64,000 nt of DNA, from IMG/VR virus record IMGVR_UViG_3300045594_000116, positions 96,001-160,000 of that record; one strand, given 5' to 3'. The stretch comes from a virus. Taxonomy: Duplodnaviria; Caudoviricetes. This document shows positions 1-64,000 of this stretch, piece after piece; position 1 is the stretch's first letter, and each line of letters starts with the position of its first letter. The position numbers were made by a program, and so were the translations under genes. Below the pieces are notes generated by a model, which was given only the letters and a program-made list of their open reading frames with translations, made no database searches and was not told the origin of the DNA.

Positions 1-1
1 A

Positions 2-1723
2 GAGAACATTCAACAGGAACTGCCGTCAAAGAGATTTGGATACAAGAACATGTACTGCATCATTCGTCCACTTACTGATTCTCAGGATGGCGTGGACAAG
101 ATGGGTATTGAAGCTATTAGAGCAGCAATACCTAAACAGATGCTTATGAGAAACAGTGTAACCACTTACACTGATCTGAATAACTATTTCAACTCTTTGA
201 ATAATGAGTATATCAGACTTTTGTTCTTAGAGAAGATTCATAATCAGGAAGAGAGATTATTCTATACATATCTTCTTTTAAAGGATGATAATCTTAATAT
301 CATCCCTACTAATACGGTAGACGTTACTTTTAGTAGAGATATGTTTGCAAATATCAATCGCTTCAACTATACATTAGCACCTGGCTCTATGTTCTACCAT
401 GATAAAACCCAATGCAAAGGGATAGATCAGCATACGGATGCCGATGTTACTAGATATGATAGCAATGGATTTTTATATTTTAATCCATTTCTTACAGTAA
501 TTAATAAGAACCCATTCTTCGTATCTTATTATCTAAACGTGCTAGACTATTCTCGGGCTATGATCTTTGACTATGTCAATGATAAGTCTGAGGTTCAATT
601 CATCGCTGGTGATAATATCACTGTTAAAAGAGCATACTTTACTGATAGGGATACTTATAAGCTTAGAGTGTTGCTTACACAGAATATCACATCTGACTTT
701 GGCCTTGTTGCTACAGATGATTCTGGTACTATTACTAGCACTAAGGTCAAGTTGTTCGGAGTAGTTTATATCGATGGATCTCCATACAGATATCTGGAAG
801 CTACACTGACTAACTATGATGATAAAAACTACATCTACACTTTTGACATGACTTTCAAAACAAATGATGTAATAGACAAAAATGGAAAGATCTACGTGAC
901 TAAAGGGCTTACCCAGCCAATGCAGTCAGCAGAAGTTTCCACTTACCTTCCGGCAAACATCGAACTCAAGATGTTTGTTCTTGCTAAATTCGATGAAGAG
1001 TTTGGAAGATCAGAAGGAAGTATAGATGCTATTATTCCTAGTGGGTTAACTGGATATACTCTTTGTAATATCTATTCTGCTAAGAATGGTATAGATCTGT
1101 ATTATGACTATAGCAACATAGTCGGCTCTTATATTACACTTAAAAAGAACGATGATTCTTCTTATACGTATTTTATCAAGAAGATGCCTATGGTGCGCTG
1201 GACATATATGAATACAGAAGCTAGATATAAGAAGCTGGTCAATATATTGGAGAAGAGAAGACTTTATATGGAGAACTGCTTAGTTCTCTTAGAGGATTCA
1301 TTCGGTATTGATTTTAAGTTCTTCAATACATATGGGCCAAGCTTACTCTACTATATCGATCAGAATACTGACGATACGTTGAACAAAGTAAATCTCTCAC
1401 TTACATTCGAAGTCAAGTACAATATGCCTGATGATGCTAAATGCCAGCCTGAGATTACTAACTACATTAAAGAATACCTTGAAGATATCAATGATATCAG
1501 AGATCTGCATTTCTCTGTGCTTCAAGGAAAAGTTCTTGATAAGTTTTCTTCTCAATTGGTATACTTCCAGTTATATGACGTTAATGGTTATAGCAATGAC
1601 CATCAGAACTTCTATAAGAGGAATACAGATGAATTTGTTGAGGCTCACACTGTTCCAGAGTTTATCAATGTAAATACCAATACAGATGAGACTGCAGATA
1701 TCAAATATAGGGTAATTTCATAA
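2..1723 (+). CDS. Large virion structural protein, probably baseplate wedge-like (5' partial)
   Basis: Frame is open from position 2, so the gene starts upstream of the window. It is Tyr/Asn/Asp-rich and lies in structural context. The function is inference only. Confidence 0.5.
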   Translation, partial: ENIQQELPSKRFGYKNMYCIIRPLTDSQDGVDKMGIEAIRAAIPKQMLMRNSVTTYTDLNNYFNSLNNEYIRLLFLEKIHNQEERLFYTYLLLKDDNLNIIPTNTVDVTFSRDMFANINRFNYTLAPGSMFYHDKTQCKGIDQHTDADVTRYDSNGFLYFNPFLTVINKNPFFVSYYLNVLDYSRAMIFDYVNDKSEVQFIAGDNITVKRAYFTDRDTYKLRVLLTQNITSDFGLVATDDSGTITSTKVKLFGVVYIDGSPYRYLEATLTNYDDKNYIYTFDMTFKTNDVIDKNGKIYVTKGLTQPMQSAEVSTYLPANIELKMFVLAKFDEEFGRSEGSIDAIIPSGLTGYTLCNIYSAKNGIDLYYDYSNIVGSYITLKKNDDSSYTYFIKKMPMVRWTYMNTEARYKKLVNILEKRRLYMENCLVLLEDSFGIDFKFFNTYGPSLLYYIDQNTDDTLNKVNLSLTFEVKYNMPDDAKCQPEITNYIKEYLEDINDIRDLHFSVLQGKVLDKFSSQLVYFQLYDVNGYSNDHQNFYKRNTDEFVEAHTVPEFINVNTNTDETADIKYRVIS

Positions 1724-1745
1724 TCAACCGAAAATGAAGCATATA

Positions 1746-1757
1746 AACATATTAATA
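1746..1757 (+). promoter_or_regulatory. Late (nvRNAP-type) promoter AACA-N6-TA
   Basis: AACA TATTAA TA upstream of the head-protein array; matches the AR9 late promoter consensus. Confidence 0.75.
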
Positions 1758-1808
1758 AAATCTGCTGCCTAATGCAGCTAGGTTACATTTAAAGGAGGAA
1801 TAACAACT

Positions 1809-2930
1809 ATGTTTATTGGTGAAAATACACTGTTCGGCACTGCTCCGACGGTACACGTAGAAGCTGATACTAACTATGATGGCGGCATCGGCTGCCAGGT
1901 AGCTATGGTTGAAAGCTATCAGAATGAATTCGAATTCCTTAAAGCTGCTGTATTGGCAGACGTCAAGGAATGCGCTATGATCAGCGAGTCTGCTTCTGAG
2001 GAAGATATTGCTGCTATGCAGGAAGGCGTTCTCAGCTCTGTATGGAACAAGCTCAAGGAGCTTGTTAAAAAGATCATCGCAAAAGTGAAAGGTATCTTCA
2101 AGGGCTTCATCGCTCGTCTGGAAGCTTTCATGGGCAAGAACGGTTATGCTTTCTTCGAGAAGTATAAGAAGGTTCTGTATGATGGTACGGACATCAGCAA
2201 ACTGAAGTTCGAGTATTGTGAGCCGAAAGAGAAGTTCTCTCCAGACGGGAAATTCAAAGGCATCAACTTGATGCCGGTTGTTGGCTCGATGGGAGACGAT
2301 GACGATGCGACGGATATCGAGGAGAAATTCCTTGATAGCATTTCTGGCGGTATCTGCAAAGATGCCAAGACGGTTGCTAAAGATCTGAAGGATCATTACT
2401 TTGATAGTGAGACCCAGACTGATGCTAAATCCAGTGACATTGGCAAGTATTGCCAGTACATCATGGACAAGACTTCCGTTGTAACGTCGCTTGAGAAGGT
2501 CCAGAGCAAAGAAGAGTCTGAGATGAACAAGTGGGTCGCAGAGATCGACAAAGCTGCCAACAACCAGGCTTCCAACATTGCTGACGTTGCTGCTGGTAAA
2601 GATACGTCCAATCCTAAAGATATGTCTTTCCGGCATAACGGAAATGGTGCTAAAGCTTTTGGCCAGGCTAATACCGCAAGCCAGAAGATTGTTACGAAAT
2701 ACCAGCGTGCAGTTGGTGCTGCTAGCCGCGCTCTGAATTCGTACAACAGCGCTGCTATGAGCGTTGCTAAATTCGGCGTTGCTCAGTCCCGCCGTGTTGC
2801 TGCAATCATCGTTGCTTACAAGAGCCGTCATAAAGGCAGCAAGCACGAGTCTGCTGATCTCGATCTGTATCTGGATGCAGTTGGCGAGGCAGCTGAGATT
2901 AACACTCTTACAGAGCTTGAGTCTCTGTAA
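1809..2930 (+). CDS. Inner head protein, paralog 1
   Basis: RBS AAGGAGG. Acidic propeptide, then MQE|G, then amphipathic helix VLSSVWNKLKELVKKIIAKVKGIF, as in phiKZ-type internal head paralogs. Confidence 0.7.
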   Translation: MFIGENTLFGTAPTVHVEADTNYDGGIGCQVAMVESYQNEFEFLKAAVLADVKECAMISESASEEDIAAMQEGVLSSVWNKLKELVKKIIAKVKGIFKGFIARLEAFMGKNGYAFFEKYKKVLYDGTDISKLKFEYCEPKEKFSPDGKFKGINLMPVVGSMGDDDDATDIEEKFLDSISGGICKDAKTVAKDLKDHYFDSETQTDAKSSDIGKYCQYIMDKTSVVTSLEKVQSKEESEMNKWVAEIDKAANNQASNIADVAAGKDTSNPKDMSFRHNGNGAKAFGQANTASQKIVTKYQRAVGAASRALNSYNSAAMSVAKFGVAQSRRVAAIIVAYKSRHKGSKHESADLDLYLDAVGEAAEINTLTELESL

Positions 2931-2960
2931 TTCAAATAAAAATAGAGGAGGAAAACTAAC

Positions 2961-4001
2961 ATGTTTATTGGCGAAAGCACATTGACCGGCCATTACCTGG
3001 ACAACGTTCAGGCTGAGGCCGTTGAAATTGATAATGCACATGAAGCTATGATCGCTGCTACGGCAGTTGATGAAGCAAACTTCAATGCAATTATGGCTCC
3101 GTTCGCAGTTGCAGAACTGAATGCACTTCGCGAGGGTGCTGATCCGTTCACGACCGTATATACGGAAGGCACGCTCAGTTCTTTCTGGGAGAAGGTAAAG
3201 GCTTTCTTCAAGAAAGTTTGGGCAAAGATCAAAGGTATTTTTGCTAAAGTTATGACGCGTCTTGACGCTCAGTTCCGCAGTGGCAAATCCTTCTGGGATA
3301 AGTACAACAAGGAGCTGGCTAGCAAATTTGCAAAGATCGACAAAGATAAGGTCAAATTTGTTGGTTACAAATATGACGTTAAAGCTCTCACCGATGATGT
3401 AGCTACTCCGGCTACTGGTGAGAAGAACTCCAACGTATATGCTACGAATGATGCTGATCGCGATGAAGAGATTCTCGATAAGTATCGTGGCGAAACGGTT
3501 GGTCAGGGTTCTCTGGCTGCCAACGAGTATTCCAAAGAGCTCCAGCAGCATTTCCGCGGTGGAGATACGACGAAGAGCGAAGTTGACGGAGTAAATCTCT
3601 CGTACATCGCTTCTTTCCTCAGCTCCGATAAGCTCATCAGCGATGTGAAGAAAAACTTCCGCATCCTTGAAAAGGCATGCGAAGCTAATATTCGTGACGC
3701 TGAGAAGAAGTCGAAAGAGCATATCGATCAGAACGTTGAAGCTTCCAAAGGCGACGACAAGAAGGCTAAAGAAAGTGCACAGTCTGCAGTTTCTTCCGAT
3801 CAGCATTGGCTTGTTATCGCTCGTGGTCGTCTTGCTATTGCTCAGCAGTATGTAGGCGCACAGGTATCCGCTATCCAGAGCGCTATCGGCCAGGCTAAAG
3901 GCTTTGCTGGTCAGGTTCTGCGTGCATCCGTTAAAGAGGGCGCTGCTCTCGAGGGTGCTTATGGCAGCAACGATATCTTCGGCAGCGTAAAGCTTAAGTA
4001 A
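2961..4001 (+). CDS. Inner head protein, paralog 2
   Basis: Same MFIGE start as paralog 1; YTE|GTLSSFWEKVKAFFKKVWAKIKGIF. Confidence 0.7.
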   Translation: MFIGESTLTGHYLDNVQAEAVEIDNAHEAMIAATAVDEANFNAIMAPFAVAELNALREGADPFTTVYTEGTLSSFWEKVKAFFKKVWAKIKGIFAKVMTRLDAQFRSGKSFWDKYNKELASKFAKIDKDKVKFVGYKYDVKALTDDVATPATGEKNSNVYATNDADRDEEILDKYRGETVGQGSLAANEYSKELQQHFRGGDTTKSEVDGVNLSYIASFLSSDKLISDVKKNFRILEKACEANIRDAEKKSKEHIDQNVEASKGDDKKAKESAQSAVSSDQHWLVIARGRLAIAQQYVGAQVSAIQSAIGQAKGFAGQVLRASVKEGAALEGAYGSNDIFGSVKLK

Positions 4002-4025
4002 GAAAAAATAATAGAGTATATATTT

Positions 4026-4051
4026 CAGGCAATGGCTTAGTCCATTGCCTG
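4026..4051 (+). terminator. Stem-loop after paralog 2
   Basis: CAGGCAATGG-cttagt-CCATTGCCTG. Confidence 0.6.
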
Positions 4052-4078
4052 TTATATTACTTTTAAGGAGGATAAAAA

Positions 4079-5344
4079 ATGGCTTCAATATTTAGCGCAC
4101 AATCCTTCCTCAAAGAGTCTTCTATTTACTCTATTCAGTTAGATGATAAGGGAACTTATAGAGAGGAATCTTTCTTCATGGAAGGTTTGGATTTCCTTAC
4201 TGAAATGCAGAAAGAGAATGTAAGATATAGAGCTGATCTGTATCGCGCAGTTGCTGAGTCTGGTACCAATATGGTAGCAGTTCATGAAGCATTTACTGAT
4301 TTCTTTGGGCATATCAAGGATTTCATTAAGAAGGTAATCAACTTCTTTAAGAAGCTGCTTGCAAAGTTCTGGGTACGTATAAACAGCATGTTCCTTCGTG
4401 ATAAGTATATTACGAAGCACAAAGACGAACTTAAGAAGTTCGAGTCGAAACATGAGTTCGACTTCAATGGATTTGAATATACGTTTAGCGATAACATTCC
4501 ATCGCTGTCTGTAATTGAATCAGTTAAAAATGCTGTTACTACACTTGCAGATGAAGCAACTGAAGAAGGAAAATGTAAGACGTTCAAGAGCAAGAAAGAC
4601 CTTGAGACTGCTTACAAAACCTTTACGACCGAGAAATGCGAATCTTCATATCTTGACAAGCAGCGCGGATCGATTCTTGGCAATAAGCGTGGCATCAGTG
4701 AAACGGAGTATAAGGATGAACTCTTTAAAGTCTTCAGAAACAATGAGGACAAGAAGGGTAAGATTACTGCCAATGCTACACTGGTAAACAAATGCCTGTA
4801 TGATTTCGAGAAATACTCAGAGATCAAAAAGAAGACAGAGCATCAGCGTGATGAAGTGGAAAAGGCATACAATCTTATCGAAAAGGGTTTTGATCGGATT
4901 CATAATGCGGTATTCGGCAAATCTGGCAAGGAAGTCGATGTCCTGGATATCGTAGATACTGCTGATGAAGATCGTACCCAGCTAATTGACATGTTCGCAA
5001 AAGAGAAGGCTGTAGAAGTACAGGAGATTTCCAATCTTCATGTAATGGCTTTCACTGCTAAACTTGATGCACTTAGAGATAAGTATGCTCAGGATAAGGC
5101 TGTAATGTATGCGGCATTCAAGAAGATTCTTGCGAAAGAGAAGATGTTCGCTAAAGAATCTGCTGAACTCGATGAAGTTCTTGAGCATAACGATATCGAT
5201 GCTATCATTGATACTCATGTCCGTGATGCAGTTCCAAGCGAGGACGATTCTGATAAGAAAGAACCTTGGTCTAACACTGATAAAGATACGTCCGTAGCAG
5301 ATGCTACAGACAGCGGCAATAATGGAGGTGAGTGCTGTGCGTAA
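4079..5344 (+). CDS. Inner head protein, paralog 3
   Basis: RBS AAGGAGG; VHE|AFTDFFGHIKDFIKKVINFFKKLL. Confidence 0.65.
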   Translation: MASIFSAQSFLKESSIYSIQLDDKGTYREESFFMEGLDFLTEMQKENVRYRADLYRAVAESGTNMVAVHEAFTDFFGHIKDFIKKVINFFKKLLAKFWVRINSMFLRDKYITKHKDELKKFESKHEFDFNGFEYTFSDNIPSLSVIESVKNAVTTLADEATEEGKCKTFKSKKDLETAYKTFTTEKCESSYLDKQRGSILGNKRGISETEYKDELFKVFRNNEDKKGKITANATLVNKCLYDFEKYSEIKKKTEHQRDEVEKAYNLIEKGFDRIHNAVFGKSGKEVDVLDIVDTADEDRTQLIDMFAKEKAVEVQEISNLHVMAFTAKLDALRDKYAQDKAVMYAAFKKILAKEKMFAKESAELDEVLEHNDIDAIIDTHVRDAVPSEDDSDKKEPWSNTDKDTSVADATDSGNNGGECCA

Positions 5345-6779
5345 CGAATATTTGGAAGATACTAGATATGCTCAGTATCTTATTGAAATGACGGCTGAAG
5401 AGGAAAAGCTGAAAGGCTTTACTGAAGCTCTTATCGGTGTACATGAAGGTGCAAGCATCGATAGCCTTATGGCTATTCGTGAAGGCGTTAGCGATAAGAT
5501 CAATGGTGTATGGGAGAAGTTTAAAGGATTCCTTGAGAGAATCTGGGCTAAGTTCATGAACTATGCCAACAAAGCTATCCTGAATCAGGTTGAGTATCTT
5601 GAGCAGTATAAAGATATCATTCTCAATCGTAAGCCTAACGACTTTGCTTTTGAAATGACCGATTATCCTGCTGGTATTCAGCGGATGGGCTCTGTAACCA
5701 TTCCGGTCTTTAAGACGGTTATCGACAAAGTCACTACAGAACCAACTGATACGAGTTTCATGCACACCATCATTGGTGAGTACGATGATAAGACCCCATG
5801 GCCTACGTTCTGTGCTCAGTTCTTTGAAGGTGGTACTGTTCAGAAACCTGCAAATCTGCAGAATATGAATATGACCGATCTTTACAATTACTGCCATGAC
5901 TTCAAGTCTAGAATCCTTTCCAATATCGAGAAGGATCAGAAGACTTTGCAGGGAACGCTCGACAGTATCAGAGGCGATATCACTTCTGCTAGTCAGGCCG
6001 CAGCAAAGCCGGCAGCAACGGCTCCAGAAGCTAAGAAGCCTGAAGATACCGGGAATTCAGCCCCTACGAATAATACCCAGCCTACATCTCAGAATTCAAG
6101 TTTTATTGACGATACGTATAAGCATTTCTTTACTGAAGATATGACTATCGGAAAGCCGGATGACAATAAGGACAATGGAACTGCAAAAGCTCCTACGTCT
6201 ACTCAGACCGCTGGAAATTCCACGGTTACGAATCAGTCATCTACGAAACTTGGCTCTACTACAGGAACCAATACTGGTGTAAGCTCCTTGAAGACTACGA
6301 CAGACGCTAAGGGTGCAGATACCAGCGCTCAGGTAGATACCAAGGGACAGGATTCTGAACAGCTTAAAACCCTTGAAGAGAAATTGAAGAACTATGATAC
6401 AGTTGCTGCAGGCGTACTTACTGGTAAACTGCAGGCTGCACAGAATATCTTCAATGACTATATGAAGCTGATCAAAATCCATATCCAGCAGCAGACTGGT
6501 AAGGGTGGTACTAACCAGGCAGCAGCCAATGGTACTAACACTAATCAGGCTCTTGATCTTTCTGGACTTGGTGATCTGGCTGACTTCGCGGTAGATGCAG
6601 GTAAGATTGTTAAGAATGATCCTCCATATAACGATGCTCAGAAGAAAGCTGAAACTATCAAGCAGTATATCGATAAAGTTAAGAATAACAATCCTAACTT
6701 TACTGGTAACTTCAATGATATCATGAAAGCAGCATCTTCGCAGATTGCAGCTCAACAGAAAAAAACTGAGGGTAAATAA
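5337..6779 (+). CDS. Inner head protein, paralog 4, with Thr/Ser/Ala-rich insert
   Basis: GGAGGTG precedes GTG at 5337, which overlaps the upstream stop; IRE|GVSDKINGVWEKFKGFLERIWAKF. Confidence 0.65.
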   Translation: MRNEYLEDTRYAQYLIEMTAEEEKLKGFTEALIGVHEGASIDSLMAIREGVSDKINGVWEKFKGFLERIWAKFMNYANKAILNQVEYLEQYKDIILNRKPNDFAFEMTDYPAGIQRMGSVTIPVFKTVIDKVTTEPTDTSFMHTIIGEYDDKTPWPTFCAQFFEGGTVQKPANLQNMNMTDLYNYCHDFKSRILSNIEKDQKTLQGTLDSIRGDITSASQAAAKPAATAPEAKKPEDTGNSAPTNNTQPTSQNSSFIDDTYKHFFTEDMTIGKPDDNKDNGTAKAPTSTQTAGNSTVTNQSSTKLGSTTGTNTGVSSLKTTTDAKGADTSAQVDTKGQDSEQLKTLEEKLKNYDTVAAGVLTGKLQAAQNIFNDYMKLIKIHIQQQTGKGGTNQAAANGTNTNQALDLSGLGDLADFAVDAGKIVKNDPPYNDAQKKAETIKQYIDKVKNNNPNFTGNFNDIMKAASSQIAAQQKKTEGK

Positions 6780-6799
6780 TACCCAAATGACAAATAATA

Positions 6800-6826
6800 T
6801 CCCTGTACTCGTAATGAGTACAGGGA
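6800..6826. terminator. Hairpin between convergent genes
   Basis: TCCCTGTACTC-gtaat-GAGTACAGGGA. Confidence 0.7.
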
Positions 6827-6836
6827 CTTATTGTGT

Positions 6837-9521
6837 TTATTTTTTCGTTGTATCAGTAGTAGTAGTTTTAGCATATTTAGGATCTTTAGAAAGGGTATCC
6901 AAAGCATCTGCTTTAGTATAACCTTTACTGATAAGATAGTTAATATCATTATCGGTATATGCAACCCCATTAGGACCAATTTCCTTATTTGCTACTTTAT
7001 TAGCATTTATCTGTAACTGGCCATTTACGGTATTCATATCAGCATATGATTTTTGAATATCTGCTCCGGTATCTACTACTTTCATAAGGCTATCAATACT
7101 GAAATTGCCACCCTTAAGATCATTGATAATATCTCTCGCTCCAAGGATAATAGCTCGTCTATCAGCCTTCTGTGCTTTCTGGAGTCTTTCAGCTTCAGCA
7201 GCTGCAGTTTCAGCTGTAGTAGCAGCATCCTTAGATTTCTTAGACTTAGAGTCTTCTGCGACCTTATCAAATTCAAGCATCGTATTTAACGTGAACTTAT
7301 CATCTTCACGTACAAAGAACTCTACTTTTCTAGACAAGATAAATGTACCATCCTTATCGGAATGAGCATCATAATTCTTAATGATGTATTCTTTATTAGG
7401 AGTAAATACTTCAGAGTCAAGATCATTTTTATTGACAACTAAGCGGTTGGCTTTGTTCTCAATAGATGACTTAATATTCTTAAGCATATTGTAATTATCG
7501 TTGTCAAGCTTCAAAACGGCGGTACCCGTACCACTTGCACTAAGATTGAGTTTCAAATCGAAAGCGGACAATCCGAGCTTCCCAAGTTGGGCTATATCCT
7601 TTACTTTAGAGAAGTCTTCTTGAAGGTCTTTAAGCGAACCAAACTTAAAACCTCCATTCATTATCTGCCCACCAGCACTCTTCATATTTCCAAGCAGTCC
7701 AGAAATATTTTGCTGAATGCCTTTAGCCATTCCAGACCAATCAGGCTTGAATTCACTAAGAGTAGATCCAAGGTCTACTGAACTGGTATTAACTTGCTTA
7801 ACAGTGGCTGCAAGATCCTCATGTATTCCTTTGAATACATCTTTCATATTAGTGAATTTATCAATATCACTTTGCGTTCCTTCTACTATAGAGGCCATTT
7901 CTTTCTGTAAAGGAACCATAGCTTCATAAGTAGATGTGATGTCTGGTTCTTCTACAGCTGGAGCATTACCACTAGCTGCAGCAGCACCATTCTTAGTCTG
8001 CTCTGCCAGCCACTTAGCTTCATATACAATCTCTCCAGTAGCGTCATATGTCATTTGTCCACCACCAAAGCAACCAGCCATAGGCCCCATGATCTTTTTC
8101 ATCATGCTATCTTTATAAGCTTCTAAGCTAGAATGAAATCCATTAAGAAGACCTTTGTTATCAAATACATTGATAGCACTTACGGCATTAACAGATGAAG
8201 GGATCATGCTAGTAGCCATAGAAGCATCTATAGCAGTATTACCAGTAGAAGCAGCTACATCATTCAACTTGTAGAACTCTTCTGCTGTTGTATTAGCCCT
8301 TTCCATATTATCTGTTATCATCTTAATATATTCTTGCTTCTTATCTCCAGTCATGGTGAAGCACTTCACCGTCTGACTAGCTCCGTTTTCATCTGTATAA
8401 TCAGGAGCCGATTCCGGAATCTTCTTTATCTGCTCAATAAGAGTATCAACCAACTTCTTGAACTTTTCCATATCTTCTTTGAGAGTAGTAACACGAGCTC
8501 TACAGTCAACCTTGATATCTCTAATTCCCATAGGAATCTGCTTAAGAACTGGAAGTATCGCATCAACTTTCTTGTTGATAGCTTCTTTCTGAGCATTGAT
8601 CTGATTAATGGTATTATTCATGGCTTCACAGTTAAGGATAGAGTTTCCTTTACTTGGGTCCATGATAGCCGATATATCATTCATATACTTACAGGTAGTA
8701 TTATCTATGCTATAGTTGCTATCTTTTACATTGATATCTACACTGTATCTCTTATTAGTTTCGTCTTCTTCCATTCCTTGCACAAGAGCTTCAGCCTTAT
8801 CTAGAGATTGAATAGTCAAGTATACACTACTATACTTTTCAGTTTTCTTGGCGACTGCATCACCGCAGCTGCTAAGAAGGTATATACAATCGCAATCTAT
8901 AAAGAATCGATACTGAGTAGTATAGAATACTTTATAAGAGTTCATGAAAGCGATGAACTTTGATAGACTCTCTTGAGGGGGAATAGTTAACTGATCCACT
9001 ATTTCATTATAATCGAATTTCTGAATAGTAGTTGGAAAAGCAGATAGCTGATCCATTACCACATTCATGATAGCTGTATTTACGATGACATTGTTAGTTG
9101 TAGCGCTATTCTCCTCATTAGCTGTCTTGAAATACAGTCCTAAGAAAATGGATTTGTATACATCCTTTTTATCAGGATTATCCGCATAATCGATTTCCTT
9201 GTTGTAATTGATATCATCTGTTATGAAGTAAGAATACTCTCCAGACCATGCGGTCTGTTGTGCTGCGTCTTGTGTCTGAGTAGCTCCATCATCTTCTACA
9301 TGAACTTTATTAGCATAGATAAAGATACTAGCAGTCTTAGCATTCATAATTACTTTATCCACATTATTCTTATCCAGAGTCAGTGAACAAACAATTTTAC
9401 TGATATTCTCTTTATCGTAGTTATTATCACGCATAAAGGTTTTGAAGTTTTCTTGCTTGATATCAAATGTATCATTACCATTCTTCCATTGAGCGGTTAT
9501 GATATATTTACATCTGTACAC
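6837..9521 (-). CDS. Late 894-aa probable virion (tail/baseplate) protein with central coiled coil
   Basis: RBS GGAGGTG plus GTG start; late promoter at 9570-9581; no recognised catalytic motif. Confidence 0.55.
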   Translation of the reverse strand: MYRCKYIITAQWKNGNDTFDIKQENFKTFMRDNNYDKENISKIVCSLTLDKNNVDKVIMNAKTASIFIYANKVHVEDDGATQTQDAAQQTAWSGEYSYFITDDINYNKEIDYADNPDKKDVYKSIFLGLYFKTANEENSATTNNVIVNTAIMNVVMDQLSAFPTTIQKFDYNEIVDQLTIPPQESLSKFIAFMNSYKVFYTTQYRFFIDCDCIYLLSSCGDAVAKKTEKYSSVYLTIQSLDKAEALVQGMEEDETNKRYSVDINVKDSNYSIDNTTCKYMNDISAIMDPSKGNSILNCEAMNNTINQINAQKEAINKKVDAILPVLKQIPMGIRDIKVDCRARVTTLKEDMEKFKKLVDTLIEQIKKIPESAPDYTDENGASQTVKCFTMTGDKKQEYIKMITDNMERANTTAEEFYKLNDVAASTGNTAIDASMATSMIPSSVNAVSAINVFDNKGLLNGFHSSLEAYKDSMMKKIMGPMAGCFGGGQMTYDATGEIVYEAKWLAEQTKNGAAAASGNAPAVEEPDITSTYEAMVPLQKEMASIVEGTQSDIDKFTNMKDVFKGIHEDLAATVKQVNTSSVDLGSTLSEFKPDWSGMAKGIQQNISGLLGNMKSAGGQIMNGGFKFGSLKDLQEDFSKVKDIAQLGKLGLSAFDLKLNLSASGTGTAVLKLDNDNYNMLKNIKSSIENKANRLVVNKNDLDSEVFTPNKEYIIKNYDAHSDKDGTFILSRKVEFFVREDDKFTLNTMLEFDKVAEDSKSKKSKDAATTAETAAAEAERLQKAQKADRRAIILGARDIINDLKGGNFSIDSLMKVVDTGADIQKSYADMNTVNGQLQINANKVANKEIGPNGVAYTDNDINYLISKGYTKADALDTLSKDPKYAKTTTTDTTKK

Positions 9522-9547
9522 ATTTTACACCTCCATTACAAAAAATA

Positions 9548-9581
9548 AAAGGTAATAGCATAATGCTATTACCTTTGTGTT
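9548..9581 (-). promoter_or_regulatory. Terminator hairpin overlapped by a late promoter
   Basis: Minus strand AACA CAAAGG TA (9581-9570) runs into the stem AAAGGTAATAGCA-tta-TGCTATTACCTTT, followed by a T tract. Confidence 0.65.
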
Positions 9582-10649
9582 TCAGACGCCTTCGAAGTTG
9601 ATTGGATAATGGGTAAAGTATCGCCCATTAATGTATTTCATAGCATCAGGATCTTCAAGCTGTGTGAGGAATGCATTCTCAGTAGCTTCAGGCGTATGCT
9701 GATATATAGCAAGCTGTGTGTTAATATCAATCGCCATGAATCTATTGTAAAACGCCTCATACGACAATAGCCTTTGATTCTTAGCTTTACATTTCTCGCT
9801 TAAGAAGCGATAAGTCCCTTCAATATTGCCAATCATTTCTTTTGGCATATCTGATAAAAGATTTACCGATGTTACAATATCCTTACTACTGATCACATTC
9901 TTTTTAGGAATGCCACTCAGTACCATGATAGTTGAAATAAGCTTAGGATAAACAGGATGGTCTATCACTATCTTACGTGTCTCATGGGCAAATGCATTAA
10001 TAGCATTTACAAAATTGTAAGAATACGCAATCGTAGCTTTTTTCTTAGCATTGTACTTACGTCTGAATACAACAGTATCTTCGCAGTTTGCCGGCAAGCA
10101 ATACATATACTCAGATGAAGATATCACTACATTAGGGAATTGCTGAAATAATGGAATCGTAGTTATAAGATTCTTTATTATGACAGCGGGTTCCACCGTT
10201 CCAAACTTGAAATACACATCAGGCATATATGGAACAAGCATCTTTACAAACTCTAATGCCCGATCTACTTTATCACCTATCTCACTGTTAGATAATACAC
10301 GATCTCTATACTTAGAATTATACTCTGGGCAGTATCTTGAGATATTGATAGAGGTCATATTTGAATAAACAAATATAATCTGTGTCGTTACCCTATGACG
10401 AGTCCAAAAGTATTTTCTATAGTGCGATACCATGTTTAAAATACACGATGAGATAAGCTCTATAGCATGACTAGTATTCAAATGCCGATATAGAGGAAGC
10501 AAAGCTTCATATAAGTCAATGAATACATTTACATGCTCAGCGCTAGACCCTTCAAATTCCAAACCTACCAATGTGTTCAGATGTTCATAGCGAATATACT
10601 GTCCGTACATAACTTGATCTAAAGGCATATCCTGATCATATCGCTGCAT
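9582..10649 (-). CDS. Hypothetical early protein, possibly a degenerate PIN/5'-3' exonuclease-like fold
   Basis: RBS AAGGAGG; N-terminal VNVFIDL strand is only a weak hint. Confidence 0.4.
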   Translation of the reverse strand: MQRYDQDMPLDQVMYGQYIRYEHLNTLVGLEFEGSSAEHVNVFIDLYEALLPLYRHLNTSHAIELISSCILNMVSHYRKYFWTRHRVTTQIIFVYSNMTSINISRYCPEYNSKYRDRVLSNSEIGDKVDRALEFVKMLVPYMPDVYFKFGTVEPAVIIKNLITTIPLFQQFPNVVISSSEYMYCLPANCEDTVVFRRKYNAKKKATIAYSYNFVNAINAFAHETRKIVIDHPVYPKLISTIMVLSGIPKKNVISSKDIVTSVNLLSDMPKEMIGNIEGTYRFLSEKCKAKNQRLLSYEAFYNRFMAIDINTQLAIYQHTPEATENAFLTQLEDPDAMKYINGRYFTHYPINFEGV

Positions 10650-10661
10650 CTGTAATCCTCC

Positions 10662-11087
10662 TTACATTGGGCATTTGCTACAATGGTAGCATCTCTCTAA
10701 CTTACTGTGATGCTCAGGCTGAGCTAAGTCATAAAGATTATCAAGGCACTCTTGGCATAACCCGCTGAATATCCAGTTAGTAGGTGACTCTATAAGTTTA
10801 CCACAAGCTTTACATGCAACTGGCAATACTTCTGCCTTTTGCATACGTTTGATACACGATTGGCAGAAATGAGCTTTCATCTCTTTAGGGTCAATGCAAT
10901 CTACTTCACCGCAGATGATGCATTTAAAGAAATGAAGTTTTGCGGTTTGAGGCATACCATCATACTTGCAATTTTCAAAGATACACCTACCTGCAATATC
11001 TTTATGCTTACAATCTGCTGTTGGATGCTTACACATCTCAAACTGGGGATACGGAGCAGCCCCAGTGTCTCCCTCCATCTTAGCCAT
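10662..11087 (-). CDS. Cys-rich multi-zinc-finger protein
   Basis: CIIC, CQSC, CKAC, CQEC and CYHC pairs plus further Cys residues in 141 aa. Confidence 0.65.
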   Translation of the reverse strand: MAKMEGDTGAAPYPQFEMCKHPTADCKHKDIAGRCIFENCKYDGMPQTAKLHFFKCIICGEVDCIDPKEMKAHFCQSCIKRMQKAEVLPVACKACGKLIESPTNWIFSGLCQECLDNLYDLAQPEHHSKLERCYHCSKCPM

Positions 11088-11090
11088 AGC

Positions 11091-11477
11091 TTACACCAGC
11101 TCTTTCGGATCATAGAATTTTGTGTCACTTGGAACTTCTTTGATCTTCTTTACCTTCTTGGGTCCAATTACATGAGACAATGCACTCATGAAATCATCAC
11201 GCTTCTGTAATGACTCAATGCACTGCTCTGTATCTCCATACCCATTGTCGATCAAAGATTTGGTAAGATTATGCGGGCCATCATCAGTGAGGAACGTTAC
11301 TCCCTTAGATGCTTTCTCGCTATCTACATCCACAAACCATTTACGAATCTCGAGCTTTTCTTTACCGCTACCCCATGCGAGTTTACGCATCATGATAACA
11401 GCATTACCACGCTCATCTACAACTTCATCAATATCTCCTACTGTGTAGCTGTAGTCTTTCTCTGCACCATAAGCCAT
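11091..11477 (-). CDS. PC4/YdbC-like ssDNA-binding protein
   Basis: KLAWGSGKEKLEIRKW...KASKGVTF matches the YdbC/PC4 pattern; RBS AGGAGG. Confidence 0.7.
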   Translation of the reverse strand: MAYGAEKDYSYTVGDIDEVVDERGNAVIMMRKLAWGSGKEKLEIRKWFVDVDSEKASKGVTFLTDDGPHNLTKSLIDNGYGDTEQCIESLQKRDDFMSALSHVIGPKKVKKIKEVPSDTKFYDPKELV

Positions 11478-11561
11478 TATAGTTTCCTCCTAAATTTAAA
11501 AAATAAATAAGGAGTAGCGTTATCCGCTACTCCCATATTTACTTCTCTTCTACTCTTAACG

Positions 11562-12371
11562 TTAACGACGAACGTTGCTGAAGCCCATGCTATTGCTAAC
11601 CGGAGCTCCGATGATCGTTGCATTCGCCTTGATCGAAGATTCTTCGTCGATCTGGATGATCTCGAAGGCGTAGTTATTTGCATAACCAGCCTGAACCTGA
11701 CCCTGCTGCATCTGCAGTTCCGGAACCATGCCCAGAGCACGCTGAACAGTGATCATGTAAGATACATGATTGCCCTCCTCCGTCTTGCTTCCATAGAAGC
11801 GATTGACGAAGTTAACAATGTCCACATTCACCTTGAATGCGATCTGCGGGCTCGGGTTACCGAATACAGTGCCTAGGCAGATTTCCTGAGAAGCAGCACC
11901 CCAATTGATCTTCGGGATGTTACGCTCATGATCAAAGCCATTGCGGAAGTTCGGACCCACGAACGGAGTCAGAGCCTCTTTAGCTTCCTGCGTCAGGCGA
12001 TAGCGCGTGGACGTAGTTTTTGCACCATTCCAACGTGCGATCTTCGCCATCATATCGCCACCCTTGTTCGGAGCGATTGTCGACTCGAGCGCAACGAGTT
12101 TCTTCGTTTTCTCAGCTGCATACGTGTCCAGCGGCGTGAATGCAATTTCTGCAACGATTACGCCGTTGTTGTTTACGTTGATGCGGGAACCCATGTAATC
12201 CGCAAACGTAGAACCAAATACCTCATCGATCATGTCGGTGAGCTGTTTGGTGTTGATCAACGAAACTGCGTGAGTCATTTCAAACTTACGCGGCTGAATG
12301 TTGATCGTGCATACCCCCGTGTTTTTCTCCTCGTTGTTGACCTTCTGATTGTTGTTTTTCTGATTCATCAT
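11562..12371 (-). CDS. Hypothetical early protein with highly-expressed-type codon usage
   Basis: RBS AAAGGAGG; early promoter 12468-12476; hairpin 11511-11533 downstream. Confidence 0.7.
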   Translation of the reverse strand: MMNQKNNNQKVNNEEKNTGVCTINIQPRKFEMTHAVSLINTKQLTDMIDEVFGSTFADYMGSRINVNNNGVIVAEIAFTPLDTYAAEKTKKLVALESTIAPNKGGDMMAKIARWNGAKTTSTRYRLTQEAKEALTPFVGPNFRNGFDHERNIPKINWGAASQEICLGTVFGNPSPQIAFKVNVDIVNFVNRFYGSKTEEGNHVSYMITVQRALGMVPELQMQQGQVQAGYANNYAFEIIQIDEESSIKANATIIGAPVSNSMGFSNVRR

Positions 12372-12467
12372 TAGTGAATCCTCCTTTAATTTATTCTATA
12401 AAAGCCAATCCCTAGTTCTCTCCTGGGGAGCTAGGTAACTGCTATCATAGCTATGTTTATCATATCT

Positions 12468-12476
12468 ATAATATAT
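12468..12476 (-). promoter_or_regulatory. Early (vRNAP-type) promoter ATATATTAT
   Basis: Recurrent motif upstream of non-structural genes; resembles AR9/phiKZ early promoters. Confidence 0.7.
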
Positions 12477-12493
12477 GATCATTTAACCGTTTA

Positions 12494-13393
12494 TTAACGG
12501 TTAAATTTAGCGATCTCCTCGTCACTCAAATGTTGAGGCTTTATAAATTCACCTTTCTGATACTGTACAACGTAAACGCTGCCACTATCATCTCTGATGA
12601 GCATAAAGTCTGTAATGATTTTGGAGAAGTCTAAATCATACCAATATGGGATAATTTCTACTTCAAGCATGTAGTGAGAAATCTTATCCTGAAGGAAATA
12701 TAACTGAGTAAGGGAAAGACCTTCTCTTCCAATATCATCAGTCATTACCAAACCAGGCATCGAAGTGATCTCAAACATACTATCGAACATATCCCAGAAT
12801 GAATGTCTCTCAAACAGTTCCTTAAGGGAACTGCAGAAATCATCATTCTTTTTAAACTTTTGTTTCGTATCCAGTAAAATCTTATTGGCTGCAGCCTCAG
12901 CACTGGATGCGATATCGAGAATACTATCAATTGTATCATCGCGATAAATAGAAATATTATAAGACTTGATAAGTTTATCAAAGCCTTTAGCATCATCGTA
13001 GCTTACATAACTCGGACAATTATCTCTTGAAAGAGCTACACCGAATCTTTTAATACCAGAAAAGCTCTGGTAATATGGATTGACGATATTCTGTCGGCAC
13101 ATCGCATAATCTGTATTCTCCGATGCCCTGCCGATCATAGCAACTACATCTTTTAATGCATTATGTTTTCCGACCTGCACGATGGCGATAATGAATACGC
13201 CATGTGGGTTAAGAGGACGATATTCTTTGATTTCTTCTACTGAGTATTCACGACGCGTATCAGGTTCGCCGTCCATTTGTGCAATCATTACTTTATCTGA
13301 TTTACGACGAATAACTCGGATTACTTCGACTTCATTGTCGTTAATGGCTTTATAAAGTTTAAGCCCGTTATAGTTTGCTTGTCTTTTTGGCAT
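12494..13393 (-). CDS. Hypothetical early protein
   Basis: RBS AAAGGAG; early promoter 13464-13473. Confidence 0.65.
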   Translation of the reverse strand: MPKRQANYNGLKLYKAINDNEVEVIRVIRRKSDKVMIAQMDGEPDTRREYSVEEIKEYRPLNPHGVFIIAIVQVGKHNALKDVVAMIGRASENTDYAMCRQNIVNPYYQSFSGIKRFGVALSRDNCPSYVSYDDAKGFDKLIKSYNISIYRDDTIDSILDIASSAEAAANKILLDTKQKFKKNDDFCSSLKELFERHSFWDMFDSMFEITSMPGLVMTDDIGREGLSLTQLYFLQDKISHYMLEVEIIPYWYDLDFSKIITDFMLIRDDSGSVYVVQYQKGEFIKPQHLSDEEIAKFNR

Positions 13394-13528
13394 TGCTCAT
13401 ATCTCCTTTTTAGTTGTAAAAATTATTAAGTAGTATAGCATAGAATAATTTATTACCAATATTATAATATATAAGTAAAGGAGTTTATTCCTTGCTCCTT
13501 TACATTTTATACTTCTATAGTATCATAC

Positions 13529-13575
13529 ACACAGATATTCCCTCTACCCCATATAGGTAGAGGGATATTCTGTGT
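13529..13575. terminator. Extended hairpin of the CCCTCTACC/GGTAGAGGG family
   Basis: ACACAGA..TCCCTCTACC-ccatata-GGTAGAGGGA..TCTGTGT; same core at 23663-23687 and 54745-54771. Confidence 0.65.
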
Positions 13576-13579
13576 TTTA

Positions 13580-15433
13580 TTACTTGATTCCGATTATTCT
13601 TTTAAAAAGATCGATAGTGTAAAGTAACGTACTTCTACGAATCTTTACTCTATCATCAGAGAATGGACTATCCTGATATTCCTTAAGCATATCAAAGTTT
13701 CTATCATATTTCTGTACGATAGCCATATACTTTGTAATATCATTGATAATCTTTGCCCTAGCTTTATGATAATCCTGTATCTTCTTTTTACTACGTTCCT
13801 GATGGATTTTCTCCTCAAGAATCGTATTCAGATACCAAAGTTTGCAAAGGCAATATTTCATTCCTTCTACGTTCTTTGCTTTCTCATATTGTTTAAGAGC
13901 AAGATGTGTTGTAGAATACTCAGCTTCAAAGTCTACATCGAGACCCTTATCTATAAGAAGGTTTCCATCATCATCAAACTGAATAGGCCATTCTTTTGCT
14001 TCCATAATGCATGAGAATGAATCTATCAATGTATTCTCTGTTTTAGGAGCATTAGACTTGGAAAGCGAATCGATATAGCTCAATACCTTTGCCGCCGAAT
14101 ACTTCTTAGGTGATCCATAGAATACCTTATAGATGAATGCCGAATACTTCTTTTTCTTTACTGCTCTATTCAAACTTCCAGGAGATACCATATTAGAACC
14201 AATCTTAGTGATATCTACATCTGCAAGCTTGAGCATGCTATCCACAAACTGAGAGCATACCATCTTTACGTTATCAACGTAATTGATATTGAGCGGTATA
14301 GTAATCAGATTGATAAGAGAGTAGTCAGCATGTGATTCTTTCAGCTTTTCTATCTTCTGCTTAAGCTTATTGTATCTTTCCTTAGATACAAATACTGCAT
14401 ATACTTGAATAGCTTTATCAGATGTGCGTTCTTTCAACGATTGTGCCTGAAACCCACCAGGGAAAGAGAAACTATACAAAGTTTTCATAGATGCATCAAA
14501 TGATAATGCTGAATGTGAGTATACTGACTTAGTAGCTATTCTAGTCAATTTATTGAAAAATGTCTCAGAATTGAAGAAAACTACGTATAGTGGGTACACA
14601 TCAAGGGAAGTCTCTGTAAACGCGTTTTTCGCATTTTTGACACTCTCAGATACATCCAAAATGGTGTAATTAGAAACTGATTCTGAGATGATCTTGCTAA
14701 CTCTTTTGCTGGCAAAGCGTTTAGTAGATTCATTATATTGTATTTCTGGATTCCATCCTAGATCAAGTATAGATTGCTTAACAGCATCTACATCTTTCTT
14801 ATCAGAAGTCTTAGAAAGTTTCATATACAGTTTCTTTAAAGTATTATCCCAATCGGTGTATCTGGACATGGTAGATCCAAATCCATTCAGCCTATTGCAA
14901 TAATGCTTATACCATTCCGCTGCATCCAAGTCAGTTTTGAATGCCTCTTTAGAGTACATAGGATTTTCACTCAAGTATGACACTCCAAGGTGCTCCATTT
15001 CGTTAGATGTGAAGTAAGGAGTGCCGAGAAATCTTACAGAATTATCGGCATCGACCCTATCAACTATATCTTCTGTAGCACATTCAGAAAGATACTTACT
15101 ACGAATATCAATAGGTTTCATAAGAGCTGCCGACTCAAGAGCCGGGCTGTATCTCTTATCAAACAAACTATCATTGATATCGTTCTTTAAGAATTCATGC
15201 GCCATTTTCTCATAGCGAGTTCTGTTATCAAAGTTAAATAACTCTATCGATTTCCAGTCAGATTCATGCTGAAAATCTATAGGCATTTCTTGATATGAAT
15301 TGAAGTCCTGCTTAAGCGATTTAAAATCTGGATACTTACTATACAGAAGAATCTTATTGTTACCAATACGCCATTTCTTAACTTCTCTATCGCCAAGCTC
15401 TACATGCTTGATTTCTTCATCAATGTTTAACAT
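13580..15433 (-). CDS. Virion-associated protein with an inserted permuted papain-like (YiiX/YebB-type NlpC/P60) domain
   Basis: His before Cys: YSHSALSFD...MVCSQFVDSML. ATG at 15433 overlaps the end of the upstream polyprotein. Several hydrophobic-x-E-S/A/T sites. Confidence 0.65.
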   Translation of the reverse strand: MLNIDEEIKHVELGDREVKKWRIGNNKILLYSKYPDFKSLKQDFNSYQEMPIDFQHESDWKSIELFNFDNRTRYEKMAHEFLKNDINDSLFDKRYSPALESAALMKPIDIRSKYLSECATEDIVDRVDADNSVRFLGTPYFTSNEMEHLGVSYLSENPMYSKEAFKTDLDAAEWYKHYCNRLNGFGSTMSRYTDWDNTLKKLYMKLSKTSDKKDVDAVKQSILDLGWNPEIQYNESTKRFASKRVSKIISESVSNYTILDVSESVKNAKNAFTETSLDVYPLYVVFFNSETFFNKLTRIATKSVYSHSALSFDASMKTLYSFSFPGGFQAQSLKERTSDKAIQVYAVFVSKERYNKLKQKIEKLKESHADYSLINLITIPLNINYVDNVKMVCSQFVDSMLKLADVDITKIGSNMVSPGSLNRAVKKKKYSAFIYKVFYGSPKKYSAAKVLSYIDSLSKSNAPKTENTLIDSFSCIMEAKEWPIQFDDDGNLLIDKGLDVDFEAEYSTTHLALKQYEKAKNVEGMKYCLCKLWYLNTILEEKIHQERSKKKIQDYHKARAKIINDITKYMAIVQKYDRNFDMLKEYQDSPFSDDRVKIRRSTLLYTIDLFKRIIGIK

Positions 15434-18400
15434 TTTTCTTAGCCACCACCTTAGCTGGAATATCTTTGATCCTCTGGTAATATGCTGTACGCATTCCAGT
15501 CTTTGCGTTCTTAGCATAGACACCATACTGATTCTCCATCACTACGACATCTTTCAATCCTTCAGTGATAGCATCTGCTTCTTTAATCATATGAGGATTA
15601 GTAAGAGGGAATTCATGATCTTTCTTACCCTTAATAGACTTAAGCTGCTCAGCTACAGTCTGTAGATATGAGGTAGCTTCAGATCCAATATCAATTGGAG
15701 ATACCTCTGTACATGATTCATCACAAAGAATCTGATCATCTGATAACAGCTTCTTTCCAGTAAGGGCTTCATATATGAATCCTCTAGGTTGAACAGTTCC
15801 TATAGCATTTTCGATAATACGTAATCCTTCTGGATCAGATCTGAATTGGAATACACGAAGCTTTCTTCCTTTTAAGAACTCCTCCGTATTCTCTTTCTTC
15901 ACCATACCAGATTTGTCTTGCGTAAGAATATTCTTAGTCAGGATATCATTGGAGACTGCATATCCTTCTACATTCATATCCATGATTCCAGTACCAGTAT
16001 CACGATGTACTGGTCCGTACTGGGTTACATATGATAAGTCAGGTGCAGGTGTCATCCCACCAGGGCCTGCAAACTCATTCAAGTCCATATCTGCTCCTTC
16101 CCGAATAGCATCCCGATGATTGAAGTAGAAGTCAATTGCCTCTTCATGCTCCGCTCTCCAATCAATGGTATCTACTCCAACATATTTTGCTTTCTGATAG
16201 AAATCGTCTTTGTCGACGTCCTCTATATGACCAGTAAACTTCTTAGCGTATTCTGCTACGAATATGAATGTAAGACTGCCTTCGTATTTCAATCCCAGTG
16301 GCCAAAGTTTCTTCTTTTGCCATTCAGGATATTTTCCTTCATAATTCTGGAAGTAAGTCATTCCAGTATATGATCTATTCTTAGTTACGACTAAGGCCTC
16401 TTCATTGCATTCAGCCTCAGCTTGCTCATCTAATGCTCTGCCTTTATCTAATCCACCACCAGGAAGTTTATAGTTGGTTCCATACTTGTTAAGATTCTTA
16501 GGATCTTGCATTTCTACAAGTACATCCCCATGCTTATCGAATATAAGAGTTTCTACTCTTACACGATACTGCTTGTTGTCATACATGATATAAGGATTAT
16601 CTATACCTTCAGCAGACTTAATATATTTGATATCTTTCGGCTTAGGAATAGGAACTAAATTTGCTTCCATTGCGATAGAATCTCTGTAGGTATTCATAGG
16701 TGGAACAGGCATAGGAATAAGTTCCATCCACTCTGTATCCATATTATATGCAACTAAGAATATCTTCTCTATCTCATCCTCTCCAAAGAGAATCAGATAA
16801 GATAACCAAAGATCTTTAGCCATCTGAATATGCATAATACCAGAGTAGGTAAAGAGTTTATCTCTCATAGTATCTACTAACCCATTACCGGTAGCCATAG
16901 ATTGAATATAGTTACAAAGCTGATTAGCATTGTATCTCTTATCTGCATCAGTATCTTTAGGATTGAAGATGATAAGGAACTCATATTCCTTTCCAGCTTT
17001 TTCATAGAAAGAAGCAGTAGCCTTGCCGATGATACTAAAGAATTTCTCGCTAGGATCGAACCATTCTTTGAATCTATCCTTTCCAGCACATGCCAGATTA
17101 GCAAGAAGAATCTCAGCCCCTTCAGACTTTGGAGAGATAAAGTAGTTTATACGTTCTTTATGTTCTACTCCTACAGATTCTATCAATGATTCATAGTTAG
17201 GATCTGTGCTATGATATTCTCCTTCATAAGTAGATACTGATTCCTGCATACCAACGTTATCTATAACGATGGTTCCAGTGTCATATATGTGATTCATATA
17301 TTTAACGGTTGTAAGACCAAATTTTCTAGATGGTTTATACTTCATAAGAAGATTTGGCATCTTTTCTTCATTAAGTTTACTTACGTATACAGCTATCATA
17401 TCTTGCTCATTGTCAAAACAATGAACTCCTTTAAAGCTATACCATGAAGATTCTACCACGTAAACTTTATTACCTTTCATACATGCTACCCATGTATGTG
17501 TAGGATTAACTCCATCATCACTATTGAATTGATGATAGTATAATGAATATTTACCATTGCTTAAATCTGCAGTGGTATTTTTATATCCCATTTTCTCTAG
17601 ATACTTAGCTTCATAGTCTGCATAATCCCAGCATATACCATATCCAAGCTTTTCAAATTCAGCCGGAGACTTAGTTTTATAATCTTTAAAGTAGTCATCC
17701 CTCTCTTCATAAGAGAAGTTTGCCTCTAAATTATTATATAACCTTACCAATTCCTTAGGACCTTTGGCAGGTTTTGCGTTTTCTAATACCATATTATTAT
17801 CACCTCTATAATTATAATATATAGGTGAAAGGTTAGTTGACTCTCCTTCATAAGTAGATACCGAGTCATCGAGTTCTCCAGATTCCATCATAGAATCATT
17901 CGTCCTATTAAACCAATCTGATGCAGCATATATCAACTTAGCTTTTATAGACTTTGGAAGGTGCGTTAGCTTTTCCTTCAAGTTGTCGTACATATCGTTA
18001 TGCATCTCAGGATTTGGAGAATCGTATTTGCAAATAAGAGATGGCATATACTTAGATTTGAACATCATATCATCTCTAAATATCTTTTTATCTCCATAGA
18101 ATTTATCATAGATTGGATACTCCTTGGTATCCTGGATAGCTGCAAAATATTTAATATCACATAAATCATTGTCGCTAGCTTTTCCTATGATATTCTTTAC
18201 ACTCATAACATGCTTCTTCATCATCTTAAGTTGTTCATTTCTTACATCTTCAGGCTTAGAGTATGGGCCCTTCATTCCATAAGAACGTTTCCCTTGATAA
18301 TTAAAAACATAGTACAATCCATCTTTTTCTTTATAGATGCACATAAAGTGCTGGAACATATGATACTCTTTATCTCCATACTTACGGAAGTATTTGGAAG

Positions 18401-20828
18401 TCCTAAGGATATAGTTTTCGATATGTTTACGTTCGCAGAAGAAATGCATGAGCAAAGCAAAGTCGATACACGTTCCAAGCTTCGTTCTCAATATATCATC
18501 AGGCCAATAGAAATGTATTCCTTTGCTACGGTCTTTAGCATTAAACTCTTTAGGCCAATCACACTGATTCACCTTAACCCAATTAAGAACGTCGGTTGGA
18601 GATTGCATGTCCTTACAGAAGGCATCGAAGCTAGTATACTTCTTTTTGTATCTATCAATACCAGATTCATTGATGGTAGACTCTCCAAATATTCCTTTTA
18701 TAGATTTGAGTATGCTGCTCAACTTGATTTTATCTAGTTTAGAAAGAACCTCATCGAGCCACGTAATCTTATCAGTATGGCATTCTTTATTCACCTTAGC
18801 AAACATATCCCAAATTTCAGGTATACGTTTAACTATCTCTGCTTGGGTGGCATACCTATCATTATAATAATCATCATATACATTCAGATTTTCTTTTTGT
18901 ATACGAGAAAACACCTTTTTAGCATGATACTTTCCAGGCATCAGTTTTAAGAAAAGAGAAGTGATGTAGAAATAATACTTTTTATATGCCGCTTCTGCTT
19001 CTTCGTATGAGCCAAATGGTCCCTGGAGTGAACCTTCATTGTTAGCACGATAATTAAAGATATAGACTCCAGAATCTTTTATTTTGTATAGGCATACTAT
19101 ATGACCTAAATACTTAGTATCTTTATCATTAGTCGCTATAGTTCCTATATACAGCATTCTATTTTCTATGCTATTACGATTACAAAGCAGACGCATAAAG
19201 ATGGCATGATCGAAGCAAATTCCAGCATGATTTTTGATTATTTCATCAGGCCAAGCTACGATAACATCATCTTCATTCGTACTATGAATGGCTAATCTTC
19301 TTTTTACCCTCTCATCTTGCGTAAACCATCTGATATTATTTACGTTATACCAGTCATTCAATTCACTAGGAGTTTTGATAGATTTACATAAATCATTAAA
19401 CCCAGAATACCTTTTGGTAAACTTACTACCTACAGTTTCATCAATAAGATTCTCTTCAAACATATCATCTCTCATACGATTTGTAATAGAGATATAGTTC
19501 CTATACCCATTTACTATCTTAGGAATTCTTTTCATTGCTAAACTTGGCGTTCCATAGTCTCTTTTGATTCTACGGATTATAGACGTAGTTAATGAAGTTC
19601 CCTTGATGACAAAAGCAGCATTGTTAAGTAATGGAGAATGATATTCATACATATCCAGTATAAAAGCTCCCTCTATTACAAATCTTTCATTAGAGCCTAT
19701 AATAAACTTGATATAGTCTTCCATAAGCTTTTTACGAAAGATCTTATCATACTTTACCTTTTTAGCAATATTAGTATTTACTTTAGTATCACCGTACCAA
19801 TCTTCCATTCTCCATGGAATTTTATCTGCTGGAATACTATCAGCATCGGTTAGCCACCAGAGTATTTTATCAGTATCTATATGATGAGCATCATATTCAT
19901 CTGACAATTCTTCCGATAACGTGGATTTACCACTTCCAGATAATCCCACCATATAAAGTACAGAAAGTTCTTTATTTTTCCACGCATCCAAATTCAATAC
20001 TAAGTCTTTTTCTGAAAAGATGATAGGAGTGCCTTCTTGCAGCATATTTACTTCTTCATTGACATTGATGATGACCTTCTTATTCTCTTCACTATCATCA
20101 ATCATCTGAGCTTTCAATTCTGCTACGATACCAAGCAGCTGGCTGAAATCGTTATCAGTCAATCTAAGGTAGTTGAATTTACCCATATTGGTAATCATCT
20201 GCTCTTTGGCTAACTGCTTTTCTCTATAAGAAACCATCTCTCTGTTATTAGGATTGCTGCCTCCATCCTTAACTTCAATCACAAGATTGAATGGGATAAG
20301 AAGGATATCGGTAATCCATTTAAGTTTCTTTCCTTTGTAGATATATTCTATCGTAGGCCCAGGAGAGAGAATATCAGTGCTTTTGAATCCCATCACTTTA
20401 TCCATGAATTCAAGAGCCTTCTCTTCGTATTTACCAGTAAATACATGATATCCACCATCAGTGAATTTATACTTACCAGATATACGTCTGTTAGCCAGCA
20501 TCTTTTCTTGCTGCTCTGGGTCATCAAGAAGAGTAGTCTTACCATGTACTCTAAGCATATTCTTCTTATAAGCATCTCGCAAAGCTTTCTGGCACTGTGG
20601 TCTACCACAGAGCCGATCATATTTGCAAGCTGTTTCATTCCATTTCGTTGGTCTCTTGCATACAACGCAAGTACCATGATCTTTATGATTGATAGTGTTG
20701 AATACTATCTGATTCGCTGTCATACCTTTTGGAATGCATTCCTCATGCTCTTCCTCAATATGAGATCCTAAGTTTTCTCTAGTAGCTCTATAGCTGCAAA
20801 AGGGACACTTATACGTTTTCGTACTCAT
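15420..20828 (-). CDS. 1802-aa polyprotein: Zn fingers + PD-(D/E)xK nuclease-like, P-loop kinase, 3x transglutaminase-like, unknown domain, Nudix, C-terminal domain
   Basis: CPFC..H..H; WITDILL..IEVK; GLSGSGKS; GICFDHA/GHIVC, GTCIDFA/QHFMC, GICWDYA/THTWV; LPGGGLDKGRALDEQAEAECNEEAL. RBS GGGAGG and late promoter 20853-20864. Confidence 0.75.
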   Translation of the reverse strand: MSTKTYKCPFCSYRATRENLGSHIEEEHEECIPKGMTANQIVFNTINHKDHGTCVVCKRPTKWNETACKYDRLCGRPQCQKALRDAYKKNMLRVHGKTTLLDDPEQQEKMLANRRISGKYKFTDGGYHVFTGKYEEKALEFMDKVMGFKSTDILSPGPTIEYIYKGKKLKWITDILLIPFNLVIEVKDGGSNPNNREMVSYREKQLAKEQMITNMGKFNYLRLTDNDFSQLLGIVAELKAQMIDDSEENKKVIINVNEEVNMLQEGTPIIFSEKDLVLNLDAWKNKELSVLYMVGLSGSGKSTLSEELSDEYDAHHIDTDKILWWLTDADSIPADKIPWRMEDWYGDTKVNTNIAKKVKYDKIFRKKLMEDYIKFIIGSNERFVIEGAFILDMYEYHSPLLNNAAFVIKGTSLTTSIIRRIKRDYGTPSLAMKRIPKIVNGYRNYISITNRMRDDMFEENLIDETVGSKFTKRYSGFNDLCKSIKTPSELNDWYNVNNIRWFTQDERVKRRLAIHSTNEDDVIVAWPDEIIKNHAGICFDHAIFMRLLCNRNSIENRMLYIGTIATNDKDTKYLGHIVCLYKIKDSGVYIFNYRANNEGSLQGPFGSYEEAEAAYKKYYFYITSLFLKLMPGKYHAKKVFSRIQKENLNVYDDYYNDRYATQAEIVKRIPEIWDMFAKVNKECHTDKITWLDEVLSKLDKIKLSSILKSIKGIFGESTINESGIDRYKKKYTSFDAFCKDMQSPTDVLNWVKVNQCDWPKEFNAKDRSKGIHFYWPDDILRTKLGTCIDFALLMHFFCERKHIENYILRTSKYFRKYGDKEYHMFQHFMCIYKEKDGLYYVFNYQGKRSYGMKGPYSKPEDVRNEQLKMMKKHVMSVKNIIGKASDNDLCDIKYFAAIQDTKEYPIYDKFYGDKKIFRDDMMFKSKYMPSLICKYDSPNPEMHNDMYDNLKEKLTHLPKSIKAKLIYAASDWFNRTNDSMMESGELDDSVSTYEGESTNLSPIYYNYRGDNNMVLENAKPAKGPKELVRLYNNLEANFSYEERDDYFKDYKTKSPAEFEKLGYGICWDYADYEAKYLEKMGYKNTTADLSNGKYSLYYHQFNSDDGVNPTHTWVACMKGNKVYVVESSWYSFKGVHCFDNEQDMIAVYVSKLNEEKMPNLLMKYKPSRKFGLTTVKYMNHIYDTGTIVIDNVGMQESVSTYEGEYHSTDPNYESLIESVGVEHKERINYFISPKSEGAEILLANLACAGKDRFKEWFDPSEKFFSIIGKATASFYEKAGKEYEFLIIFNPKDTDADKRYNANQLCNYIQSMATGNGLVDTMRDKLFTYSGIMHIQMAKDLWLSYLILFGEDEIEKIFLVAYNMDTEWMELIPMPVPPMNTYRDSIAMEANLVPIPKPKDIKYIKSAEGIDNPYIMYDNKQYRVRVETLIFDKHGDVLVEMQDPKNLNKYGTNYKLPGGGLDKGRALDEQAEAECNEEALVVTKNRSYTGMTYFQNYEGKYPEWQKKKLWPLGLKYEGSLTFIFVAEYAKKFTGHIEDVDKDDFYQKAKYVGVDTIDWRAEHEEAIDFYFNHRDAIREGADMDLNEFAGPGGMTPAPDLSYVTQYGPVHRDTGTGIMDMNVEGYAVSNDILTKNILTQDKSGMVKKENTEEFLKGRKLRVFQFRSDPEGLRIIENAIGTVQPRGFIYEALTGKKLLSDDQILCDESCTEVSPIDIGSEATSYLQTVAEQLKSIKGKKDHEFPLTNPHMIKEADAITEGLKDVVVMENQYGVYAKNAKTGMRTAYYQRIKDIPAKVVAKKNVKH
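17218..17861. repeat. Perfect 20-bp direct repeat flanking the third transglutaminase module
   Basis: TCTCCTTCATAAGTAGATAC at 17218-17237 and 17842-17861, both encoding VSTYEGE on the minus strand. Confidence 0.9.
17790..17823 (-). promoter_or_regulatory. Internal early promoter + RBS + in-frame ATG inside the polyprotein
   Basis: Minus strand TATATATTAT aattat AGAGGTGA taataat ATG (17792, Met1013). Confidence 0.75.
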
Positions 20829-20852
20829 TGTTGGAATCCTCCCTTGTAAGTT

Positions 20853-20864
20853 TACTAGTATGTC
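20853..20864 (-). promoter_or_regulatory. Late promoter variant GACA-N6-TA
   Basis: GACA TACTAG TA upstream of the polyprotein RBS. Confidence 0.6.
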
Positions 20865-20958
20865 AGATAGGCCTAATTTGACATATCCAGTAATATAAAT
20901 TATTTTTGCGTATAAATTAACTACTCAAACTTTATTAGTAATAAATGGAGGTAATCAT

Positions 20959-21336
20959 ATGGCTATAACTACTGTTACTAAGATAACAGAGCATACTCTT
21001 AGTATCAACGAATTTAACAAGCCAAAGGTACTAACTAATGAAGCAGCTATCGCTCAAAAGCTGATAGAAATCGCTTTGCTAAATCCAGGAACATATCCTA
21101 CTAGACCTGACATGGGTTTAGGCTTGGTAAGAAACTATCGTTATCAATCTGACACTGACGTCGAAAAGATGAAAGAAGAATATAAGAGTCAGATAGAGAC
21201 ATATCTCCCAACGTTAACTGACGTTGAGATCGATATAAAAGTAGTTGGCAAAGAGCTTAGATTCTTTGTCAAGATAGATGGGACAATGTTCCGTCTTATC
21301 TTAAATACAGACACAAAAACATTGATGTCATTATAA
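20959..21336 (+). CDS. Baseplate wedge protein, gp25/GPW-like
   Basis: 125 aa with NPGTYPTRPDMGLGL and IETYLP motifs. Confidence 0.7.
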   Translation: MAITTVTKITEHTLSINEFNKPKVLTNEAAIAQKLIEIALLNPGTYPTRPDMGLGLVRNYRYQSDTDVEKMKEEYKSQIETYLPTLTDVEIDIKVVGKELRFFVKIDGTMFRLILNTDTKTLMSL

Positions 21337-21352
21337 TGGAGGTAGAAACAGA

Positions 21353-23137
21353 ATGTCGAAATCTAAGAGAAAAATTAATCTTAATGACTTGAGTAAGGCT
21401 CAGACCGCTTCCGTTGCAGCTGCAGCTGAGCCGGAAGTTAAAACGGTTGAAGTTGCACAGCCCACTCAGAAAATCACCCCAGAGTTGGATGCGGATACCC
21501 GTGCAAAGCGTCAGGCTGCGGCCGATGCTGAACCGGTATTTGTAAAGAATCTTGAGGAAGTTGCAAAACCAGCTCCGAAACTTGTAGCTCCGGAAGTGCG
21601 TAATATGGCCAATCTTATGTCTCGTACAGATGATGCCATTGAGCGTGTAAAGCGGGATCAGAAAGAAAACGTCATGAAACCGCTCAAAGAAAAGCTCATC
21701 AAGGAAATCGAAAAGAAATCCACTGAGCAGAATGAAAAAGATCTGGCTGCTGTAAGAACAGAAAGCGGTAAAGACGCTCTGACCGCTGCACTCGATGTTG
21801 ATAACAGCGAAGAGGATGCTCTCCTCGCAGAAGCTACATCACTTCCTGCTCAGGGCATTCGTGATGAACTCAGCAATACGAAGATGGATCTGTCCACTCC
21901 GGTTGAAGAGGACGATGAAATGAAATCCCTGCTTCGTGAAATCGACGAAGATGATGACGAAGAAGAGGAAGAGAAGGTTACAGAAGACCTTTCTAAGCTC
22001 ACTGACGAAGAGCAGAAGATCGCTGACGAATGGGAAAAGAAAGCAATCACTACGTATCGTGAGTCTCTGAAGAAGAAACTCGTTACGAGTGGTCGTGTCG
22101 AGAAAGAGAATGGCGAACTTAAGATCGCCAAGGCTCCTATCTCTGTAAGCCGTGCTCTTCGCAATGCAAATACTGCAATTGCTCATACGGCTTCTTTCCC
22201 GCTCATCCATACTGGTCGTATGATCACTATGCAGTCTCTGACTGGTGATGAGATTCCGACTCTCGATGCTCGTAGCTATAACAGCGATATGGAAGCTGCT
22301 CGTGCTATGTATTCGCTGATGTATAAGAAAGATGTGTCTCCGAATAAGCCATCGACCTTTGAGGTATGGCTGAAGAGCATCTGCGATTGGGATATCTTCA
22401 ATCTTTACATGTGCCTCTACGTTGCTACGTTCAAAGATAGCAACTATATCTCTTATACCTGCCCTGAGTGCCACAACATGTTTGTCACTGAGCAGCCGAT
22501 CGAAGCTATGTATCGCAAGCATCCGGATTCTACTAAGGATTTTGATACTCGCATTGATGCTATCAAAACAAAGGGAGACAATGCAGTACCTTCTGTACTG
22601 AAGTCTAACCTTGTTCAGATTTCTCGGAAGTTTGCTATTGGCCTGCGTGCTCCAAGCATCTTCTCTTCGACGTTCGAGACGGCAGCTCTTGACGTTGCAT
22701 TCCGTCGTAAGCATATCCAGTGTGTAAACCTGGCTCAGTATGTAGATGGGGTGTATACGATCGAGAATGGCATTGCTACGCCGATCAACTTCAAAGTGGA
22801 TCAGCACAATACGTCGAAGACCGTTAAGATGAAGATTGTTTCTCTTGAGAGAATCATTTCCACTCTTACGACCGATGAAGCTGCAGCACTGTCTGGTACT
22901 ATTGCTTCCTTCAATCAGAAGGCAAACGATCGTTACCAGTTCGTCATCCCTGCAACTGATTGCCATGGTACTTTTGGTCCTTATAAGGATGCAGAAGGCA
23001 AATCTATGAATGGAAAGGAATGTCACTACAAGATTCCGGAGATCGTTCAGGATCGTGGCAACGAGGTGACTCCTTTGGACCTCCTTTTTACGCGTCACAG
23101 GCTCACACAGTTCGCCTTCTACGAGACAGAATTATGA
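21353..23137 (+). CDS. Baseplate hub assembly chaperone-like protein (T4 gp26/gp51-like C-terminal half) with acidic N-terminal extension
   Basis: YTCPECH and LRAPS motifs; adjacent to the gp25-like gene. Confidence 0.45.
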   Translation: MSKSKRKINLNDLSKAQTASVAAAAEPEVKTVEVAQPTQKITPELDADTRAKRQAAADAEPVFVKNLEEVAKPAPKLVAPEVRNMANLMSRTDDAIERVKRDQKENVMKPLKEKLIKEIEKKSTEQNEKDLAAVRTESGKDALTAALDVDNSEEDALLAEATSLPAQGIRDELSNTKMDLSTPVEEDDEMKSLLREIDEDDDEEEEEKVTEDLSKLTDEEQKIADEWEKKAITTYRESLKKKLVTSGRVEKENGELKIAKAPISVSRALRNANTAIAHTASFPLIHTGRMITMQSLTGDEIPTLDARSYNSDMEAARAMYSLMYKKDVSPNKPSTFEVWLKSICDWDIFNLYMCLYVATFKDSNYISYTCPECHNMFVTEQPIEAMYRKHPDSTKDFDTRIDAIKTKGDNAVPSVLKSNLVQISRKFAIGLRAPSIFSSTFETAALDVAFRRKHIQCVNLAQYVDGVYTIENGIATPINFKVDQHNTSKTVKMKIVSLERIISTLTTDEAAALSGTIASFNQKANDRYQFVIPATDCHGTFGPYKDAEGKSMNGKECHYKIPEIVQDRGNEVTPLDLLFTRHRLTQFAFYETEL

Positions 23138-23322
23138 TGTTAGCCGATTGGTTCGGTACGGGCTTTGATATTCTTAAAGCCCCTACTGTTCCTTACGGCT
23201 ATCTTCAATATCTATTTTTTAGATACAGTGTTGAAGCTAAAGAAAAAGAGCTTCGGCAAATGCGGGAAGCAGCCGCACAAGCGAATGCAATGAACGGAAA
23301 TCGTGGAAGGAGGGCAATGTAG
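23134..23322 (+). CDS. Small protein translationally coupled to the upstream gene
   Basis: ATGA start/stop overlap at 23134-23137; MMLADWFG... Confidence 0.55.
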   Translation: MMLADWFGTGFDILKAPTVPYGYLQYLFFRYSVEAKEKELRQMREAAAQANAMNGNRGRRAM

Positions 23323-23645
23323 TGACATTTGAACAGTTTACGATGGCTGTTAATTATCCAAATAGAGAACAGCAATTTTATAAATACTATGATTCACATC
23401 TTGCCCTATTCAAATTGATGTGCCAATATATGGATGAAAAGTCCGGAATGGATATTGGTATTCGTGATACTGGTAAAAGATGCAAATATATTATCACTTT
23501 GCAGTCTGGTAGGCCTGGTAATCTAATTGATCTTGCTAATAGATTACAGGGTTCTACTGTATCATCAGCTGTAGATGATAACACTATATGGGTTGGAAAG
23601 ACATCCTTGAAAGATCCTAACGTACTTGAAGTTAGTTTTAATTAA
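23322..23645 (+). CDS. Hypothetical protein
   Basis: GGAGGG RBS plus GTG; followed by hairpin 23663-23687. Confidence 0.6.
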   Translation: MTFEQFTMAVNYPNREQQFYKYYDSHLALFKLMCQYMDEKSGMDIGIRDTGKRCKYIITLQSGRPGNLIDLANRLQGSTVSSAVDDNTIWVGKTSLKDPNVLEVSFN

Positions 23646-23800
23646 AGTATATAAGTTATATTCCCTCTACCTATAATGGGTAGAGGGATATACTTTGTAA
23701 AAAGTTAAAACTTACACTACAGATAGATAGGGGAAGCATATACAACCAGCAGCAACAATACTATGCTTGGTTTGTCGTTATAAGAGGAGGAATATAGCTA

Positions 23801-24211
23801 ATGGTAATGAATAATAATATTGCGTATATAAAAGAAAGAGGAATGATTGTTGGAAATCTATCAGAGGAATTCGATAACGGTGCTATGCTAACTATGTTTA
23901 TCAGATCAGAACAATTCGAACTTGGATTCACCAAAAATGCTATTTATGAGTTTGGATCTATTTTAGTAGAATTAGCTAATAGAGACCTTAAGCTTGATGC
24001 ATTATTAGGAAGAAGATGGAGTTTAGAAAAAGCCTTAACAGAAAATGGTTTAGGCTTTGGCAATGGTATGAGATTTCTATACGATAGACCTATACGTATA
24101 GAAAAAGATTTTGATGAACTGACTTGCATCAAGCAGTTAGTTATCCAATTTGGTGAGTGGCTTATGGACAATTATGATTCAGAAGAATTAAGTGTATTCT
24201 ATAAAAATTAA
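23801..24211 (+). CDS. Hypothetical protein, paralog of 24349..24768
   Basis: RBS GAGGAGG; shared G.I.G...T.F..S....L.FTK and VFYK C-terminus. Confidence 0.7.
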   Translation: MVMNNNIAYIKERGMIVGNLSEEFDNGAMLTMFIRSEQFELGFTKNAIYEFGSILVELANRDLKLDALLGRRWSLEKALTENGLGFGNGMRFLYDRPIRIEKDFDELTCIKQLVIQFGEWLMDNYDSEELSVFYKN

Positions 24212-24215
24212 TATT

Positions 24216-24240
24216 AGAGGTATCCATTACGGATACCTCT
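24216..24240 (+). terminator. Intrinsic terminator, identical copy at 24781-24805
   Basis: AGAGGTATCC-attac-GGATACCTCT. Confidence 0.8.
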
Positions 24241-24270
24241 AAATTTTTTGTAAAAGTTCAATATTTCGAT

Positions 24271-24280
24271 TATATATTAT
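24271..24280 (+). promoter_or_regulatory. Early promoter TATATATTAT
   Basis: Exact motif upstream of 24349. Confidence 0.7.
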
Positions 24281-24348
24281 ATCAGTGATAGAGATAGAAG
24301 CAAGTAACAATTCAGCTACTTGCAATTATTAAAAAGGAGGTCTTTATC

Positions 24349-24768
24349 ATGACAAAAGATATATATAATAAAGTTAACCTGGTAAGCATCGTTGGTATCA
24401 TTGATGGTACAATTAATATCGTTAATGAATCCATGGAATGTACAATTTTTGTACATTCTACCAAATTGGATTTGGCTTTTACTAAAGGCAAAATGATCCT
24501 TCTTGGACAGAGTATCCGGGATGCGGCAATAACTTGTCTTGAAGCATTGAAAGATGATGAAGACATCAACGTAGTAAAATACATATTCAATGCTGTACCG
24601 ATGCTTGAACAGTATAAAGGTTTAATCAATCTTTCTATTGACATTAAAGCTCAGTGTGGTACTTACCAAAAAGGAACATCTAGAGATTATGCAAGAGCAT
24701 GGCAGTGTGTAGGTAATGAGATTGCAGCACTAGCAGATGAAAATTTCCTTAAAGTATTCTACAAGTAA
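24349..24768 (+). CDS. Hypothetical early protein, paralog of 23801..24211
   Basis: RBS AAGGAGG. Confidence 0.7.
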   Translation: MTKDIYNKVNLVSIVGIIDGTINIVNESMECTIFVHSTKLDLAFTKGKMILLGQSIRDAAITCLEALKDDEDINVVKYIFNAVPMLEQYKGLINLSIDIKAQCGTYQKGTSRDYARAWQCVGNEIAALADENFLKVFYK

Positions 24769-24780
24769 TGCAAGAAATAG

Positions 24781-24805
24781 AGAGGTATCCATTACGGATA
24801 CCTCT
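24781..24805. terminator. Terminator between convergent genes
   Basis: Same 25-mer as 24216-24240, followed by a T tract. Confidence 0.8.
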
Positions 24806-24814
24806 TTATTTTTT

Positions 24815-26497
24815 TTAGAATTTAGGCATTGAGAACTTATTCTCATCTGTTGGTAATGATAATGTAAGAGCATACAATGCATCGATACCTTCATTAGTAG
24901 TACACATTATATTCTTACCAGAAAGAGAAATGAAGTGCCGCTTAGAGTTAAGCTGGTCTTCAAGTTCTTTATTGGCTTCTGTACTATATACAGACTTACA
25001 TGAAACTTGGTCGCCATCATAATCCCCACCAATAGATCCAAGATAGATATTACTAATACCTAATGTATCAATAAACAAGTTGGTGGTATTACTATTGATC
25101 AATTCTTTTGTAATGTATGGATAGTTCTTATAGAACGTTCCATTCACTACCATTGGTTCTGTACGCTTGGTAGAATATACGTTTACTTTTGTAGGGAACT
25201 GGTTGAAGCAACTATCGATAGGATATCTGGTAACCAGAATCATCTTGTCCTTAGTTACTTCTTTAGCTGCCATAAACAAAAGATCACACCATGTAAGAAT
25301 ACGTTCCTGTAATGGGAATTTGTTTATGTCAGAGTCTTTTGCCGTAAACTCTTCTTCTGTACACTGATGACCTTTGAAAATCATATTCGTAAACTTAATA
25401 GTTTCTCCATGGTACTTGAATGGTTCTACTGGAACCTCTATAGGACGTAACCGCCCTGCATAGCCATGGATAAATCTATCGATTTCTTCTTTTAGCACTT
25501 CATCTGAAAATGAGATCAGCGGGTCTTTTACCTTAGCAGCAACAACTTCATTTCCATTTCTTGAGAATGGAACACTGCCCATATCAGAGAACTGATTCTG
25601 AAAGAAGTTTCTTAACCAGAATATGATATACGGAAAGAAGTTAGCACATACAGCCGCTAATGGAACAGCACTATGATCTACATCAACCATCATATCATCG
25701 ATATTCTCTACCTTCAGATTAGGAGCGGACAATACTAATCGGGCAGACATATCTGTTGTCTTACTAGTAGCAGCTCTATTGATGATACCTTGCTTACCGG
25801 TTATCTCACCTGTAATCCAATCAAAGATCGAAACCAGTATGTCCTGTATACGGGCAGCTACTGTCGTAGAAAGGCTAATTCCGTATTCAGCACTCTCCTC
25901 AAGTGACTTAGTTGCTACGATTAGAGATGTATAAAGCTTGTTTATATCTCCAACTCCAAGTCCATGATAAGCATCTTCTGCGCTGTTCACATCTCGATAG
26001 TATGCAGGAAGAATGATAAAATCTTTTATCCACATACGATCACCGAATCGCTTCAGGAACTTGATATTGTATTCTCTAGATTCAGCACCGGTGGATTTGA
26101 ACTTAAGAGAGTCATATACCTTCTTGAAGAATTTTATTCCGCATTCTCCATTTTCTTCATCTTCTACAAGTTCTCCACCTTTAACGACAAATTTCTTTGT
26201 TCCGTGAATACATGCAGAGATTTTTCCATCAAGCTTACAGAGAATCTTATAAAATAATGGAGACAAGAATGGAGTATTCCCAAGTGCTACATATGCAAAT
26301 GTATTAGAACGATCATACTGCGTAATACCAAAGATTTCATGAGAAAGCAAACCTTCTGGATTAGCCTGCATCCCACTACCATTCTTGCTAAAGATGATAG
26401 GAGATGTAACCTGCTGCAATTTGTTGACTTTAACAAAATGGTCAGTTCTGAGAGGCTTTACATTCAGATATCTATTCTTTTTTTCTTTCTTTATCAT
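24815..26497 (-). CDS. rpoC: RNA polymerase beta-prime N-terminal (catalytic) subunit, probably of the virion RNAP
   Basis: GLLSHEIFG, GKQGII..SKTTDMSARLV, TRYP and catalytic GGDYDGDQ. RBS AAAGGAG before ATG 26497. Late promoter AACA TCGAGG TA (26532-26521) supports virion RNAP. Confidence 0.85.
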   Translation of the reverse strand: MIKKEKKNRYLNVKPLRTDHFVKVNKLQQVTSPIIFSKNGSGMQANPEGLLSHEIFGITQYDRSNTFAYVALGNTPFLSPLFYKILCKLDGKISACIHGTKKFVVKGGELVEDEENGECGIKFFKKVYDSLKFKSTGAESREYNIKFLKRFGDRMWIKDFIILPAYYRDVNSAEDAYHGLGVGDINKLYTSLIVATKSLEESAEYGISLSTTVAARIQDILVSIFDWITGEITGKQGIINRAATSKTTDMSARLVLSAPNLKVENIDDMMVDVDHSAVPLAAVCANFFPYIIFWLRNFFQNQFSDMGSVPFSRNGNEVVAAKVKDPLISFSDEVLKEEIDRFIHGYAGRLRPIEVPVEPFKYHGETIKFTNMIFKGHQCTEEEFTAKDSDINKFPLQERILTWCDLLFMAAKEVTKDKMILVTRYPIDSCFNQFPTKVNVYSTKRTEPMVVNGTFYKNYPYITKELINSNTTNLFIDTLGISNIYLGSIGGDYDGDQVSCKSVYSTEANKELEDQLNSKRHFISLSGKNIMCTTNEGIDALYALTLSLPTDENKFSMPKF

Positions 26498-26520
26498 TAG
26501 TGACTCAGCTCCTTTACTAT

Positions 26521-26568
26521 TACCTCGATGTTTCCAAAGCACGTAATTACGGTTAAAACTATTAAGTA
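26521..26568. promoter_or_regulatory. Divergent late promoters
   Basis: Minus AACATCGAGGTA (26532-26521); plus AACTATTAAGTA (26557-26568). Confidence 0.7.
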
Positions 26569-26589
26569 AACCATAAAGGAGGTAATAAT

Positions 26590-27141
26590 ATGGGACAGAT
26601 TTTAGGTGTAGATATTTCTGAGAACAATGATCTGTGTCTGGAAGATTTTCAGGCAATGGTCAATGCTGGCGTAGAATTTGTAGTCATTCGTTCTTCGTAT
26701 GGTCTGCATAGCGCCGACAGCCGTTTCAAAGAATATTGTGGCTATGCCGATCAGGTTGGTTTGCGTAAGCAGGCTTATCATTATTCTTATGGCCATAATG
26801 CGGACGAAGTTGCTCAGGAAGCTGAGAACTGCCGTAAGACCATTGAGGATGCTGGTGTTTCCCTGGAAATGGTATGGTATGATTGCGAGGAAGCTCGTCT
26901 TCGTGGCTGGGCTACTGAAGCATGCAAGACTTTCTTGGACAATGTCGGGCTGCATTGCGGAGTTTATGCTTCGCTGAGCTGGTTCCCTGACGAGATCGAC
27001 TATGAGTCGCTCGGCTGCTCTATTTGGGTAGCACAGTACAACCGTACTTGTGACCTTAAAGGCTATATGTGGCAGTTCACCGATGCCTTTGAGATCAATG
27101 GCAAAGGGTTCGATGGAGATTACATCTTCACCGAAGACTAA
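26590..27141 (+). CDS. GH25 muramidase (endolysin), catalytic domain only
   Basis: GVDISENN, YHYSY, WYDCEE (DxE), WVAQY, MWQFT. Confidence 0.9.
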   Translation: MGQILGVDISENNDLCLEDFQAMVNAGVEFVVIRSSYGLHSADSRFKEYCGYADQVGLRKQAYHYSYGHNADEVAQEAENCRKTIEDAGVSLEMVWYDCEEARLRGWATEACKTFLDNVGLHCGVYASLSWFPDEIDYESLGCSIWVAQYNRTCDLKGYMWQFTDAFEINGKGFDGDYIFTED

Positions 27142-27162
27142 GAGAAAATTTAAGCAAATTAT

Positions 27163-27208
27163 CGAGAATGCCATTTTGGCATTCTCGGTTTTTTGTGTTA
27201 TATATTAT
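27163..27208 (+). promoter_or_regulatory. Terminator (27163-27187) followed by early promoter (27199-27208)
   Basis: CGAGAATGCC-atttt-GGCATTCTCG plus T tract; then TATATATTAT. Confidence 0.7.
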
Positions 27209-27284
27209 AATTATGGAGTGGTGAAAATGCATCATCACTAAATAACTATATTCAGGTACAAGTCGTACCAAGGGAGGTCTCTTA

Positions 27285-27857
27285 ATGTCAACAGCTACAG
27301 AGTTATGGAAAGAGTGTACTCAACCACCAGCAGGAATGGGTGCACAGAACCTCAAGAAGATCCAGGAGAGGGTCTATGGGAACAGTTTCAAGGTTCCGTT
27401 GTATGGACATAAGTTTGTCTTTACTCCGGAGCAATGCCCAGTAGTGTTTAAAGATGGTAAGGTAGTAATCTTTGAGCATGGGTTCGTAAAACTCTTTGAC
27501 GAGAAGTTTAATCTTGTCAAAGAGATGAAATCCAAGATTACGGATAGATTGGATTTCAATGGTAGTATGATCTATCACCAAAGAGCACCAAAGGAGAAAT
27601 GGAAAAGACTCTTATGGGAAGTAGGATTGGTTAAAAGGAATTGGCGCCATCCTAACAATATTCAAATGAGACTCATAGATGACTCATTTTGTGTAGAGGA
27701 TAGATCTACACAGGTTACATACAGTATTACTGTTTATAAAACGGGGACTAATGCATTATTTTGGCATGCACATGTCAAAGAGACCCCAGCAGTGATTCTG
27801 CAGTCAATGGCCGAGCGCGTTAAGAAAATAATGAATACAAAAGGATGGGTTAAATAA
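27285..27857 (+). CDS. Hypothetical early protein
   Basis: RBS GGGAGG. Confidence 0.65.
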   Translation: MSTATELWKECTQPPAGMGAQNLKKIQERVYGNSFKVPLYGHKFVFTPEQCPVVFKDGKVVIFEHGFVKLFDEKFNLVKEMKSKITDRLDFNGSMIYHQRAPKEKWKRLLWEVGLVKRNWRHPNNIQMRLIDDSFCVEDRSTQVTYSITVYKTGTNALFWHAHVKETPAVILQSMAERVKKIMNTKGWVK

Positions 27858-28450
27858 TGATGAAAATAAATGCAGCAAAGGAAATCGCAAGAAAGATCGA
27901 AAACAAACAGGAATATGATATGTTCCTGCTTAATATAACGAATCTTAAAGATCAGGGAAAGCTGGATCAGAAAGATTATATGGACTTGTTTACTGTAGCA
28001 TGCAAGTCTTATGTCAATCATCAGTATCCGGAAGATATTCCATATGGCTTTTACACAGTGGATGAGATGTTCGATCGCTACCCAGAGGAATGGATAGTAA
28101 TGAATGAAGATGAACTTAGGTTTGTTATTCGTAAAGCCATTATGAAGCTTTCTAAGATGACTCCATTTGTAGAAGATTTGGCATACAATGTCAGAATGGC
28201 TAATATCATTCAGCTTGAGTTCCCTTCTCCATATGGGTTAGATAGTAGTATGAATCTTTCGTGGCTTGGAGATTATATGAGTCATATCGACGTAGATCTT
28301 TCTGGTGCTGTTGCGGCTATTAAACAGATTGAAAAGGATTACAGAGAGGAGTATAAGAAGTTCGGATGCAGTGATTATACTGCTGGCGATATAATGATAA
28401 TCGATAATGCTTTGAGCATATTGATTCCGAACTATGAAAGGGTATTTTAA
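27857..28450 (+). CDS. Hypothetical early protein
   Basis: TAATG stop/start coupling to the upstream gene. Confidence 0.65.
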   Translation: MMKINAAKEIARKIENKQEYDMFLLNITNLKDQGKLDQKDYMDLFTVACKSYVNHQYPEDIPYGFYTVDEMFDRYPEEWIVMNEDELRFVIRKAIMKLSKMTPFVEDLAYNVRMANIIQLEFPSPYGLDSSMNLSWLGDYMSHIDVDLSGAVAAIKQIEKDYREEYKKFGCSDYTAGDIMIIDNALSILIPNYERVF

Positions 28451-28463
28451 AGGAGATGATACG

Positions 28464-28682
28464 ATGATTAATCCGGATTTTTATATTGTGTCTTCGGCGT
28501 TAAGCGCCATTATTATCTTGCTGATTATAACTTTCGTTATAGAGCATGGTAATGGAAACAAATTGTACTTAGGATTTAATCAAACCCAGATAATAGTGAT
28601 TACATATGGGATGGCTCTTCTGATTGATGTGGTACTTATAGTATACCTGGCATATACGCCAAATCGTTTTTGGAATGGATAA
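28464..28682 (+). CDS. Small two-TM membrane protein
   Basis: RBS AAGGAG before ATG 28464; two hydrophobic stretches. Confidence 0.6.
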   Translation: MINPDFYIVSSALSAIIILLIITFVIEHGNGNKLYLGFNQTQIIVITYGMALLIDVVLIVYLAYTPNRFWNG

Positions 28683-28773
28683 TAAAACAGCAACCGTATT
28701 GTTGCTTGAGTGGATGATAGGAATAGTCATCACCCTCCTACTTATGATGATAGGAGTAATGATATTCTACTAA
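28675..28773 (+). CDS. 32-aa single-TM peptide (not in the ORF track)
   Basis: MDNKTATVLLLEWMIGIVITLLLMMIGVMIFY; overlaps the upstream stop and ends right at a terminator hairpin. Confidence 0.5.
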   Translation: MDNKTATVLLLEWMIGIVITLLLMMIGVMIFY

Positions 28774-28882
28774 AGGGAAGGAGTCTTAACGGCTCCTTTC
28801 TTTTTTTTAATCATCCCTTGTTCGGTATGATAAAAGATATTCTGAACTTATTATTAATGAGATCACAAAGGAGTGGTAAAAA

Positions 28883-31180
28883 TTGAAACACATAATTCCG
28901 ATCAGTGAGGTATGCTATAAAAGCCGTAGTATACCGCAGCGAGCCATGTACTGTTATCCACTATATGAGACCTATAGGAAGGTATATAACTTCCGCAATA
29001 TAGAAGAGTCTCTGTCTAGATGGAATTCGTACAGCAAAGATGAACAGGTGTGCTTTGAGCAAGCAACTTCACTTCTCAATTATGTATTGGAGAAGGGACC
29101 AGCTAGCGACAAACGTACGGCTGTAGAGCGTGTAGCTAATATTGCTGTAAATCTCCAAAACCCAAAAGCTTCTAAAGGTGTAGTTACGGCAATGACTAAG
29201 AAAGCCGATAATGCTGTAAAGAAAGAAGCTGTATCTGTTATTGAGTCTGCTCTCGATAAGAATATCGAGGAACGGCGTATTATCGCTAATCATGAGATGA
29301 TTAGCAAAAGATTCAATGTAGATTCATTTGTGCGTGAGAATCTGATGTTCAGTAATGATCCATCGGAAGTTCTTTACGAGTTGTGCTCCTTTGTAGAAAC
29401 GTATAAACTTGGATTAGATTCCAAGTTTAAGATCGCTTTGGAGGAATGCTTATTTGCAATGGCCAAGAACAATATCGAAGTAGATGAACAGACTGTTCTT
29501 GAAGCTGTTACAGATTTCTTTATCTCTAATGAGATGAAGAAGAATGATAAGGGTGGTCAGATCTTTGATATCATGGATAAGGTCTGTAAATCGAGTAAGC
29601 TAATCAGTAATTGGGATTATATTAAAGATTTGCAGAAACACTGCAAATCTAAAGATTCTGTGAAAGAAAGCATGATGCTTACAGAGGCAGACAAAGGGAT
29701 TATCAATACACTTGGTAATGCTAAGAACCTTGGCAAAGAAACCATTAACAAATTCAAGTCTCTTTCTGATAAAACCGTTCCTGACCTTAAGACTGTTATC
29801 AATAAACTCTTCATTCTCAAGAGGGATGAAGATGTAATCAATGATACTTCAAACGTACTCTCTCTTATTTTTTATCTTATTATCATTGCTGGGACATTCG
29901 CCATTGGAGTATTGCCCGGAATCTTGGGTTTGATAGTCACCAAGACTATCAATATGCATCTTGAGCGTAAGTATTATGATAAGGTGCTTAAGAAATGGTA
30001 TGCCCATAGAGATGCCACTGCAAGAAAGATGGAGAAGTGCAAAGATCCTGAGAAGAAGAAAAAGCTTGAAGAATATCTTAAAGAACTCGATAAGAACATT
30101 GAGAAGCTTGAAGACTATTCGGATGCAATGCGTGGCGATGATGAAAAGAAGTCAAGCGATAAACGTCCAGAGAACTACAGTAAGAAAGATGACGATGATT
30201 TTGGGGATCTTGGATTTGGATTTGAAGCTTCAAATATGGCATCTGATATAGAAGCTATATCATTTGGTATAGAGAATATCAAATGGGATAGAAAGTTAGT
30301 AGAGAATACATTGCTTTCTTATGAAGGAGCACAGAAATTATCTACTGATGATTTGAATTATCTTGCTGAGTTTGCTATCAGATACCCTGGCATGCTTTCA
30401 CTTGATAAGATTCATGAAGCTGTTTGTATCAAAGAGAAGAGTATTCTCGATGAATCTACTAGCGTGATGAGCTATGTAGAAACTGGATTCTGCTCTAGTA
30501 TCAAAGAGAAAGTTGAGCTGGCTAAGAAGAAGGAAGACGAGGTTAAATATCTCGAGAAAGATACTACAACTAAAGATGTATTCAAAGAATTGAATGATCT
30601 GTACAAGTATACCTCGAATATTAATCATCATATTTCCTGCTTCAATGAGCTCTCTATGACTAGCAATCTTAAACTGGCTGCAGATAAACTTATGAATGGT
30701 GTATCTAAGTTATCTGATAAAGAGCAGGTTGCATCTAGAACTCTTGATGGTGCTTGCAGACTTATGCAGCGTTCAGTTGAAAGAGCGCTGACAATGGAGA
30801 ATAGAGAAGCCGTAATCCGTGGAGATGTTCTTCCATCTTTGAGTAAGATTATTAAGTTAGCAGCTGTTACAGGTGTAGCAGCACTTATCCATCCGGCATT
30901 GGCAGCTATAATTCTTATTGGTAGATTCGCTATGAGTGCCAAGATTCGTACTAAAGAGCGTCAGATGGTCGTAGATGAACTGTCTGTCGAACTCAAGATG
31001 ATCGATAAATATATCCAGGATGCTGATGACAAGAAAGATTACAAGAAAGAGCGTGAACTCATGCTTGTAAAGAAAAAGCTTCAGAATCAGTATTCTCGCT
31101 TGAGCTATAATATAAACGTCGAATGGAAAGACGACAATACCCACATGCATATCGATAAGAATATTAAAAATGATGATTAA
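28883..31180 (+). CDS. Late head-associated protein with hydrophobic segments
   Basis: Late promoter AACT TATTAT TA (28845-28856); VKES, LTEA and GFEA sites; upstream of the capsid genes. Confidence 0.6.
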   Translation: MKHIIPISEVCYKSRSIPQRAMYCYPLYETYRKVYNFRNIEESLSRWNSYSKDEQVCFEQATSLLNYVLEKGPASDKRTAVERVANIAVNLQNPKASKGVVTAMTKKADNAVKKEAVSVIESALDKNIEERRIIANHEMISKRFNVDSFVRENLMFSNDPSEVLYELCSFVETYKLGLDSKFKIALEECLFAMAKNNIEVDEQTVLEAVTDFFISNEMKKNDKGGQIFDIMDKVCKSSKLISNWDYIKDLQKHCKSKDSVKESMMLTEADKGIINTLGNAKNLGKETINKFKSLSDKTVPDLKTVINKLFILKRDEDVINDTSNVLSLIFYLIIIAGTFAIGVLPGILGLIVTKTINMHLERKYYDKVLKKWYAHRDATARKMEKCKDPEKKKKLEEYLKELDKNIEKLEDYSDAMRGDDEKKSSDKRPENYSKKDDDDFGDLGFGFEASNMASDIEAISFGIENIKWDRKLVENTLLSYEGAQKLSTDDLNYLAEFAIRYPGMLSLDKIHEAVCIKEKSILDESTSVMSYVETGFCSSIKEKVELAKKKEDEVKYLEKDTTTKDVFKELNDLYKYTSNINHHISCFNELSMTSNLKLAADKLMNGVSKLSDKEQVASRTLDGACRLMQRSVERALTMENREAVIRGDVLPSLSKIIKLAAVTGVAALIHPALAAIILIGRFAMSAKIRTKERQMVVDELSVELKMIDKYIQDADDKKDYKKERELMLVKKKLQNQYSRLSYNINVEWKDDNTHMHIDKNIKNDD

Positions 31181-31196
31181 GGAGGTATGAACATTT

Positions 31197-32366
31197 ATGA
31201 GCAGTATGTTTGATAGTTTACGCTATATAGTAAATGAAAAGATCACCGTAAATGGGCAGCCACTTGGGGATGATACAGCTGATGGCGAGGAGGAACCTAA
31301 ATATGATGACGACCCTAATCAAGATCCAGCAGCGCCAGATGACAATGGAGGCACTAATGCAGACAATACACCAGCTGAGCCGGCACCGGCTGCTGATGCC
31401 ACTGGCGATGCTGCTAATGATGCTACTTCAGCACCTGATCAAGCACCAGATACGGCGAATGCTCCGGATGACACTGCGGCTGAGCCAGAACCCGCTGGCG
31501 AAGATCAACCCAATGACCAAACGAATGCACCAGATAATACTGCGGATGCAGGTGATGCTGACGCTACTGGGGATGAACCACCAGTATACGATGATGACCC
31601 TAATGCAGAAGACGATACCGATGGAGGCTTAGACGCTGGAGACACTGGTGCAGATGATACAGCTGCAGATGCTCCGGATGCTGGTACAGACCAAGCCGCT
31701 ACTGATACACCACCAGAAGAGGCAGGAGCGGCTCCTGCCACTGGTGGAGATGATACTGGGGATGAACCGCCAACATATGACGACGATCCTAATGCTGAAG
31801 ACGATGCACCAGCCGACGACGGTACAGATCCTCAAGAAGGAGGAGATGACAATGGGCAGGGCGCTGAGGACGGTGGAGAGGAACCGCCAACATATGACGA
31901 CGATCCTAACGCAGAAGATGGCGAAGGTGACGACGGACAAGAAGCTGGAGATGACGGTGCTGGTGATACTGGCGATGCAGCTCCTGCTGATGGTGTGGAT
32001 ACTGAAGATGGCGGAGGAGACGATGAGATAGATCAGCTCCAGCAGGATGTATTCTCCGATCTTACCCCTGCTCAGATTGCTATTAAGAACAAAGAGCTTA
32101 AGGGTAACTTCATCAATCTCTATACCGACATCACATCTATCCTTGATAGACTTACCTCAGTGAATCGTACTTCTGATAATATCAGAACAATAGAGTTTAT
32201 CACTCGTAAGTTTATGGATCTCAAAGATATAGTCAAAGATTCATTGGTCTTTACCTATGATCAGAAAAGCTATGTGCAGAATCAGATTGATCTTCAGAAG
32301 TTTATCTCTATTTATGCTGGACTTACTCAGATGATTGAAGAACTTGGAGAAGAAGCCTCTAAATAG
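31197..32366 (+). CDS. Acidic low-complexity head assembly/scaffold-like protein
   Basis: Asp/Ala/Gly/Pro-rich with four EP[KP]xYDDDPN-type repeats and a helical C-terminus; directly upstream of the MCP. Confidence 0.55.
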   Translation: MSSMFDSLRYIVNEKITVNGQPLGDDTADGEEEPKYDDDPNQDPAAPDDNGGTNADNTPAEPAPAADATGDAANDATSAPDQAPDTANAPDDTAAEPEPAGEDQPNDQTNAPDNTADAGDADATGDEPPVYDDDPNAEDDTDGGLDAGDTGADDTAADAPDAGTDQAATDTPPEEAGAAPATGGDDTGDEPPTYDDDPNAEDDAPADDGTDPQEGGDDNGQGAEDGGEEPPTYDDDPNAEDGEGDDGQEAGDDGAGDTGDAAPADGVDTEDGGGDDEIDQLQQDVFSDLTPAQIAIKNKELKGNFINLYTDITSILDRLTSVNRTSDNIRTIEFITRKFMDLKDIVKDSLVFTYDQKSYVQNQIDLQKFISIYAGLTQMIEELGEEASK

Positions 32367-32399
32367 CCAAATTAAATTCAAATGCGATTAGCTTAAATA

Positions 32400-32411
32400 A
32401 ACAATATAGTA
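32400..32411 (+). promoter_or_regulatory. Late promoter of the major capsid gene
   Basis: AACA ATATAG TA. Confidence 0.75.
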
Positions 32412-32480
32412 AATATTTAGCCCAATCTCGGCTTGATATATTATATCTGAAAATAAGAAATTACTAAGGAGGAAATAAAC

Positions 32481-34463
32481 ATGTCTGTTGTAGGAACTAG
32501 AGAAAATAACAAAGACATTATGCGCGGCTATGAGCAGGACGCCATGGCCCCATTTGCCGAAGCATTCGTAAACGTTGCAAAAGCTGGTATTGATGAGGGG
32601 TGCAACTTCTTCGGAGATACGAGTGACTTTTTGCGTAATCGCTCCACTCGTGATGAGCTGAAGAAATTCTTCATGGAGCAGTCTTTCGATAAGGAAGATC
32701 CGCGTTTCTGCCAGGAAGGCAAAAATGCAAACCCGAACGCTGCTGCTAACATCAAAGAGCATATGGACGAGATGTCTGCACTGTTCGAGAACGATGTTGA
32801 GAAGATCATGACAGAGGCTTCGCCGCTGGGTGCTTTCAACAACGTTGTTGGTCTGGCACTGCCGATTCATAAGAATATTCTTATGAGTGCTGTGTTTGAT
32901 CAGATTCTGCCGAAATCGGTTGCTCAGAGCCCGAAATTCACGCTGTCCCTTGAGACTCGTGAAATGATCGACATTCACGGCAACCACATCGATATGTTCA
33001 TGGAGCAGAACAAGATGACTCCGGCCATCAACGAGTCTGTTCCGAACCAGGATGTTATCATCCCGATTCCGGAAATGAAATCCGTGAACATTCTGAAAGA
33101 TACGTTCAACCTCGTTGGTCAGAAATATCATCTGTCCATCAAATCGGCTGTAACGGGTATCATCGTTGAGTCCATGTGCAAAACTGGCGATACGTATTAT
33201 GATGCAACGACGAAGACGATGAAGCAGGTTACGGCAGCAGCTGATGAAGGTATGAAACCGGTTCTGTTTGAGTGCGGCGAGATTCAGTTCCTGCCGGGTT
33301 ATGGCGAGATCGATCGTCAGATCAACAAGACGATTGGCTTCACAATCACGAAGGCTGATGGAACGACTGTTCCGGTTACCGGCGTACTGGCTGGTGGCGC
33401 TTACAAGGATGATACGTTCTACTTCACGTTCACGCCATCCACGGCTGAAGCTAAAGTTTCGGCTATCCGCTTCCATGCTGTCGTAGACACGACGTCTGCA
33501 GCATTCCCGACGGTCCGCTTCGAATGGGCTGCGAAGACTGATATCTTCCAGATCCCAGAGCAGCCACACGTTACGGTTACGGTATCCCCGGAATCCGTAA
33601 AAGATATCCAGGCTTCGTACGATGTAAACCAGATCACGAAGCTCATGAGCATGATGCAGCTTGCACTTGTTCATTGGAAAGATGACAATATCCTTATGGA
33701 TCTTGATCACAGCTTCAAGACGATGCCGGCAAGCCAGAAGGTCACCGGTGCAATCGATTGGGCTCCACCTCTCCAGTTCCTCGGTACGCCGAAGCAGTGG
33801 AGAACGGAAATGGGCATGGACCAGCTCGACAAGTACGTTACTCGTATGCTTCAGGTTCTGAACGACGAGAACATGACGATCCTTGTTGTTGGTCGTCCGG
33901 AGATCATCCGCAACATTGTTCCGCAGGAATATACGTACCAGGCTCCGAGCAACATCGGTCCGGTGCAGCTTGACTACACTCGTACGGTCGTTTCGACTGA
34001 TAAGCGTGTGTACAACTTCGTATCCAGCCAGAAGATGCGTAATGATAACAACCTTATCCTTATGCTGATTCCGCGCAACACTATGCGTATTACGTACAAA
34101 CTGATCGATTATCAGCTGTATGTATCCAATGAAATCCGCGATACTGTTAACTACGAGCTCCCGGGCATGACCTGCTTCGAGCGCTGGTTGTTCCTCCAGT
34201 ATCAGCCTGTACAGGGGAGAATTCAGATCATGAACGTTATGGGTACTCGTGAGCAGATCGAGAACAACAACCCGGTTGCTGATCGTGCTATGCATGATGA
34301 TACGGCTAACTACAGCTCCTACGCTTCTAGCGTCAATGGCGTTGTTAAGACGAGCGATGGTTCCTTCATCGGTGTCGCAAAGACGGCTACGCCGGCTGCT
34401 GCACATGAGAACAAAGCTGTTGTCGGTAACCCGACTGGCTTTGCTGCTCCTGACCAGCATTAA
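32481..34463 (+). CDS. Major capsid protein precursor
   Basis: 660 aa, very strong codon bias, own late promoter and terminator (34486-34511), propeptide ending IMTE|A; resembles AR9-type capsid proteins from recall. Confidence 0.75.
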   Translation: MSVVGTRENNKDIMRGYEQDAMAPFAEAFVNVAKAGIDEGCNFFGDTSDFLRNRSTRDELKKFFMEQSFDKEDPRFCQEGKNANPNAAANIKEHMDEMSALFENDVEKIMTEASPLGAFNNVVGLALPIHKNILMSAVFDQILPKSVAQSPKFTLSLETREMIDIHGNHIDMFMEQNKMTPAINESVPNQDVIIPIPEMKSVNILKDTFNLVGQKYHLSIKSAVTGIIVESMCKTGDTYYDATTKTMKQVTAAADEGMKPVLFECGEIQFLPGYGEIDRQINKTIGFTITKADGTTVPVTGVLAGGAYKDDTFYFTFTPSTAEAKVSAIRFHAVVDTTSAAFPTVRFEWAAKTDIFQIPEQPHVTVTVSPESVKDIQASYDVNQITKLMSMMQLALVHWKDDNILMDLDHSFKTMPASQKVTGAIDWAPPLQFLGTPKQWRTEMGMDQLDKYVTRMLQVLNDENMTILVVGRPEIIRNIVPQEYTYQAPSNIGPVQLDYTRTVVSTDKRVYNFVSSQKMRNDNNLILMLIPRNTMRITYKLIDYQLYVSNEIRDTVNYELPGMTCFERWLFLQYQPVQGRIQIMNVMGTREQIENNNPVADRAMHDDTANYSSYASSVNGVVKTSDGSFIGVAKTATPAAAHENKAVVGNPTGFAAPDQH

Positions 34464-34549
34464 TCAAAATCATAGTAGAATATATAGAGGTACTGTCTAT
34501 GCAGTACCTCTTTATTCTACGTTAAATTTATGGTAAAGGAGGAAATAGC

Positions 34550-35713
34550 ATGCTTAATGAAACTATGCAGAATAGAATTGGAGATCTTTCAGGAGCTTTG
34601 ATGACCCTGAAGATGCATCCGAAATCTGCTATTGTGCTTCAGGATATTCGCTCAGCAATCAATGCTATCTTCAAGAACGATAAAGGAGATGGAGTCTGCA
34701 AGCAGGTTATCTTTACTGAGAATACGGATAAACTCTTCTTCGGCATTGTAGTTATGCCTGTTATCCCAGCTGATAAGATCATCGATATTCTTATGAATGA
34801 TGAGCACTACATCATTCCAGAGGTATACGTAGAGCTTGATTCCAAACTGTTCTCTGAGATGCTTGATCTTGATGTCAATGAGATTACTGCATTGGTATTG
34901 AGAGAAGTAGACCATATGGTATCAGATGCACGGCCTATGGAGCAGATCAAGAATGATATCGATAATTACCTTTATAAGAAGGGTGAGAATATCAAGCTGT
35001 CTGATTCTGTTCACTATAAGGAATTACTTTCCTTTGGTGTACGTGATGCTATCCGCAAAACGGTATCTATCTTTGAAGCTACGAAAGATCATATCACTGA
35101 TCAGTCTGATGATGATATGGAAATCGCCGAGGATCTTAGATCTGCAATGAATAAGATCGATAACAACGGTTTCAACTTCAATAGCGAGATTGATAACAAA
35201 TTGATCTTCTTGTCCTGGGTGCTGCGCTTGTATAGAGACGTATTGACGTATCGTGTTAATGCTATCTATACGTTGAAGCATAGCATTCGCTTGACTCCAT
35301 CTGTTCTCGAGCAGAAAGAGATGAAGAATATCATTTCTCGCCTGGAAAGAATCGATGATGATAGTTTGCTTCAGGAAGGTAGTGTGCTTGGAAACATCAT
35401 TGATGCATTCAGACGTACTTCTGGGGATATGAAGCGTAATGGTATCAAACGGTATGAAGATGATTTCTATGAGATTCAGTTTGAGGTAAATAACATCGAG
35501 ACTCAGGAAGAGGCTATGCTGCTGTTGCATCGTATCAACTCCCGTATGTCTGTTATCGATGATTACATCAGCACTGAGGAAATGAATAAGTCTGATTACC
35601 ATCGTTGGACCGGACTGTACCAGAAGTATGGTGCACTTAGAGCTACTCTGGCAAAGAATAAGATCTACCAGAACAAGACTCGTCTCTATGTCAACTATGG
35701 CATGGATGATTAA
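34550..35713 (+). CDS. Probable head-associated structural protein
   Basis: RBS AAGGAGG; follows the MCP; LLQE|G site; terminator 35743-35766. Confidence 0.55.
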   Translation: MLNETMQNRIGDLSGALMTLKMHPKSAIVLQDIRSAINAIFKNDKGDGVCKQVIFTENTDKLFFGIVVMPVIPADKIIDILMNDEHYIIPEVYVELDSKLFSEMLDLDVNEITALVLREVDHMVSDARPMEQIKNDIDNYLYKKGENIKLSDSVHYKELLSFGVRDAIRKTVSIFEATKDHITDQSDDDMEIAEDLRSAMNKIDNNGFNFNSEIDNKLIFLSWVLRLYRDVLTYRVNAIYTLKHSIRLTPSVLEQKEMKNIISRLERIDDDSLLQEGSVLGNIIDAFRRTSGDMKRNGIKRYEDDFYEIQFEVNNIETQEEAMLLLHRINSRMSVIDDYISTEEMNKSDYHRWTGLYQKYGALRATLAKNKIYQNKTRLYVNYGMDD

Positions 35714-35799
35714 AAATATAAAGTATACAACAAGAATATATCAGGCATAGCTTGAATGCTATGCCTTTATATTTTGCTAGGAGGTTAAATAGAAATACA

Positions 35800-36009
35800 A
35801 TGAATAAGAAACTGGTATCAATGACAAGAGAAGAGATTATGGATGAGCTTAAAGAAGGAAAGTCTGATTTCATTTCCTCACATAGATTAGAGCTGATGTT
35901 ACTCTCAATGCGTGAGAGATATGATAAAAATCTTTGGATATTGCCTAAAGGTGAAACATCTGCTTTACACCTTCCTATTACCCACTTAGATCTTGATAAA
36001 AACAATTAA
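35800..36009 (+). CDS. Small hypothetical protein
   Basis: AGGAGG upstream of ATG 35800. Confidence 0.45.
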   Translation: MNKKLVSMTREEIMDELKEGKSDFISSHRLELMLLSMRERYDKNLWILPKGETSALHLPITHLDLDKNN

Positions 36010-36127
36010 ATTTCTTTCATTCATATATTATATGAATGAAGGAGGTTTAAATAGAATTTAAACAGAGTGTCTACAATTCTATTAATCAGGCCCAAATTAG
36101 GTCAAGTAATGAGAGGAGTCATCAATC

Positions 36128-36928
36128 ATGGCATTAGGACAAACGTATGACAACAACAAAAATGAGGCTTATCGCCCTACAGTGTATGGTATTTCGATGA
36201 GCAATACAGGAGAGAGCGCAGTTGACAAAACTCAGTTGTCTTTCTCTATGTGGAAAGGTACTATTAAAGTACAGATCGCACCAATGGTTAAAGCATCATC
36301 GTCTGACGATTTCCCGAAAGCAGATCGTGATTCTGCTGCATCCATCTATCTTAGCCCATCTAAGGCTTATATGCTTTCGCAGATTATGCGTAAGTGCTTG
36401 GATGATATTAAAGCCTTCCCGTTGGATGGCTATTCCATCAATGCTGGTGGTGGTCTTATCACTATCAGCTCTGGTAAAGATTTCGGAGCTAAGAACCCAT
36501 GCATCGTTCTTCGTTCGATCAATCCGGATACCGGCAAGGTTGAAGCGATGTATGCATATGAGTTCAAGACTGATTACCATACGGTAATTGAGAACTACAA
36601 TGAAGAGAAAGGTAGCTATACTGAAAATGCAAAGATGTTTGCAAACATCGAGATGCAGCAGGTGATTGAGCAGCTTGAAGACTATGCTCGCTCTTCCAAT
36701 CACGCATATGCATTCTCTGTATGTGATAGCATGTCTTTCCAGCTGAACTCTGTACGTTCTGACATTGGCAAAGTTGCTGAGAAACTTGGCGTAACGCTTG
36801 GTAGTAAGGGCGGACGCAAAGGAACATCTCGTAGCTTCTTCAATAAAGGCGGAAATGGTGGAAACGCCAGTGAGAGTGTAGCTCATCAGACTGCGACCAT
36901 TGATGATATCGTTGGTAACGACGACTAA
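36128..36928 (+). CDS. Early protein, candidate ssDNA-binding protein
   Basis: Early promoter 36023-36031; beta-rich core, Gly-rich linker and acidic tail TIDDIVGNDD. Confidence 0.45.
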   Translation: MALGQTYDNNKNEAYRPTVYGISMSNTGESAVDKTQLSFSMWKGTIKVQIAPMVKASSSDDFPKADRDSAASIYLSPSKAYMLSQIMRKCLDDIKAFPLDGYSINAGGGLITISSGKDFGAKNPCIVLRSINPDTGKVEAMYAYEFKTDYHTVIENYNEEKGSYTENAKMFANIEMQQVIEQLEDYARSSNHAYAFSVCDSMSFQLNSVRSDIGKVAEKLGVTLGSKGGRKGTSRSFFNKGGNGGNASESVAHQTATIDDIVGNDD

Positions 36929-36933
36929 ATTAA

Positions 36934-36981
36934 AAGGAGGATAAAGAGTGTACTTAGGTGCACTCTTTATTTTTTGCCATG
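36934..36981 (+). promoter_or_regulatory. Hairpin lying between SD and start codon (split RBS and/or terminator)
   Basis: AAGGAGG, hairpin 36941-36970, TTTTTGCC, ATG 36979. Confidence 0.6.
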
Positions 36982-37623
36982 AGTAAAGTAAATACTATAA
37001 ATAATCTTGTAGAGTTTAATTGCATTCTTGGCACTGATGTCGGTATAGTTAAGGTACTATTGAAGCACTATGGTAAGTCTGGGTATTTCGATATCCATTA
37101 TTCTACAGAGAACTCATTGAAAAATAAGTTACTTTGGAGGGATAATTGGAATCCTCTTACTATAATGCTTAAACCGGATTATATGGATAGTGCCAATGAT
37201 TTATACAAAGAGGTAGTTAAGAAGTATGAGGATGAGATATATGAGTTATCTCCTTATACTGACATTCTAAGATTCATGAATCTTATGCAGAATAATGATG
37301 ATTGGAAAACCAACTGTTGCGTAAATTGTAAAAATGAACGACAAAAACAAATCGTTAAACAGATCAATTCGAGATTTCAAATCTCGATAGATCAAATTAG
37401 CATGAGAGAGTATACGACTCTCTTTATTAATGAGATAGAGAATATTGCTAAGTATCGAGATCTTGGAGGGAAGTATATCTTCATATCTAATTATAGATTC
37501 AACCTTACTGAAGACTTTGTACCTAAACCGGTCATACTCTTAGAAGGTGGTTATAATAAGGTGAGAATGATAGATCCTTATAAAGGTCTACGATTACCAG
37601 TCAAAAACGAAGGAGATATGTGA
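36979..37623 (+). CDS. Hypothetical protein
   Basis: Fills the gap between the SSB-like gene and groEL; GTGA overlap with groEL. Confidence 0.65.
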   Translation: MSKVNTINNLVEFNCILGTDVGIVKVLLKHYGKSGYFDIHYSTENSLKNKLLWRDNWNPLTIMLKPDYMDSANDLYKEVVKKYEDEIYELSPYTDILRFMNLMQNNDDWKTNCCVNCKNERQKQIVKQINSRFQISIDQISMREYTTLFINEIENIAKYRDLGGKYIFISNYRFNLTEDFVPKPVILLEGGYNKVRMIDPYKGLRLPVKNEGDM

Positions 37624-39533
37624 ACACTATGGGAACTGAATTAGTTACTAACGTTGTAAGCAAAACAAATCTGAGAAAGGCTCAGCTGAATGCATTCCGC
37701 ATTGCTGCTGAAACTCTTACGTGTGCTTTCGGACCGTATGCATCTACTACGGCTATTCGTCATGGCGAAACCGAGAAAGATCAGTTCGGTGGCACTACCT
37801 ATACTAAGGATGGTCATACCATTCTTAAAAGCCTGCTGATCAATCGTCCGATCGAGATGTCTGCTATTGAAGATCTGAAACGTATTACGTCTGAGACTGT
37901 AAAGAAGGTCGGCGATGGAACGACTTCTGCGACCATTCTGTCGTATATCATCTATCAGTGGCTTACGTTTGCCAACAATAAGTTTGGCATTCCTGAATCT
38001 CGTCTTGTACGTGATCTACAGAGTACGACGAAGCAGATCATCGATCTGATCGAGACGAAGAAGCGTCCATGCACCTCTATGGATATCTTCGAGATTGCCA
38101 TTATCTCCACGAATGGCAACGTAGAAGTTTCTAATGCCATCAAGCAGCTCTATGAGAAGCATGGCATGGGTGTATTTATCGACGTAGGCATTTCCAATAC
38201 GGAAGAGCATGTAGTCAAAGAGTACGATGGCCTGACCTTTGATCAGGGCTATTACAATGCTGGCTTCATCAACAATGAGGCAAAAGGTACTTGCGAGATC
38301 GATCGTCCGAAGATCTATGTATTTGAAGATCCGGTAGATACTCCATCTATGCGTACATTCTTTGATAAGATTCTGTATGACAATATCTGGGGTCCGCTCA
38401 GCTCTTATGCTTCCGCTAAGCAGCAGGGTAAAGAAACGAAGGTATCTATCGTTCCGACTGTTATCTTCAGCCCGGCATATGGCCATGATATGAAGTCTAT
38501 GGCTGATGATGTAATGGCACGCTTTGGCCAGTTCCCGGTCAACCAGAAGCCGCCATTCCTTTCTGTAACGAATATCCATGATAAAGATGCTCTGTCTGAT
38601 CTTTGCACTTTGACTGGAGCTCGTCTTATCAAGAAGTATCAGCTTCCGGAAGAGGAGAAAGAGGATCAGGGACGTGGTCTTGCTCCGACGCTTGAGACTA
38701 TTCATGAGTTCTCTGGCACGGCTGGCCGTGTAGTTGCAGATGCGGCAAAGACTAAGGTTGTAGATCCTGGCCTGATGTTTGTATACAGCTCTGACGGTGA
38801 AATTGAGAAGGATGAAAACGGCAATCCTGTACACAGTAATGTGTATGAGAATCTGGTCAATGCTTGTGAACTCCAGCTCAAGCAGCTTGAGAACGAGCAT
38901 AAAGAACTGACTCAGATCTATCTACTGAAGAAGAGAATCAACTCTCTTAAAGGAAATATGGTAGAGTATCTGGTTGGTGGTGTATCAACGTCTGATCGTG
39001 ATTCTGTTAAGGATCTGGTTGAGGATGCTGTATTGAACTGCCGTAGTGCTGCTGCTGAAGGTGTTGGCTATGGTGCTAACTTTGAGGCTCTGCGTGCGCT
39101 CAATACTCTCGCCAAGAAAGAGTCTCCGGACAAAGCTATTGATCCGAATACGCAATATTCCATGGTTTCTATGCTGCTTGATGCATATACTACCATGGCA
39201 CAGACTCTGTATAAGAGTGCTCTTGATGGTAATGCTCAGGAGGCGCTTCAGCTTGTTGCACTTAGTGTAGCAAAAGATCGTCCTTGCAATCTTGCTGAGC
39301 TTGTTGTCACCTCTGATGGTGCTGGTGGACACAATATCACTGATGCAGCTATCGATGCAGCATTCAATGAAGCTCGTCCGGTTCTTAGCTCCATCAAGTC
39401 TGATGAGGTAATTCTCAATGCGATTTCCAAGATCATTGGCGTTACGTTCGCAACGAATCAGTATTTCGTTCAGGACCCGCGCTATAACATCTATGAAGAT
39501 GCTCCGGTAGTTGCAGCCGCAGTAACGAAATAA
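37620..39533 (+). CDS. groEL: Phage GroEL-like chaperonin
   Basis: FGP, TKDGHTI, GDGTTSAT, VEDAV, GYG motifs; terminator 39554-39581. Confidence 0.9.
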   Translation: MNTMGTELVTNVVSKTNLRKAQLNAFRIAAETLTCAFGPYASTTAIRHGETEKDQFGGTTYTKDGHTILKSLLINRPIEMSAIEDLKRITSETVKKVGDGTTSATILSYIIYQWLTFANNKFGIPESRLVRDLQSTTKQIIDLIETKKRPCTSMDIFEIAIISTNGNVEVSNAIKQLYEKHGMGVFIDVGISNTEEHVVKEYDGLTFDQGYYNAGFINNEAKGTCEIDRPKIYVFEDPVDTPSMRTFFDKILYDNIWGPLSSYASAKQQGKETKVSIVPTVIFSPAYGHDMKSMADDVMARFGQFPVNQKPPFLSVTNIHDKDALSDLCTLTGARLIKKYQLPEEEKEDQGRGLAPTLETIHEFSGTAGRVVADAAKTKVVDPGLMFVYSSDGEIEKDENGNPVHSNVYENLVNACELQLKQLENEHKELTQIYLLKKRINSLKGNMVEYLVGGVSTSDRDSVKDLVEDAVLNCRSAAAEGVGYGANFEALRALNTLAKKESPDKAIDPNTQYSMVSMLLDAYTTMAQTLYKSALDGNAQEALQLVALSVAKDRPCNLAELVVTSDGAGGHNITDAAIDAAFNEARPVLSSIKSDEVILNAISKIIGVTFATNQYFVQDPRYNIYEDAPVVAAAVTK

Positions 39534-39614
39534 ATCATAAAATGATGGTAAATAAAGGCTACGAGTTTCTTCGTAGCCTTTAAATACCGCGTTTTAAAAT
39601 CGAGGTGAAATTAT

Positions 39615-40409
39615 ATGCGTATGACATTTAATGAGTATATTAAGAATCCTGCTGGTAAGGATAATGCTGTATACAGCGCTAGAGAAATGTTCAAAAAGAT
39701 GTATACTGAGAAGTATAGCAAGGTAATGACTAGGGAAGCTGGTCATATGTCCACGTCGATGTATATCAAAGGCAACAGTGTTCTCAGTGCCAGTGATTAT
39801 ATCATTCATCTCAGAGTTCCATCTGAAACTGTAGCTCATTTCTTCTATGATGTGGTGATAAGCTTTAGTACATCTAATGCTATTCATGCTATCGGAAATG
39901 ACTTGTTCGACTATGATGCTAAGTTCTATAGCAATGATCCAGCATTCGTATTCACTTTTGCTCATTCGTTCATAAAGAACAAGATGTTCTTCGAGGATCT
40001 TAGATCTAAGATGAGTAAGATAGCTATTAGGGATAAGGCTAAAGTACGCAATCCTAAAGATGTAATCGGATACGTGAAGACAATCTACTTCGCTTATCTG
40101 TATATGAAGGATCATGGGCTTAACAATAAAGCACAGTGGAGCACAGCTGTATCGTACAATCCAAAGTATCTTCTCGACAATGTAATGCCGGCAGATAATA
40201 AGGTAGCTCTTCGTCAGGAAAAGCGTGGAGAAAAAGCCGATAACTCCAAACCTATTGAAAAGAAGAAGAAGCATTTTGAAGTTCAGGGTGCTACTAGTAA
40301 CATTACTCGTCGTAAAGGTGCCGGTAAGCTTACAAGAAAGGCTAATAGAGTCAATAAAGCTAAGCGCGCAGGTATGGTAAACACGGTTCGTTCGGGACGT
40401 ATCGTATAA
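39615..40409 (+). CDS. Hypothetical protein with very basic C-terminus
   Basis: RBS GAGGTG; lies between groEL and the sigma-like gene. Confidence 0.65.
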   Translation: MRMTFNEYIKNPAGKDNAVYSAREMFKKMYTEKYSKVMTREAGHMSTSMYIKGNSVLSASDYIIHLRVPSETVAHFFYDVVISFSTSNAIHAIGNDLFDYDAKFYSNDPAFVFTFAHSFIKNKMFFEDLRSKMSKIAIRDKAKVRNPKDVIGYVKTIYFAYLYMKDHGLNNKAQWSTAVSYNPKYLLDNVMPADNKVALRQEKRGEKADNSKPIEKKKKHFEVQGATSNITRRKGAGKLTRKANRVNKAKRAGMVNTVRSGRIV

Positions 40410-40472
40410 ACTGCAAGTAGATTATATATTATAATTTTGAAAGTAAAAATCTCAATAGGGAGGAATTTACAA

Positions 40473-42164
40473 TTGCAACAGACTGCTATGAAACTTGTAG
40501 AACCATCAGAGGTTATACCAGTTGACCAATGGTTACCAGAGAGCCCGTCAGATGTATTATTTGACCATGCTCGATCTGCGATTATCCTTAACATTGCTCC
40601 ACTGTATGGTTTGGAGAGTGAGAAGGAAAATATCAACTATTTCGTTATGTCACCAAATCGGTGCTATAATGGAGATACAAAAGTTAAGTATAAAAAGGAA
40701 GGTAAGAACGTAGCAGACGTATATCATACGATTACGGATGAGGTTCTTGCTAAGTATGATGAAATGGTACAAGCCGGATTGATCAAAGAGTACAGTACAT
40801 CTGTAGGGTTCAGAGATCATTTTTGCCGTTACATCAATTATTTCGAGAAGTTTTATGATAAAGATCACTGGCTGTTTGCATTCTATGCAAGAATCAAATT
40901 CATGATTGACTATATGCCTGGATATCCAGAGTATACAGCAGAGGGTTTGATCAGTGATCTGAAGAGATGTATCATTGACTACAGAAACAAAGATGGTTCG
41001 TTCTCAATGCTACATGCATGTATATCCAATATGGTTAATGATAATTATTTCATTAATCAGACTTATGAGAATTCGATGAATGAATGCTTGGCGTATAATA
41101 ATCACCATGCAAAAATTCTTATGGAAATCTCTATCATCTTTAACATGGGAATTCCTATTCTCTCTCATTATGCATTCAAAGCCGGATTGGCATCAGTGGA
41201 TGTCAACCGTCTGTTCATGATGTTCTTCGATGAAGTCTATAAGATGACTAAAGAGAAGCATGGAGTTGATATGTTCAGTAAGCTTTATGAGACTACTGAA
41301 AGCAATGTCATCAAGAATGTAAAGAGAAATGGAATGCTCTGGGATATGCAGGATATCCGTGGTATCAATCCTACTACCTTGATATTCAAGATTGTAGAGC
41401 AGATTACCAGACAGCTTATTCCTAAGTATGTATTTGATAAGAACGTAGTGTTCTTTAACTTTAATGCTATTCTCAGTGAGCTTAGATATAAGGTTACTGA
41501 TAATGAGTATGAGTTTAAGCTTGCATCTGTATCATCATCTGATAGAGATGAAGATAATAACTCTGCTGCTGATAAGTTTGAAGCGCATATCTCTAAAGTA
41601 AATGAAGCATTGGTATTGCAGTCAAATGTAAACTGCGATAGTACAATGGAAAAGATAGAGCAGCTCTATGGGCCATTCTCTAATGAGGAGATTGAGTTCT
41701 ATAAGAAAGAGCTTACTCGTAATGGAAGACCTATCAAGACCGAGTATCAGACGTATCTTATCTCTTACTTGTTCTTGAAGTATTTCAAAGATAAAGGTGC
41801 TACGACACTTGTAAACAACCGTAACTATATCAAACTTATGATTGCGGCTAAGAGATTTCTCTATAGTGCAGGACTAACCATTCTGCCTGAGATTATCGCT
41901 GGTCGTGCTGAGCGTATTGTTACAAAGAAAGTTGTAAACAAGAAGATCAAGCTCCGCATTCAGATGTCCGAAATGTATCCACGAGTTCAGGCTAAATATC
42001 AAAACCCGAAACTTGAGGATAATATCTTCGGACATATTGCAAAGATTCTGGCATCAGATTTCAGAATGATTGATTTCCACCATCCGGAACTTAATGGCCG
42101 GAAGTTGGAACCTATTCCTGAACTTCTCTGCGAAGAATTCTTGCAATTTGTAATGATGATTTAA
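40473..42164 (+). CDS. nvRNAP promoter-specificity (sigma-like) subunit, AR9 gp226-like
   Basis: Early promoter 40423-40432; GGGAGGA plus TTG. Two genes downstream of groEL, as for AR9 gp228/gp226. Motifs IPIL, KLY..LW, ILPEI and L.EE.L...I match gp226 as recalled. Confidence 0.65.
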   Translation: MQQTAMKLVEPSEVIPVDQWLPESPSDVLFDHARSAIILNIAPLYGLESEKENINYFVMSPNRCYNGDTKVKYKKEGKNVADVYHTITDEVLAKYDEMVQAGLIKEYSTSVGFRDHFCRYINYFEKFYDKDHWLFAFYARIKFMIDYMPGYPEYTAEGLISDLKRCIIDYRNKDGSFSMLHACISNMVNDNYFINQTYENSMNECLAYNNHHAKILMEISIIFNMGIPILSHYAFKAGLASVDVNRLFMMFFDEVYKMTKEKHGVDMFSKLYETTESNVIKNVKRNGMLWDMQDIRGINPTTLIFKIVEQITRQLIPKYVFDKNVVFFNFNAILSELRYKVTDNEYEFKLASVSSSDRDEDNNSAADKFEAHISKVNEALVLQSNVNCDSTMEKIEQLYGPFSNEEIEFYKKELTRNGRPIKTEYQTYLISYLFLKYFKDKGATTLVNNRNYIKLMIAAKRFLYSAGLTILPEIIAGRAERIVTKKVVNKKIKLRIQMSEMYPRVQAKYQNPKLEDNIFGHIAKILASDFRMIDFHHPELNGRKLEPIPELLCEEFLQFVMMI

Positions 42165-42225
42165 AAGGGATTTAGGGTAAGCAGTAATGCTTACCCTTTA
42201 TTTTTCTTTTTAAGGAGGCATTAGA

Positions 42226-43287
42226 ATGGAACTGCAAGAACAACTGCGTTCATTCTTATTAGAAAAACTATCCGATGCTATACCAGCATCTGGTGGTAAA
42301 GAGGTTGTAGTGCGTTGTCGATTCTGTGGCGATAGCCAATCAGATAGAAATGCACGACATCTCTATATTTCATTAGGATCTAAAGAAAAACCTCCTATGT
42401 ATAACTGTTTCAAATGTGGAGAGCACGGAATTCTTACAAAATCTGTGTTAGAAACGCTAGTAGATACGGTTGATGATGGAGAGTTAGTTGGTAATCTTAA
42501 TACAGCATTGAGTAAGTATTATAAGATGCATAAAACACATGGAAAGAATACTGTATTCAATATAAGAATAGATTACAATAACACAGACGCATTAGACGAT
42601 GCTAAGCTACTGTATATTAACAAGAGACTTGGCTTGAATCTGACATATAGTGATTTGGTAATGAATAAGATAGTGCTGAATCTTAGAAACTTGATTATAG
42701 ATAATCACATTACTGAACTCACTAGAGATGAAAGAAGCGTTATGGAATTGGCTGAAAGCTTCTTAGGATTTCTGTCTATGAATAATGGATATGTAACGAT
42801 GAAGAACCTTAGACCCGGTAAGGTGTCTAAGTACGTTGATCATAAATACGTCGATTACGCTTTGTTCGATTCAGAGAGTAATAGCCGTAGATTCTATAGC
42901 ATTCCAACTACGGTTAATTTGTTGGACCCAACTCCTATTAAAGTTCATATTGCAGAAGGATGTTTTGATATACTTGGAATATTCTATCATGTATGTAATG
43001 GGAATAGGTATCAGAATCTGTATATAAACTGTGGGGATAAAGCATATAACAATGTAGTGAAGATGCTATTGAAAGAGTATGGACTGATCAATTGCGAGTT
43101 CTATCTATATCCAGATAACGATGTGCAAACTAAAGATATTTATATCAATACTTTTGGTAGACCATTGCACATAATCAGAAATAGATATCCTGAAGAAAAA
43201 GATTTCGGAGTACCCGAATCACGCATTAAACCGATGCCTGAGGCAAGTTATACCGGAAACCGGTTCAATCGCACAAATCGCTATTAA
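42226..43287 (+). CDS. DnaG-type DNA primase
   Basis: Zn-binding CRFCGD..H..CFKC; TOPRIM IAEGCFD and YPDND. Confidence 0.8.
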   Translation: MELQEQLRSFLLEKLSDAIPASGGKEVVVRCRFCGDSQSDRNARHLYISLGSKEKPPMYNCFKCGEHGILTKSVLETLVDTVDDGELVGNLNTALSKYYKMHKTHGKNTVFNIRIDYNNTDALDDAKLLYINKRLGLNLTYSDLVMNKIVLNLRNLIIDNHITELTRDERSVMELAESFLGFLSMNNGYVTMKNLRPGKVSKYVDHKYVDYALFDSESNSRRFYSIPTTVNLLDPTPIKVHIAEGCFDILGIFYHVCNGNRYQNLYINCGDKAYNNVVKMLLKEYGLINCEFYLYPDNDVQTKDIYINTFGRPLHIIRNRYPEEKDFGVPESRIKPMPEASYTGNRFNRTNRY

Positions 43288-43366
43288 TGACGTTTCTAAT
43301 CCCATTGGTTCAGCACCAATGGGATTTTATTTTTTGTGGAAACATCGAAGTAAAGAGGTGAAAACG

Positions 43367-44611
43367 ATGGGTAGATTTATAAATACCACTTATAATAATA
43401 CAGTAAATTCACTAGTGACTGCAGCTAATGAAAAACTGCAGAATCCATTTACTACCTTCCCTGATGGGAAAGGACCTACAGAGGTAACGTTCTTTAATAT
43501 CAATAAAGATAAGAGTACCTTTGATAAAGCTACAGGAGATACGTACGAAGAGTACGGACCAGATTCTTCCTTATTCTATGATAAGATTGAGAAAGTTTTC
43601 TTATTCGGTCTTGCACATATCGAAATTGATATAGAGCAGGGTGAATTTGGTTCTGAATCTAATAAGGTTCAGGGAGAGTGCTATCTCCCGCCTAATACAT
43701 TCAAACCGTACCAGTCTAGTTATTTTTTGATCAATTATCTCAAAGGTAAGAGAATTCTCTTCCGTGTAGTCAATGTGAATAGAGATACACTGGACAACGG
43801 TGGCAACTTCTATAAGATTGATTACGAGGCTGATCTGGTTGGTGAAGCAGCCATAGCCCAAATTGAAAGATCTGTAGTTCGTAAATTTACGATGCTTGCC
43901 AACTTCATTGGTACTGAAACCAGATGTGTTATTCAGAATGATGAATACCAAACAATAGTTAAGATTCAGAATGCATGTGACGAACTTCGTAACTACTATC
44001 ATGATATGTTCTTCAAGCCAAAGGTTCAAACCTTTGTCTATAAGTATTCTGATAGAGATAAAGGGATTTATTTCTATGATCCGTTCATGATAGAATTCCT
44101 TACGAAGAATGGGATACTGTATGGATCTAATAAGTTTGAGTATATATCTCAGGCATGTGTATTGCCACAATCATTTACAATAGATTATAATAGATCTGTA
44201 TTTAGAATGATTGAGACTCAGAATGCTAATCAAGAGATCTATCGGGTTTATGCTACAAGAATATATGATCCGATGAGTTTAATGACTGTGCGACTTGAAG
44301 ACTACTATTCGATCTCTATACGTGATGAATCTGGAGAGCGTATTAGCGGTGTATTAGCAGATCCAATTGATTGCTTTGATACCGTATTTATAGATGCTTT
44401 ACAGGGTAATAAGATATTCGATGAAAATGATTTCAGATACTATATGAATATCACTCTTGATTCTTTCTATAATAGAGATATCACAGAACATCAAGTTGAT
44501 TCTATCTATAAGATAAACTTTGTTCCTTGCAAAGAGCTGTTCTACATGATACCTCTAACGATATTTTCCCTTGAAAGGTACGTTTACAGACGGCTTAAAA
44601 CTACGTCGTAA
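43367..44611 (+). CDS. Late virion structural protein
   Basis: Late promoter AACA TCGAAG TA (43341-43352) and RBS GAGGTG. Confidence 0.6.
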   Translation: MGRFINTTYNNTVNSLVTAANEKLQNPFTTFPDGKGPTEVTFFNINKDKSTFDKATGDTYEEYGPDSSLFYDKIEKVFLFGLAHIEIDIEQGEFGSESNKVQGECYLPPNTFKPYQSSYFLINYLKGKRILFRVVNVNRDTLDNGGNFYKIDYEADLVGEAAIAQIERSVVRKFTMLANFIGTETRCVIQNDEYQTIVKIQNACDELRNYYHDMFFKPKVQTFVYKYSDRDKGIYFYDPFMIEFLTKNGILYGSNKFEYISQACVLPQSFTIDYNRSVFRMIETQNANQEIYRVYATRIYDPMSLMTVRLEDYYSISIRDESGERISGVLADPIDCFDTVFIDALQGNKIFDENDFRYYMNITLDSFYNRDITEHQVDSIYKINFVPCKELFYMIPLTIFSLERYVYRRLKTTS

Positions 44612-44645
44612 ACATAAGAGTAAATTGCAAGGAAGGAGATATATC

Positions 44646-44978
44646 ATGACTAAACAGGTTGATGAATTTCTTTTGCGTGAAATGGAAAGTGAAGATGTAG
44701 CAGACACGATCCATTCATGTGTTGATGGTACTGATGAAATCATAGAAGCTATGATGGAAACAGAGAGCAAAAAAGAAGTTTCTGATAGGGTTTTCCCGGT
44801 AGCGGAAAAATACCAAGAGACTATAGATCCAGAAACTCTTCGTATAGCCGAGTCCTTATCCAAAGATGAGTATAGCTGCGAATGCGGTGAACTCGTTGGA
44901 GAGAAGAACGAAGGTTGTACATGTAAGAGTTGTGGCAAAAAAGTAACAAAGGGAGGAAAGAAACATGCATCCAATTGA
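44646..44978 (+). CDS. Small late protein ending in a beta-prime-like zinc-binding domain
   Basis: Late promoter 44611-44622; KDEYSCECGELVGEKNEGCTCKSCGKKVT. Confidence 0.65.
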   Translation: MTKQVDEFLLREMESEDVADTIHSCVDGTDEIIEAMMETESKKEVSDRVFPVAEKYQETIDPETLRIAESLSKDEYSCECGELVGEKNEGCTCKSCGKKVTKGGKKHASN

Positions 44979-45237
44979 TGAAGAGCTTATTGGAATCGGC
45001 GGAAGCGATATTATCGCTGAAGAAGCTTCTGGAGAGGCTGAAGACGTTGATCACATCATCGATGACGAGGAAGAAGAAGAGCAGGAAGCTGAGGATGAAC
45101 TCCTCGGCGATAGCGCACGCGATGATGAAGTTGATATTGTTGTAAACTCTGACCTCGAAGAGCATCCTGAAGAGGATAACGATGATGACGAGGCCAAAGA
45201 GATTACTATAAAAATTAAATTTGGAGGTAAAGACTAA
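44965..45237 (+). CDS. Small highly acidic protein
   Basis: RBS GGGAGG; Asp/Glu-rich. Confidence 0.65.
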   Translation: MHPIDEELIGIGGSDIIAEEASGEAEDVDHIIDDEEEEEQEAEDELLGDSARDDEVDIVVNSDLEEHPEEDNDDDEAKEITIKIKFGGKD

Positions 45238-45719
45238 TGGAAATCACGACAAAGAAAGTTAATATGTATGCAGCCAGCCCGACGACTGTCGGATTTGGTA
45301 TTCCTAGAGTTGGAAATCTGAGAGGCATTACTATGACGGTAGCTGACATTCGTCAGGCTCTGCGTAGTCATGCGCATATCGAAGAGATCATGGACGATGG
45401 CCGTCTGGTTCCGCTCGATTTCTCGAACTTTGACAAAGACAATTCTGTTGCCAGCGAACTGACGCAGGCAGCTCCGGTTGTAAGCATTGTTACTCCGCTT
45501 GGTGAGCAGACTCCGATCGATGTCGCTAAGAAAGCAGAAGCTGCTAAAGCTGCTGCAGAGGCTGCAAAACCTGAGACGACTGTAGAGGTTCATGAGCCGC
45601 CGGCTTGTGATCCGTTTGCCGATGTAGCTGCTGATGCTAAGAAAGCAGAAGCAACTGTTACAAAGGTAGAGGAAGAGAAGAAAGCTGACGACAAGACGGC
45701 TGATTCGAAGAAAAAATAA
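45237..45719 (+). CDS. Hypothetical late protein with Ala/Lys/Glu-rich tail
   Basis: RBS GGAGGT; TAATG coupling; terminator 45731-45757. Confidence 0.7.
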   Translation: MEITTKKVNMYAASPTTVGFGIPRVGNLRGITMTVADIRQALRSHAHIEEIMDDGRLVPLDFSNFDKDNSVASELTQAAPVVSIVTPLGEQTPIDVAKKAEAAKAAAEAAKPETTVEVHEPPACDPFADVAADAKKAEATVTKVEEEKKADDKTADSKKK

Positions 45720-45992
45720 AAAATAAGAGACTGGGTAAGGCCATTTGCCTTACCCGGTTTCTTGTGTCTCTTAACAAAGTATGATATCACCCATGTGATC
45801 ACCATCTTTGCATAGATAAAAACTGAGCATCTAACTCCTCCCAGGATACCTTTTCTATCAGGCAGTATAAAACTACCTATCACATCATCTTGATGCTCAC
45901 CTCTTACCATTATTATAATATATAATTCTAAATACGCCAATTTACAATGCTTTACTGAAACATACGAGTAAATGGTAAAGGAGGTAATATGA

Positions 45993-46841
45993 GTGAATCC
46001 GTTAGCTTATATAATTTGTGAATCTACAGCTCAGGATGTAGAATTCAATATTGTAAATCAAAATAGAAACTTTGTAATTGCTGAGGGTATTCTCCAGGAA
46101 GCCGAAGGCGAAAATCGTAATCATCGCTGCTATGCTAGGGAAGATCTCTTCAAAGAGATTACCTCTCCGAGACAGCAGGAATTGGTTCAGAGCGGAAACT
46201 TCAAAGGAGAAGCAGGCCATCCAATGGATGTGAATCTTGCTCGTCAGCAGACTATTGATCCTACCCTTGTTCAGGTTTGGTATACTAAACTTTGGATGGA
46301 CGGCAACTTGGTTAAAGCCCATTTCAGAGGTACGAACAATGAACTTGGTCGTGGATTCAATGCAGACCTTCTGGATGGTCAGAAACCATCATTCTCTCTT
46401 CGCGCTCTTGGCAGAATTGAGAATCAGAAGGGTAAAGCGTATGTAAAAGGGCTTAAGATCGTTACATATGATCGTGTATACTATCCGTCTCATTCAAAAG
46501 CATACACTAGTAAGATCATCAGTGATGATGCTGAAAAGGTAATGGCGAATAGTGCTAAGTTTAGCACTCCTATTAGTGTCAAAGAAGCCGGCAATAATAT
46601 GGTGATGACAGAGAGTGGTATTCTTTCGCCAATTTGCTCTGAATCTGTTCGTAACTATCTTATCTCTGAATCTGCAAACATCGATTTCATTCGTAAGAAT
46701 TTTGATACCTTCTATGAGAGCATCAAACTTACGGAAGATGGAAACAGTGTTGCTTTGACGACTAAAGACTATGATACGATTCTTGTTCCGGTAGAGCGTC
46801 ATATCTCTAACGAAATTATGGAATTTTGCTCGAAATTATAA
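45993..46841 (+). CDS. Prohead protease, T4 gp21-like
   Basis: NRNHRCY, GEAGHP (His), FSLRALG (Ser), TYD.V..PS; late promoter AACA TACGAG TA (45959-45970). Confidence 0.85.
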   Translation: MNPLAYIICESTAQDVEFNIVNQNRNFVIAEGILQEAEGENRNHRCYAREDLFKEITSPRQQELVQSGNFKGEAGHPMDVNLARQQTIDPTLVQVWYTKLWMDGNLVKAHFRGTNNELGRGFNADLLDGQKPSFSLRALGRIENQKGKAYVKGLKIVTYDRVYYPSHSKAYTSKIISDDAEKVMANSAKFSTPISVKEAGNNMVMTESGILSPICSESVRNYLISESANIDFIRKNFDTFYESIKLTEDGNSVALTTKDYDTILVPVERHISNEIMEFCSKL

Positions 46842-46880
46842 AAAATAAACCCCAGCCACATAAAGGCTGGGGATATTTTT

Positions 46881-47684
46881 TTAGCTCATAGCTATTAAGT
46901 CATATGGTGTTCGTGTGTATCGTCTATTTATTTCATGAACAGTACATCTGACATCTACTGCATTAGTTCTAGGGAAGAAATACCCTTTACAACTAACCTG
47001 ATAGTAATCTTCTATCGTATCGATGATAGGAGTTAACTGATTAGGATCTATAACGGCATTTCCTCTCTTAACAACCCAGTGTTCTGGCGGTGTTGTATAA
47101 CCATCCTTCTGGGTGCTAAGAAGTACAGTTGTATAGTCCCTGAATAAGCGATCATCATTTATCTGAGCTATATACTTATTCATGATCTTTGATACTAAAA
47201 CTGCAGGGGTCATCGAAATATATCCAGTGTTCCCATCTTTTTGAAGCAGCTCGTATTTACCCTTCAAAATATCAATGTTGAGAGGTCCAAGACATCTCTG
47301 AAGATAATTAGCATGATCGATTATCCACTTGATAGCATTCTTATTATTAGAATCCTCTATCCAGTTATGATATGCTATATCATTGTGATATCTTATCATA
47401 TTGATATCCTGATCAAGATGAGATTTCTCATGCGCTACTATATACAGTATGCTAGTAATCATATCTTTATCTTCTTGATATTGACACTCTTCAACACAGT
47501 AATTGTATAGACGCGGTATATGGAATATAATGCTTCCTGTACTAGACGATGACCAGGCCATCGTACCTTTAGTTGGTGTACATTGAAATTTGACCTTATT
47601 ACATTTCACCATTGGGTTCAATGCACCTTCTATCAAATTAGAAATATACATGATTGTTCTAACGATCTTTTCTTCTGTTATCAT
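46881..47684 (-). CDS. Early protein with HExxH zinc-metallopeptidase motif
   Basis: IVAHEKSH...E; early promoter 47709-47717; RBS AAGGAGG before ATG 47684. Confidence 0.6.
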   Translation of the reverse strand: MITEEKIVRTIMYISNLIEGALNPMVKCNKVKFQCTPTKGTMAWSSSSTGSIIFHIPRLYNYCVEECQYQEDKDMITSILYIVAHEKSHLDQDINMIRYHNDIAYHNWIEDSNNKNAIKWIIDHANYLQRCLGPLNIDILKGKYELLQKDGNTGYISMTPAVLVSKIMNKYIAQINDDRLFRDYTTVLLSTQKDGYTTPPEHWVVKRGNAVIDPNQLTPIIDTIEDYYQVSCKGYFFPRTNAVDVRCTVHEINRRYTRTPYDLIAMS

Positions 47685-47763
47685 ATTATTGATTCCTCCT
47701 TCATCTATATAATATATGGCCAGACTGATTTTTACATTTAGGTAATAAAGGAGTTGATTAGAA

Positions 47764-48528
47764 ATGTCAATGAATAGAATGACTTCTCTTCTTAACAAGA
47801 TAGAGCGTCGACTTGGTACAAAGCCTCTGGGCTTGCCAGATCATTTGACTAAACCTGTATGGGCAACAGATATCATAGCCAACGATACATTAGATACATT
47901 CAGTAGATACTTTCCTCATGCAATACCATACGTCTTAACACCAGAAAGACGTAAAGGAGAATGCTGGCTTATAGATGAGAACTTATGTGATTCTATAGTT
48001 ATCCTTGGATGTGGAGATATTGACTGGCATGCATTCAGCACGAACAATCCTTCATCTGTAACGTGTGGCGGTATGTATACGCCATTGGATATGCTTACAT
48101 CTGACTATGATGTAGAAGATGTAATGATGCAGCAGATGCTTGCCGATCATACATCTATATTCAAAACCAGCATCTATCCTGAGTTCTTTGAACCGAATAT
48201 GATTAAGATGCATAGTATCGTTTCTAATAACAATCTTAACGTTCTTCAGAACATCCCAATCAGATTGTTTGTAAAGCATAGTGAAAATCTTATGACTATC
48301 CCTGCAATGAAGATGGAACTGTTTGAAGGATTGGCTACCGCAGATGTAGCAGGATTCTTGTATGAGAATCTTAAGAATTATACTATTGATACCGTGTATG
48401 CTAATATCGATATCAAAGTAGATGAGCTTAAGGATAAAGCTTCTGAACGTGAGAAATACGTAGATGAACTTAAAGAAAGCTTCGTATCCTTCAGCAATCA
48501 CTATCAGCCAATGGTAATAGCAATGTAA
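47764..48528 (+). CDS. Late structural protein, possibly neck/head completion
   Basis: Late promoter variant TACA TTTAGG TA (47733-47744); KIERRLG N-terminus. Confidence 0.5.
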   Translation: MSMNRMTSLLNKIERRLGTKPLGLPDHLTKPVWATDIIANDTLDTFSRYFPHAIPYVLTPERRKGECWLIDENLCDSIVILGCGDIDWHAFSTNNPSSVTCGGMYTPLDMLTSDYDVEDVMMQQMLADHTSIFKTSIYPEFFEPNMIKMHSIVSNNNLNVLQNIPIRLFVKHSENLMTIPAMKMELFEGLATADVAGFLYENLKNYTIDTVYANIDIKVDELKDKASEREKYVDELKESFVSFSNHYQPMVIAM

Positions 48529-48570
48529 TAGAAAAAAATAAAAGGGAAGGCACTACGCCTTCCCTGATAT

Positions 48571-49170
48571 TTATAATTTCATTGCTTTGACCACATCAGA
48601 GATCCTCCGCTTACCAATGGTAGTTATATTGATAACATCAGTTCCAATATAACCAGCCTCTGTATAGGCATTGAGTCTCTCTTGGTAGATCTCATTTTCC
48701 TTGAACTTATACGGATCTACTTCTTCCCCACGTTCAGCTTTCTCTTTCCTTCTCTTAGCGATAAAGGAATTCACAGTATCCATATCAGGATGTAGCCAGA
48801 TGACTCGGCTCGGATCTACTTGAGCATTCAGCTTAGTGCTCATTTTGATGCATAGATCCCTGAAGAACTTCAATTGCTCTTCCGTAATATATCCACAACT
48901 CTCCAGTGCAGCGGCTTGAGCCAGCGTATCCATTTGAGACCTGATAAAGATAATCTTCTTATCAGGATTGCATTTGGCTATCTGATTAGCCCTGACCATA
49001 TGAGCTACGTTCTTATCAAGAGATACAAGCAGCGAAACGAACTTATCTTTGACCTTACCACATTTGAGTCCATCAGCTGGAATACATTCACGCTCTTCCA
49101 CTAAATACTTCTTGAGCGTGCTCTTCCCAGCTCCGTGAATACCACTAATGATCCATACATTTTTCTCCAT
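48571..49170 (-). CDS. Deoxynucleoside/dNMP kinase family protein
   Basis: ISGIHGAGKST P-loop; IWLHPD...IAKR lid region. Confidence 0.75.
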   Translation of the reverse strand: MEKNVWIISGIHGAGKSTLKKYLVEERECIPADGLKCGKVKDKFVSLLVSLDKNVAHMVRANQIAKCNPDKKIIFIRSQMDTLAQAAALESCGYITEEQLKFFRDLCIKMSTKLNAQVDPSRVIWLHPDMDTVNSFIAKRRKEKAERGEEVDPYKFKENEIYQERLNAYTEAGYIGTDVINITTIGKRRISDVVKAMKL

Positions 49171-49187
49171 TTATAAATCCCCTTTGT

Positions 49188-49910
49188 TTAGTCTTCAAAG
49201 AATGAACGCTTCCCTGACTTCATAAACGTTCTTCCCTTCTTAGCAGTCATGTTATCCTCTACATTCTGCTTGGACGTCATGTCATACATATTCGTCCCAA
49301 ATGCTGGTCTACCGATATATGTACTAGCATTCTGTGAGTACAAGAACATATTCGCATTATTTAAACACTCTATCAAGCCAGACCACTTCTTCATATTCAT
49401 CAGTACATAGAGATTAGGATTTCCTAATGTAACTCGTACTGCAGCTGATGTACTTCCATTGAAATTCTCAACCACATCAGGAGTGAATACTAAATACTTA
49501 TTCAATGCCAATCCAGTTATCTCTAATGGCTCTTGAACTTTACGCACATGAACATTTCCTTTGCTGACCACGTATATCTCTTTGAAGTGATCAACTATAT
49601 GAAGTTCCATATCTTCAACGGCTTTTCTCAGCATTCGTATATCCTCATTACGTATCATAACGAATCCCTTTTCTCCGTTGACAGGATGAGATTGCTCGAA
49701 ACTGATGTATGAATCGAACTTTCTCTTTATATTGACCAACTTAGAATTGGTAGATTCATTATAATACTGAACTTCCGAATGATAATACGATCTACCAAAT
49801 TTCTCAGACTCACTATAGAGTCTCATATTGAATAGAAGGTTGGCATTCTTCCCCAGGTTCATCATCACATCTGAGATCTTATTATAGTTCTCGAATGTTA
49901 ATTCTTGCAA
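49188..49910 (-). CDS. Hypothetical early protein
   Basis: AAGGAGG 7 nt before TTG 49910. Confidence 0.65.
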   Translation of the reverse strand: MQELTFENYNKISDVMMNLGKNANLLFNMRLYSESEKFGRSYYHSEVQYYNESTNSKLVNIKRKFDSYISFEQSHPVNGEKGFVMIRNEDIRMLRKAVEDMELHIVDHFKEIYVVSKGNVHVRKVQEPLEITGLALNKYLVFTPDVVENFNGSTSAAVRVTLGNPNLYVLMNMKKWSGLIECLNNANMFLYSQNASTYIGRPAFGTNMYDMTSKQNVEDNMTAKKGRTFMKSGKRSFFED

Positions 49911-49981
49911 TTTCACACCTCCTTTACAAAATAAAAAGAGGGGATGATTTTTCACCCCCTCCTTCTACCTTTGATCGATGA

Positions 49982-51250
49982 TTATGCTACCTTTTTGCTA
50001 GCCGCCTTCTCAGCTTTCTTCTTGGATTCAGCAAGGAACTTTTCCAGCTCCTCATTGTTTACATCCTTGCGGAAGAACTGAGACCAGCTCTTGTCTCCAG
50101 TGATTGCAATGCCCCAACGAACATCGCCATAGCCGAAGAGTAATAAATTAGGATTACTGTTCGGTCCAAGATCGAGCTTATGCTCGAACTTTTCCTTATG
50201 GCCTTTCAACACAAACTCCAACTCACGCTGAATAGCCTTGAAGATCTTCGTCTTCACTGCCATGTCTACTCCGTTTAGTACCGTATCAAGAGACTCCTTG
50301 GTAATGTACTGATAAATGAACTTCGGATCGACGATTATCATCGCCGTCTTTTCGTTCTTTACGAACTTAGGCATGACGATCTTGACAAGTTCAAAGACCA
50401 TCGCCTCAAGCTTCTTCTCGTCTTCAAGCTCATTGGCTTTTTTGATGCCGGCTTTCTTGAAAGCCTTGCTGAGATTCTTGATATCGGCAAAGGCATTTTT
50501 GACCTCCGGCTTCTTGCCAATTTCTTCCATCTCCTTCACCGTTACCCCAAGCATTTTGGCAATCTTATCGGAAATTGCAGGATCGCTGTCCAGCTTGGTC
50601 ATTGCTGCTTCTACGGCTTTGAGATCGATACTATCAGCATCTTTCATACCGGCTTTGTCATCGGCCTTTGATTTTTCATCGAAGATAAGATGCATGACGT
50701 CCAACTTTGTTGGAGCGCCACCGTGAACCTGCTGGAATCCAGCCTTATCATCTTTATGAGAGACGATAACCTCCCTGGACGTTTCAATACCCTCTTTCCA
50801 GAGATTGAATTCGTCCATGGTTTTAAATTCCTTGACTCCGGATGGGAGGTTCACAGTAACCTTTCCAGTCTTTTTGTCAAGATGGCATTTAACCTTCTCC
50901 GTCTTTTTAGACGGTTCAGGCTCTTCCTTCTTTTCGATGTCTACCATCGTCGGAAGGAACTGCTTAAGTGATTTCTCAAACAGTTTCAATGCCGGGTTAT
51001 TCTTTGAGGAAATAATGTCATCTTCATCAAAGATTTTAGATTCCGATCCAAGCTGAACCTGCTCGAACCCCTCGATTCCTTTCCATACATGGATAGGAAC
51101 CACCCAGCCATTACACATGGCTTTAATAGCATCCTTGCTAAAATACCATCCTGCTTTTGCATACTCTGTGAAGGAACCGCCATCGATTCCTTTTACTGCT
51201 TCCAGATATGCTGCGATCTCTTTTTCGTTTTTCTTTACCATTGTTGACAT
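49982..51250 (-). CDS. Hypothetical Lys-rich early protein
   Basis: AGGAGG RBS; early promoter 51307-51315. Confidence 0.7.
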   Translation of the reverse strand: MSTMVKKNEKEIAAYLEAVKGIDGGSFTEYAKAGWYFSKDAIKAMCNGWVVPIHVWKGIEGFEQVQLGSESKIFDEDDIISSKNNPALKLFEKSLKQFLPTMVDIEKKEEPEPSKKTEKVKCHLDKKTGKVTVNLPSGVKEFKTMDEFNLWKEGIETSREVIVSHKDDKAGFQQVHGGAPTKLDVMHLIFDEKSKADDKAGMKDADSIDLKAVEAAMTKLDSDPAISDKIAKMLGVTVKEMEEIGKKPEVKNAFADIKNLSKAFKKAGIKKANELEDEKKLEAMVFELVKIVMPKFVKNEKTAMIIVDPKFIYQYITKESLDTVLNGVDMAVKTKIFKAIQRELEFVLKGHKEKFEHKLDLGPNSNPNLLLFGYGDVRWGIAITGDKSWSQFFRKDVNNEELEKFLAESKKKAEKAASKKVA

Positions 51251-51345
51251 AATTAACCTCCTATAAATATACAGTTTACTTATACTATTGATCATCGATC
51301 ACTGTTATAATATATCATTGAAATTAATTACTCTTACAAATTATC

Positions 51346-51606
51346 TTATGCATCTACAAGAGCGAATTCTACACTTACTTTACTAAGTTTAACAGAAACG
51401 TAAATCTTAGTTTGACGCAGTTCAGTAATCAAAGTAAGGGGTGTATTTTCCCTCATATAGATGGCAGCCTCATTATCGATATTCTCATCTTTGATCAGAA
51501 GTTCATTAGCAAGTTTAATTACTTTATTAGCTCTGATTAATCTCCATGCATTTCTGGTATTAAGCTGTCTCATAAGCTCAGCTAGTAGATCGAACTTTTC
51601 TTTCAT
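51346..51606 (-). CDS. Small hypothetical protein
   Basis: AGGGGGA RBS. Confidence 0.55.
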   Translation of the reverse strand: MKEKFDLLAELMRQLNTRNAWRLIRANKVIKLANELLIKDENIDNEAAIYMRENTPLTLITELRQTKIYVSVKLSKVSVEFALVDA

Positions 51607-51684
51607 TTCTATTCCCCCTGGATATAGACAATAAGTACCCCATATCCAATTAAGGATATGGGGTATTATCTTGCTTTGTGTGGA

Positions 51685-51954
51685 TTAAAGGTACTTCTTA
51701 ATGATCAGTACATAAGCCGGGTCCATGTACTCAGATTTGATCATTTTCTTCAGGAACTTCTTACCATTCGTAAGCTCAGCGATATGCTTTGCTTTCATGG
51801 AAACAAGTCCATTTACATTCGGACGAACAACAAGCTTCAGAAGAGTATCCTGAGCTTTTGCAAGAGCAAGATGCTCTTCGACCCGTACACGGTTAGCAGC
51901 GCTCTCTGCCAAGTATTCATCGAGTGCTTTCAGAAAATCTGCTTTCTTAGCCAT
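51685..51954 (-). CDS. Small basic late protein, probably internal head
   Basis: Late promoter AACT TAAGAG TA (52036-52025); LAE|S site; hairpin 51636-51665 downstream. Confidence 0.6.
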   Translation of the reverse strand: MAKKADFLKALDEYLAESAANRVRVEEHLALAKAQDTLLKLVVRPNVNGLVSMKAKHIAELTNGKKFLKKMIKSEYMDPAYVLIIKKYL

Positions 51955-52050
51955 TTTCTTTCCTCCATTTAAAATCAGGATATGATTTCATATCCCTTAA
52001 TTTAGTAAGGGGTTATCCCCTAATTACTCTTAAGTTATAAGTTTTGTAAA

Positions 52051-53741
52051 TTATAACGTCAAAAGATTAGTGTATGGGATATTACCATTACCAAGGGTAT
52101 TGATGCCTACTTCATCAGTTGGGAATCCTTTAAGATTATCATTAATGATATTATCGTAATCAATAAATCTAATGATCCATTCAGGAATAGGATCGCCAAA
52201 CTGAATAGCTATTGAAGTGATTCCAGCTTTATACTCTTTAGCAGAAAGAAGTTCTACTGCTTTTTTATACATAGCAGGATCATCGTTCTTGATATCTTCT
52301 ACTGTTTTCTTATCAAGTTTAGTCTTAATAATCAGAAGACTATTTCTCTTCTCAAGATCGATAGGATCGGAATCTGCCGGCCGCAATGTGTTATATGCAT
52401 ATGCTGCTTTTATACCCTGAATTCTCATTGGCATTGCATATGAAGTCATTGGTTTGATCCGTGCTGGTTTATGATAAGTGGTTTCACCGCTCACCAGAGA
52501 TTTGAAAATCTTCTTTTCCAGTACAGCCAAGCTGTTAAGAATCTTCATCTGATCCACACCAGTCTCAGAATCAAGAATCTCTTCAAAGAGAATTCTCTTA
52601 AGCTCATCAGCAGTTGACTTAGGTGTACCGGCTTTATCCAATTCCAATCCTGTTACCGATAATGCTGCACTCTTAGGAACCATGTTTCCTTCCTGAACCA
52701 ATGTATTAGCGGCATAATGCTTCTTTACATAGGTAAGAAGAATAGACTTAAACAAAAATTCATTTTTCATGATCAATAAGCATTTCCGGCCAGGACTGGA
52801 AGAATAATGCTTATCGCAGAAGTTGCGCATATAATCAAGGATAAGCTGACTGATGGTGTATGACATAATATCTATAATCGAGCACCTGAGTCCATCTTGC
52901 GGAATAAGCTTTAGCGGTTCTACCGCACGATGAGTAGCTACAAGCTTATCGTTATAGAAATCATAGTCATAATCAAAGTCGATTAATTCCACTACCTTCT
53001 TTTTAGGCATATCTCCAAACTCATCAGCTTCTATGAGTTTAATGATATCATACTTCTGGTGCTTGATAGCCATATCAATTCCCTTAGTTTTTTCTGCTAA
53101 GAACTGATACCATGCTTCAAGAGAGATTATGCAAGAATCTGTATCTACGATCAACACTGTATCTCTCGGCATAGTCTCTATGCGATCAAGCTTATCCAAA
53201 GTGATATACTCGTAATACACATATTCTTTTACCCATGCTAAGAAGATATTCATATGATCTTTAATCTCTTCTGGAACCTTATTAGGATTCAAGAATGGAG
53301 TTTTTAAGGTCATAAGCATAGAGACAAGAAATGAATTTACCTTTTTATTTTCACAGAACTCAAACAGATTATTCTTGTAATAGATTCTGTTCAAATCTTC
53401 CTGTGATACTCGGCTAAGCATATCCCAGATTATCATGGCTTCCTTCTCACTCGGAACCCACATATAACCGGTTGTTGCCATTATCTTATAGAAACACTTC
53501 GTAAGACTTATATTCTCATCGATGATATCATTGTCATTAAGCTTTCTTATTGCTTTTTCCATTCTGATATTATCGATGAATGTTACTACCTCATCCAGAG
53601 AACCAAACTGAACATTATTCGCTAAGAATGATTCAAAGAATGTAATTGATGCCGAGATAATACTCTTACCCATAGTTGTAATACTCGGCGCTACATGTAA
53701 ATTGAAGAACACCGAAGACGGTGCCCCGAACGTTCCATATA
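52051..53741 (-). CDS. polB: Family-B DNA polymerase subunit, exon 2
   Basis: Begins (T)TA TAT GGA = LYGTFG; motif C IVDTDS; KKHY; spliced product 708 aa. Confidence 0.85.
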
Positions 53742-54146
53742 CGAAATCTTAAGATAGGTCTACTGTGGATATCCACTCATTACCTATCCCTCTATTGCTA
53801 GAGCTTGATCTTTTCGATCAATGTCGAGACTATCTCTTCAACTCTAGATTCCTCTAGAGTTGGGTGGCACTTCCAACCCGTTTGGGCCGTACTTCCTTTC
53901 GGAATAGTCGTTGAACCTTCAAAAAATGTAATCTTTGAATTTGATACTGATTACAATTTAAGCTTGGCTGCTGATTGCCCATTGTACAAAGCACTTAGAG
54001 TTACTATCCCCATATGCTATCTTATAGTTTGTTTCTGCATTTCGCGACCTTTGTAAGGTACTATAAGCTTTAGGACTTCCCAGCAATTCACTCACCTTTT
54101 CGACGACCCTCACGAGCCGAAGGACCTATTGTTCTTTTGAACGTCA
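53742..54146 (-). ncRNA. Group I intron (IA-like), 405 nt, no homing endonuclease ORF
   Basis: P GAATTGCTGGGAA, Q AATCAGCAG, R GTTCAACGACTA, S AAGAGATAGTC; P7.1/P7.2 hairpins; 5' exon ends in U, intron ends in G; splicing restores KIDMNGLYG. Confidence 0.92.
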
Positions 54147-54582
54147 AGCCATTCATATCAATCTTTGCTAACAACTGCAGCAGATTGTATTTGTTAAACA
54201 TCTCCGTACCTTTAGGATACTTGAACATCTCATTCTTGTATTTGGTACGTAAGTCTGCAAGACTTTCAATGAAGTTATAGTATGGGTTTACTACATCTCC
54301 ATGTCTTGCAAAGAGAACACCATATGCAGTGATGATCGGCTTTTTACTAGATATATAATCCACCATCTGCTTAAGTGTTGAGGTAACCTCTTTGTTTTTG
54401 TAGTTATTCAAGAGAGTGCAATCTGCATCCTTGAATCTCTTTTCCATAGAGAAGTCTATCACCTTTGCGATTTCATCTTCCAATAAAGATGGAAATGCAA
54501 GTTTAAGACTTCGCATCATGACGTTTTTGTACTCTTTAAGCGGGTCGTCATCCCGCAGCCCAAGATTAAATAGTTCAGCCAT
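54147..54582 (-). CDS. polB: Family-B DNA polymerase subunit, exon 1
   Basis: Ends QLLAKIDMNG (first half of motif B); RBS AAGGAGG; early promoter 54662-54671. Confidence 0.85.
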
Positions 54583-54810
54583 TTGTCTATGTTCCTCCTT
54601 ATAATTGATTACTACCTTGTGAAGACCGGTCTAAAAAACTATAGTTACCTCCTTCAAGTATATAATATATAATAGAGATTGTCATTGTTCTAAATTTCAG
54701 TTATGTATAATATAAGTGAATAAAGAATATGCGACACAGAAAACCCCTCTACCATCGCAAGTGGTAGAGGGATATCTGCTGTCACTATTCTAGGAAGAGA
54801 GGTGACAATT

Positions 54811-54966
54811 GTGAACCATTCAGAGTTCTTGCCTAATTACATAGACAAGCATGGACCTGGCAAAGATGCAAAGTTTGATTCGAAAGAATCAGCTTTCGCC
54901 AGCATGTGGGATTTAATTTCCGCTGCCCAGGCGGCTTGGAAAAAAGAAATCTCGTTATCCCTGTAA
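54811..54966 (+). CDS. 51-aa small protein (not in the ORF track)
   Basis: GAGAGGTGA plus GTG; MNHSEFLPNYIDKHGPGKDAKFDSKESAFASMWDLISAAQAAWKKEISLSL; terminator-like stem near 54995-55029. Confidence 0.5.
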   Translation: MNHSEFLPNYIDKHGPGKDAKFDSKESAFASMWDLISAAQAAWKKEISLSL

Positions 54967-55163
54967 GACGCTTACTTAGATAATTGAGATTTGAAAAGAA
55001 GGGAGCCGAAGCAACTCCTTTCTTTTTTATTCAATATGTATATCTTATTATTTTTTCTTAATCGTAGCCAACCCTGTGCTAATTTTACTGTTTAAACATA
55101 AAAATAATCTACGGTAGTAGAAAACTAAATAGGCCTATTTAAAATATAAAGGAGGAAAATTCA

Positions 55164-55595
55164 ATGTTTATTGAAGGAAAGAATTCTGCTGTTCAGGTGG
55201 AAGGCACCGGTGTTGCCGATGAATCTGAGCTTAGAGGTTATATCTTCGAGAGCGCTGTATCTGCTATGCCGGATGAAGCTCGTAAAGCTTATCTGGAAAG
55301 CGAAGAGTGCAAGGCTGCTGTCGACGAGGGTGTTGTTGGCCGTCGTTCTATCATGCGTCTGAACAAAGCTGACGATCTGACTCGTCGTACGAAACTTGCT
55401 TGCCTGCAGAAGGCAAAGGAAGACAATACGGCAGAGTGGCAGCAGCTGCGTAAAGTTCAGGCTAAGCGCAAAGCTCTTCTGGCGAAGATCACGACGAAAT
55501 ATCAGAGCCGTGTACAGCGTGATGCTGTTAAGGCTCAGCGTGCTATGCTGAAGGTAACTCCTAATGCATTCACTGCTCCACTGAAGTTTAACTGA
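55164..55595 (+). CDS. Small basic late (internal head) protein
   Basis: Late promoter 55095-55106; MFIEG start; IFE|S site; cUUCGg terminator 55605-55626. Confidence 0.7.
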   Translation: MFIEGKNSAVQVEGTGVADESELRGYIFESAVSAMPDEARKAYLESEECKAAVDEGVVGRRSIMRLNKADDLTRRTKLACLQKAKEDNTAEWQQLRKVQAKRKALLAKITTKYQSRVQRDAVKAQRAMLKVTPNAFTAPLKFN

Positions 55596-55822
55596 TGTGA
55601 AGGTGGGGAGGACTTCGGTCCTCCTCTTTTCCTTTCGTTAGAATTTTAAGTATTCTTAACATTATGGTAGTGAATACTTTTTTGCCATGAAAGGTATACG
55701 CTCCTTAATTTATTATAACCTGATATCCGGGATGGGTCTAGGCTCATCCTGGATACCTGTGCAATTTCGATTTGAAGGATATATTATAGTATTGGTAAGC
55801 AAATATTCTATGGAGGTACAAG

Positions 55823-56152
55823 GTGAAAATAGGTATGACTATTGCTAACAAGATTGATTCATTTGGATCAAAAGCAAATTTTAAAGAATTCGAGGTGCAT
55901 CTTAGAGAAAAAGAAGATGGATATAAGTCTATCTTAGTTGCTGCTAAGACTACGTCAGCAAGAGCATTGATTACCAATGCCAACTCATTGAATGATACAG
56001 CCTATAAAATGATGGCTGGGCTTATACGTAACATAAAACCCGATGAGAAAAGATTAATCACAATGGCTAGAAATAGCAAGGTGGTATTAGTCCGTGGAGG
56101 ATATGAGAAATGTGCGGATTTAATTGGCAAATTCGTTACAGCACTATTGTAA
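55823..56152 (+). CDS. Hypothetical early protein
   Basis: Early promoter 55779-55787; GGAGGT RBS. Confidence 0.6.
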   Translation: MKIGMTIANKIDSFGSKANFKEFEVHLREKEDGYKSILVAAKTTSARALITNANSLNDTAYKMMAGLIRNIKPDEKRLITMARNSKVVLVRGGYEKCADLIGKFVTALL

Positions 56153-56217
56153 GTTTTGAATAGTATTCCAACTTCTAATTAACCTAATATAGGGATAATA
56201 ACTTAAGGAGGATAATA

Positions 56218-58353
56218 ATGGTTGCATCAAATGAAGTAGTATATTTTATGTATGCAGAATTATTAGAAACTGGTCACATGGCAATTAAGACCAGTGAAAT
56301 CAACAGATCCACATGGCAGGATCATTATGATGGCATCATGAATCTCATGAAAGATCATATTGAAACGGAGCAGTTGCAGAGCAGCTTTGTTACTGTTGAC
56401 TTTGGTAATGGGGATATTGTAGAGTTGTCTGTAATCGATCTCTATATAAATCTCATTATGTGGTATCCACTTGTATCATTGAATATTCCGATCACCGGTG
56501 AGCATTTGTATTTCAATGAATGCGAAACCCAGGATACGATTAAGAATTTCTTTGATACGTATATCATCGAAAGGTATCGTCAGTATATTGATAACACAGT
56601 GCTGAACAATATCCTCGACGATGCAGTACATAAGTTGATTGAGACAGATGCATTTGGTATGTATCTGGCTAACACAATCAATTTAAAAGATACGATTGAA
56701 CTTATGCAGGCCAATCCTGAGTTCAATAACATTCTTCATACAAGTTTGGCTAATATGCCAATGGAAGATGTTAAAGAGATCGGTATGCAGTTGACTAATC
56801 GTAGTATTGATATTATCAAAGATGCTAAGAAGTATATTGGTCATGATCACTGTCTGGCTAATAGCTTTAGAGCTCAACAGGGTATCAATATTCGTCAGTT
56901 CAAAGAGTTCCTTTTGAATATTGGTTCCAAACCTAATGGTATGGGTGGTGTTCATCCATCTATTATTGATGGATCTTATGTCGGTGGAGCACTGAACAGC
57001 ATCCTGGCTCAGTTCATTGATTCTAGTGCTTCTCGTGTAGCACAGATTCAGACTAAGGGTAACACTGGTGAATCTGGTAAGTTTGCACGAGTATTAGGCT
57101 TAAATAATATCGATAGTGATATTATGCAAGACCCTGACTATGATTGTCACACAAAGAATTTTATCGTACTTCAGATTGTTGATAAGAAGCACTTTGAAGA
57201 GCTGATCGACCGTTACTATAGATTCGATCCTGATGGTATCGATCATCTGATCACTCCTAAGGATACATTCTTGATTGGTAGAATCATTTATCTGAGATCT
57301 CCGATGACTTGTGCATCTAGTGCACGAGGCCATGGCGTTTGCCATAAATGTTATGGTGAACTTGCTTATACAAATCGGCACATCAAAGTCGGTAAGTATG
57401 CAGCTGAGAAGTTATCTGCAGAGATTACTCAGCGACAGTTGTCGGCAAAGCATCTGCTTGAAACCATCATTAAGAAATTAACTTGGTTTGGTGGGTGGGA
57501 TAGATTCCTTGCTGTAAATATGAATATCATTCAGCTTAGCAAAGAAGCTATCATCAAGAAGAATACATTCCTTATCATAGATCCAGAGTCGATCGATTAT
57601 GTGAATGAGGATGATTATGATACTGATGGCGACATCAGCACTACAGATGAATATAATGAGTATATCACTGAGTGCCGTGTTGAAACTCCTGAAGGAGAAT
57701 CGGTAATCATTGGTACTGAGAATAAGGATAAACTTTATCTCAGTAATGAACTTAAGAGTTATATGACTCATTTCGGTAAAAGAACAGAGGATGGACTTAT
57801 CTCTATCGATCTGTTCCATATCTATAATGAGAATGATGAGTTCAGCTTCTTCCTGCTCGATCTGGACAATAACGAGCTTAGTAAGACCCTTGATGATATC
57901 AGAAATCTCATCGATCTTAAACCTGTAGTGCAGTCTCATAATAAAGACAGTATTCTGCAGGAGATGCTTAGACTCGTAATCGAAGGTAAACTTCATATCA
58001 TGTCTGTGCATCTTGAGATGCTTCTTATGGATCAGATCAGAGACGCTGATAATGTATTGGAAAAACCTGATTGGAGTAAGAAGAATGCTCCGTATCAGCT
58101 TCTGACGCTGAATCAGTCTCTTCTCAAGAATCCGAGCGTTACAGTAACGTTACTTTATCAGTATTTGAGCAAGGTACTTTACAATCCGTTGACGTTTAAG
58201 AAACATGCTCCATCCAGACTTGATCTGTTCTTCATGAAACAACCTCAGCAGTATCTCTCTAATCAGAGCAATATTGCTGAAACAAAACCAGTCAACACCG
58301 GAAAGACTAGGGTAATCACGAAGTATAGAGTTCCTGGAGAGCCAGATTGCTAA
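56218..58353 (+). CDS. rpoC: RNA polymerase beta-prime C-terminal subunit, probably of the non-virion RNAP
   Basis: Bridge-helix-like TGESGKFARVL; LRSPMTC..GVCHKCYG; trigger-loop-like VGKYAAEKLSAEITQRQLSAKH; downstream of an early promoter. Confidence 0.85.
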   Translation: MVASNEVVYFMYAELLETGHMAIKTSEINRSTWQDHYDGIMNLMKDHIETEQLQSSFVTVDFGNGDIVELSVIDLYINLIMWYPLVSLNIPITGEHLYFNECETQDTIKNFFDTYIIERYRQYIDNTVLNNILDDAVHKLIETDAFGMYLANTINLKDTIELMQANPEFNNILHTSLANMPMEDVKEIGMQLTNRSIDIIKDAKKYIGHDHCLANSFRAQQGINIRQFKEFLLNIGSKPNGMGGVHPSIIDGSYVGGALNSILAQFIDSSASRVAQIQTKGNTGESGKFARVLGLNNIDSDIMQDPDYDCHTKNFIVLQIVDKKHFEELIDRYYRFDPDGIDHLITPKDTFLIGRIIYLRSPMTCASSARGHGVCHKCYGELAYTNRHIKVGKYAAEKLSAEITQRQLSAKHLLETIIKKLTWFGGWDRFLAVNMNIIQLSKEAIIKKNTFLIIDPESIDYVNEDDYDTDGDISTTDEYNEYITECRVETPEGESVIIGTENKDKLYLSNELKSYMTHFGKRTEDGLISIDLFHIYNENDEFSFFLLDLDNNELSKTLDDIRNLIDLKPVVQSHNKDSILQEMLRLVIEGKLHIMSVHLEMLLMDQIRDADNVLEKPDWSKKNAPYQLLTLNQSLLKNPSVTVTLLYQYLSKVLYNPLTFKKHAPSRLDLFFMKQPQQYLSNQSNIAETKPVNTGKTRVITKYRVPGEPDC

Positions 58354-58477
58354 TCTATATGTAAGAGATATTAAGGCTGCTCATCCGGGCAGCCTTTTTA
58401 TTTTTTCTGACATTTCAATAAAAATGATGGGTATCTTATCCATCCTCTACCTTTATACAAGCAAAGGGGAAATGAAC

Positions 58478-58831
58478 ATGGAAGAACAGCAGAAAACGCT
58501 AGGATATTACATGTCGCTTGTCTACCCAACTAGGTTCATAGAACTTAATGATGGTGGATTTAAAGCTATGCATCCGATGTTACATGGTTGCTCTGTAACT
58601 GGAACTACCATCACTAACTGTCTCGAAGAGTTGAAGAAGACTCGACGACTATGGATGATAAAAGCCATGGAGGAACATATGGATATTCCTAAACCAGACG
58701 ATTATCCATATCTGTATTTTAGATATGTGCATGTGTATTCTGAAGACGGAATTATGCTGTATTCGGTTCATATCTTCTTAGATGGATTCAAATCTAAGAA
58801 GAAAAATAAGAAGAAGAAAAAGGTATCTTAA
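58478..58831 (+). CDS. hicB: HicB-like antitoxin domain protein
   Basis: YP...DGGFKAMHPMLHGCSVTG.T...LEE...W......DIPKP; Lys-rich tail. Confidence 0.7.
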   Translation: MEEQQKTLGYYMSLVYPTRFIELNDGGFKAMHPMLHGCSVTGTTITNCLEELKKTRRLWMIKAMEEHMDIPKPDDYPYLYFRYVHVYSEDGIMLYSVHIFLDGFKSKKKNKKKKKVS

Positions 58832-58837
58832 AAGGAG

Positions 58838-59386
58838 TTGTTTACATTGTTCGATAAGGTTTCTCCAAAAAGAAATGCTGTCACCACTATGGATGTATAC
58901 GAGATTGCTAAAGACACGGATGATCAGGCTGTAGTCGATTATCTTAAGCAGGGAAATACGAGTTTCTCTATCGTTCGTTTTCATTTTGGTGAGGCCTATT
59001 TGTTTGCCCATATCAAAGAAGCTGCAGACCTTGAGTACATCAAGAAGATTGCGGACTTTATCCATGGTACGAATGGCAATATCTTCCTGTATGAAGCTAC
59101 TGTTCTTGGCTACATTTCCAAGCAGTCTGGCATTACCTTCAAATTGTCTATCGACGATGATTTGGAATACGAGCGTAAAGAGTTCGGAATTGATTCTTTT
59201 GTCGCTGAACAGGAGCCTGAAGACGTTATCAAAGTTTGCAATGAGATCAATGAAATCAAACCTAAGTTTGATATGCGTACGTCTCTTGCAGTGCGTCTGT
59301 ATCGTCCGGAATCTATTGAGTATGATTTTGCTGCTAAAGCTGAAATCATGTTCAAGCGTGTTGACGGCGAAGTAGTTAAACAGTAA
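58838..59386 (+). CDS. Hypothetical protein (start uncertain)
   Basis: AAGGAG nearby; terminator 59399-59421. Confidence 0.65.
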   Translation: MFTLFDKVSPKRNAVTTMDVYEIAKDTDDQAVVDYLKQGNTSFSIVRFHFGEAYLFAHIKEAADLEYIKKIADFIHGTNGNIFLYEATVLGYISKQSGITFKLSIDDDLEYERKEFGIDSFVAEQEPEDVIKVCNEINEIKPKFDMRTSLAVRLYRPESIEYDFAAKAEIMFKRVDGEVVKQ

Positions 59387-59470
59387 AGTATCAATATGGA
59401 GCAGCCTTATACGGGCTGCTCTTATACTTTTTGATTGGCCCTAAAACACCATAATGTGAGGTGTTGATAA

Positions 59471-61024
59471 ATGCAGAAGCATAAATTAGAAGTTAAGCAC
59501 ACTTGTATTAAGATAAATAACTATGAACTAGGAGATCTTCCCAGTACAGAGAAGTTTTTCTCCATATGGGACCCTGTAAGATTTCAAGCATTTCCGAAAG
59601 GAATAAAATACGATCAAGAAACAAAGACTCTATATCTGCCTAGAGGAGCTAGCATCCCTAGGTTAGAGAAAGATTTAGGGGTAAATGCATTTATAGATCA
59701 GAGCCATGATCCAGTACAAAGGGTAAATCCTATTATGCTCAGATATATGCCTAGAGATGATATCCAAAAACAGGGTATTCAATTTCTTCTTGGAAAAGGA
59801 GAGTATGAGTATACCGCTAGAAAGTCTCAGCTATCTGTAAATCTAGGGCCTGGGGATGGAAAGACATATCTCTCTGTTGCAGCAGCTGCATATTATGGAG
59901 TTCGTATGGCTATGATCACTTCTGCTGGTGGTTGGATAGAGCAGTGGGCAGAGCGTATCCAAGAGTATACTGATACAACGAGAGAAGAGATCTATATAAT
60001 CAAAGGTAAACCATCTATAGTTATGCTACTGAATGGAGTTCATGATATATCGAAGTACAAATTCGTACTTTGCTCTCATAATACATTAAAGTCGTATGGC
60101 GATAAGAATGGATGGGATAAGATCGGAGAACTATTCAAGATGATGGGTATCGGGTTAAAGATATATGATGAGGCTCATCTATACTTCGATAACATTTGTT
60201 CTATAGATTTCGCTACAGATACTCTGAAGACTATATATCTTACTGCCACCCCAGCCAGAAGTGATAGAAACGAAGATAAAATATATCAAGCTGCATTCAG
60301 TAGTGTTCCGGGATTAGATTTGTTTGACGATGAGCGAGATCCTAGAACACACTATGTAGCTTTCCATTACAGTAGTAATCCATCTCCTATTGACGTTCAA
60401 CGGTGCAGAGGAGCATATGGATTCTTGGCAATCAAGTATATAGATTACGTAGTCAAACGCCCTAACTTCTATGAACTATTGTTCATACTATTGGAGATTG
60501 CTAAGACTAAAGGAAAGACTCTTATCTATATAGGCAAGGTGGATGCTATCTATCGAGTATATAATTGGATTATGTACAACTTCCCTGAACTGAATGGAAT
60601 GGTTGGAATGTATCATTCTAAGATGGACCCAGAGATAAAGGAAGCTGAAAAGGAAAAGCTTATCATCTTATCTACGATAAAGTCATGTGGAGCGGCTACT
60701 GATATCAAAGGTCTTCAGCTTACCATCAATCTGGCTAATCCTTTTAGCTCTAATGTAATTGCAAGGCAGACTCTTGGAAGGACTAGAGATAAAGGAACTA
60801 TGTACATAGACGTAGTAGATACAGGATTTGCAACTCTTAGAGGATACTATAAGCATAAGCAAGGAATATTCTCTAAGTATGCTTTAGACTTTAGAGATGT
60901 CATCTTGCGAAAGGATATGCTGCATGAAAAGTACATGCAGATGTTCGCTAACAAGATGGAATGGTATAACAAACTCTACTCTAAGGATTCAGATAAAAAG
61001 AAGAAAGTAATGCATTTAGTGTGA
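59471..61024 (+). CDS. SF2 DNA helicase, UvsW-like
   Basis: GPGDGKT, DEAH, TATP, QTLGR; late-type promoter AACA CCATAA TG (59445-59456). Confidence 0.85.
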   Translation: MQKHKLEVKHTCIKINNYELGDLPSTEKFFSIWDPVRFQAFPKGIKYDQETKTLYLPRGASIPRLEKDLGVNAFIDQSHDPVQRVNPIMLRYMPRDDIQKQGIQFLLGKGEYEYTARKSQLSVNLGPGDGKTYLSVAAAAYYGVRMAMITSAGGWIEQWAERIQEYTDTTREEIYIIKGKPSIVMLLNGVHDISKYKFVLCSHNTLKSYGDKNGWDKIGELFKMMGIGLKIYDEAHLYFDNICSIDFATDTLKTIYLTATPARSDRNEDKIYQAAFSSVPGLDLFDDERDPRTHYVAFHYSSNPSPIDVQRCRGAYGFLAIKYIDYVVKRPNFYELLFILLEIAKTKGKTLIYIGKVDAIYRVYNWIMYNFPELNGMVGMYHSKMDPEIKEAEKEKLIILSTIKSCGAATDIKGLQLTINLANPFSSNVIARQTLGRTRDKGTMYIDVVDTGFATLRGYYKHKQGIFSKYALDFRDVILRKDMLHEKYMQMFANKMEWYNKLYSKDSDKKKKVMHLV

Positions 61025-61134
61025 TATTGCCCGTATCCTATCCAAGGATACGGGATTCCCTTTGTTTAGCGTCAATTCGTTTTTACACAACTTTAAAGTA
61101 ATGCAATTACGTTAAATCAAGAAGGTGAAAAAGC

Positions 61135-63405
61135 ATGGCAAACGGTTTTATAACCCCGCCTAGAACACAGCAGCAGATACCTGCACAAGAAATCAGAATC
61201 TGCTATCAGATGACAACAAGAAACAAATCGTTTCTTGAGATGCATTATTATCTGAAAAAGAAAGGCATTAAAAATAACGCTTTCATGCTTCAGCTATTAG
61301 ACCCAGACTTAGCCGGTATCGACCCACATGATCCGATGCTAAGTAGAACTATGAAGATGAAGGTACAACGAGAATGCATGTTTAACTTCTGGTATTATGT
61401 ACGAGAGGTTGTTCGTGTTACTCACTCTGGTAGCCCAAAAGGTATACCATTCATGCTTCACAGAGGAAACATGGCAATGTTCTTCTGTATGCTGCAAAAT
61501 ATCAATACATTTATAGAACTACCGCGTCAGCAGGGTAAAACACTTGGTGCGTGTGTATTCTATTCATGGGCATATAATTTTGGTACTGCTAACTCTGAGT
61601 TACGTTTCATGAATAAGGACTTAGCAGGTTCTAAAGATAACTTGGCCAAAGTCAAAGAGATTATCGGTATGCTACCATCCTATCTTCAGATGACTCGTGA
61701 ATACACGATGGTCGGAGATAGAAAGAAGAAAGCTACTGCTAACGTAGAGACTATAGCTCATGTAATCAACCATAATAAGATTAGAACCGTAGCCTCTGCT
61801 AGAAGTAGAAATGCTGCTGGCAATCTGTTACGTGGTAAAACTATTACGTTCTGGTGGATGGACGAGTGGGCATTCATTGGATACAATGATGCCATCTATT
61901 TATCAACATATCCTGCATTGAAAACAGCATTCGATAATGCTAGAGCAGCTAATAAACCATATGGTATTCTTATTACAACCACTCCTGGTATACTGAGTAC
62001 AACTGAGGGTAAGTATGCATTTGAAATGAAAGAAGATGCATCTGAGTTCTCTGAGACTTGGTATGATAAAGCCCCTATGCAGATTAGATCTATACTTGAT
62101 GCTAATCAGAAGAGTGATTTCGTATATATAAGATTCAGCTACAAGCAGTTGGGTCGAGACGAGCAATGGTTCTTCGAGATCTGTAAAGGTTTGCAGTGGA
62201 AGATGCGAGACATCAGACGAGAGGTCTTACTTGAGTGGACTGATATGCCTGAGAATTGCCCATTCTCCCCTGAGGATCTTGAGGATATTGAGAAGAAGGT
62301 CAATGAGCCTATCAATCGTATTGAGTTCTTTGATCGTTATATCTTAAATGTGTATAAGCCAATTCCTCTTAGATCTGACTATGTTCCTAAGTATCCGCCA
62401 ATCATTGGTGTCGACGTTTCTGGTGGTTATAGACGCGATGCATCTGCAATCACCGTTATAGATTCTAGAACAACTGAAGTTATCGCCGATTTCAATTCTA
62501 ACCATATCTCTCCGATAGATCTTGCTAGATTGGTACTGGATATAACTTGTAGATTCTATCCTAATGCAGTAATCAACGTAGAGCGAAACGGCGGATTCGG
62601 TGCTTCAGTAATAGCTAAGCTCAAAGAGTCCAAAGTCAAAAAGAATCTGTATTTCGAGATGAAAGACCGTGTTGTAGAAGAGCAGACCGATGGCATTAGA
62701 ATTCGTAAGAAGAAGATGCTTACAAAGGTATTTGGCTTGGATTCTACTAAAGACGTTCGTGAACTCTTAATAGAGATTCTTAGAGAGCGCGTTCAGTATC
62801 ATAAAGACAAGTTCAACTCTCCTACGATACTGAATGAAATGAAGAGAATGGAGATCAAAAGAACCGGTAAGGTTGAGCACTCCGATAACTCTCACGATGA
62901 CCAGGTGTTCTCTTACCTGATGGCTCTCTACGTATGGTATGAAGGTAAAAACCTTAGAGAGAATTTCCATATTGAGAAGCAGAGTATTAAGGTAGAAGAG
63001 GGCGTTGATGATACAATCACGGCTCTTGACCAGAAATATACGTCTGTTATCGATGAGGTCGTAGGACCTGCTGCAACTCCTGAGGAAGATGCAAGGAATG
63101 AAGAAGTCAATCAGATGCTGTCAGAGCTGAAGAAAGGACAAGGCATTCTGTTCAATGAGTTTGCAAAGCGTAGGGATGAAGAAGAGGATCGTATGTTTAA
63201 GATGCTCTTACGTTCCAAACCCGTTTTAAAGTCTTATTGTAAAGAGCACAACATCTCAGAAGAAGAAGCTAGAGAAGAAGCCTTTGGTGGAGAAACCGAC
63301 ATCCCAGATTCTGTCTTCACTGGATTCAATTCCGATGTAGAGATGGATCAAGCGAACAAACTGAAGCGTAATTTTAACATGCTTAACTTCCCAACTGGAA
63401 GATAA
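61135..63405 (+). CDS. terL: Terminase large subunit
   Basis: LPRQQGKT, WWMDEW, ITTTP, IGVDVSGG..D.S, HDDQVFS; late promoter AACT TTAAAG TA (61089-61100). Confidence 0.9.
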   Translation: MANGFITPPRTQQQIPAQEIRICYQMTTRNKSFLEMHYYLKKKGIKNNAFMLQLLDPDLAGIDPHDPMLSRTMKMKVQRECMFNFWYYVREVVRVTHSGSPKGIPFMLHRGNMAMFFCMLQNINTFIELPRQQGKTLGACVFYSWAYNFGTANSELRFMNKDLAGSKDNLAKVKEIIGMLPSYLQMTREYTMVGDRKKKATANVETIAHVINHNKIRTVASARSRNAAGNLLRGKTITFWWMDEWAFIGYNDAIYLSTYPALKTAFDNARAANKPYGILITTTPGILSTTEGKYAFEMKEDASEFSETWYDKAPMQIRSILDANQKSDFVYIRFSYKQLGRDEQWFFEICKGLQWKMRDIRREVLLEWTDMPENCPFSPEDLEDIEKKVNEPINRIEFFDRYILNVYKPIPLRSDYVPKYPPIIGVDVSGGYRRDASAITVIDSRTTEVIADFNSNHISPIDLARLVLDITCRFYPNAVINVERNGGFGASVIAKLKESKVKKNLYFEMKDRVVEEQTDGIRIRKKKMLTKVFGLDSTKDVRELLIEILRERVQYHKDKFNSPTILNEMKRMEIKRTGKVEHSDNSHDDQVFSYLMALYVWYEGKNLRENFHIEKQSIKVEEGVDDTITALDQKYTSVIDEVVGPAATPEEDARNEEVNQMLSELKKGQGILFNEFAKRRDEEEDRMFKMLLRSKPVLKSYCKEHNISEEEAREEAFGGETDIPDSVFTGFNSDVEMDQANKLKRNFNMLNFPTGR

Positions 63406-63664
63406 GACAGTAATACTCCCACTACCCGTTATTGGGTAGTGGGATATTGCATGCATTTGCCCCTCTGGTAATACCAGAGGAGCGAATACAGATTCGAAAT
63501 GAAACCAACGTAGGGAAACACCCAATCAACCGAAATCAAACAGATGAAGCATATATCTCTATTTGATTTACTTCAATGTTTCAATTATATATCATAATAC
63601 TGTAAGAGGATATATTGATATATCATTCTTAACAAAAGCCAGTACATGGCGAGGAGGAGATCAC

Positions 63665-64000
63665 ATGAGAAAGTGGTGTAAAGAACTGTTCGGGATGGAC
63701 TATTCCGAGATAGTTCGAAACCACAAAGCACTCATAGCGAAAGAGCTGAACGAGCCTTTCGTTATGGTATCATTCATAACCTTATTACCGTTAGACGGAT
63801 TCACCGTTGAAGCGACAATAAGACTGTGTACAGAAAGGGGGCGTAGGGTATTTATCGATGGGATCATCGATGGTAATCAGGTAAGAAGCCATGGTAGAAA
63901 CCATAGCTACTTTTATGAAATGGAAGATGCAGAAGCTGATGTAGCGGTCTACCATTTCATCAAGTTGTGGATGAGAAATACTGATATCCATAACTTTGCT
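63665..64000 (+). CDS. Hypothetical early protein (3' partial)
   Basis: GAGGAGGAG plus ATG 63665, open to the window end (MRKWCKELFG...); early promoter variant TATATATCAT 63586-63595. Confidence 0.65.
   Translation, partial: MRKWCKELFGMDYSEIVRNHKALIAKELNEPFVMVSFITLLPLDGFTVEATIRLCTERGRRVFIDGIIDGNQVRSHGRNHSYFYEMEDAEADVAVYHFIKLWMRNTDIHNFA

Follow-up and report, generated by a model that had tools for sequence, protein, structure and literature searches.

A giant-phage gene joining unrelated enzyme modules at prohead-protease-like sites: a candidate virion-packaged polyprotein

The head of bacteriophage T4 holds cargo proteins, the internal proteins and Alt, which are ejected into the host. T4-type proteases cut after Glu, and a P1 Glu is the hallmark of the S77/S80 prohead proteases (PMC5694885). 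The T4 capsid targeting sequence, which ends in ..FIAE, is a peptide of about 10 residues, with one cut per protein (PMC8442874). In the giant phages phiKZ and SPN3US, ejection and inner-body proteins are likewise head cargo, matured after Glu by the S80 proteases gp175/gp245 with several cuts per substrate; the residue at P3 is small (A-x-E in SPN3US; an SxE site is cited for phiKZ), and nearly all known cuts take off N-terminal propeptides. A second, hitherto separate line of work concerns "polyvalent proteins", single phage or plasmid polypeptides with 2 to 15 domains of disparate activity, which were proposed to act as effectors delivered with the DNA and to be processed by a peptidase domain of their own, zincin-like (MPTase) or assemblin-like in kind (Iyer, Burroughs, Anand, de Souza, Aravind 2017, PMC5512222). 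The freeing of several enzymes from one reading frame by a viral protease at short conserved sites is the logic of RNA-virus polyproteins.

The window analysed here, a 64,000-nt stretch of a 229.5-kb virus record, carries an open frame (15420..20828, minus strand) that is uninterrupted over 1802 codons and has near-identical genes on other contigs. It encodes a real 1802-aa protein, P0001, with about nine unrelated enzyme modules in one chain. A ribosome-binding site, AAGGGAGG, was read straight from the sequence at 20838..20845 (minus strand). On balance, we lean towards the reading that P0001 is a late-expressed, virion-packaged polyvalent protein of an AR9/phiR1-37-like giant phage, probably processed as a polyprotein, and we read it as combining "polyvalent proteins" with T4-style head-protease processing. 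Like the former, P0001 strings together disparate enzymes, its relatives have mosaic, shuffled architectures, and it is proposed to supply effectors that travel into the host with the DNA. In contrast to the built-in peptidases proposed for polyvalent proteins, the P0001 joints are sites of a type cut in trans by a head protease; no Pfam match to an MPTase zincin or assemblin-like peptidase was found in P0001 or the scanned relatives, which have M23 and transglutaminase-like domains instead. No description of a zinc-finger/PD-(D/E)xK anchor was found in PMC5512222, and that group's survey of jumbo phages makes no mention of one. The P0001 system has in common with T4 internal proteins and Alt the S77 protease family and the hydrophobic-x-E cut motif, the latter as a sequence motif in P0001. 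Its N-terminus differs from the T4 arrangement in that a short capsid targeting peptide and an early cut motif are absent; a folded nuclease domain of 265 residues would serve as the carrier instead, and 8–10 cuts are predicted. Compared with phiKZ and SPN3US, P3 is hydrophobic, and enzymes rather than propeptides would be separated. RNA-virus polyproteins are not homologous, and processing of P0001 would occur inside an assembling dsDNA-phage capsid.

The content and order of modules agree with the initial annotation (coordinates below are all on the minus strand, and a slash marks the predicted cut). A zinc-finger nuclease of PD-(D/E)xK type is followed by a P-loop kinase, by three modules with transglutaminase-like Cys-peptidase folds, and by an unknown domain and a Nudix-like module, and the chain closes with a C-terminal domain. 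The N-domain (residues 1–265; 20034..20828) combines a C2H2 zinc finger (residues 5–29) and a second Cys4 cluster with the PD-(D/E)xK-type nuclease, and its conserved linker ends in VNEEVNMLQE/G; residues 4–231 match phrog_15137, 'endonuclease' (E = 2.5e-43). The P-loop kinase module (266–464; 19437..20033), which ends in IDE/T, reached 30 bits for AAA_33 (cut-off 27) when scanned by itself. A proposed relation of this module, through fusion, to a guanylate kinase gene near the AR9/DC4 orthologue was dropped, as similarity was nil. Transglutaminase-like module 1 (465–721; 18666..19436; end INE/S) corresponds to DUF553, which matched P0001 in three stretches (37.3 bits, cut-off 20.5), and module 2 (722–982; 17883..18665; end MME/S) is its paralog; one transglutaminase module of the relative P0003 resembles both (77% identical to the first, 29% to the second). 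A linker with the first DSVSTYEGE copy and VLE/N (983–1016; 17781..17882) leads to module 3 (1017–1196; 17241..17780; end MQE/S), a Transglut_core match (residues 1021–1081, 30.8 bits, cut-off 23). A second linker with VSTYEGE and LIE/S follows (1197–1217; 17178..17240); P0003 has just one linker copy. The unknown-function domain (1218–1388; 16665..17177; end AME/A) matched no Pfam or PHROG family and had no Atlas match, although it is present in 12 relatives and is the terminal domain in one subfamily (P0004, P0006–P0011, P0013, P0014). The Nudix-like module (1389–1577; 16098..16664; end IRE/G) matched phrog_1198 (E = 6e-4) and scored 19.6 bits for NUDIX in P0001, under the cut-off of 21.1, whereas the homologous module in relatives passed with 26.3 and 30.9 bits. 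The C-domain (1578–1802; 15423..16097) was modelled by AF2 at a mean pLDDT of 83.6; its first half adopts a permuted papain-like fold of the NlpC/P60, LRAT-like kind, and PLAAT4 (Z 7.3), 3kw0 (Z 7.3) and YiiX (Z 7.1) were the nearest structures. Because conserved Cys and His residues are absent, this domain was rejected as an active enzyme and is probably non-catalytic. A PDB sequence search returned nothing useful.

All nine sites listed in the initial annotation lie where it placed them (E265/G, E464/T, E721/S, E982/S, E1016/N, E1196/S, E1217/S, E1388/A and E1577/G), and two extra sites adjoin joints (FEE/N at 459 and FGE/S at 716). The joint form, read from the sequence, is hydrophobic-(N/T/H/Q)-Glu/Ser, Ala, Gly or Asn at each joint. 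That the motif would be more frequent at junctions than inside domains was examined in joint zones set independently of it, from BLAST breakpoints against relatives, which clustered at residues 258–269, 444–464, 718–724, 1172–1241, 1383–1397 and 1565–1591 and covered 16% of the length of P0001. These zones contained six copies of [LIVM]xE[SG] against 1.0 expected from local composition (P = 0.0005) and 11 copies of a broad motif against 3.5 expected, and decoy motifs stood at chance level. In 160 non-redundant relatives, the strict motif lay directly upstream of 76 of 378 module starts (40 expected), with decoys at about 1.0-fold, except [LIVM]xE[KRDE] at 1.5-fold. The form [LIVM]xE[SGATN] was found at 26 of 31 kinase, 13 of 19 transglutaminase and six of seven Nudix starts (20% of background windows), and P1′, left free in the search, was Ser, Ala, Asn or Gly in 36 of 45 internal joints. 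The first joint reads [IV][IVY][RKNH][IV][NH]E in 158 of 159 relatives, and its Glu is invariant across 47 diverse members. AF2 modelling of residues 230–760 placed the sites at 265, 464 and 721 in stretches with pLDDT < 50 adjoining confident fold; the fold of module 1 was predicted with confidence between residues ~466 and 700, but the kinase module came out unfolded (pLDDT about 30), and for this reason two of the three linker readings, those of joints 1 and 2, are weak.

The initial annotation named a T4 gp21-type protease as the cutter and reported the same motif in this protease and in head proteins. The protease gene (45993..46841, plus strand; phrog_207) belongs to the T4 gp21 family (Pfam Peptidase_S77, 36.4 bits, cut-off 27), and its orthologue was present in all five related genomes searched. 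Copies of the motif were indeed found in the protease tail, including a conserved xE/SAN in the C-terminal tail, in the four head paralogs (MQE/G, YTE/G, VHE/A and IRE/G, at one aligned position) and in the major capsid protein (32481..34463, plus strand; phrog_20655). The candidate maturation site of the latter, IMTE/A after residue 112 (E112 codon 32814-32816), was placed via metagenomic relatives, isolates being too distant (~22% identical); hydrophobic-x-E is kept in five lineages directly before a conserved PLGAYNPVVG. The density of the strict motif is highest in the protease and head paralogs, and P0001 has 2.4 times the proteome mean.

An alternative, which we consider unlikely, is that P0001 is packaged and ejected uncut in the manner of the N4 virion RNA polymerase, and that the joints are structural linkers and DNA recombination joints. 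It is possible for large virion proteins to be packaged intact (PMC5512222), and the motif, a short one, is not depleted inside P0001 domains, where nine broad copies occur. Moreover, the joints also bear DNA repeats and microhomology, and their likeness could therefore stem partly from recombination: 26-nt direct repeats (17218-17243 and 17842-17867) flank module 3, and an indel of the kinase module has microhomology at both ends. However, what is kept across unrelated module types is a protein motif, with hydrophobic P3, invariant Glu and small P1′, and it persists in relatives of ~50% identity in which DNA homology is lost. The match of the joint motif to the capsid protein boundary and the lack of enrichment of linker-like decoys also argue for cleavage sites.

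Cleavage at these sites could in principle be performed by P0001 itself or by the product of the next gene, since the folds nearest to the AF2 model of module 1 were those of genuine Cys proteases (CPR-C4, vasohibin and LapG). The downstream gene (13580..15433, minus strand), translationally coupled to P0001 through an ATG that overlaps its 3′ end, encodes a papain-like product whose YiiX-like His..Cys domain has the joint motif of P0001 on either side. We regard processing by the transglutaminase-like Cys-peptidase modules or this product as very improbable. Many members, such as P0017 (kinases, DUF5662) and P0012, have the motif without a peptidase module, the C-domain is devoid of the conserved residues noted above, and a P1 Glu is typical of S77/S80 prohead proteases.

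The P0001 family comprises at least 959 clusters, in which the N-terminal nuclease is constant, with invariant Cys, His, Asp and Lys residues alongside the invariant joint Glu, and the modules behind it are shuffled. A fixed domain order, which would have spoken against interchangeable cargo, was not found among orthologues: the motif marks the points at which middle modules have been swapped, and even relatives of 96–99% identity differ by whole modules joined there. For instance, P0002 (99% identical) lacks exactly the kinase module through a 582-nt in-frame indel, leaving the joint MLQE/TCIDE/TVG, and P0003 has a GNAT where P0001 has the kinase. Forty-seven members contained 49 Pfam families, the modules of relatives including GNAT, M23, HAD and several DUFs. 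Of the constant N- and C-terminal scaffold initially proposed, the N-terminal part held throughout and the C-terminal part in some of the family only, the C-domain being detected in 39 of 172 proteins. A nucleotide search matched no phage record; in a protein search, isolates matched only the N-domain, and all extended forms were metagenomic.

The isolate matches help to place the gene. AR9 g233 and phiR1-37 g237, labelled 'endonuclease fused to N-terminal Zn finger domain', are single-domain proteins of 237–239 aa, 31–39% identical to the N-domain, which has the zinc finger, nuclease core, conserved residues and position of the AR9 g233/phrog_15137 family. Since the P0001 gene and a gp25-like baseplate wedge gene are divergently arranged, as are their counterparts in AR9 and DC4, P0001 is considered the positional orthologue of AR9 g233. 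The single-domain orthologues end about 20 residues short of the first-joint element, which is therefore specific to the extended forms. AR9 g233 is late (expression 0.47, 141 and 1092 over time) and has a mapped late start site. The late-type promoter initially assigned to P0001 is plausible from its sequence: the box GACATACTAGTA (20853..20864, minus strand; final base 25 nt upstream of the ATG) is almost the same as that of the protease gene, AACATACGAGTAaat, and [AG]ACA-N6-T[AG] is 5.7-fold commoner upstream of genes across this genome. The AR9 late promoter consensus is AACA-N6-T(A/G) (PMC7598289), and the P0001 box is a GACA variant of AACA-N6-TA.

Late expression would also fit a P0001 that never enters the head, either as a multi-enzyme of the cytoplasm in the producing cell or as a tail or baseplate passenger, and thus never meets the head protease. 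The adjacent baseplate gene is in keeping with this view, and so is the GenBank note on phiR1-37 g237, a single note that says 'phage structural protein' without distinguishing head from tail. In addition, the orthologue is missing from the virion proteome list of the Staphylococcus phage DC4, although this absence means little because that shallow proteome contains just 15 proteins. We nevertheless judge a non-head location quite unlikely. The joint motif resembles the head-protein sites, unlike the mark of the giant tail protein encoded in the same genome ([GS]K[WY]GRG, 11 copies; none in P0001), and a set of nuclease, kinase, GNAT and Nudix modules suits effectors acting inside the next host (PMC5512222).

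Under the favoured reading of a head-processed polyprotein, the ancestral part would be the N-terminal zinc-finger/PD-(D/E)xK nuclease, presumably a small virion protein in relatives, behind which enzyme modules would have been strung in the P0001 clade. The nuclease might bring the entire chain into the prohead, where the phage's own T4 gp21-family protease would cut after every joint Glu, the 8–10 cuts giving about nine products. The freed enzymes could then be ejected with the DNA and act before any phage gene is expressed, on targets that we can only infer and conceivably, as the initial annotation suggested, against host defences. More tentatively, this may represent a true polyprotein strategy in a dsDNA phage, in which the nuclease is a generic carrier and any enzyme placed behind it between sites is co-packaged, freed in the prohead and delivered, the joints doubling as points of effector swapping between close phages across some thousand clusters. 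If the cuts are real, phages would possess a natural modular route by which a single gene supplies many enzymes for loading and release, joining polyvalent effector proteins with T4-style head targeting and processing. A large and rapidly evolving reservoir of candidate effectors with an early action (GNAT, kinases, Nudix, Cys hydrolases, M23, HAD and several DUFs) would then open up, with boundaries readable from sequence, and the injected proteins of giant phages would become testable because each predicted product could be expressed alone. The simple carrier-plus-site rule could also be used in laboratory strains for loading chosen proteins into phage heads.

The position of the C-domain varies among relatives. 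In some, it comes directly after the N-domain, with modules appended behind it, and P1′ of the first joint is then often Glu, Asp or Tyr, which counts against the favoured reading. It was not found as a separate downstream gene by tblastn of AR9 and phiR1-37. The order of P0001 and its downstream gene is also seen in Fusobacterium phage JD-Fnp1.

The reading frame 15420..20828(-), which encodes the multi-enzyme protein P0001, is uninterrupted over 1802 codons, and other contigs hold near-identical copies; it is therefore a genuine gene and neither an assembly nor a gene-calling artefact. Genes for split multisubunit RNA polymerases, GroEL, a T4-like terminase and a gp25-like wedge protein place the virus record (229.5 kb) in the AR9/PBS1/phiR1-37/Staphylococcus jumbo-phage group. 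P0001 opens with a nuclease domain (N-domain; phrog_15137 'endonuclease' over residues 4-231, E 2.5e-43) containing a C2H2 finger (residues 5-29), followed by a P-loop kinase (residues 266-464; AAA_33, 30 bits with the module scanned alone) and three transglutaminase-like modules (DUF553, 37.3 bits over three stretches; Transglut_core, 30.8 bits). Residues 1218-1388 had no match in Pfam and PHROG family searches or in the Atlas search. The Nudix-like module (residues 1389-1577) scored 19.6 against a Pfam cut-off of 21.1, which is exceeded in relatives of P0001.

The initial annotation had proposed a prohead-protease-like site at every module junction, and all nine of its hydrophobic-x-Glu sites were found at the positions it gave. 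When joints were delimited blind to the motif, from the start and stop points of BLAST similarity to relatives (zones covering 16% of P0001), the strict motif [LIVM]xE[SG] occurred six times versus 1.0 expected from local composition (P = 0.0005), and a broad motif 11 times versus 3.5. Decoys in which Asp or Lys replaced Glu, P3 was charged or P1' (the residue after the putative cut) was hydrophobic stayed at chance. The proposed enrichment of the motif at junctions relative to interiors was borne out; domain interiors of P0001 were not depleted. At internal joints in the family, [LIVM]xE[SGATN] stood at 26 of 31 kinase, 13 of 19 transglutaminase and 6 of 7 Nudix starts, compared with 20% of background windows, and P1', left free in the search, was Ser, Ala, Asn or Gly at 36 of 45 joints. 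A noisier family-wide breakpoint test gave 76 sites versus 40 expected, with decoys at about 1.0 except [LIVM]xE[KRDE] (1.5-fold).

A protease of matching type is encoded by the same phage. The product of 45993..46841 is a Peptidase_S77 of the T4 gp21 family and was found in each of the five related genomes searched. Prohead proteases of T4-type and giant phages cut after Glu (PMC5694885; PMC10052503). In the major capsid protein (MCP; 32481..34463), IMTE|A lies directly ahead of the conserved PLGAYNPVVG, with LTE|A, INE|H or VQE|N (twice) at this place in four further lineages. In the four head paralogs, a Glu site recurs at one aligned position, and the tail of the protease contains a conserved xE|SAN. 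Strict-motif density across the proteome is greatest for the protease and the head paralogs; P0001 has 0.50 per 100 aa, versus a mean of 0.21. The paralogs (1809-6779, +; 373, 346, 421 and 492 aa in tandem) rank among the most motif-rich proteins. Their common N-terminal segment of about 60-70 residues ends in the Glu site and is followed by a conserved amphipathic stretch (..W.K.K.F.KK); they look like abundant head-internal proteins.

These findings confirm the initial observation and partly support its interpretation. The reading that we favour, and consider somewhat probable, is that P0001 is a head-packaged polyprotein with a nuclease carrier: an ancestral virion nuclease would bring the enzymes appended to it into the prohead, where the S77 protease would cleave behind each joint Glu, and the released pieces would leave the capsid together with the DNA. 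Processing by cysteine peptidase folds of P0001 itself is highly improbable. Module 1, with a confident predicted fold from about residue 466 to 700, resembles transglutaminase-fold Cys proteases such as CPR-C4, vasohibin and LapG, and the first half of the C-domain (residues 1578-1802) has a predicted permuted papain-like (NlpC/P60, LRAT-like) fold; its matches to PLAAT4 (Z 7.3), 3kw0 (Z 7.3) and YiiX (Z 7.1) are middling, the top ones all being of one kind. The C-domain has no conserved Cys or His, and it may be a pseudo-enzyme serving in binding. In a by-eye comparison without residue alignment, the C-domain (15423-16097, -) has IYEALTG where PLAAT enzymes have the nucleophile.

The N-domain alone retrieved 959 clusters (50% identity clustering); among the best 150, proteins were 251-1684 residues long and the N-domain was nearly always N-terminal. 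Behind it, relatives carry GNAT, M23, HAD, DUF5662, DUF362, glutamine-amidase-like and P-loop modules, and 47 members contain 49 Pfam families. The N-domain closes with [IV][IVY][RKNH][IV][NH]E in 158 of 159 non-redundant members, its Glu being invariant in 47 diverse ones. The single-domain orthologues AR9 g233 and phiR1-37 g237 end about 20 residues short of this element, which is therefore a feature of the extended forms rather than of the nuclease fold. P0002, a relative 99% identical to P0001, lacks the kinase through a 582-nt in-frame indel with short microhomology at both joints, and reads MLQE|TCIDE|TVG. In P0003, another relative whose ends are 96-98% identical, GNAT replaces the kinase, one transglutaminase module is present and the VSTYEGE linker is single-copy; in the window, module 3 is flanked by 26-nt direct repeats. 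Together, these sequence differences indicate that the joints double as points of module gain and loss. The joints could be linkers and recombination points of a protein packaged uncut, a reading that we regard as unlikely; that P0001 never enters the head is less likely still. Of the proposed constant termini around a variable middle, the N-domain is constant and middle modules are exchanged at the motif, but the C-domain is common rather than constant: many members, two-domain proteins of about 470 aa among them, end in it, whereas in others it directly follows the N-domain and further modules come after it.

The multi-enzyme gene is divergent from the gp25-like wedge gene, an arrangement shared by AR9 g233 and the DC4 orthologue; AR9 g233 is transcribed late and its late start site has been mapped (PMC5312081 supplement), and phiR1-37 g237 is annotated as 'phage structural protein'. 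Corresponding to the late-type promoter noted initially, a box, GACATACTAGTAaac, lies 25 nt before the ATG and is a near-copy of that preceding the protease gene, and [AG]ACA-N6-T[AG] is 5.7-fold enriched upstream of genes in the record. The AR9 late consensus is AACA-N6-T(A/G), with a critical first A (PMC7598289); we therefore take the GACA form, from its enrichment, as a lineage variant and a putative promoter.

Architecture and mosaicism of P0001 fit 'polyvalent proteins' (PMC5512222), although the built-in peptidase proposed there, zincin or assemblin-like, is absent. Protease family and motif fit T4-style processing; unlike in T4, where the capsid targeting sequence is MKTYQEFIAE (PMC8442874), P0001 has no short peptide for targeting and would undergo many cuts. 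In an incomplete literature collection, we found no account of the P0001 family and no description of head-protease sites between polyvalent-protein modules. The 4860-aa tail protein (genome C1:71916-86498, ahead of the window) carries the mark [GS]K[WY]GRG 11 times and is poor in Glu motifs (0.12 per 100 aa), whereas P0001 has none of these marks; the two multi-module proteins of the phage thus differ in their joint marks.

Genome-wide, [AG]ACAT-N5-TAa lies 13-59 nt (mostly 15-30 nt) ahead of many gene starts (e.g., window 45958-45969 and 43341-43352), including those of the protease, virion proteins and the giant tail protein. Its GACA and AACA forms are equally enriched, and it is likely the late-promoter consensus. 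Two boxes upstream of the MCP gene (window 32370-32480), one early-like (GATATATTATATC) and one late-like (AACAATATAGTA), recall AR9 genes of the continuously expressed class. The divergent intergenic region contains an inverted repeat (window 20865-20895), ATATGTCA..N13..TGACATAT-like, that overlaps with the multi-enzyme gene's late-type box. Directly ahead of module 3 (window 17790-17822, -), ATATATTATA, matching the core of the AR9 early promoter AAATATATATTAT, is followed in frame by AGAGGTG and an ATG (Met1013). This could be an internal early promoter and the start of a shorter product, or chance, as TATATTAT occurs 51 times in the genome.

The downstream gene (13580-15433, -; RBS AAGGTGG) starts at an ATG overlapping the multi-enzyme gene's end (AAAAATGTTAAACATTGA). 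Its product has a YiiX-like His..Cys domain preceded by a cluster of ISE|S, VSE|S and FTE|T and followed by IME|A. Fusobacterium phage JD-Fnp1 has the same gene order (wedge-like gene, N-domain protein, 'cysteine peptidase'), and the N-terminus of its 'cysteine peptidase', MSILKEIAE|S, resembles the T4 targeting sequence ..FIAE.

What the first reader, a model, noticed from the sequence alone, without database searches (positions are those of the whole stretch)
17218..17861. A whole early gene cassette (promoter, RBS, ATG) captured in frame between 20-bp direct repeats
Seen: a perfect repeat GTATCTACTTATGAAGGAGA (minus strand) at 17861-17842 and 17237-17218 brackets transglutaminase 3. Just inside the first copy, the coding sequence reads tttcaccTATATATTATaattatAGAGGTGAtaataatATG. 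That matches the intergenic early promoter at 27199 (TATATATTATAATTAT) and has a short-leader layout like the gene at 47684. The 624-bp period preserves frame. Inference: a footprint of how cargo is gained or lost, by duplication-flanked insertion or repeat-mediated excision. It also predicts two products from one ORF: the late 1802-aa precursor and an early 790-aa C-terminal protein starting at Met1013.
Basis: partly seen in the sequence, partly recalled or inferred. Interest (0 to 1): 0.85.

Follow-up and report, generated by a model that had tools for sequence, protein, structure and literature searches.

The report
Early gene swallowed by phage polyprotein
Inside a giant multi-enzyme protein gene of a jumbo phage, one enzyme module still carries the promoter, ribosome site and start codon of a once separate gene and sits between two identical 20-base linkers; related phages lack it and keep a single linker, so this shows how such proteins gain and lose parts.

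Summary
A perfect 20-nt direct repeat (24/26 with flanks) lies at 17842-17861 and 17218-17237, 624 nt apart and in frame. It is unique in the 229.5-kb genome.

It brackets a transglutaminase-like Cys-His-Glu module inside an 1802-aa multi-enzyme ORF of an AR9-like jumbo phage. Right after copy 1 the ORF reads through an early-promoter-like 16-mer, a GAGGTGA ribosome site and ATG (Met1013).

Gain and loss at the linker is real:
- One metagenomic allele (P0003) has one linker copy and no module.
- A second module (kinase) is absent from a 98.6%-identical phage and is also flanked by short repeats.
- Free-standing 170-230-aa homologues begin and end where the module does. One sits in an early-promoter-headed operon of a related jumbo phage.

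The promoter copy is doubtful as an active promoter. It is the only one of 45 such sites lying deep in a long ORF, and the only one with A instead of G at +1.

Best reading: a whole early gene was captured in frame by recombination at a short linker, and its start signals are probably fossil. The nested early 790-aa product is untested (about 20%).

This is a new variant of known themes (polyvalent proteins, repeat-mediated module shuffling). Interest is moderate.

The parts
15420..20828 (-). 1802-aa modular ('polyvalent'-type) ORF. Domain order: Zn-finger endonuclease (1-265), P-loop kinase (266-455), transglutaminase-like 1 and 2 (about 456-985), linker, transglutaminase-like 3 (1013-1196), linker, unknown region, Nudix (about 1421-1524), conserved C-terminal domain (1586-1802).
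   Evidence: The ORF is under purifying selection against the 98.6%-identical allele in L001: most nucleotide differences are silent.
17842..17867 (-). Linker repeat, copy 1. The 20-nt perfect core is 17842-17861; with its flank it is 26 nt at 24/26 identity. It encodes D-SVSTYEGE.
17218..17243 (-). Linker repeat, copy 2. The 20-nt perfect core is 17218-17237. It encodes E-SVSTYEGE.
17807..17823 (-). AR9-type early-promoter look-alike: core TATATATTAT, a 6-nt spacer, and then A at the expected +1 position (17807). It is translated as part of ...SPIYYNYR....
   Evidence: The consensus is from PMC5312081.
17790..17806 (-). Translation-initiation-like region: GAGGTGA (17800-17806), a 7-nt spacer, and ATG (17790-17792), which is Met1013, in frame with the long ORF.
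   Evidence: Only 6 of 1584 internal in-frame ATGs in long ORFs have such a ribosome site. The same AGAGGTGAT..ATAAT-ATG layout heads real genes elsewhere in the genome.
17241..17792 (-). Transglutaminase-like module 3 (Met1013-Glu1196), with Cys1066, His1111 and Glu1126. It is co-linear with whole free-standing 170-230-aa proteins.
19453..20048 (-). Second variable module (P-loop kinase, 582 nt, 194 codons) with its flanking imperfect direct repeats: 20035-20048 and 19453-19466, encoding DMLQE and DMFEE. The module is absent from the allele in L001.

Best explanation
The 1802-aa ORF is a modular multi-enzyme ('polyvalent'-type) protein gene of an AR9-like jumbo phage. Its central part is a variable array of enzyme modules joined by short, disordered, acidic linkers. 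The 624-bp unit is one such module. It was once a free-standing early gene for a transglutaminase-like cysteine enzyme. It was taken up whole, from promoter, ribosome site and ATG to its last sense codon, at the linker encoding SVSTYEGE. That linker now stands on both sides of it. The most likely mechanism is recombination at this short linker homology, either unequal exchange between co-infecting alleles or integration of a small circle carrying one linker copy. The same repeats allow clean in-frame loss, which leaves one linker copy. The former 5' region is now translated as a disordered linker segment. Its promoter is probably dead or weak because it has A at +1. Shown: the repeat, its uniqueness, the frame, the allele with one copy and no module, a second repeat-flanked module indel, free-standing homologues with matching ends, and the resemblance to genuine promoters and initiation regions. 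Inferred: the direction of the event (capture rather than only loss), the recombination mechanism, virion delivery of the protein, and inactivity of the promoter.
For: - Repeat. It is not chance and is unique in the genome. Given the same peptide, identical codons at all six full codons have probability about 0.002 under this genome's codon usage. The two copies therefore share DNA ancestry rather than only peptide conservation.
- Alleles. P0003 is 98-99% identical in the N- and C-terminal parts. It joins the first transglutaminase-like module to the C-terminal part through exactly one linker copy, with copy 1's left flank and copy 2's right flank. Identity in P0003 jumps from 77% to 99% at the linker, which marks a recombination breakpoint.
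- Other modules. The kinase module is missing from L001, and in the window it is flanked by an 11/14-identical direct repeat. In another lineage, P0004 has a kinase module between two copies of a 7-8-residue peptide (7 identical residues plus a 1-residue gap), and P0008 has one copy and no module.
- Homologues. 340 homologues of the module were found, many of them 170-230-aa stand-alone proteins. Their Met1 aligns within about 10 residues of Met1013, and their ends lie within about 20 residues of Glu1196.
- Related phage. L007, a 332-kb phage with the same promoter motif, has a free-standing copy in an operon headed by such promoters.
- Promoter motif. It is TATATATTAT-N6-G, the same as the AR9 early consensus (PMC5312081). 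Of 45 sites, 43 are intergenic, one lies near the end of a 148-aa ORF, and this one is the only site deep inside a long ORF.
- Start signals. A ribosome site before an in-frame internal ATG is rare, 0.4%. A 21/22-nt match links the stretch to the promoter-leader at genome position 6225.
- Structure. In the AlphaFold model, residues 982-1019 and 1199-1210 are disordered and the module core is well folded.
- AR9. The homologous endonuclease is a separate 238-aa gene followed by an annotated early promoter and small genes.
Against: - The single-copy junction is therefore known only at protein level.
- P0003 also lacks the second transglutaminase-like module, so it is not the exact one-step counterpart.
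- No allele with the second module, one linker and the C-terminal part was found.
- About 1-3 chance copies of the 10-nt promoter core are expected in a genome of this composition. Tyr/Asn-rich peptides (ATA TAT TAT AAT TAT) can produce it. L007 has a promoter-like 10-mer inside its own stand-alone gene, encoded by G-I-Y-Y.
- The way a 20-26-nt duplication arose at the first insertion is not explained.
- Virion packaging rests only on the annotation of a phiR1-37 homologue of the N-terminal domain as a structural protein.
Confidence: 0.7

Rival explanations
1. Live nested gene. The internal promoter and/or the internal ribosome site is used. Besides the full-length protein, the phage would then make a 790-aa protein from Met1013 (transglutaminase-like 3, unknown region, Nudix, C-terminal domain). 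It would be made early from the virion RNA polymerase promoter, or at any time by internal initiation on the long mRNA. This is compatible with the capture story; it differs only on present function.
For: - The core, the 6-nt spacer and the A/T flanks are a perfect 16/16 match to a real intergenic promoter.
- The PWM score of 23.4 bits lies within the range of the intergenic sites, 15.5-35.6 in leave-one-out scoring.
- The ribosome site and spacing are like those of real genes.
- The stretch is fully conserved in L001.
- In AR9, one working early promoter deviates at the start point, and 13 late promoters lie inside ORFs (PMC5312081).
Against: - G at +1 is the most informative position of the motif (1.9 bits) and is present in all 44 other sites.
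- The AR9 virion polymerase is reported to be very sensitive to single deviations (PMC5312081).
- Conservation in L001 says little at 1-3% divergence.
- No terminator-plus-promoter pairing is present here, unlike the intergenic sites examined (at window 13473 and 27199, and at genome 201090).
Confidence: 0.2
2. Functional linker, not a recombination scar. SVSTYEGE would be kept on both sides of the module because the peptide itself is needed, for example as a spacer or a processing signal next to the MME|S and MQE|S sites. The DNA identity would come from gene conversion. The promoter look-alike would be a by-product of a Tyr/Asn-rich linker.
For: - The peptide is conserved in three alleles.
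- Both copies lie in predicted disordered segments.
- Every codon used is the commonest for its residue.
- Chance promoter-like 10-mers from I-Y-Y codons do occur.
Against: - The motif occurs nowhere else in the genome in any frame, and at no other junction of this protein.
- The probability of codon identity is 0.002.
- This reading does not explain why the ribosome site and in-frame ATG sit exactly where stand-alone homologues start.
- It does not explain the allele with one copy and no module.
- The homologous module in P0008 has quite different flanks.
Confidence: 0.1
3. Target-site duplication made by a transposable or homing element that carried the module.
For: Direct repeats flank an inserted segment.
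Against: - The 624-bp unit is filled by the enzyme domain.
- There is no transposase, homing endonuclease or intein-like part.
- There are no significant terminal inverted repeats. The best inverted pair is 16/22 and lies outside the unit, at a level expected by chance.
- To my knowledge, 20-26 nt is longer than usual target duplications.
Confidence: 0.03

Closest known systems
Polyvalent proteins of phages and conjugative elements (Iyer, Burroughs, Anand, de Souza, Aravind 2017, PMC5512222; jumbo-phage survey PMC7824862)
   Same: It is a very large phage protein that strings together unrelated enzyme domains (nuclease, kinase, papain/transglutaminase-fold domains, Nudix; GNAT and M23 in sister alleles). 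Domain content varies between relatives.
   Different: In the passages of that paper I searched, nothing describes DNA-level linker repeats at module junctions or a promoter, ribosome site and ATG embedded in frame. No zincin-like processing peptidase was detected here. Virion delivery is not shown.
PeSL cassettes of T4-type phages (Arbiol et al. 2010, PMC2839356; Comeau et al. 2014, PMC4122927)
   Same: Short repeated sequences flank small accessory genes. Recombination between them inserts, deletes or swaps the genes and can release small circles. An early promoter travels with the gene.
   Different: In those phages the repeats are intergenic promoter-terminator units, and the cargo stays a separate gene. 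Here the repeat is a coding linker, and the cargo, with its promoter, is read through in frame as part of a larger protein.
AR9 early (virion RNA polymerase) promoters, AAATATATATTAT-N6-G (Lavysh et al. 2017, PMC5312081)
   Same: The 10-nt core and 6-nt spacing are identical, and there is a short leader with the ribosome site just after the start point. This genome has about 45 such sites.
   Different: The site has A instead of G at +1. It lies 3 kb inside an ORF and has no upstream terminator.
AR9 gp232 / phiR1-37 g237 'endonuclease fused to N-terminal Zn finger'
   Same: Residues 1-240 are 31-39% identical to it. The phiR1-37 protein is annotated as structural.
   Different: In AR9 it is a stand-alone 238-aa gene followed by an early promoter and small genes. 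Here it is the head of an 1802-aa fusion.

Membership tests
Polyvalent proteins (PMC5512222) | One large polypeptide combines several unrelated catalytic or effector domains. | tested here: met
   Matches were found to endonuclease phrog_15137, P-loop kinase families, PF04473/PF01841 and PF00293. Sister alleles add GNAT and M23 domains.
Polyvalent proteins (PMC5512222) | The protein is encoded by a phage or conjugative element. | tested here: met
   The genome is 229.5 kb. It has AR9-type promoters, an RNA polymerase beta-like gene, and homologues of AR9, PBS1, S6 and phiR1-37.
Polyvalent proteins (PMC5512222) | The protein is packaged in the virion and delivered with the DNA. | not testable with these tools
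   The only evidence is the annotation of the phiR1-37 homologue of the N-terminal domain as a structural protein.
Polyvalent proteins (PMC5512222) | An associated processing peptidase (MPTase/zincin-like) is frequently present. | tested here: inconclusive
   Pfam gave no metallopeptidase match. Three papain/transglutaminase-fold domains are present and could serve this role, and the next gene has a ClpP/crotonase-like match.
AR9-type early promoter | The core is TATATATTAT with a 6-nt spacer. | tested here: met
AR9-type early promoter | G is the start point, 6 nt after the core. | tested here: not met
   The base at 17807 is A. All 44 other sites have G.
AR9-type early promoter | The promoter is intergenic and ahead of a gene. 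| tested here: not met
   The site lies 3005 nt inside the ORF. 43 of the 45 sites are outside long same-strand ORFs.
AR9-type early promoter | A mapped transcript 5' end appears early in infection. | not testable with these tools
   No RNA data are available.
PeSL-type mobile regulatory cassette | The repeated unit is a promoter plus a terminator stem-loop between genes. | tested here: not met
   The repeat is a coding linker, and no stem-loop lies next to it. It works like a PeSL but is not a member.
Transglutaminase-like / papain-fold cysteine enzymes | A Cys-His-Asp/Glu triad is conserved in the right order. | tested here: met
   Cys1066, His1111 and Glu1126 are invariant in 16 sequences.
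Transglutaminase-like / papain-fold cysteine enzymes | The profile or fold match is above threshold. | tested here: inconclusive
   PF01841 scores 30.8 bits for the whole protein (cut-off 23) but only 16.7 bits for the module alone. The best Foldseek match has E 7e-3 and probability 0.96, to the CPR-C4 protease, followed by vasohibins and LapG.
Transposon or homing-element insertion with target-site duplication | The element has its own mobility gene and defined ends. | tested here: not met

The most novel reading that the evidence does not exclude
The modules are dual-mode cassettes. Each can exist as a stand-alone early gene or, by recombination at a short linker, as an in-frame part of the injected polyprotein, keeping its own promoter and ribosome site. 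The phage would then supply the same enzymes twice: pre-made in the virion, and newly made from Met1013 early in infection. The linker repeats would act as a domain-level exchange system, a protein-coding counterpart of PeSL or integron-like cassette shuffling.
Probability: 0.15. Interest if true: 0.75.

Novelty: new variant of a known kind. Interest (0 to 1): 0.5.

Why it matters
Large multi-enzyme 'polyvalent' proteins are thought to be a main weapon that phages inject into their hosts. How their domain sets change so quickly has mostly been inferred from comparing architectures. This locus shows the DNA-level footprint directly:
- short in-frame linker repeats at module borders;
- natural alleles with and without the modules;
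- a module that still carries the promoter, ribosome site and start codon of the separate early gene it once was.

It therefore links two gene pools of jumbo phages, small early genes and virion-borne polyproteins. It also offers a simple experiment: look for deletion junctions, circles and an internal transcript or protein. If the internal start is active, it would also be a clear case of a nested gene that gives an early and a late form of the same enzymes.

Tried and rejected
The DNA of P0003, P0004, P0006 and P0008 could therefore not be read, and the single-copy junction is known only as protein.
- Megablast of the gene and tblastn of the module against 50,697 phage records found nothing. 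Only the N-terminal endonuclease has relatives there.
- Scans of viral, metagenome and genome contigs with the C-terminal part gave only the same IMG/VR contig plus two distant loci. A degenerate search for the linker in viral contigs found only that contig.
- A search for shorter, split forms found none.
- The idea that YHSTDPNY after copy 2 is the displaced C-terminal tail of the module was rejected. It resembles the tail of the L007 protein, but the alignment shows the module's own ...IVIDNVGM tail is the homologous one.
- The idea that the linker is a general cleavage motif was rejected as stated, because the motif is unique in the genome.
- A transposon-type origin was rejected.
- AR9 gp233-235, downstream of the endonuclease, are not homologous to any module.
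- Repeat searches in the distant alleles L003, L004 and L008 gave only weak, uninterpretable pairs.
- A sequence search of the PDB gave nothing.

Full report
**1. The observation**

The 20-mer occurs exactly twice in the window, both on the minus strand, at 17842-17861 and 17218-17237. None of 100 dinucleotide shuffles gave two matches. It also occurs only twice in the whole 229,508-bp genome, and its peptide (STYEGE) is found nowhere else in any frame.

With its flanks the repeat is 26 nt at 24/26 identity. The spacing is 624 nt, or 208 codons. Both copies lie in one ORF, 15420..20828(-), 1802 aa, and encode SVSTYEGE at residues 989-996 and 1197-1204.

Directly after copy 1 the ORF reads through three elements:
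- TATATATTAT plus AATTAT (17808-17823), a 16-mer identical to the intergenic one at 27199;
- GAGGTGA (17800-17806);
- after 7 nt, ATG (17790-17792), which is Met1013, in frame.

**2. What the gene is**

The genome is a jumbo phage of the AR9/PBS1/phiKZ-related kind. Three results show this. Residues 1-240 match the 'endonuclease fused to Zn finger' of AR9, PBS1, Staphylococcus S6-like phages and phiR1-37, where it is annotated as a structural protein. The window holds an RNA polymerase beta-like gene. The genome uses the AR9 early-promoter motif (see section 5).

The ORF strings together these parts:
- Zn-finger endonuclease;
- P-loop kinase;
- two paralogous transglutaminase-like domains;
- a third, different transglutaminase-like domain;
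- an unknown region;
- a Nudix domain;
- a conserved C-terminal domain.

This is the architecture described as 'polyvalent proteins' (PMC5512222; PMC7824862).

Sister alleles from metagenomes keep the N-terminal endonuclease, or the C-terminal domain, or both. They carry other sets of modules, including GNAT, M23 peptidase and other kinases.

**3. The module really comes and goes at the linker**

P0003 (1276 aa) is 98% identical to the window protein over residues 1-265 and 99% identical over the C-terminal 600 residues. It goes from the end of the first transglutaminase-like domain, through one copy of ...LDDSVSTYEGE, straight into YHSTDPNY.... That is copy 1's left flank joined to copy 2's right flank, with no third module and no second module either. 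Identity jumps from 77% to 99% at that point, so the linker is also a recombination breakpoint.

A 98.6%-identical phage (IMG/VR contig, L001) has both linker copies and the whole module, but lacks the 582-nt kinase module. In the window that module is bracketed by an 11/14-identical direct repeat, encoding DMLQE and DMFEE.

In a further lineage, P0004 has a kinase module between two copies of a 7-8-residue peptide (7 identical residues plus a 1-residue gap), and P0008 has one copy and no module. Short in-frame direct repeats at module borders, with one-copy alleles lacking the module, are therefore a recurring feature of this gene family.

The two copies of the 20-mer share DNA ancestry. Given the peptide, identical codons at all six full codons have probability about 0.002 under this genome's codon usage.

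**4. The module was a gene of its own**

A full HMMER search found 340 homologues of the module. Many are stand-alone proteins of 170-230 aa, and many others are embedded in large multidomain proteins.

In an alignment of 15 stand-alone proteins, their sequences begin within about 10 residues of Met1013. They end within about 20 residues of Glu1196. Cys1066, His1111 and Glu1126 are invariant.

An AlphaFold model of residues 982-1210 is disordered over 982-1019 and 1199-1210, with pLDDT below 50. It is well folded in between. Fold matches are weak but consistently point to transglutaminase-like cysteine proteases: CPR-C4, vasohibins and LapG.

In a 332-kb phage contig (L007) that uses the same promoter motif, a 201-aa homologue is a separate gene. 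It has a GGAGGTGA ribosome site and lies in an operon headed by two such promoters, with no terminator in between.

In AR9 itself the endonuclease is a separate 238-aa gene followed by an annotated early promoter and small genes. Those small genes are not homologous to the modules here.

**5. The embedded start signals**

The phage's early-promoter motif is TATATATTAT, A-N4-T, then G at +1. This is the AR9 consensus (PMC5312081).

- There are 24 exact cores and 45 sites at 17 bits or more on a position weight matrix.
- 43 of the 45 lie outside long same-strand ORFs, and several follow terminators.
- The internal site scores 23.4 bits, rank 35 of the 45.
- Of the two sites inside a same-strand ORF, the other lies near the end of a 148-aa ORF. 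The internal site is the only one deep inside a long ORF.
- It is also the only one with A instead of G at +1, which is the most informative position.

The ribosome site is unusual for an internal position. Only 6 of 1584 internal in-frame ATGs in long ORFs have one. The AGAGGTGAT..ATAAT-ATG layout heads real genes elsewhere in the genome. A 21/22-nt match links the stretch to the promoter-leader at genome position 6225.

From these rates I roughly estimate the chance of a promoter-like site plus ribosome site plus in-frame ATG within 30 nt. It is about 2e-3 for the whole genome, before counting that the stretch sits at a domain border next to the repeat.

Two cautions apply. By base composition, one to three chance copies of the 10-nt core are expected per genome. 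Also, I-Y-Y codons can produce the core, and L007 has such a case inside its own gene.

**6. Interpretation**

The best reading (confidence about 0.7) is that a complete early gene was captured in frame at a short linker. The linker now flanks it on both sides and allows clean loss. The former 5' region is tolerated as a disordered linker.

How the first duplication arose is not known. Possible routes are:
- unequal exchange between alleles that share the linker;
- integration of a small circle carrying one linker copy, as with PeSL mini-circles (PMC2839356);
- template switching during replication.

Whether the internal promoter or ribosome site is still used is open. I put it at about 0.2. 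AR9 has one working early promoter that deviates at the start point, and it has internal late promoters. But its virion polymerase is reported to be sensitive to single changes.

A purely functional-linker reading is unlikely (about 0.1), and a transposon reading very unlikely (about 0.03).

**7. Novelty**

Polyvalent proteins, and repeat-mediated module shuffling in phages, are both known. The combination seen here is new as far as the papers I read go: coding linker repeats, natural with-and-without alleles, and an early promoter, ribosome site and ATG frozen in frame. I therefore class it as a new variant of a known kind, of moderate interest.

**8. Limits**

- There are no RNA, proteome or host data.
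- Only two close alleles have DNA available.
- 'Late' expression and virion delivery are inferred.

Noticed in passing
window 16086-16103 (-): There is a second internal ribosome site plus in-frame ATG: GGGAAGGAG, 6 nt, then ATG (Met1581). It lies just before the conserved C-terminal domain (1586-1802). In P0004 and P0008 a related domain stands at the very N-terminus of the protein. This may be another fossil or live gene start.
   Followed up: partly
whole genome; in the window e.g. 12477(-), 13473(-), 24271(+), 27199(+), 36022(+), 40423(+), 45924(-), 47718(-), 51316(-), 54671(-), 55778(+): About 45 AR9-type early promoters (TATATATTAT, A-N4-T, G+1) were found. They are often followed by ATAG or by a ribosome site within 15 nt (short leaders), and several come right after a terminator hairpin, which resembles the PeSL arrangement.
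   Followed up: partly
window 13539-13565, 13473 and 12477: A 10-bp palindromic terminator-like hairpin ends the polyprotein operon. The next two genes on the same strand (12494-13393 and 11562-12371) each have their own early promoter.
   Followed up: no
window 13580-15526 (-): A 648-aa gene overlaps the end of the polyprotein ORF by 107 nt. It has a ClpP/crotonase-like match (phrog_1128, E 5e-13), so it is a possible processing protease. A gene of similar length (669 aa) follows the homologous gene in L003.
   Followed up: no
window 15420-20828, by module: Third-position GC differs by module: 0.27-0.28 for the kinase, first and third transglutaminase-like modules, against 0.38-0.39 for the N-terminal part and the second transglutaminase-like module. 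Divergence from L001 is lower in the centre (0.9-1.3%) than at the ends (2.3-2.8%). Both point to a mosaic history.
   Followed up: partly
window 18667-18690 and 17879-17890 (-): The second transglutaminase-like module is flanked by a short GAATCTGG repeat (NESG and MESG). At 8 nt this may be chance.
   Followed up: no
L007:3432-3450: A promoter-like TATATATTAT with A at +1 lies inside the stand-alone transglutaminase-like gene of a 332-kb phage, encoded by G-I-Y-Y. This shows that such look-alikes can arise from coding sequence.
   Followed up: partly
P0007 (1772 aa, ENA metagenome): This protein starts with a transglutaminase-3-like domain, then has Nudix, M23 and a transglutaminase-1-like domain. 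By eye only, it runs into what looks like an RNA polymerase beta-type C-terminal region.
   Followed up: no
L004:9783-9804 and 10413-10434: In a distant 1425-aa allele from a 200-kb human-gut contig, a 19/22-nt direct repeat (NIAAEI and NIAEDV) with in-frame spacing of 630 nt follows the endonuclease domain. It may be another linker-flanked module.
   Followed up: no

Follow-up and report, generated by a model that had tools for sequence, protein, structure and literature searches.

A polymerase-type zinc ribbon at the C terminus of a small acidic head-operon protein in an AR9-related phage

The last ~40 residues of a 110-aa acidic protein encoded in the head operon of an AR9-like jumbo phage are homologous to the zinc-binding domain (ZBD) of the RNA polymerase (RNAP) beta-prime subunit. 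The explanation we prefer, at a probability of about 0.6, is that an acidic head-core protein acquired a ZBD in a single capture and now uses it as a zinc knuckle that the protease releases. The beta-prime zinc ribbon is a known domain found here in a new setting; a targeted literature search returned no account of such a ribbon outside RNA polymerase and none of the family to which this small protein belongs. The initial annotation had described a stand-alone beta-prime ZBD. The homology to the beta-prime ZBD holds, but "stand-alone" is a loose term for a domain that forms the end of a longer protein.

The phage genome is a single contig of 229.5 kb, ~91% complete, and the phage was found in sludge and wastewater runs; the phages that carry the 110-aa gene are uncultured. 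The window, which is the whole stretch of 64,000 nucleotides analysed, corresponds to positions 96001-160000 of the genome. The prohead protease and the virion beta-prime N subunit are nearest to those of the AR9-group jumbo phages of Bacillus, Listeria and Staphylococcus. The open reading frame at 44646-44978 and the ending first reported for it were confirmed. The relevant features, in window coordinates, are as follows.

24815-26497, minus strand: virion RNAP beta-prime N subunit without ZBD (phrog_2986, E 7e-79)
43367-44611, plus strand: virion structural gene, putatively for head-tail joining, upstream of the 110-aa gene (PF24214, phrog_3013)
44611-44623, plus strand: AR9-type late promoter, AACA-N6-TA(A), with a similar element upstream of the orthologues
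44633-44638, plus strand: ribosome-binding site
44646-44978, plus strand: 110-aa gene, acidic head-operon protein with a C-terminal Cys4 knuckle
44646-44852, plus strand: aa 1-69, an acidic leader with a net charge of -13, which ends near an FP motif
44844-44855, plus strand: candidate prohead-protease site I-x-E-S, aa 67-70 (I67-A68-E69-S70), with predicted cleavage after E69
44865-44948, plus strand: beta-prime-type zinc ribbon, aa 74-101, Cys78/80/93/96
44949-44978, plus strand: C-terminal 9 aa, overlapping the ribosome-binding site (44952-44956) and start codon (ATG, 44965) that serve the next gene
44965-45237, plus strand: second hyper-acidic protein, 90 aa, 43% D+E
45237-45719, plus strand: 160-aa conserved neighbour without assigned function
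45993-46841, plus strand: prohead protease, S77/T4 gp21-like (PF03420 E 4.8e-9, phrog_207)

The late promoter and the placement among the head genes agree with the earlier description of a late gene. The AACA-N6-TA element is the AR9 late consensus (PMC5312081), and an ACAT-N5-TA[AG] form occurs at most 60 nt upstream of 24 of the 184 genes (1.2 expected). RNA-library contigs from one study span the 110-aa gene, although assembled contigs say nothing about whether, from which strand or how strongly it is transcribed.

A search of the six frames of the genome with a profile built on 111 non-virion beta-prime ZBDs from phages gave the tail 30.8 bits (E 4.5e-8), behind only the phage's own non-virion subunit. 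Among 200,000 shuffles with fixed cysteines, none reached the score of the tail (shuffle p about 5e-6). Scored without the cysteines, the tail has 18.4 bits and falls under every true family member (leave-one-out minimum 29.5). The cysteines at positions 78, 80, 93 and 96 are spaced CxC-x12-CxxC, and the non-Cys core residues are matched beyond chance, indicating at the sequence level that the tail is a homologue of the beta-prime ZBD. The four conserved cysteines suggest that it binds zinc. All named phage matches among the GenBank matches listed are RNAP subunits. A Pfam search gave no match of the 110-aa protein to PF04997, and no Pfam, PHROG or NCBIfam family was found for it. The AlphaFold models are of low confidence (mean pLDDT 61-62; tail 47-67), and Foldseek searches with them returned nothing at E 0.001 or better. 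The top Foldseek matches are beta-prime chains (best E 0.14), bacterial RpoC chains are the commonest of the weak PDB matches, and every ESM Atlas match lies below 0.9.

The non-virion family is the closest resemblance of the tail, and the phage's own non-virion beta-prime N (genome 32228-33433, outside the window; phrog_2987) has a Cys4 ZBD. Both observations fit a tail that mimics this domain, competes for its partner and in this way modulates late transcription. However, such mimicry is very unlikely in view of a score under that of every family member, the loss of the spacing in four of the six lineages of the clade described below, and the low similarity to the phage's own ZBD (38% identity, 42/84 nt). 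At this nucleotide identity, a recent copy of the phage's own ZBD was rejected as the origin of the tail. The frame of this non-virion subunit (L023) stops at 401 aa, ahead of the catalytic motif, whereas many homologues have 500-540 aa; it is probably split by an intron.

The loop of the tail is acidic (charge -2) and its residues follow the phage non-virion pattern, whereas a basic loop, K-Y-K-R, is common to the bacterial ZBDs compared, which come from several phyla. The loop bears on a second proposal of the initial annotation, in which an injected peptide decoys host factors that bind the zinc domain of host RpoC. The host ZBD does offer a surface to which regulators bind, HK022 putRNA among them (PMC9378689), and bacterial RpoC chains predominate among the weak PDB matches noted above. 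However, the sequence matches to bacterial RpoC are weak (E >0.1) and come from Cys, Gly, Tyr and Val positions. In place of the basic loop that serves for binding (R77 and K79 in E. coli; PMC9378689) the tail has the acidic one, and it varies freely. A decoy of this kind is highly improbable.

Two further cysteine-rich proteins were observed in this genome. A 141-aa protein at window 10662-11087 (minus strand) has 16 cysteines in several CxxC pairs, and a 536-aa protein at genome 43970-45580 (minus strand) has a short four-Cys cluster at aa 364-371.

In the virion beta-prime N subunit, the IFG motif is followed directly by the FAY.AL strand and the Cys cluster is missing, confirming that the subunit lacks a ZBD. 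A ZBD-less junction of equal length is present in all ten aligned virion beta-prime N subunits (this phage and nine relatives), including those of tail-less phages. The absence of the ZBD is general among these subunits and not peculiar to this phage; thus, the tail fills no gap in the virion polymerase. Iyer et al. assigned the zinc ribbon to the non-virion enzymes only (PMC7824862), and the virion RNAPs of phiKZ, SPN3US and AR9 are listed with five subunits and no separate ZBD subunit (PMC7824862, PMC5694885, PMC7618050). The nine related genomes, eight of them >=90% complete, were scanned with the ZBD profile. Each has one real ZBD, in a frame of 413-543 aa, and this genome alone has two. 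The co-occurrence anticipated by the initial annotation is absent, since a second or free ZBD was found in 0/9 of these genomes, all of which carry the ZBD-less virion subunit. A second match in one of them (G006, E 0.0017) was dismissed because it has two cysteines and no start codon. The virion beta-prime N subunit was also modelled in complex with aa 70-110; with an uncertain partner fold and without the C-terminal piece of beta, the score was 0.00, which is evidence in neither direction.

The subunit comparison and the genome scan weigh on the proposal that the virion RNAP is complemented in trans, in this clade only, by the released ZBD binding to it in place of the missing domain. The genuine ZBD homology, the late promoters at both the tail gene and the virion subunit gene, the conserved cut site immediately ahead of the domain and the retention of a full-length ZBD in two lineages are consistent with it. 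However, the nine relatives manage with the same subunit and no free ZBD, the junction is no shorter or longer here than in tail-less phages, and the tail is reshaped or lost in the nearest relatives. The AR9 non-virion RNAP is functional without a ZBD (PMC7618050), and alignment to 7S00 also shows its absence there. A split virion RNAP subunit would be expected to keep its sequence and spacing in close relatives, and the tail does not. Complementation in trans is therefore very unlikely.

Interruptions of the virion beta-prime N gene were observed in other phages. In the near-identical phage L024, a 376-nt insertion (L024:2980-3355) falls within its catalytic D-x-D-G-D motif. The copy in the window does not have it, and the gene is broken at the same position in L035 and L136. 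The insertion has no match in Rfam and is probably an intron.

Comparison across the phage group showed that the first ~65 aa are the broadly conserved portion of the 110-aa protein. Sixteen syntenic outgroup lineages have an acidic peptide of 48-70 aa that stops shortly past the FP motif and has no Cys cluster. Longer, tailed versions were found by profile searches and are syntenic as far as the contigs extend. In a tree of the protease and the upstream structural protein, with one row per distinct lineage and near-identical loci omitted, the tail-bearing lineages form a single clade (UFBoot 95) among giant phages from sludge and gut; L046 was placed on 34 residues only. The sister of this clade (UFBoot 100) has a Y-x-E-S site and nine further residues with no Cys. 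Four cysteines are present in five of the six clade lineages, with the full ZBD spacing in only two. The tail is CxC-x12-CxxC in this species and in P0142/P0164, CxC-x10-CxxC in P0140, CxC-x9-CxxC in the P0141 group, CxxC-x8-CxxC in P0017 and Cys-free in P0139. The two closest relatives, whose neighbouring genes are about 80% identical, have either a CxxC-x8-CxxC tail or no Cys. The varied spacing indicates that the ligands are retained while the loop and the surface drift. Within the clade, the ZBD profile matches only the two 12-residue forms (32.0 and 33.3 bits), which also match phrog_2987.

The full-length copies occur on both sub-branches of the tail clade, and their tails have diverged as much as their leaders (pN 0.44 and 0.42, respectively). 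Thus, a single old capture followed by shortening and loss would be the simplest history of the tail, with independent captures as an alternative. A recent, species-specific capture was considered and dropped, since tails occur in distant lineages.

Within this species, the 110-aa gene is under purifying selection, with a pS of 0.27 and a pN of 0.013-0.026 in the tail, on small counts (5 synonymous and 1-2 non-synonymous changes). The four cysteines are invariant in at least 15 members of the species cluster. The last residues of the protein are conserved because they overlap the ribosome-binding site and start of the next gene. These data bear on the possibility that the peptide is degraded during head maturation and that its zinc ribbon arose by chance or persists as a near-neutral relic. 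Its absence from most lineages and its loss in L040 would be expected in that case, and fragments of T4 core proteins exit the capsid (PMC5694885). However, the cysteines persist in most clade lineages despite indels and throughout the sampled species cluster, pN is far below pS, and a chance origin is excluded by the shuffles and by two lineages matching one profile. A relic or chance ribbon is unlikely.

The candidate site at aa 67-70, reported initially as protease-like, is conserved: I-x-E followed by S or G is kept in 6/6 clade lineages, with I67 and E69 invariant. The residue after hydrophobic-x-E is S, G or A at 52 of the 146 occurrences of this motif in head-cluster proteins (36%) and at 188 of the 1118 occurrences elsewhere (17%); the p value of 5e-7 is optimistic because the gene set was picked after the ranking was known. 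The conserved Glu at P1 fits this head-protein motif, which was itself derived from sequence alone. [quoted passage not shown] The products of cleavage after E69 would be the leader (charge -13) and a peptide of 41 aa with a charge of +2.

Cysteine knuckles and other variations were also observed on the neighbouring acidic proteins. In L044 (487-837) and L127 (4735-5085), the second acidic ORF ends in a CxC-x9-CxxC tail that resembles the first-ORF tail of the same phage, which suggests a local duplication of the knuckle. Hyper-acidic proteins of up to 60% D+E in L008 (3950-4381) and L014 (3600-4868) have an embedded CxxC-x3-PCxC knuckle that is unrelated to the ZBD. In L021 (2669-4471) and L022 (2724-4469), one acidic protein of ~580-600 aa replaces both small acidic ORFs at the same locus. 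Cys4 modules of differing origin come and go on both acidic proteins, pointing to selection for zinc binding as such. This repeated acquisition of Cys4 knuckles by acidic head-operon proteins hints at a role of zinc in head assembly. A 690-aa open frame at window 32388-34460 (minus strand) lies antisense to the major capsid gene and is probably a shadow of codon bias.

Since most relatives are tail-less and the tail has been remodelled or has disappeared in close ones, it is probably a reused zinc-binding tag and not a missing polymerase part. Under the preferred reading of a captured knuckle on a head-core protein, the 110-aa gene would have been lengthened at its 3' end in the clade ancestor, by a short stretch with an I-x-E site and then by a zinc ribbon copied from the beta-prime N gene of a phage non-virion RNAP. 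The acidic leader would enter the prohead core, and cleavage by the protease after E69 would release a zinc knuckle of ~4.4 kDa whose end is rich in lysine. This knuckle may bind zinc in a generic role during head assembly or within the head, where it could cross-link core proteins, contact DNA, or hold or carry zinc; it would be dispensable and exchangeable with other Cys4 knuckles. We infer cleavage, zinc binding and packaging of the 110-aa protein, which would then work in the manner of the T4 core proteins, or of internal proteins that lose a leader by cleavage, and not as an RNAP subunit. The full ZBD pattern has been held in two lineages over a long distance, beyond the needs of a generic knuckle, although the residues kept in both may simply be the fold core. 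If this reading is correct, the tail is a clear example of a polymerase domain that was captured and reused, with stages of its decay seen in sister lineages. It is quite unlikely that the protease-released, packaged ribbon binds an RNA polymerase, either the ZBD-less virion enzyme or a factor that partners the non-virion or the host ZBD, and changes its activity; in that case a polymerase domain would have become a trans-acting factor.

In T4, genes 67 and 68 lie directly upstream of gene 21, and gp67 is acidic. Searches of Pfam, PHROG and NCBIfam showed no homology of the 110-aa protein to T4 gp67, gp68 or the internal proteins, and neither AR9 nor LPJP1 has such acidic genes next to the protease. 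Thus, the T4 parallel is an analogy, in which "T4 gp67-like" denotes a mode of working and not a family. The 110-aa protein resembles T4 gp67, gp68 and the leader-cleaved internal proteins (PMC5694885) as a small late protein paired with a gp21-type, Glu-cutting protease, with cleavage predicted here; unlike them, it has a predicted zinc knuckle, and its virion location is a prediction. Compared with the bacterial RpoC N-terminal ZBD, which is part of PF04997, the tail has the same Cys spacing, with weak sequence and fold matches, an acidic instead of a basic loop and no PF04997 match. The ZBD of the phiKZ-like non-virion beta-prime N subunits (phiKZ gp55, PDB 7OGP; phrog_2987) is closer, with the same CxC-x12-CxxC spacing and shared Y, G, L, G, G and V core positions. 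Unlike that domain, the tail lies outside an RNAP subunit, in a small acidic late protein that it terminates and in which a candidate protease site precedes it; it scores lower than all members of the family, and its spacing decays in sister lineages. The 24815-26497 subunit, in comparison with the virion RNAPs of phiKZ, SPN3US and AR9, is an ordinary member.
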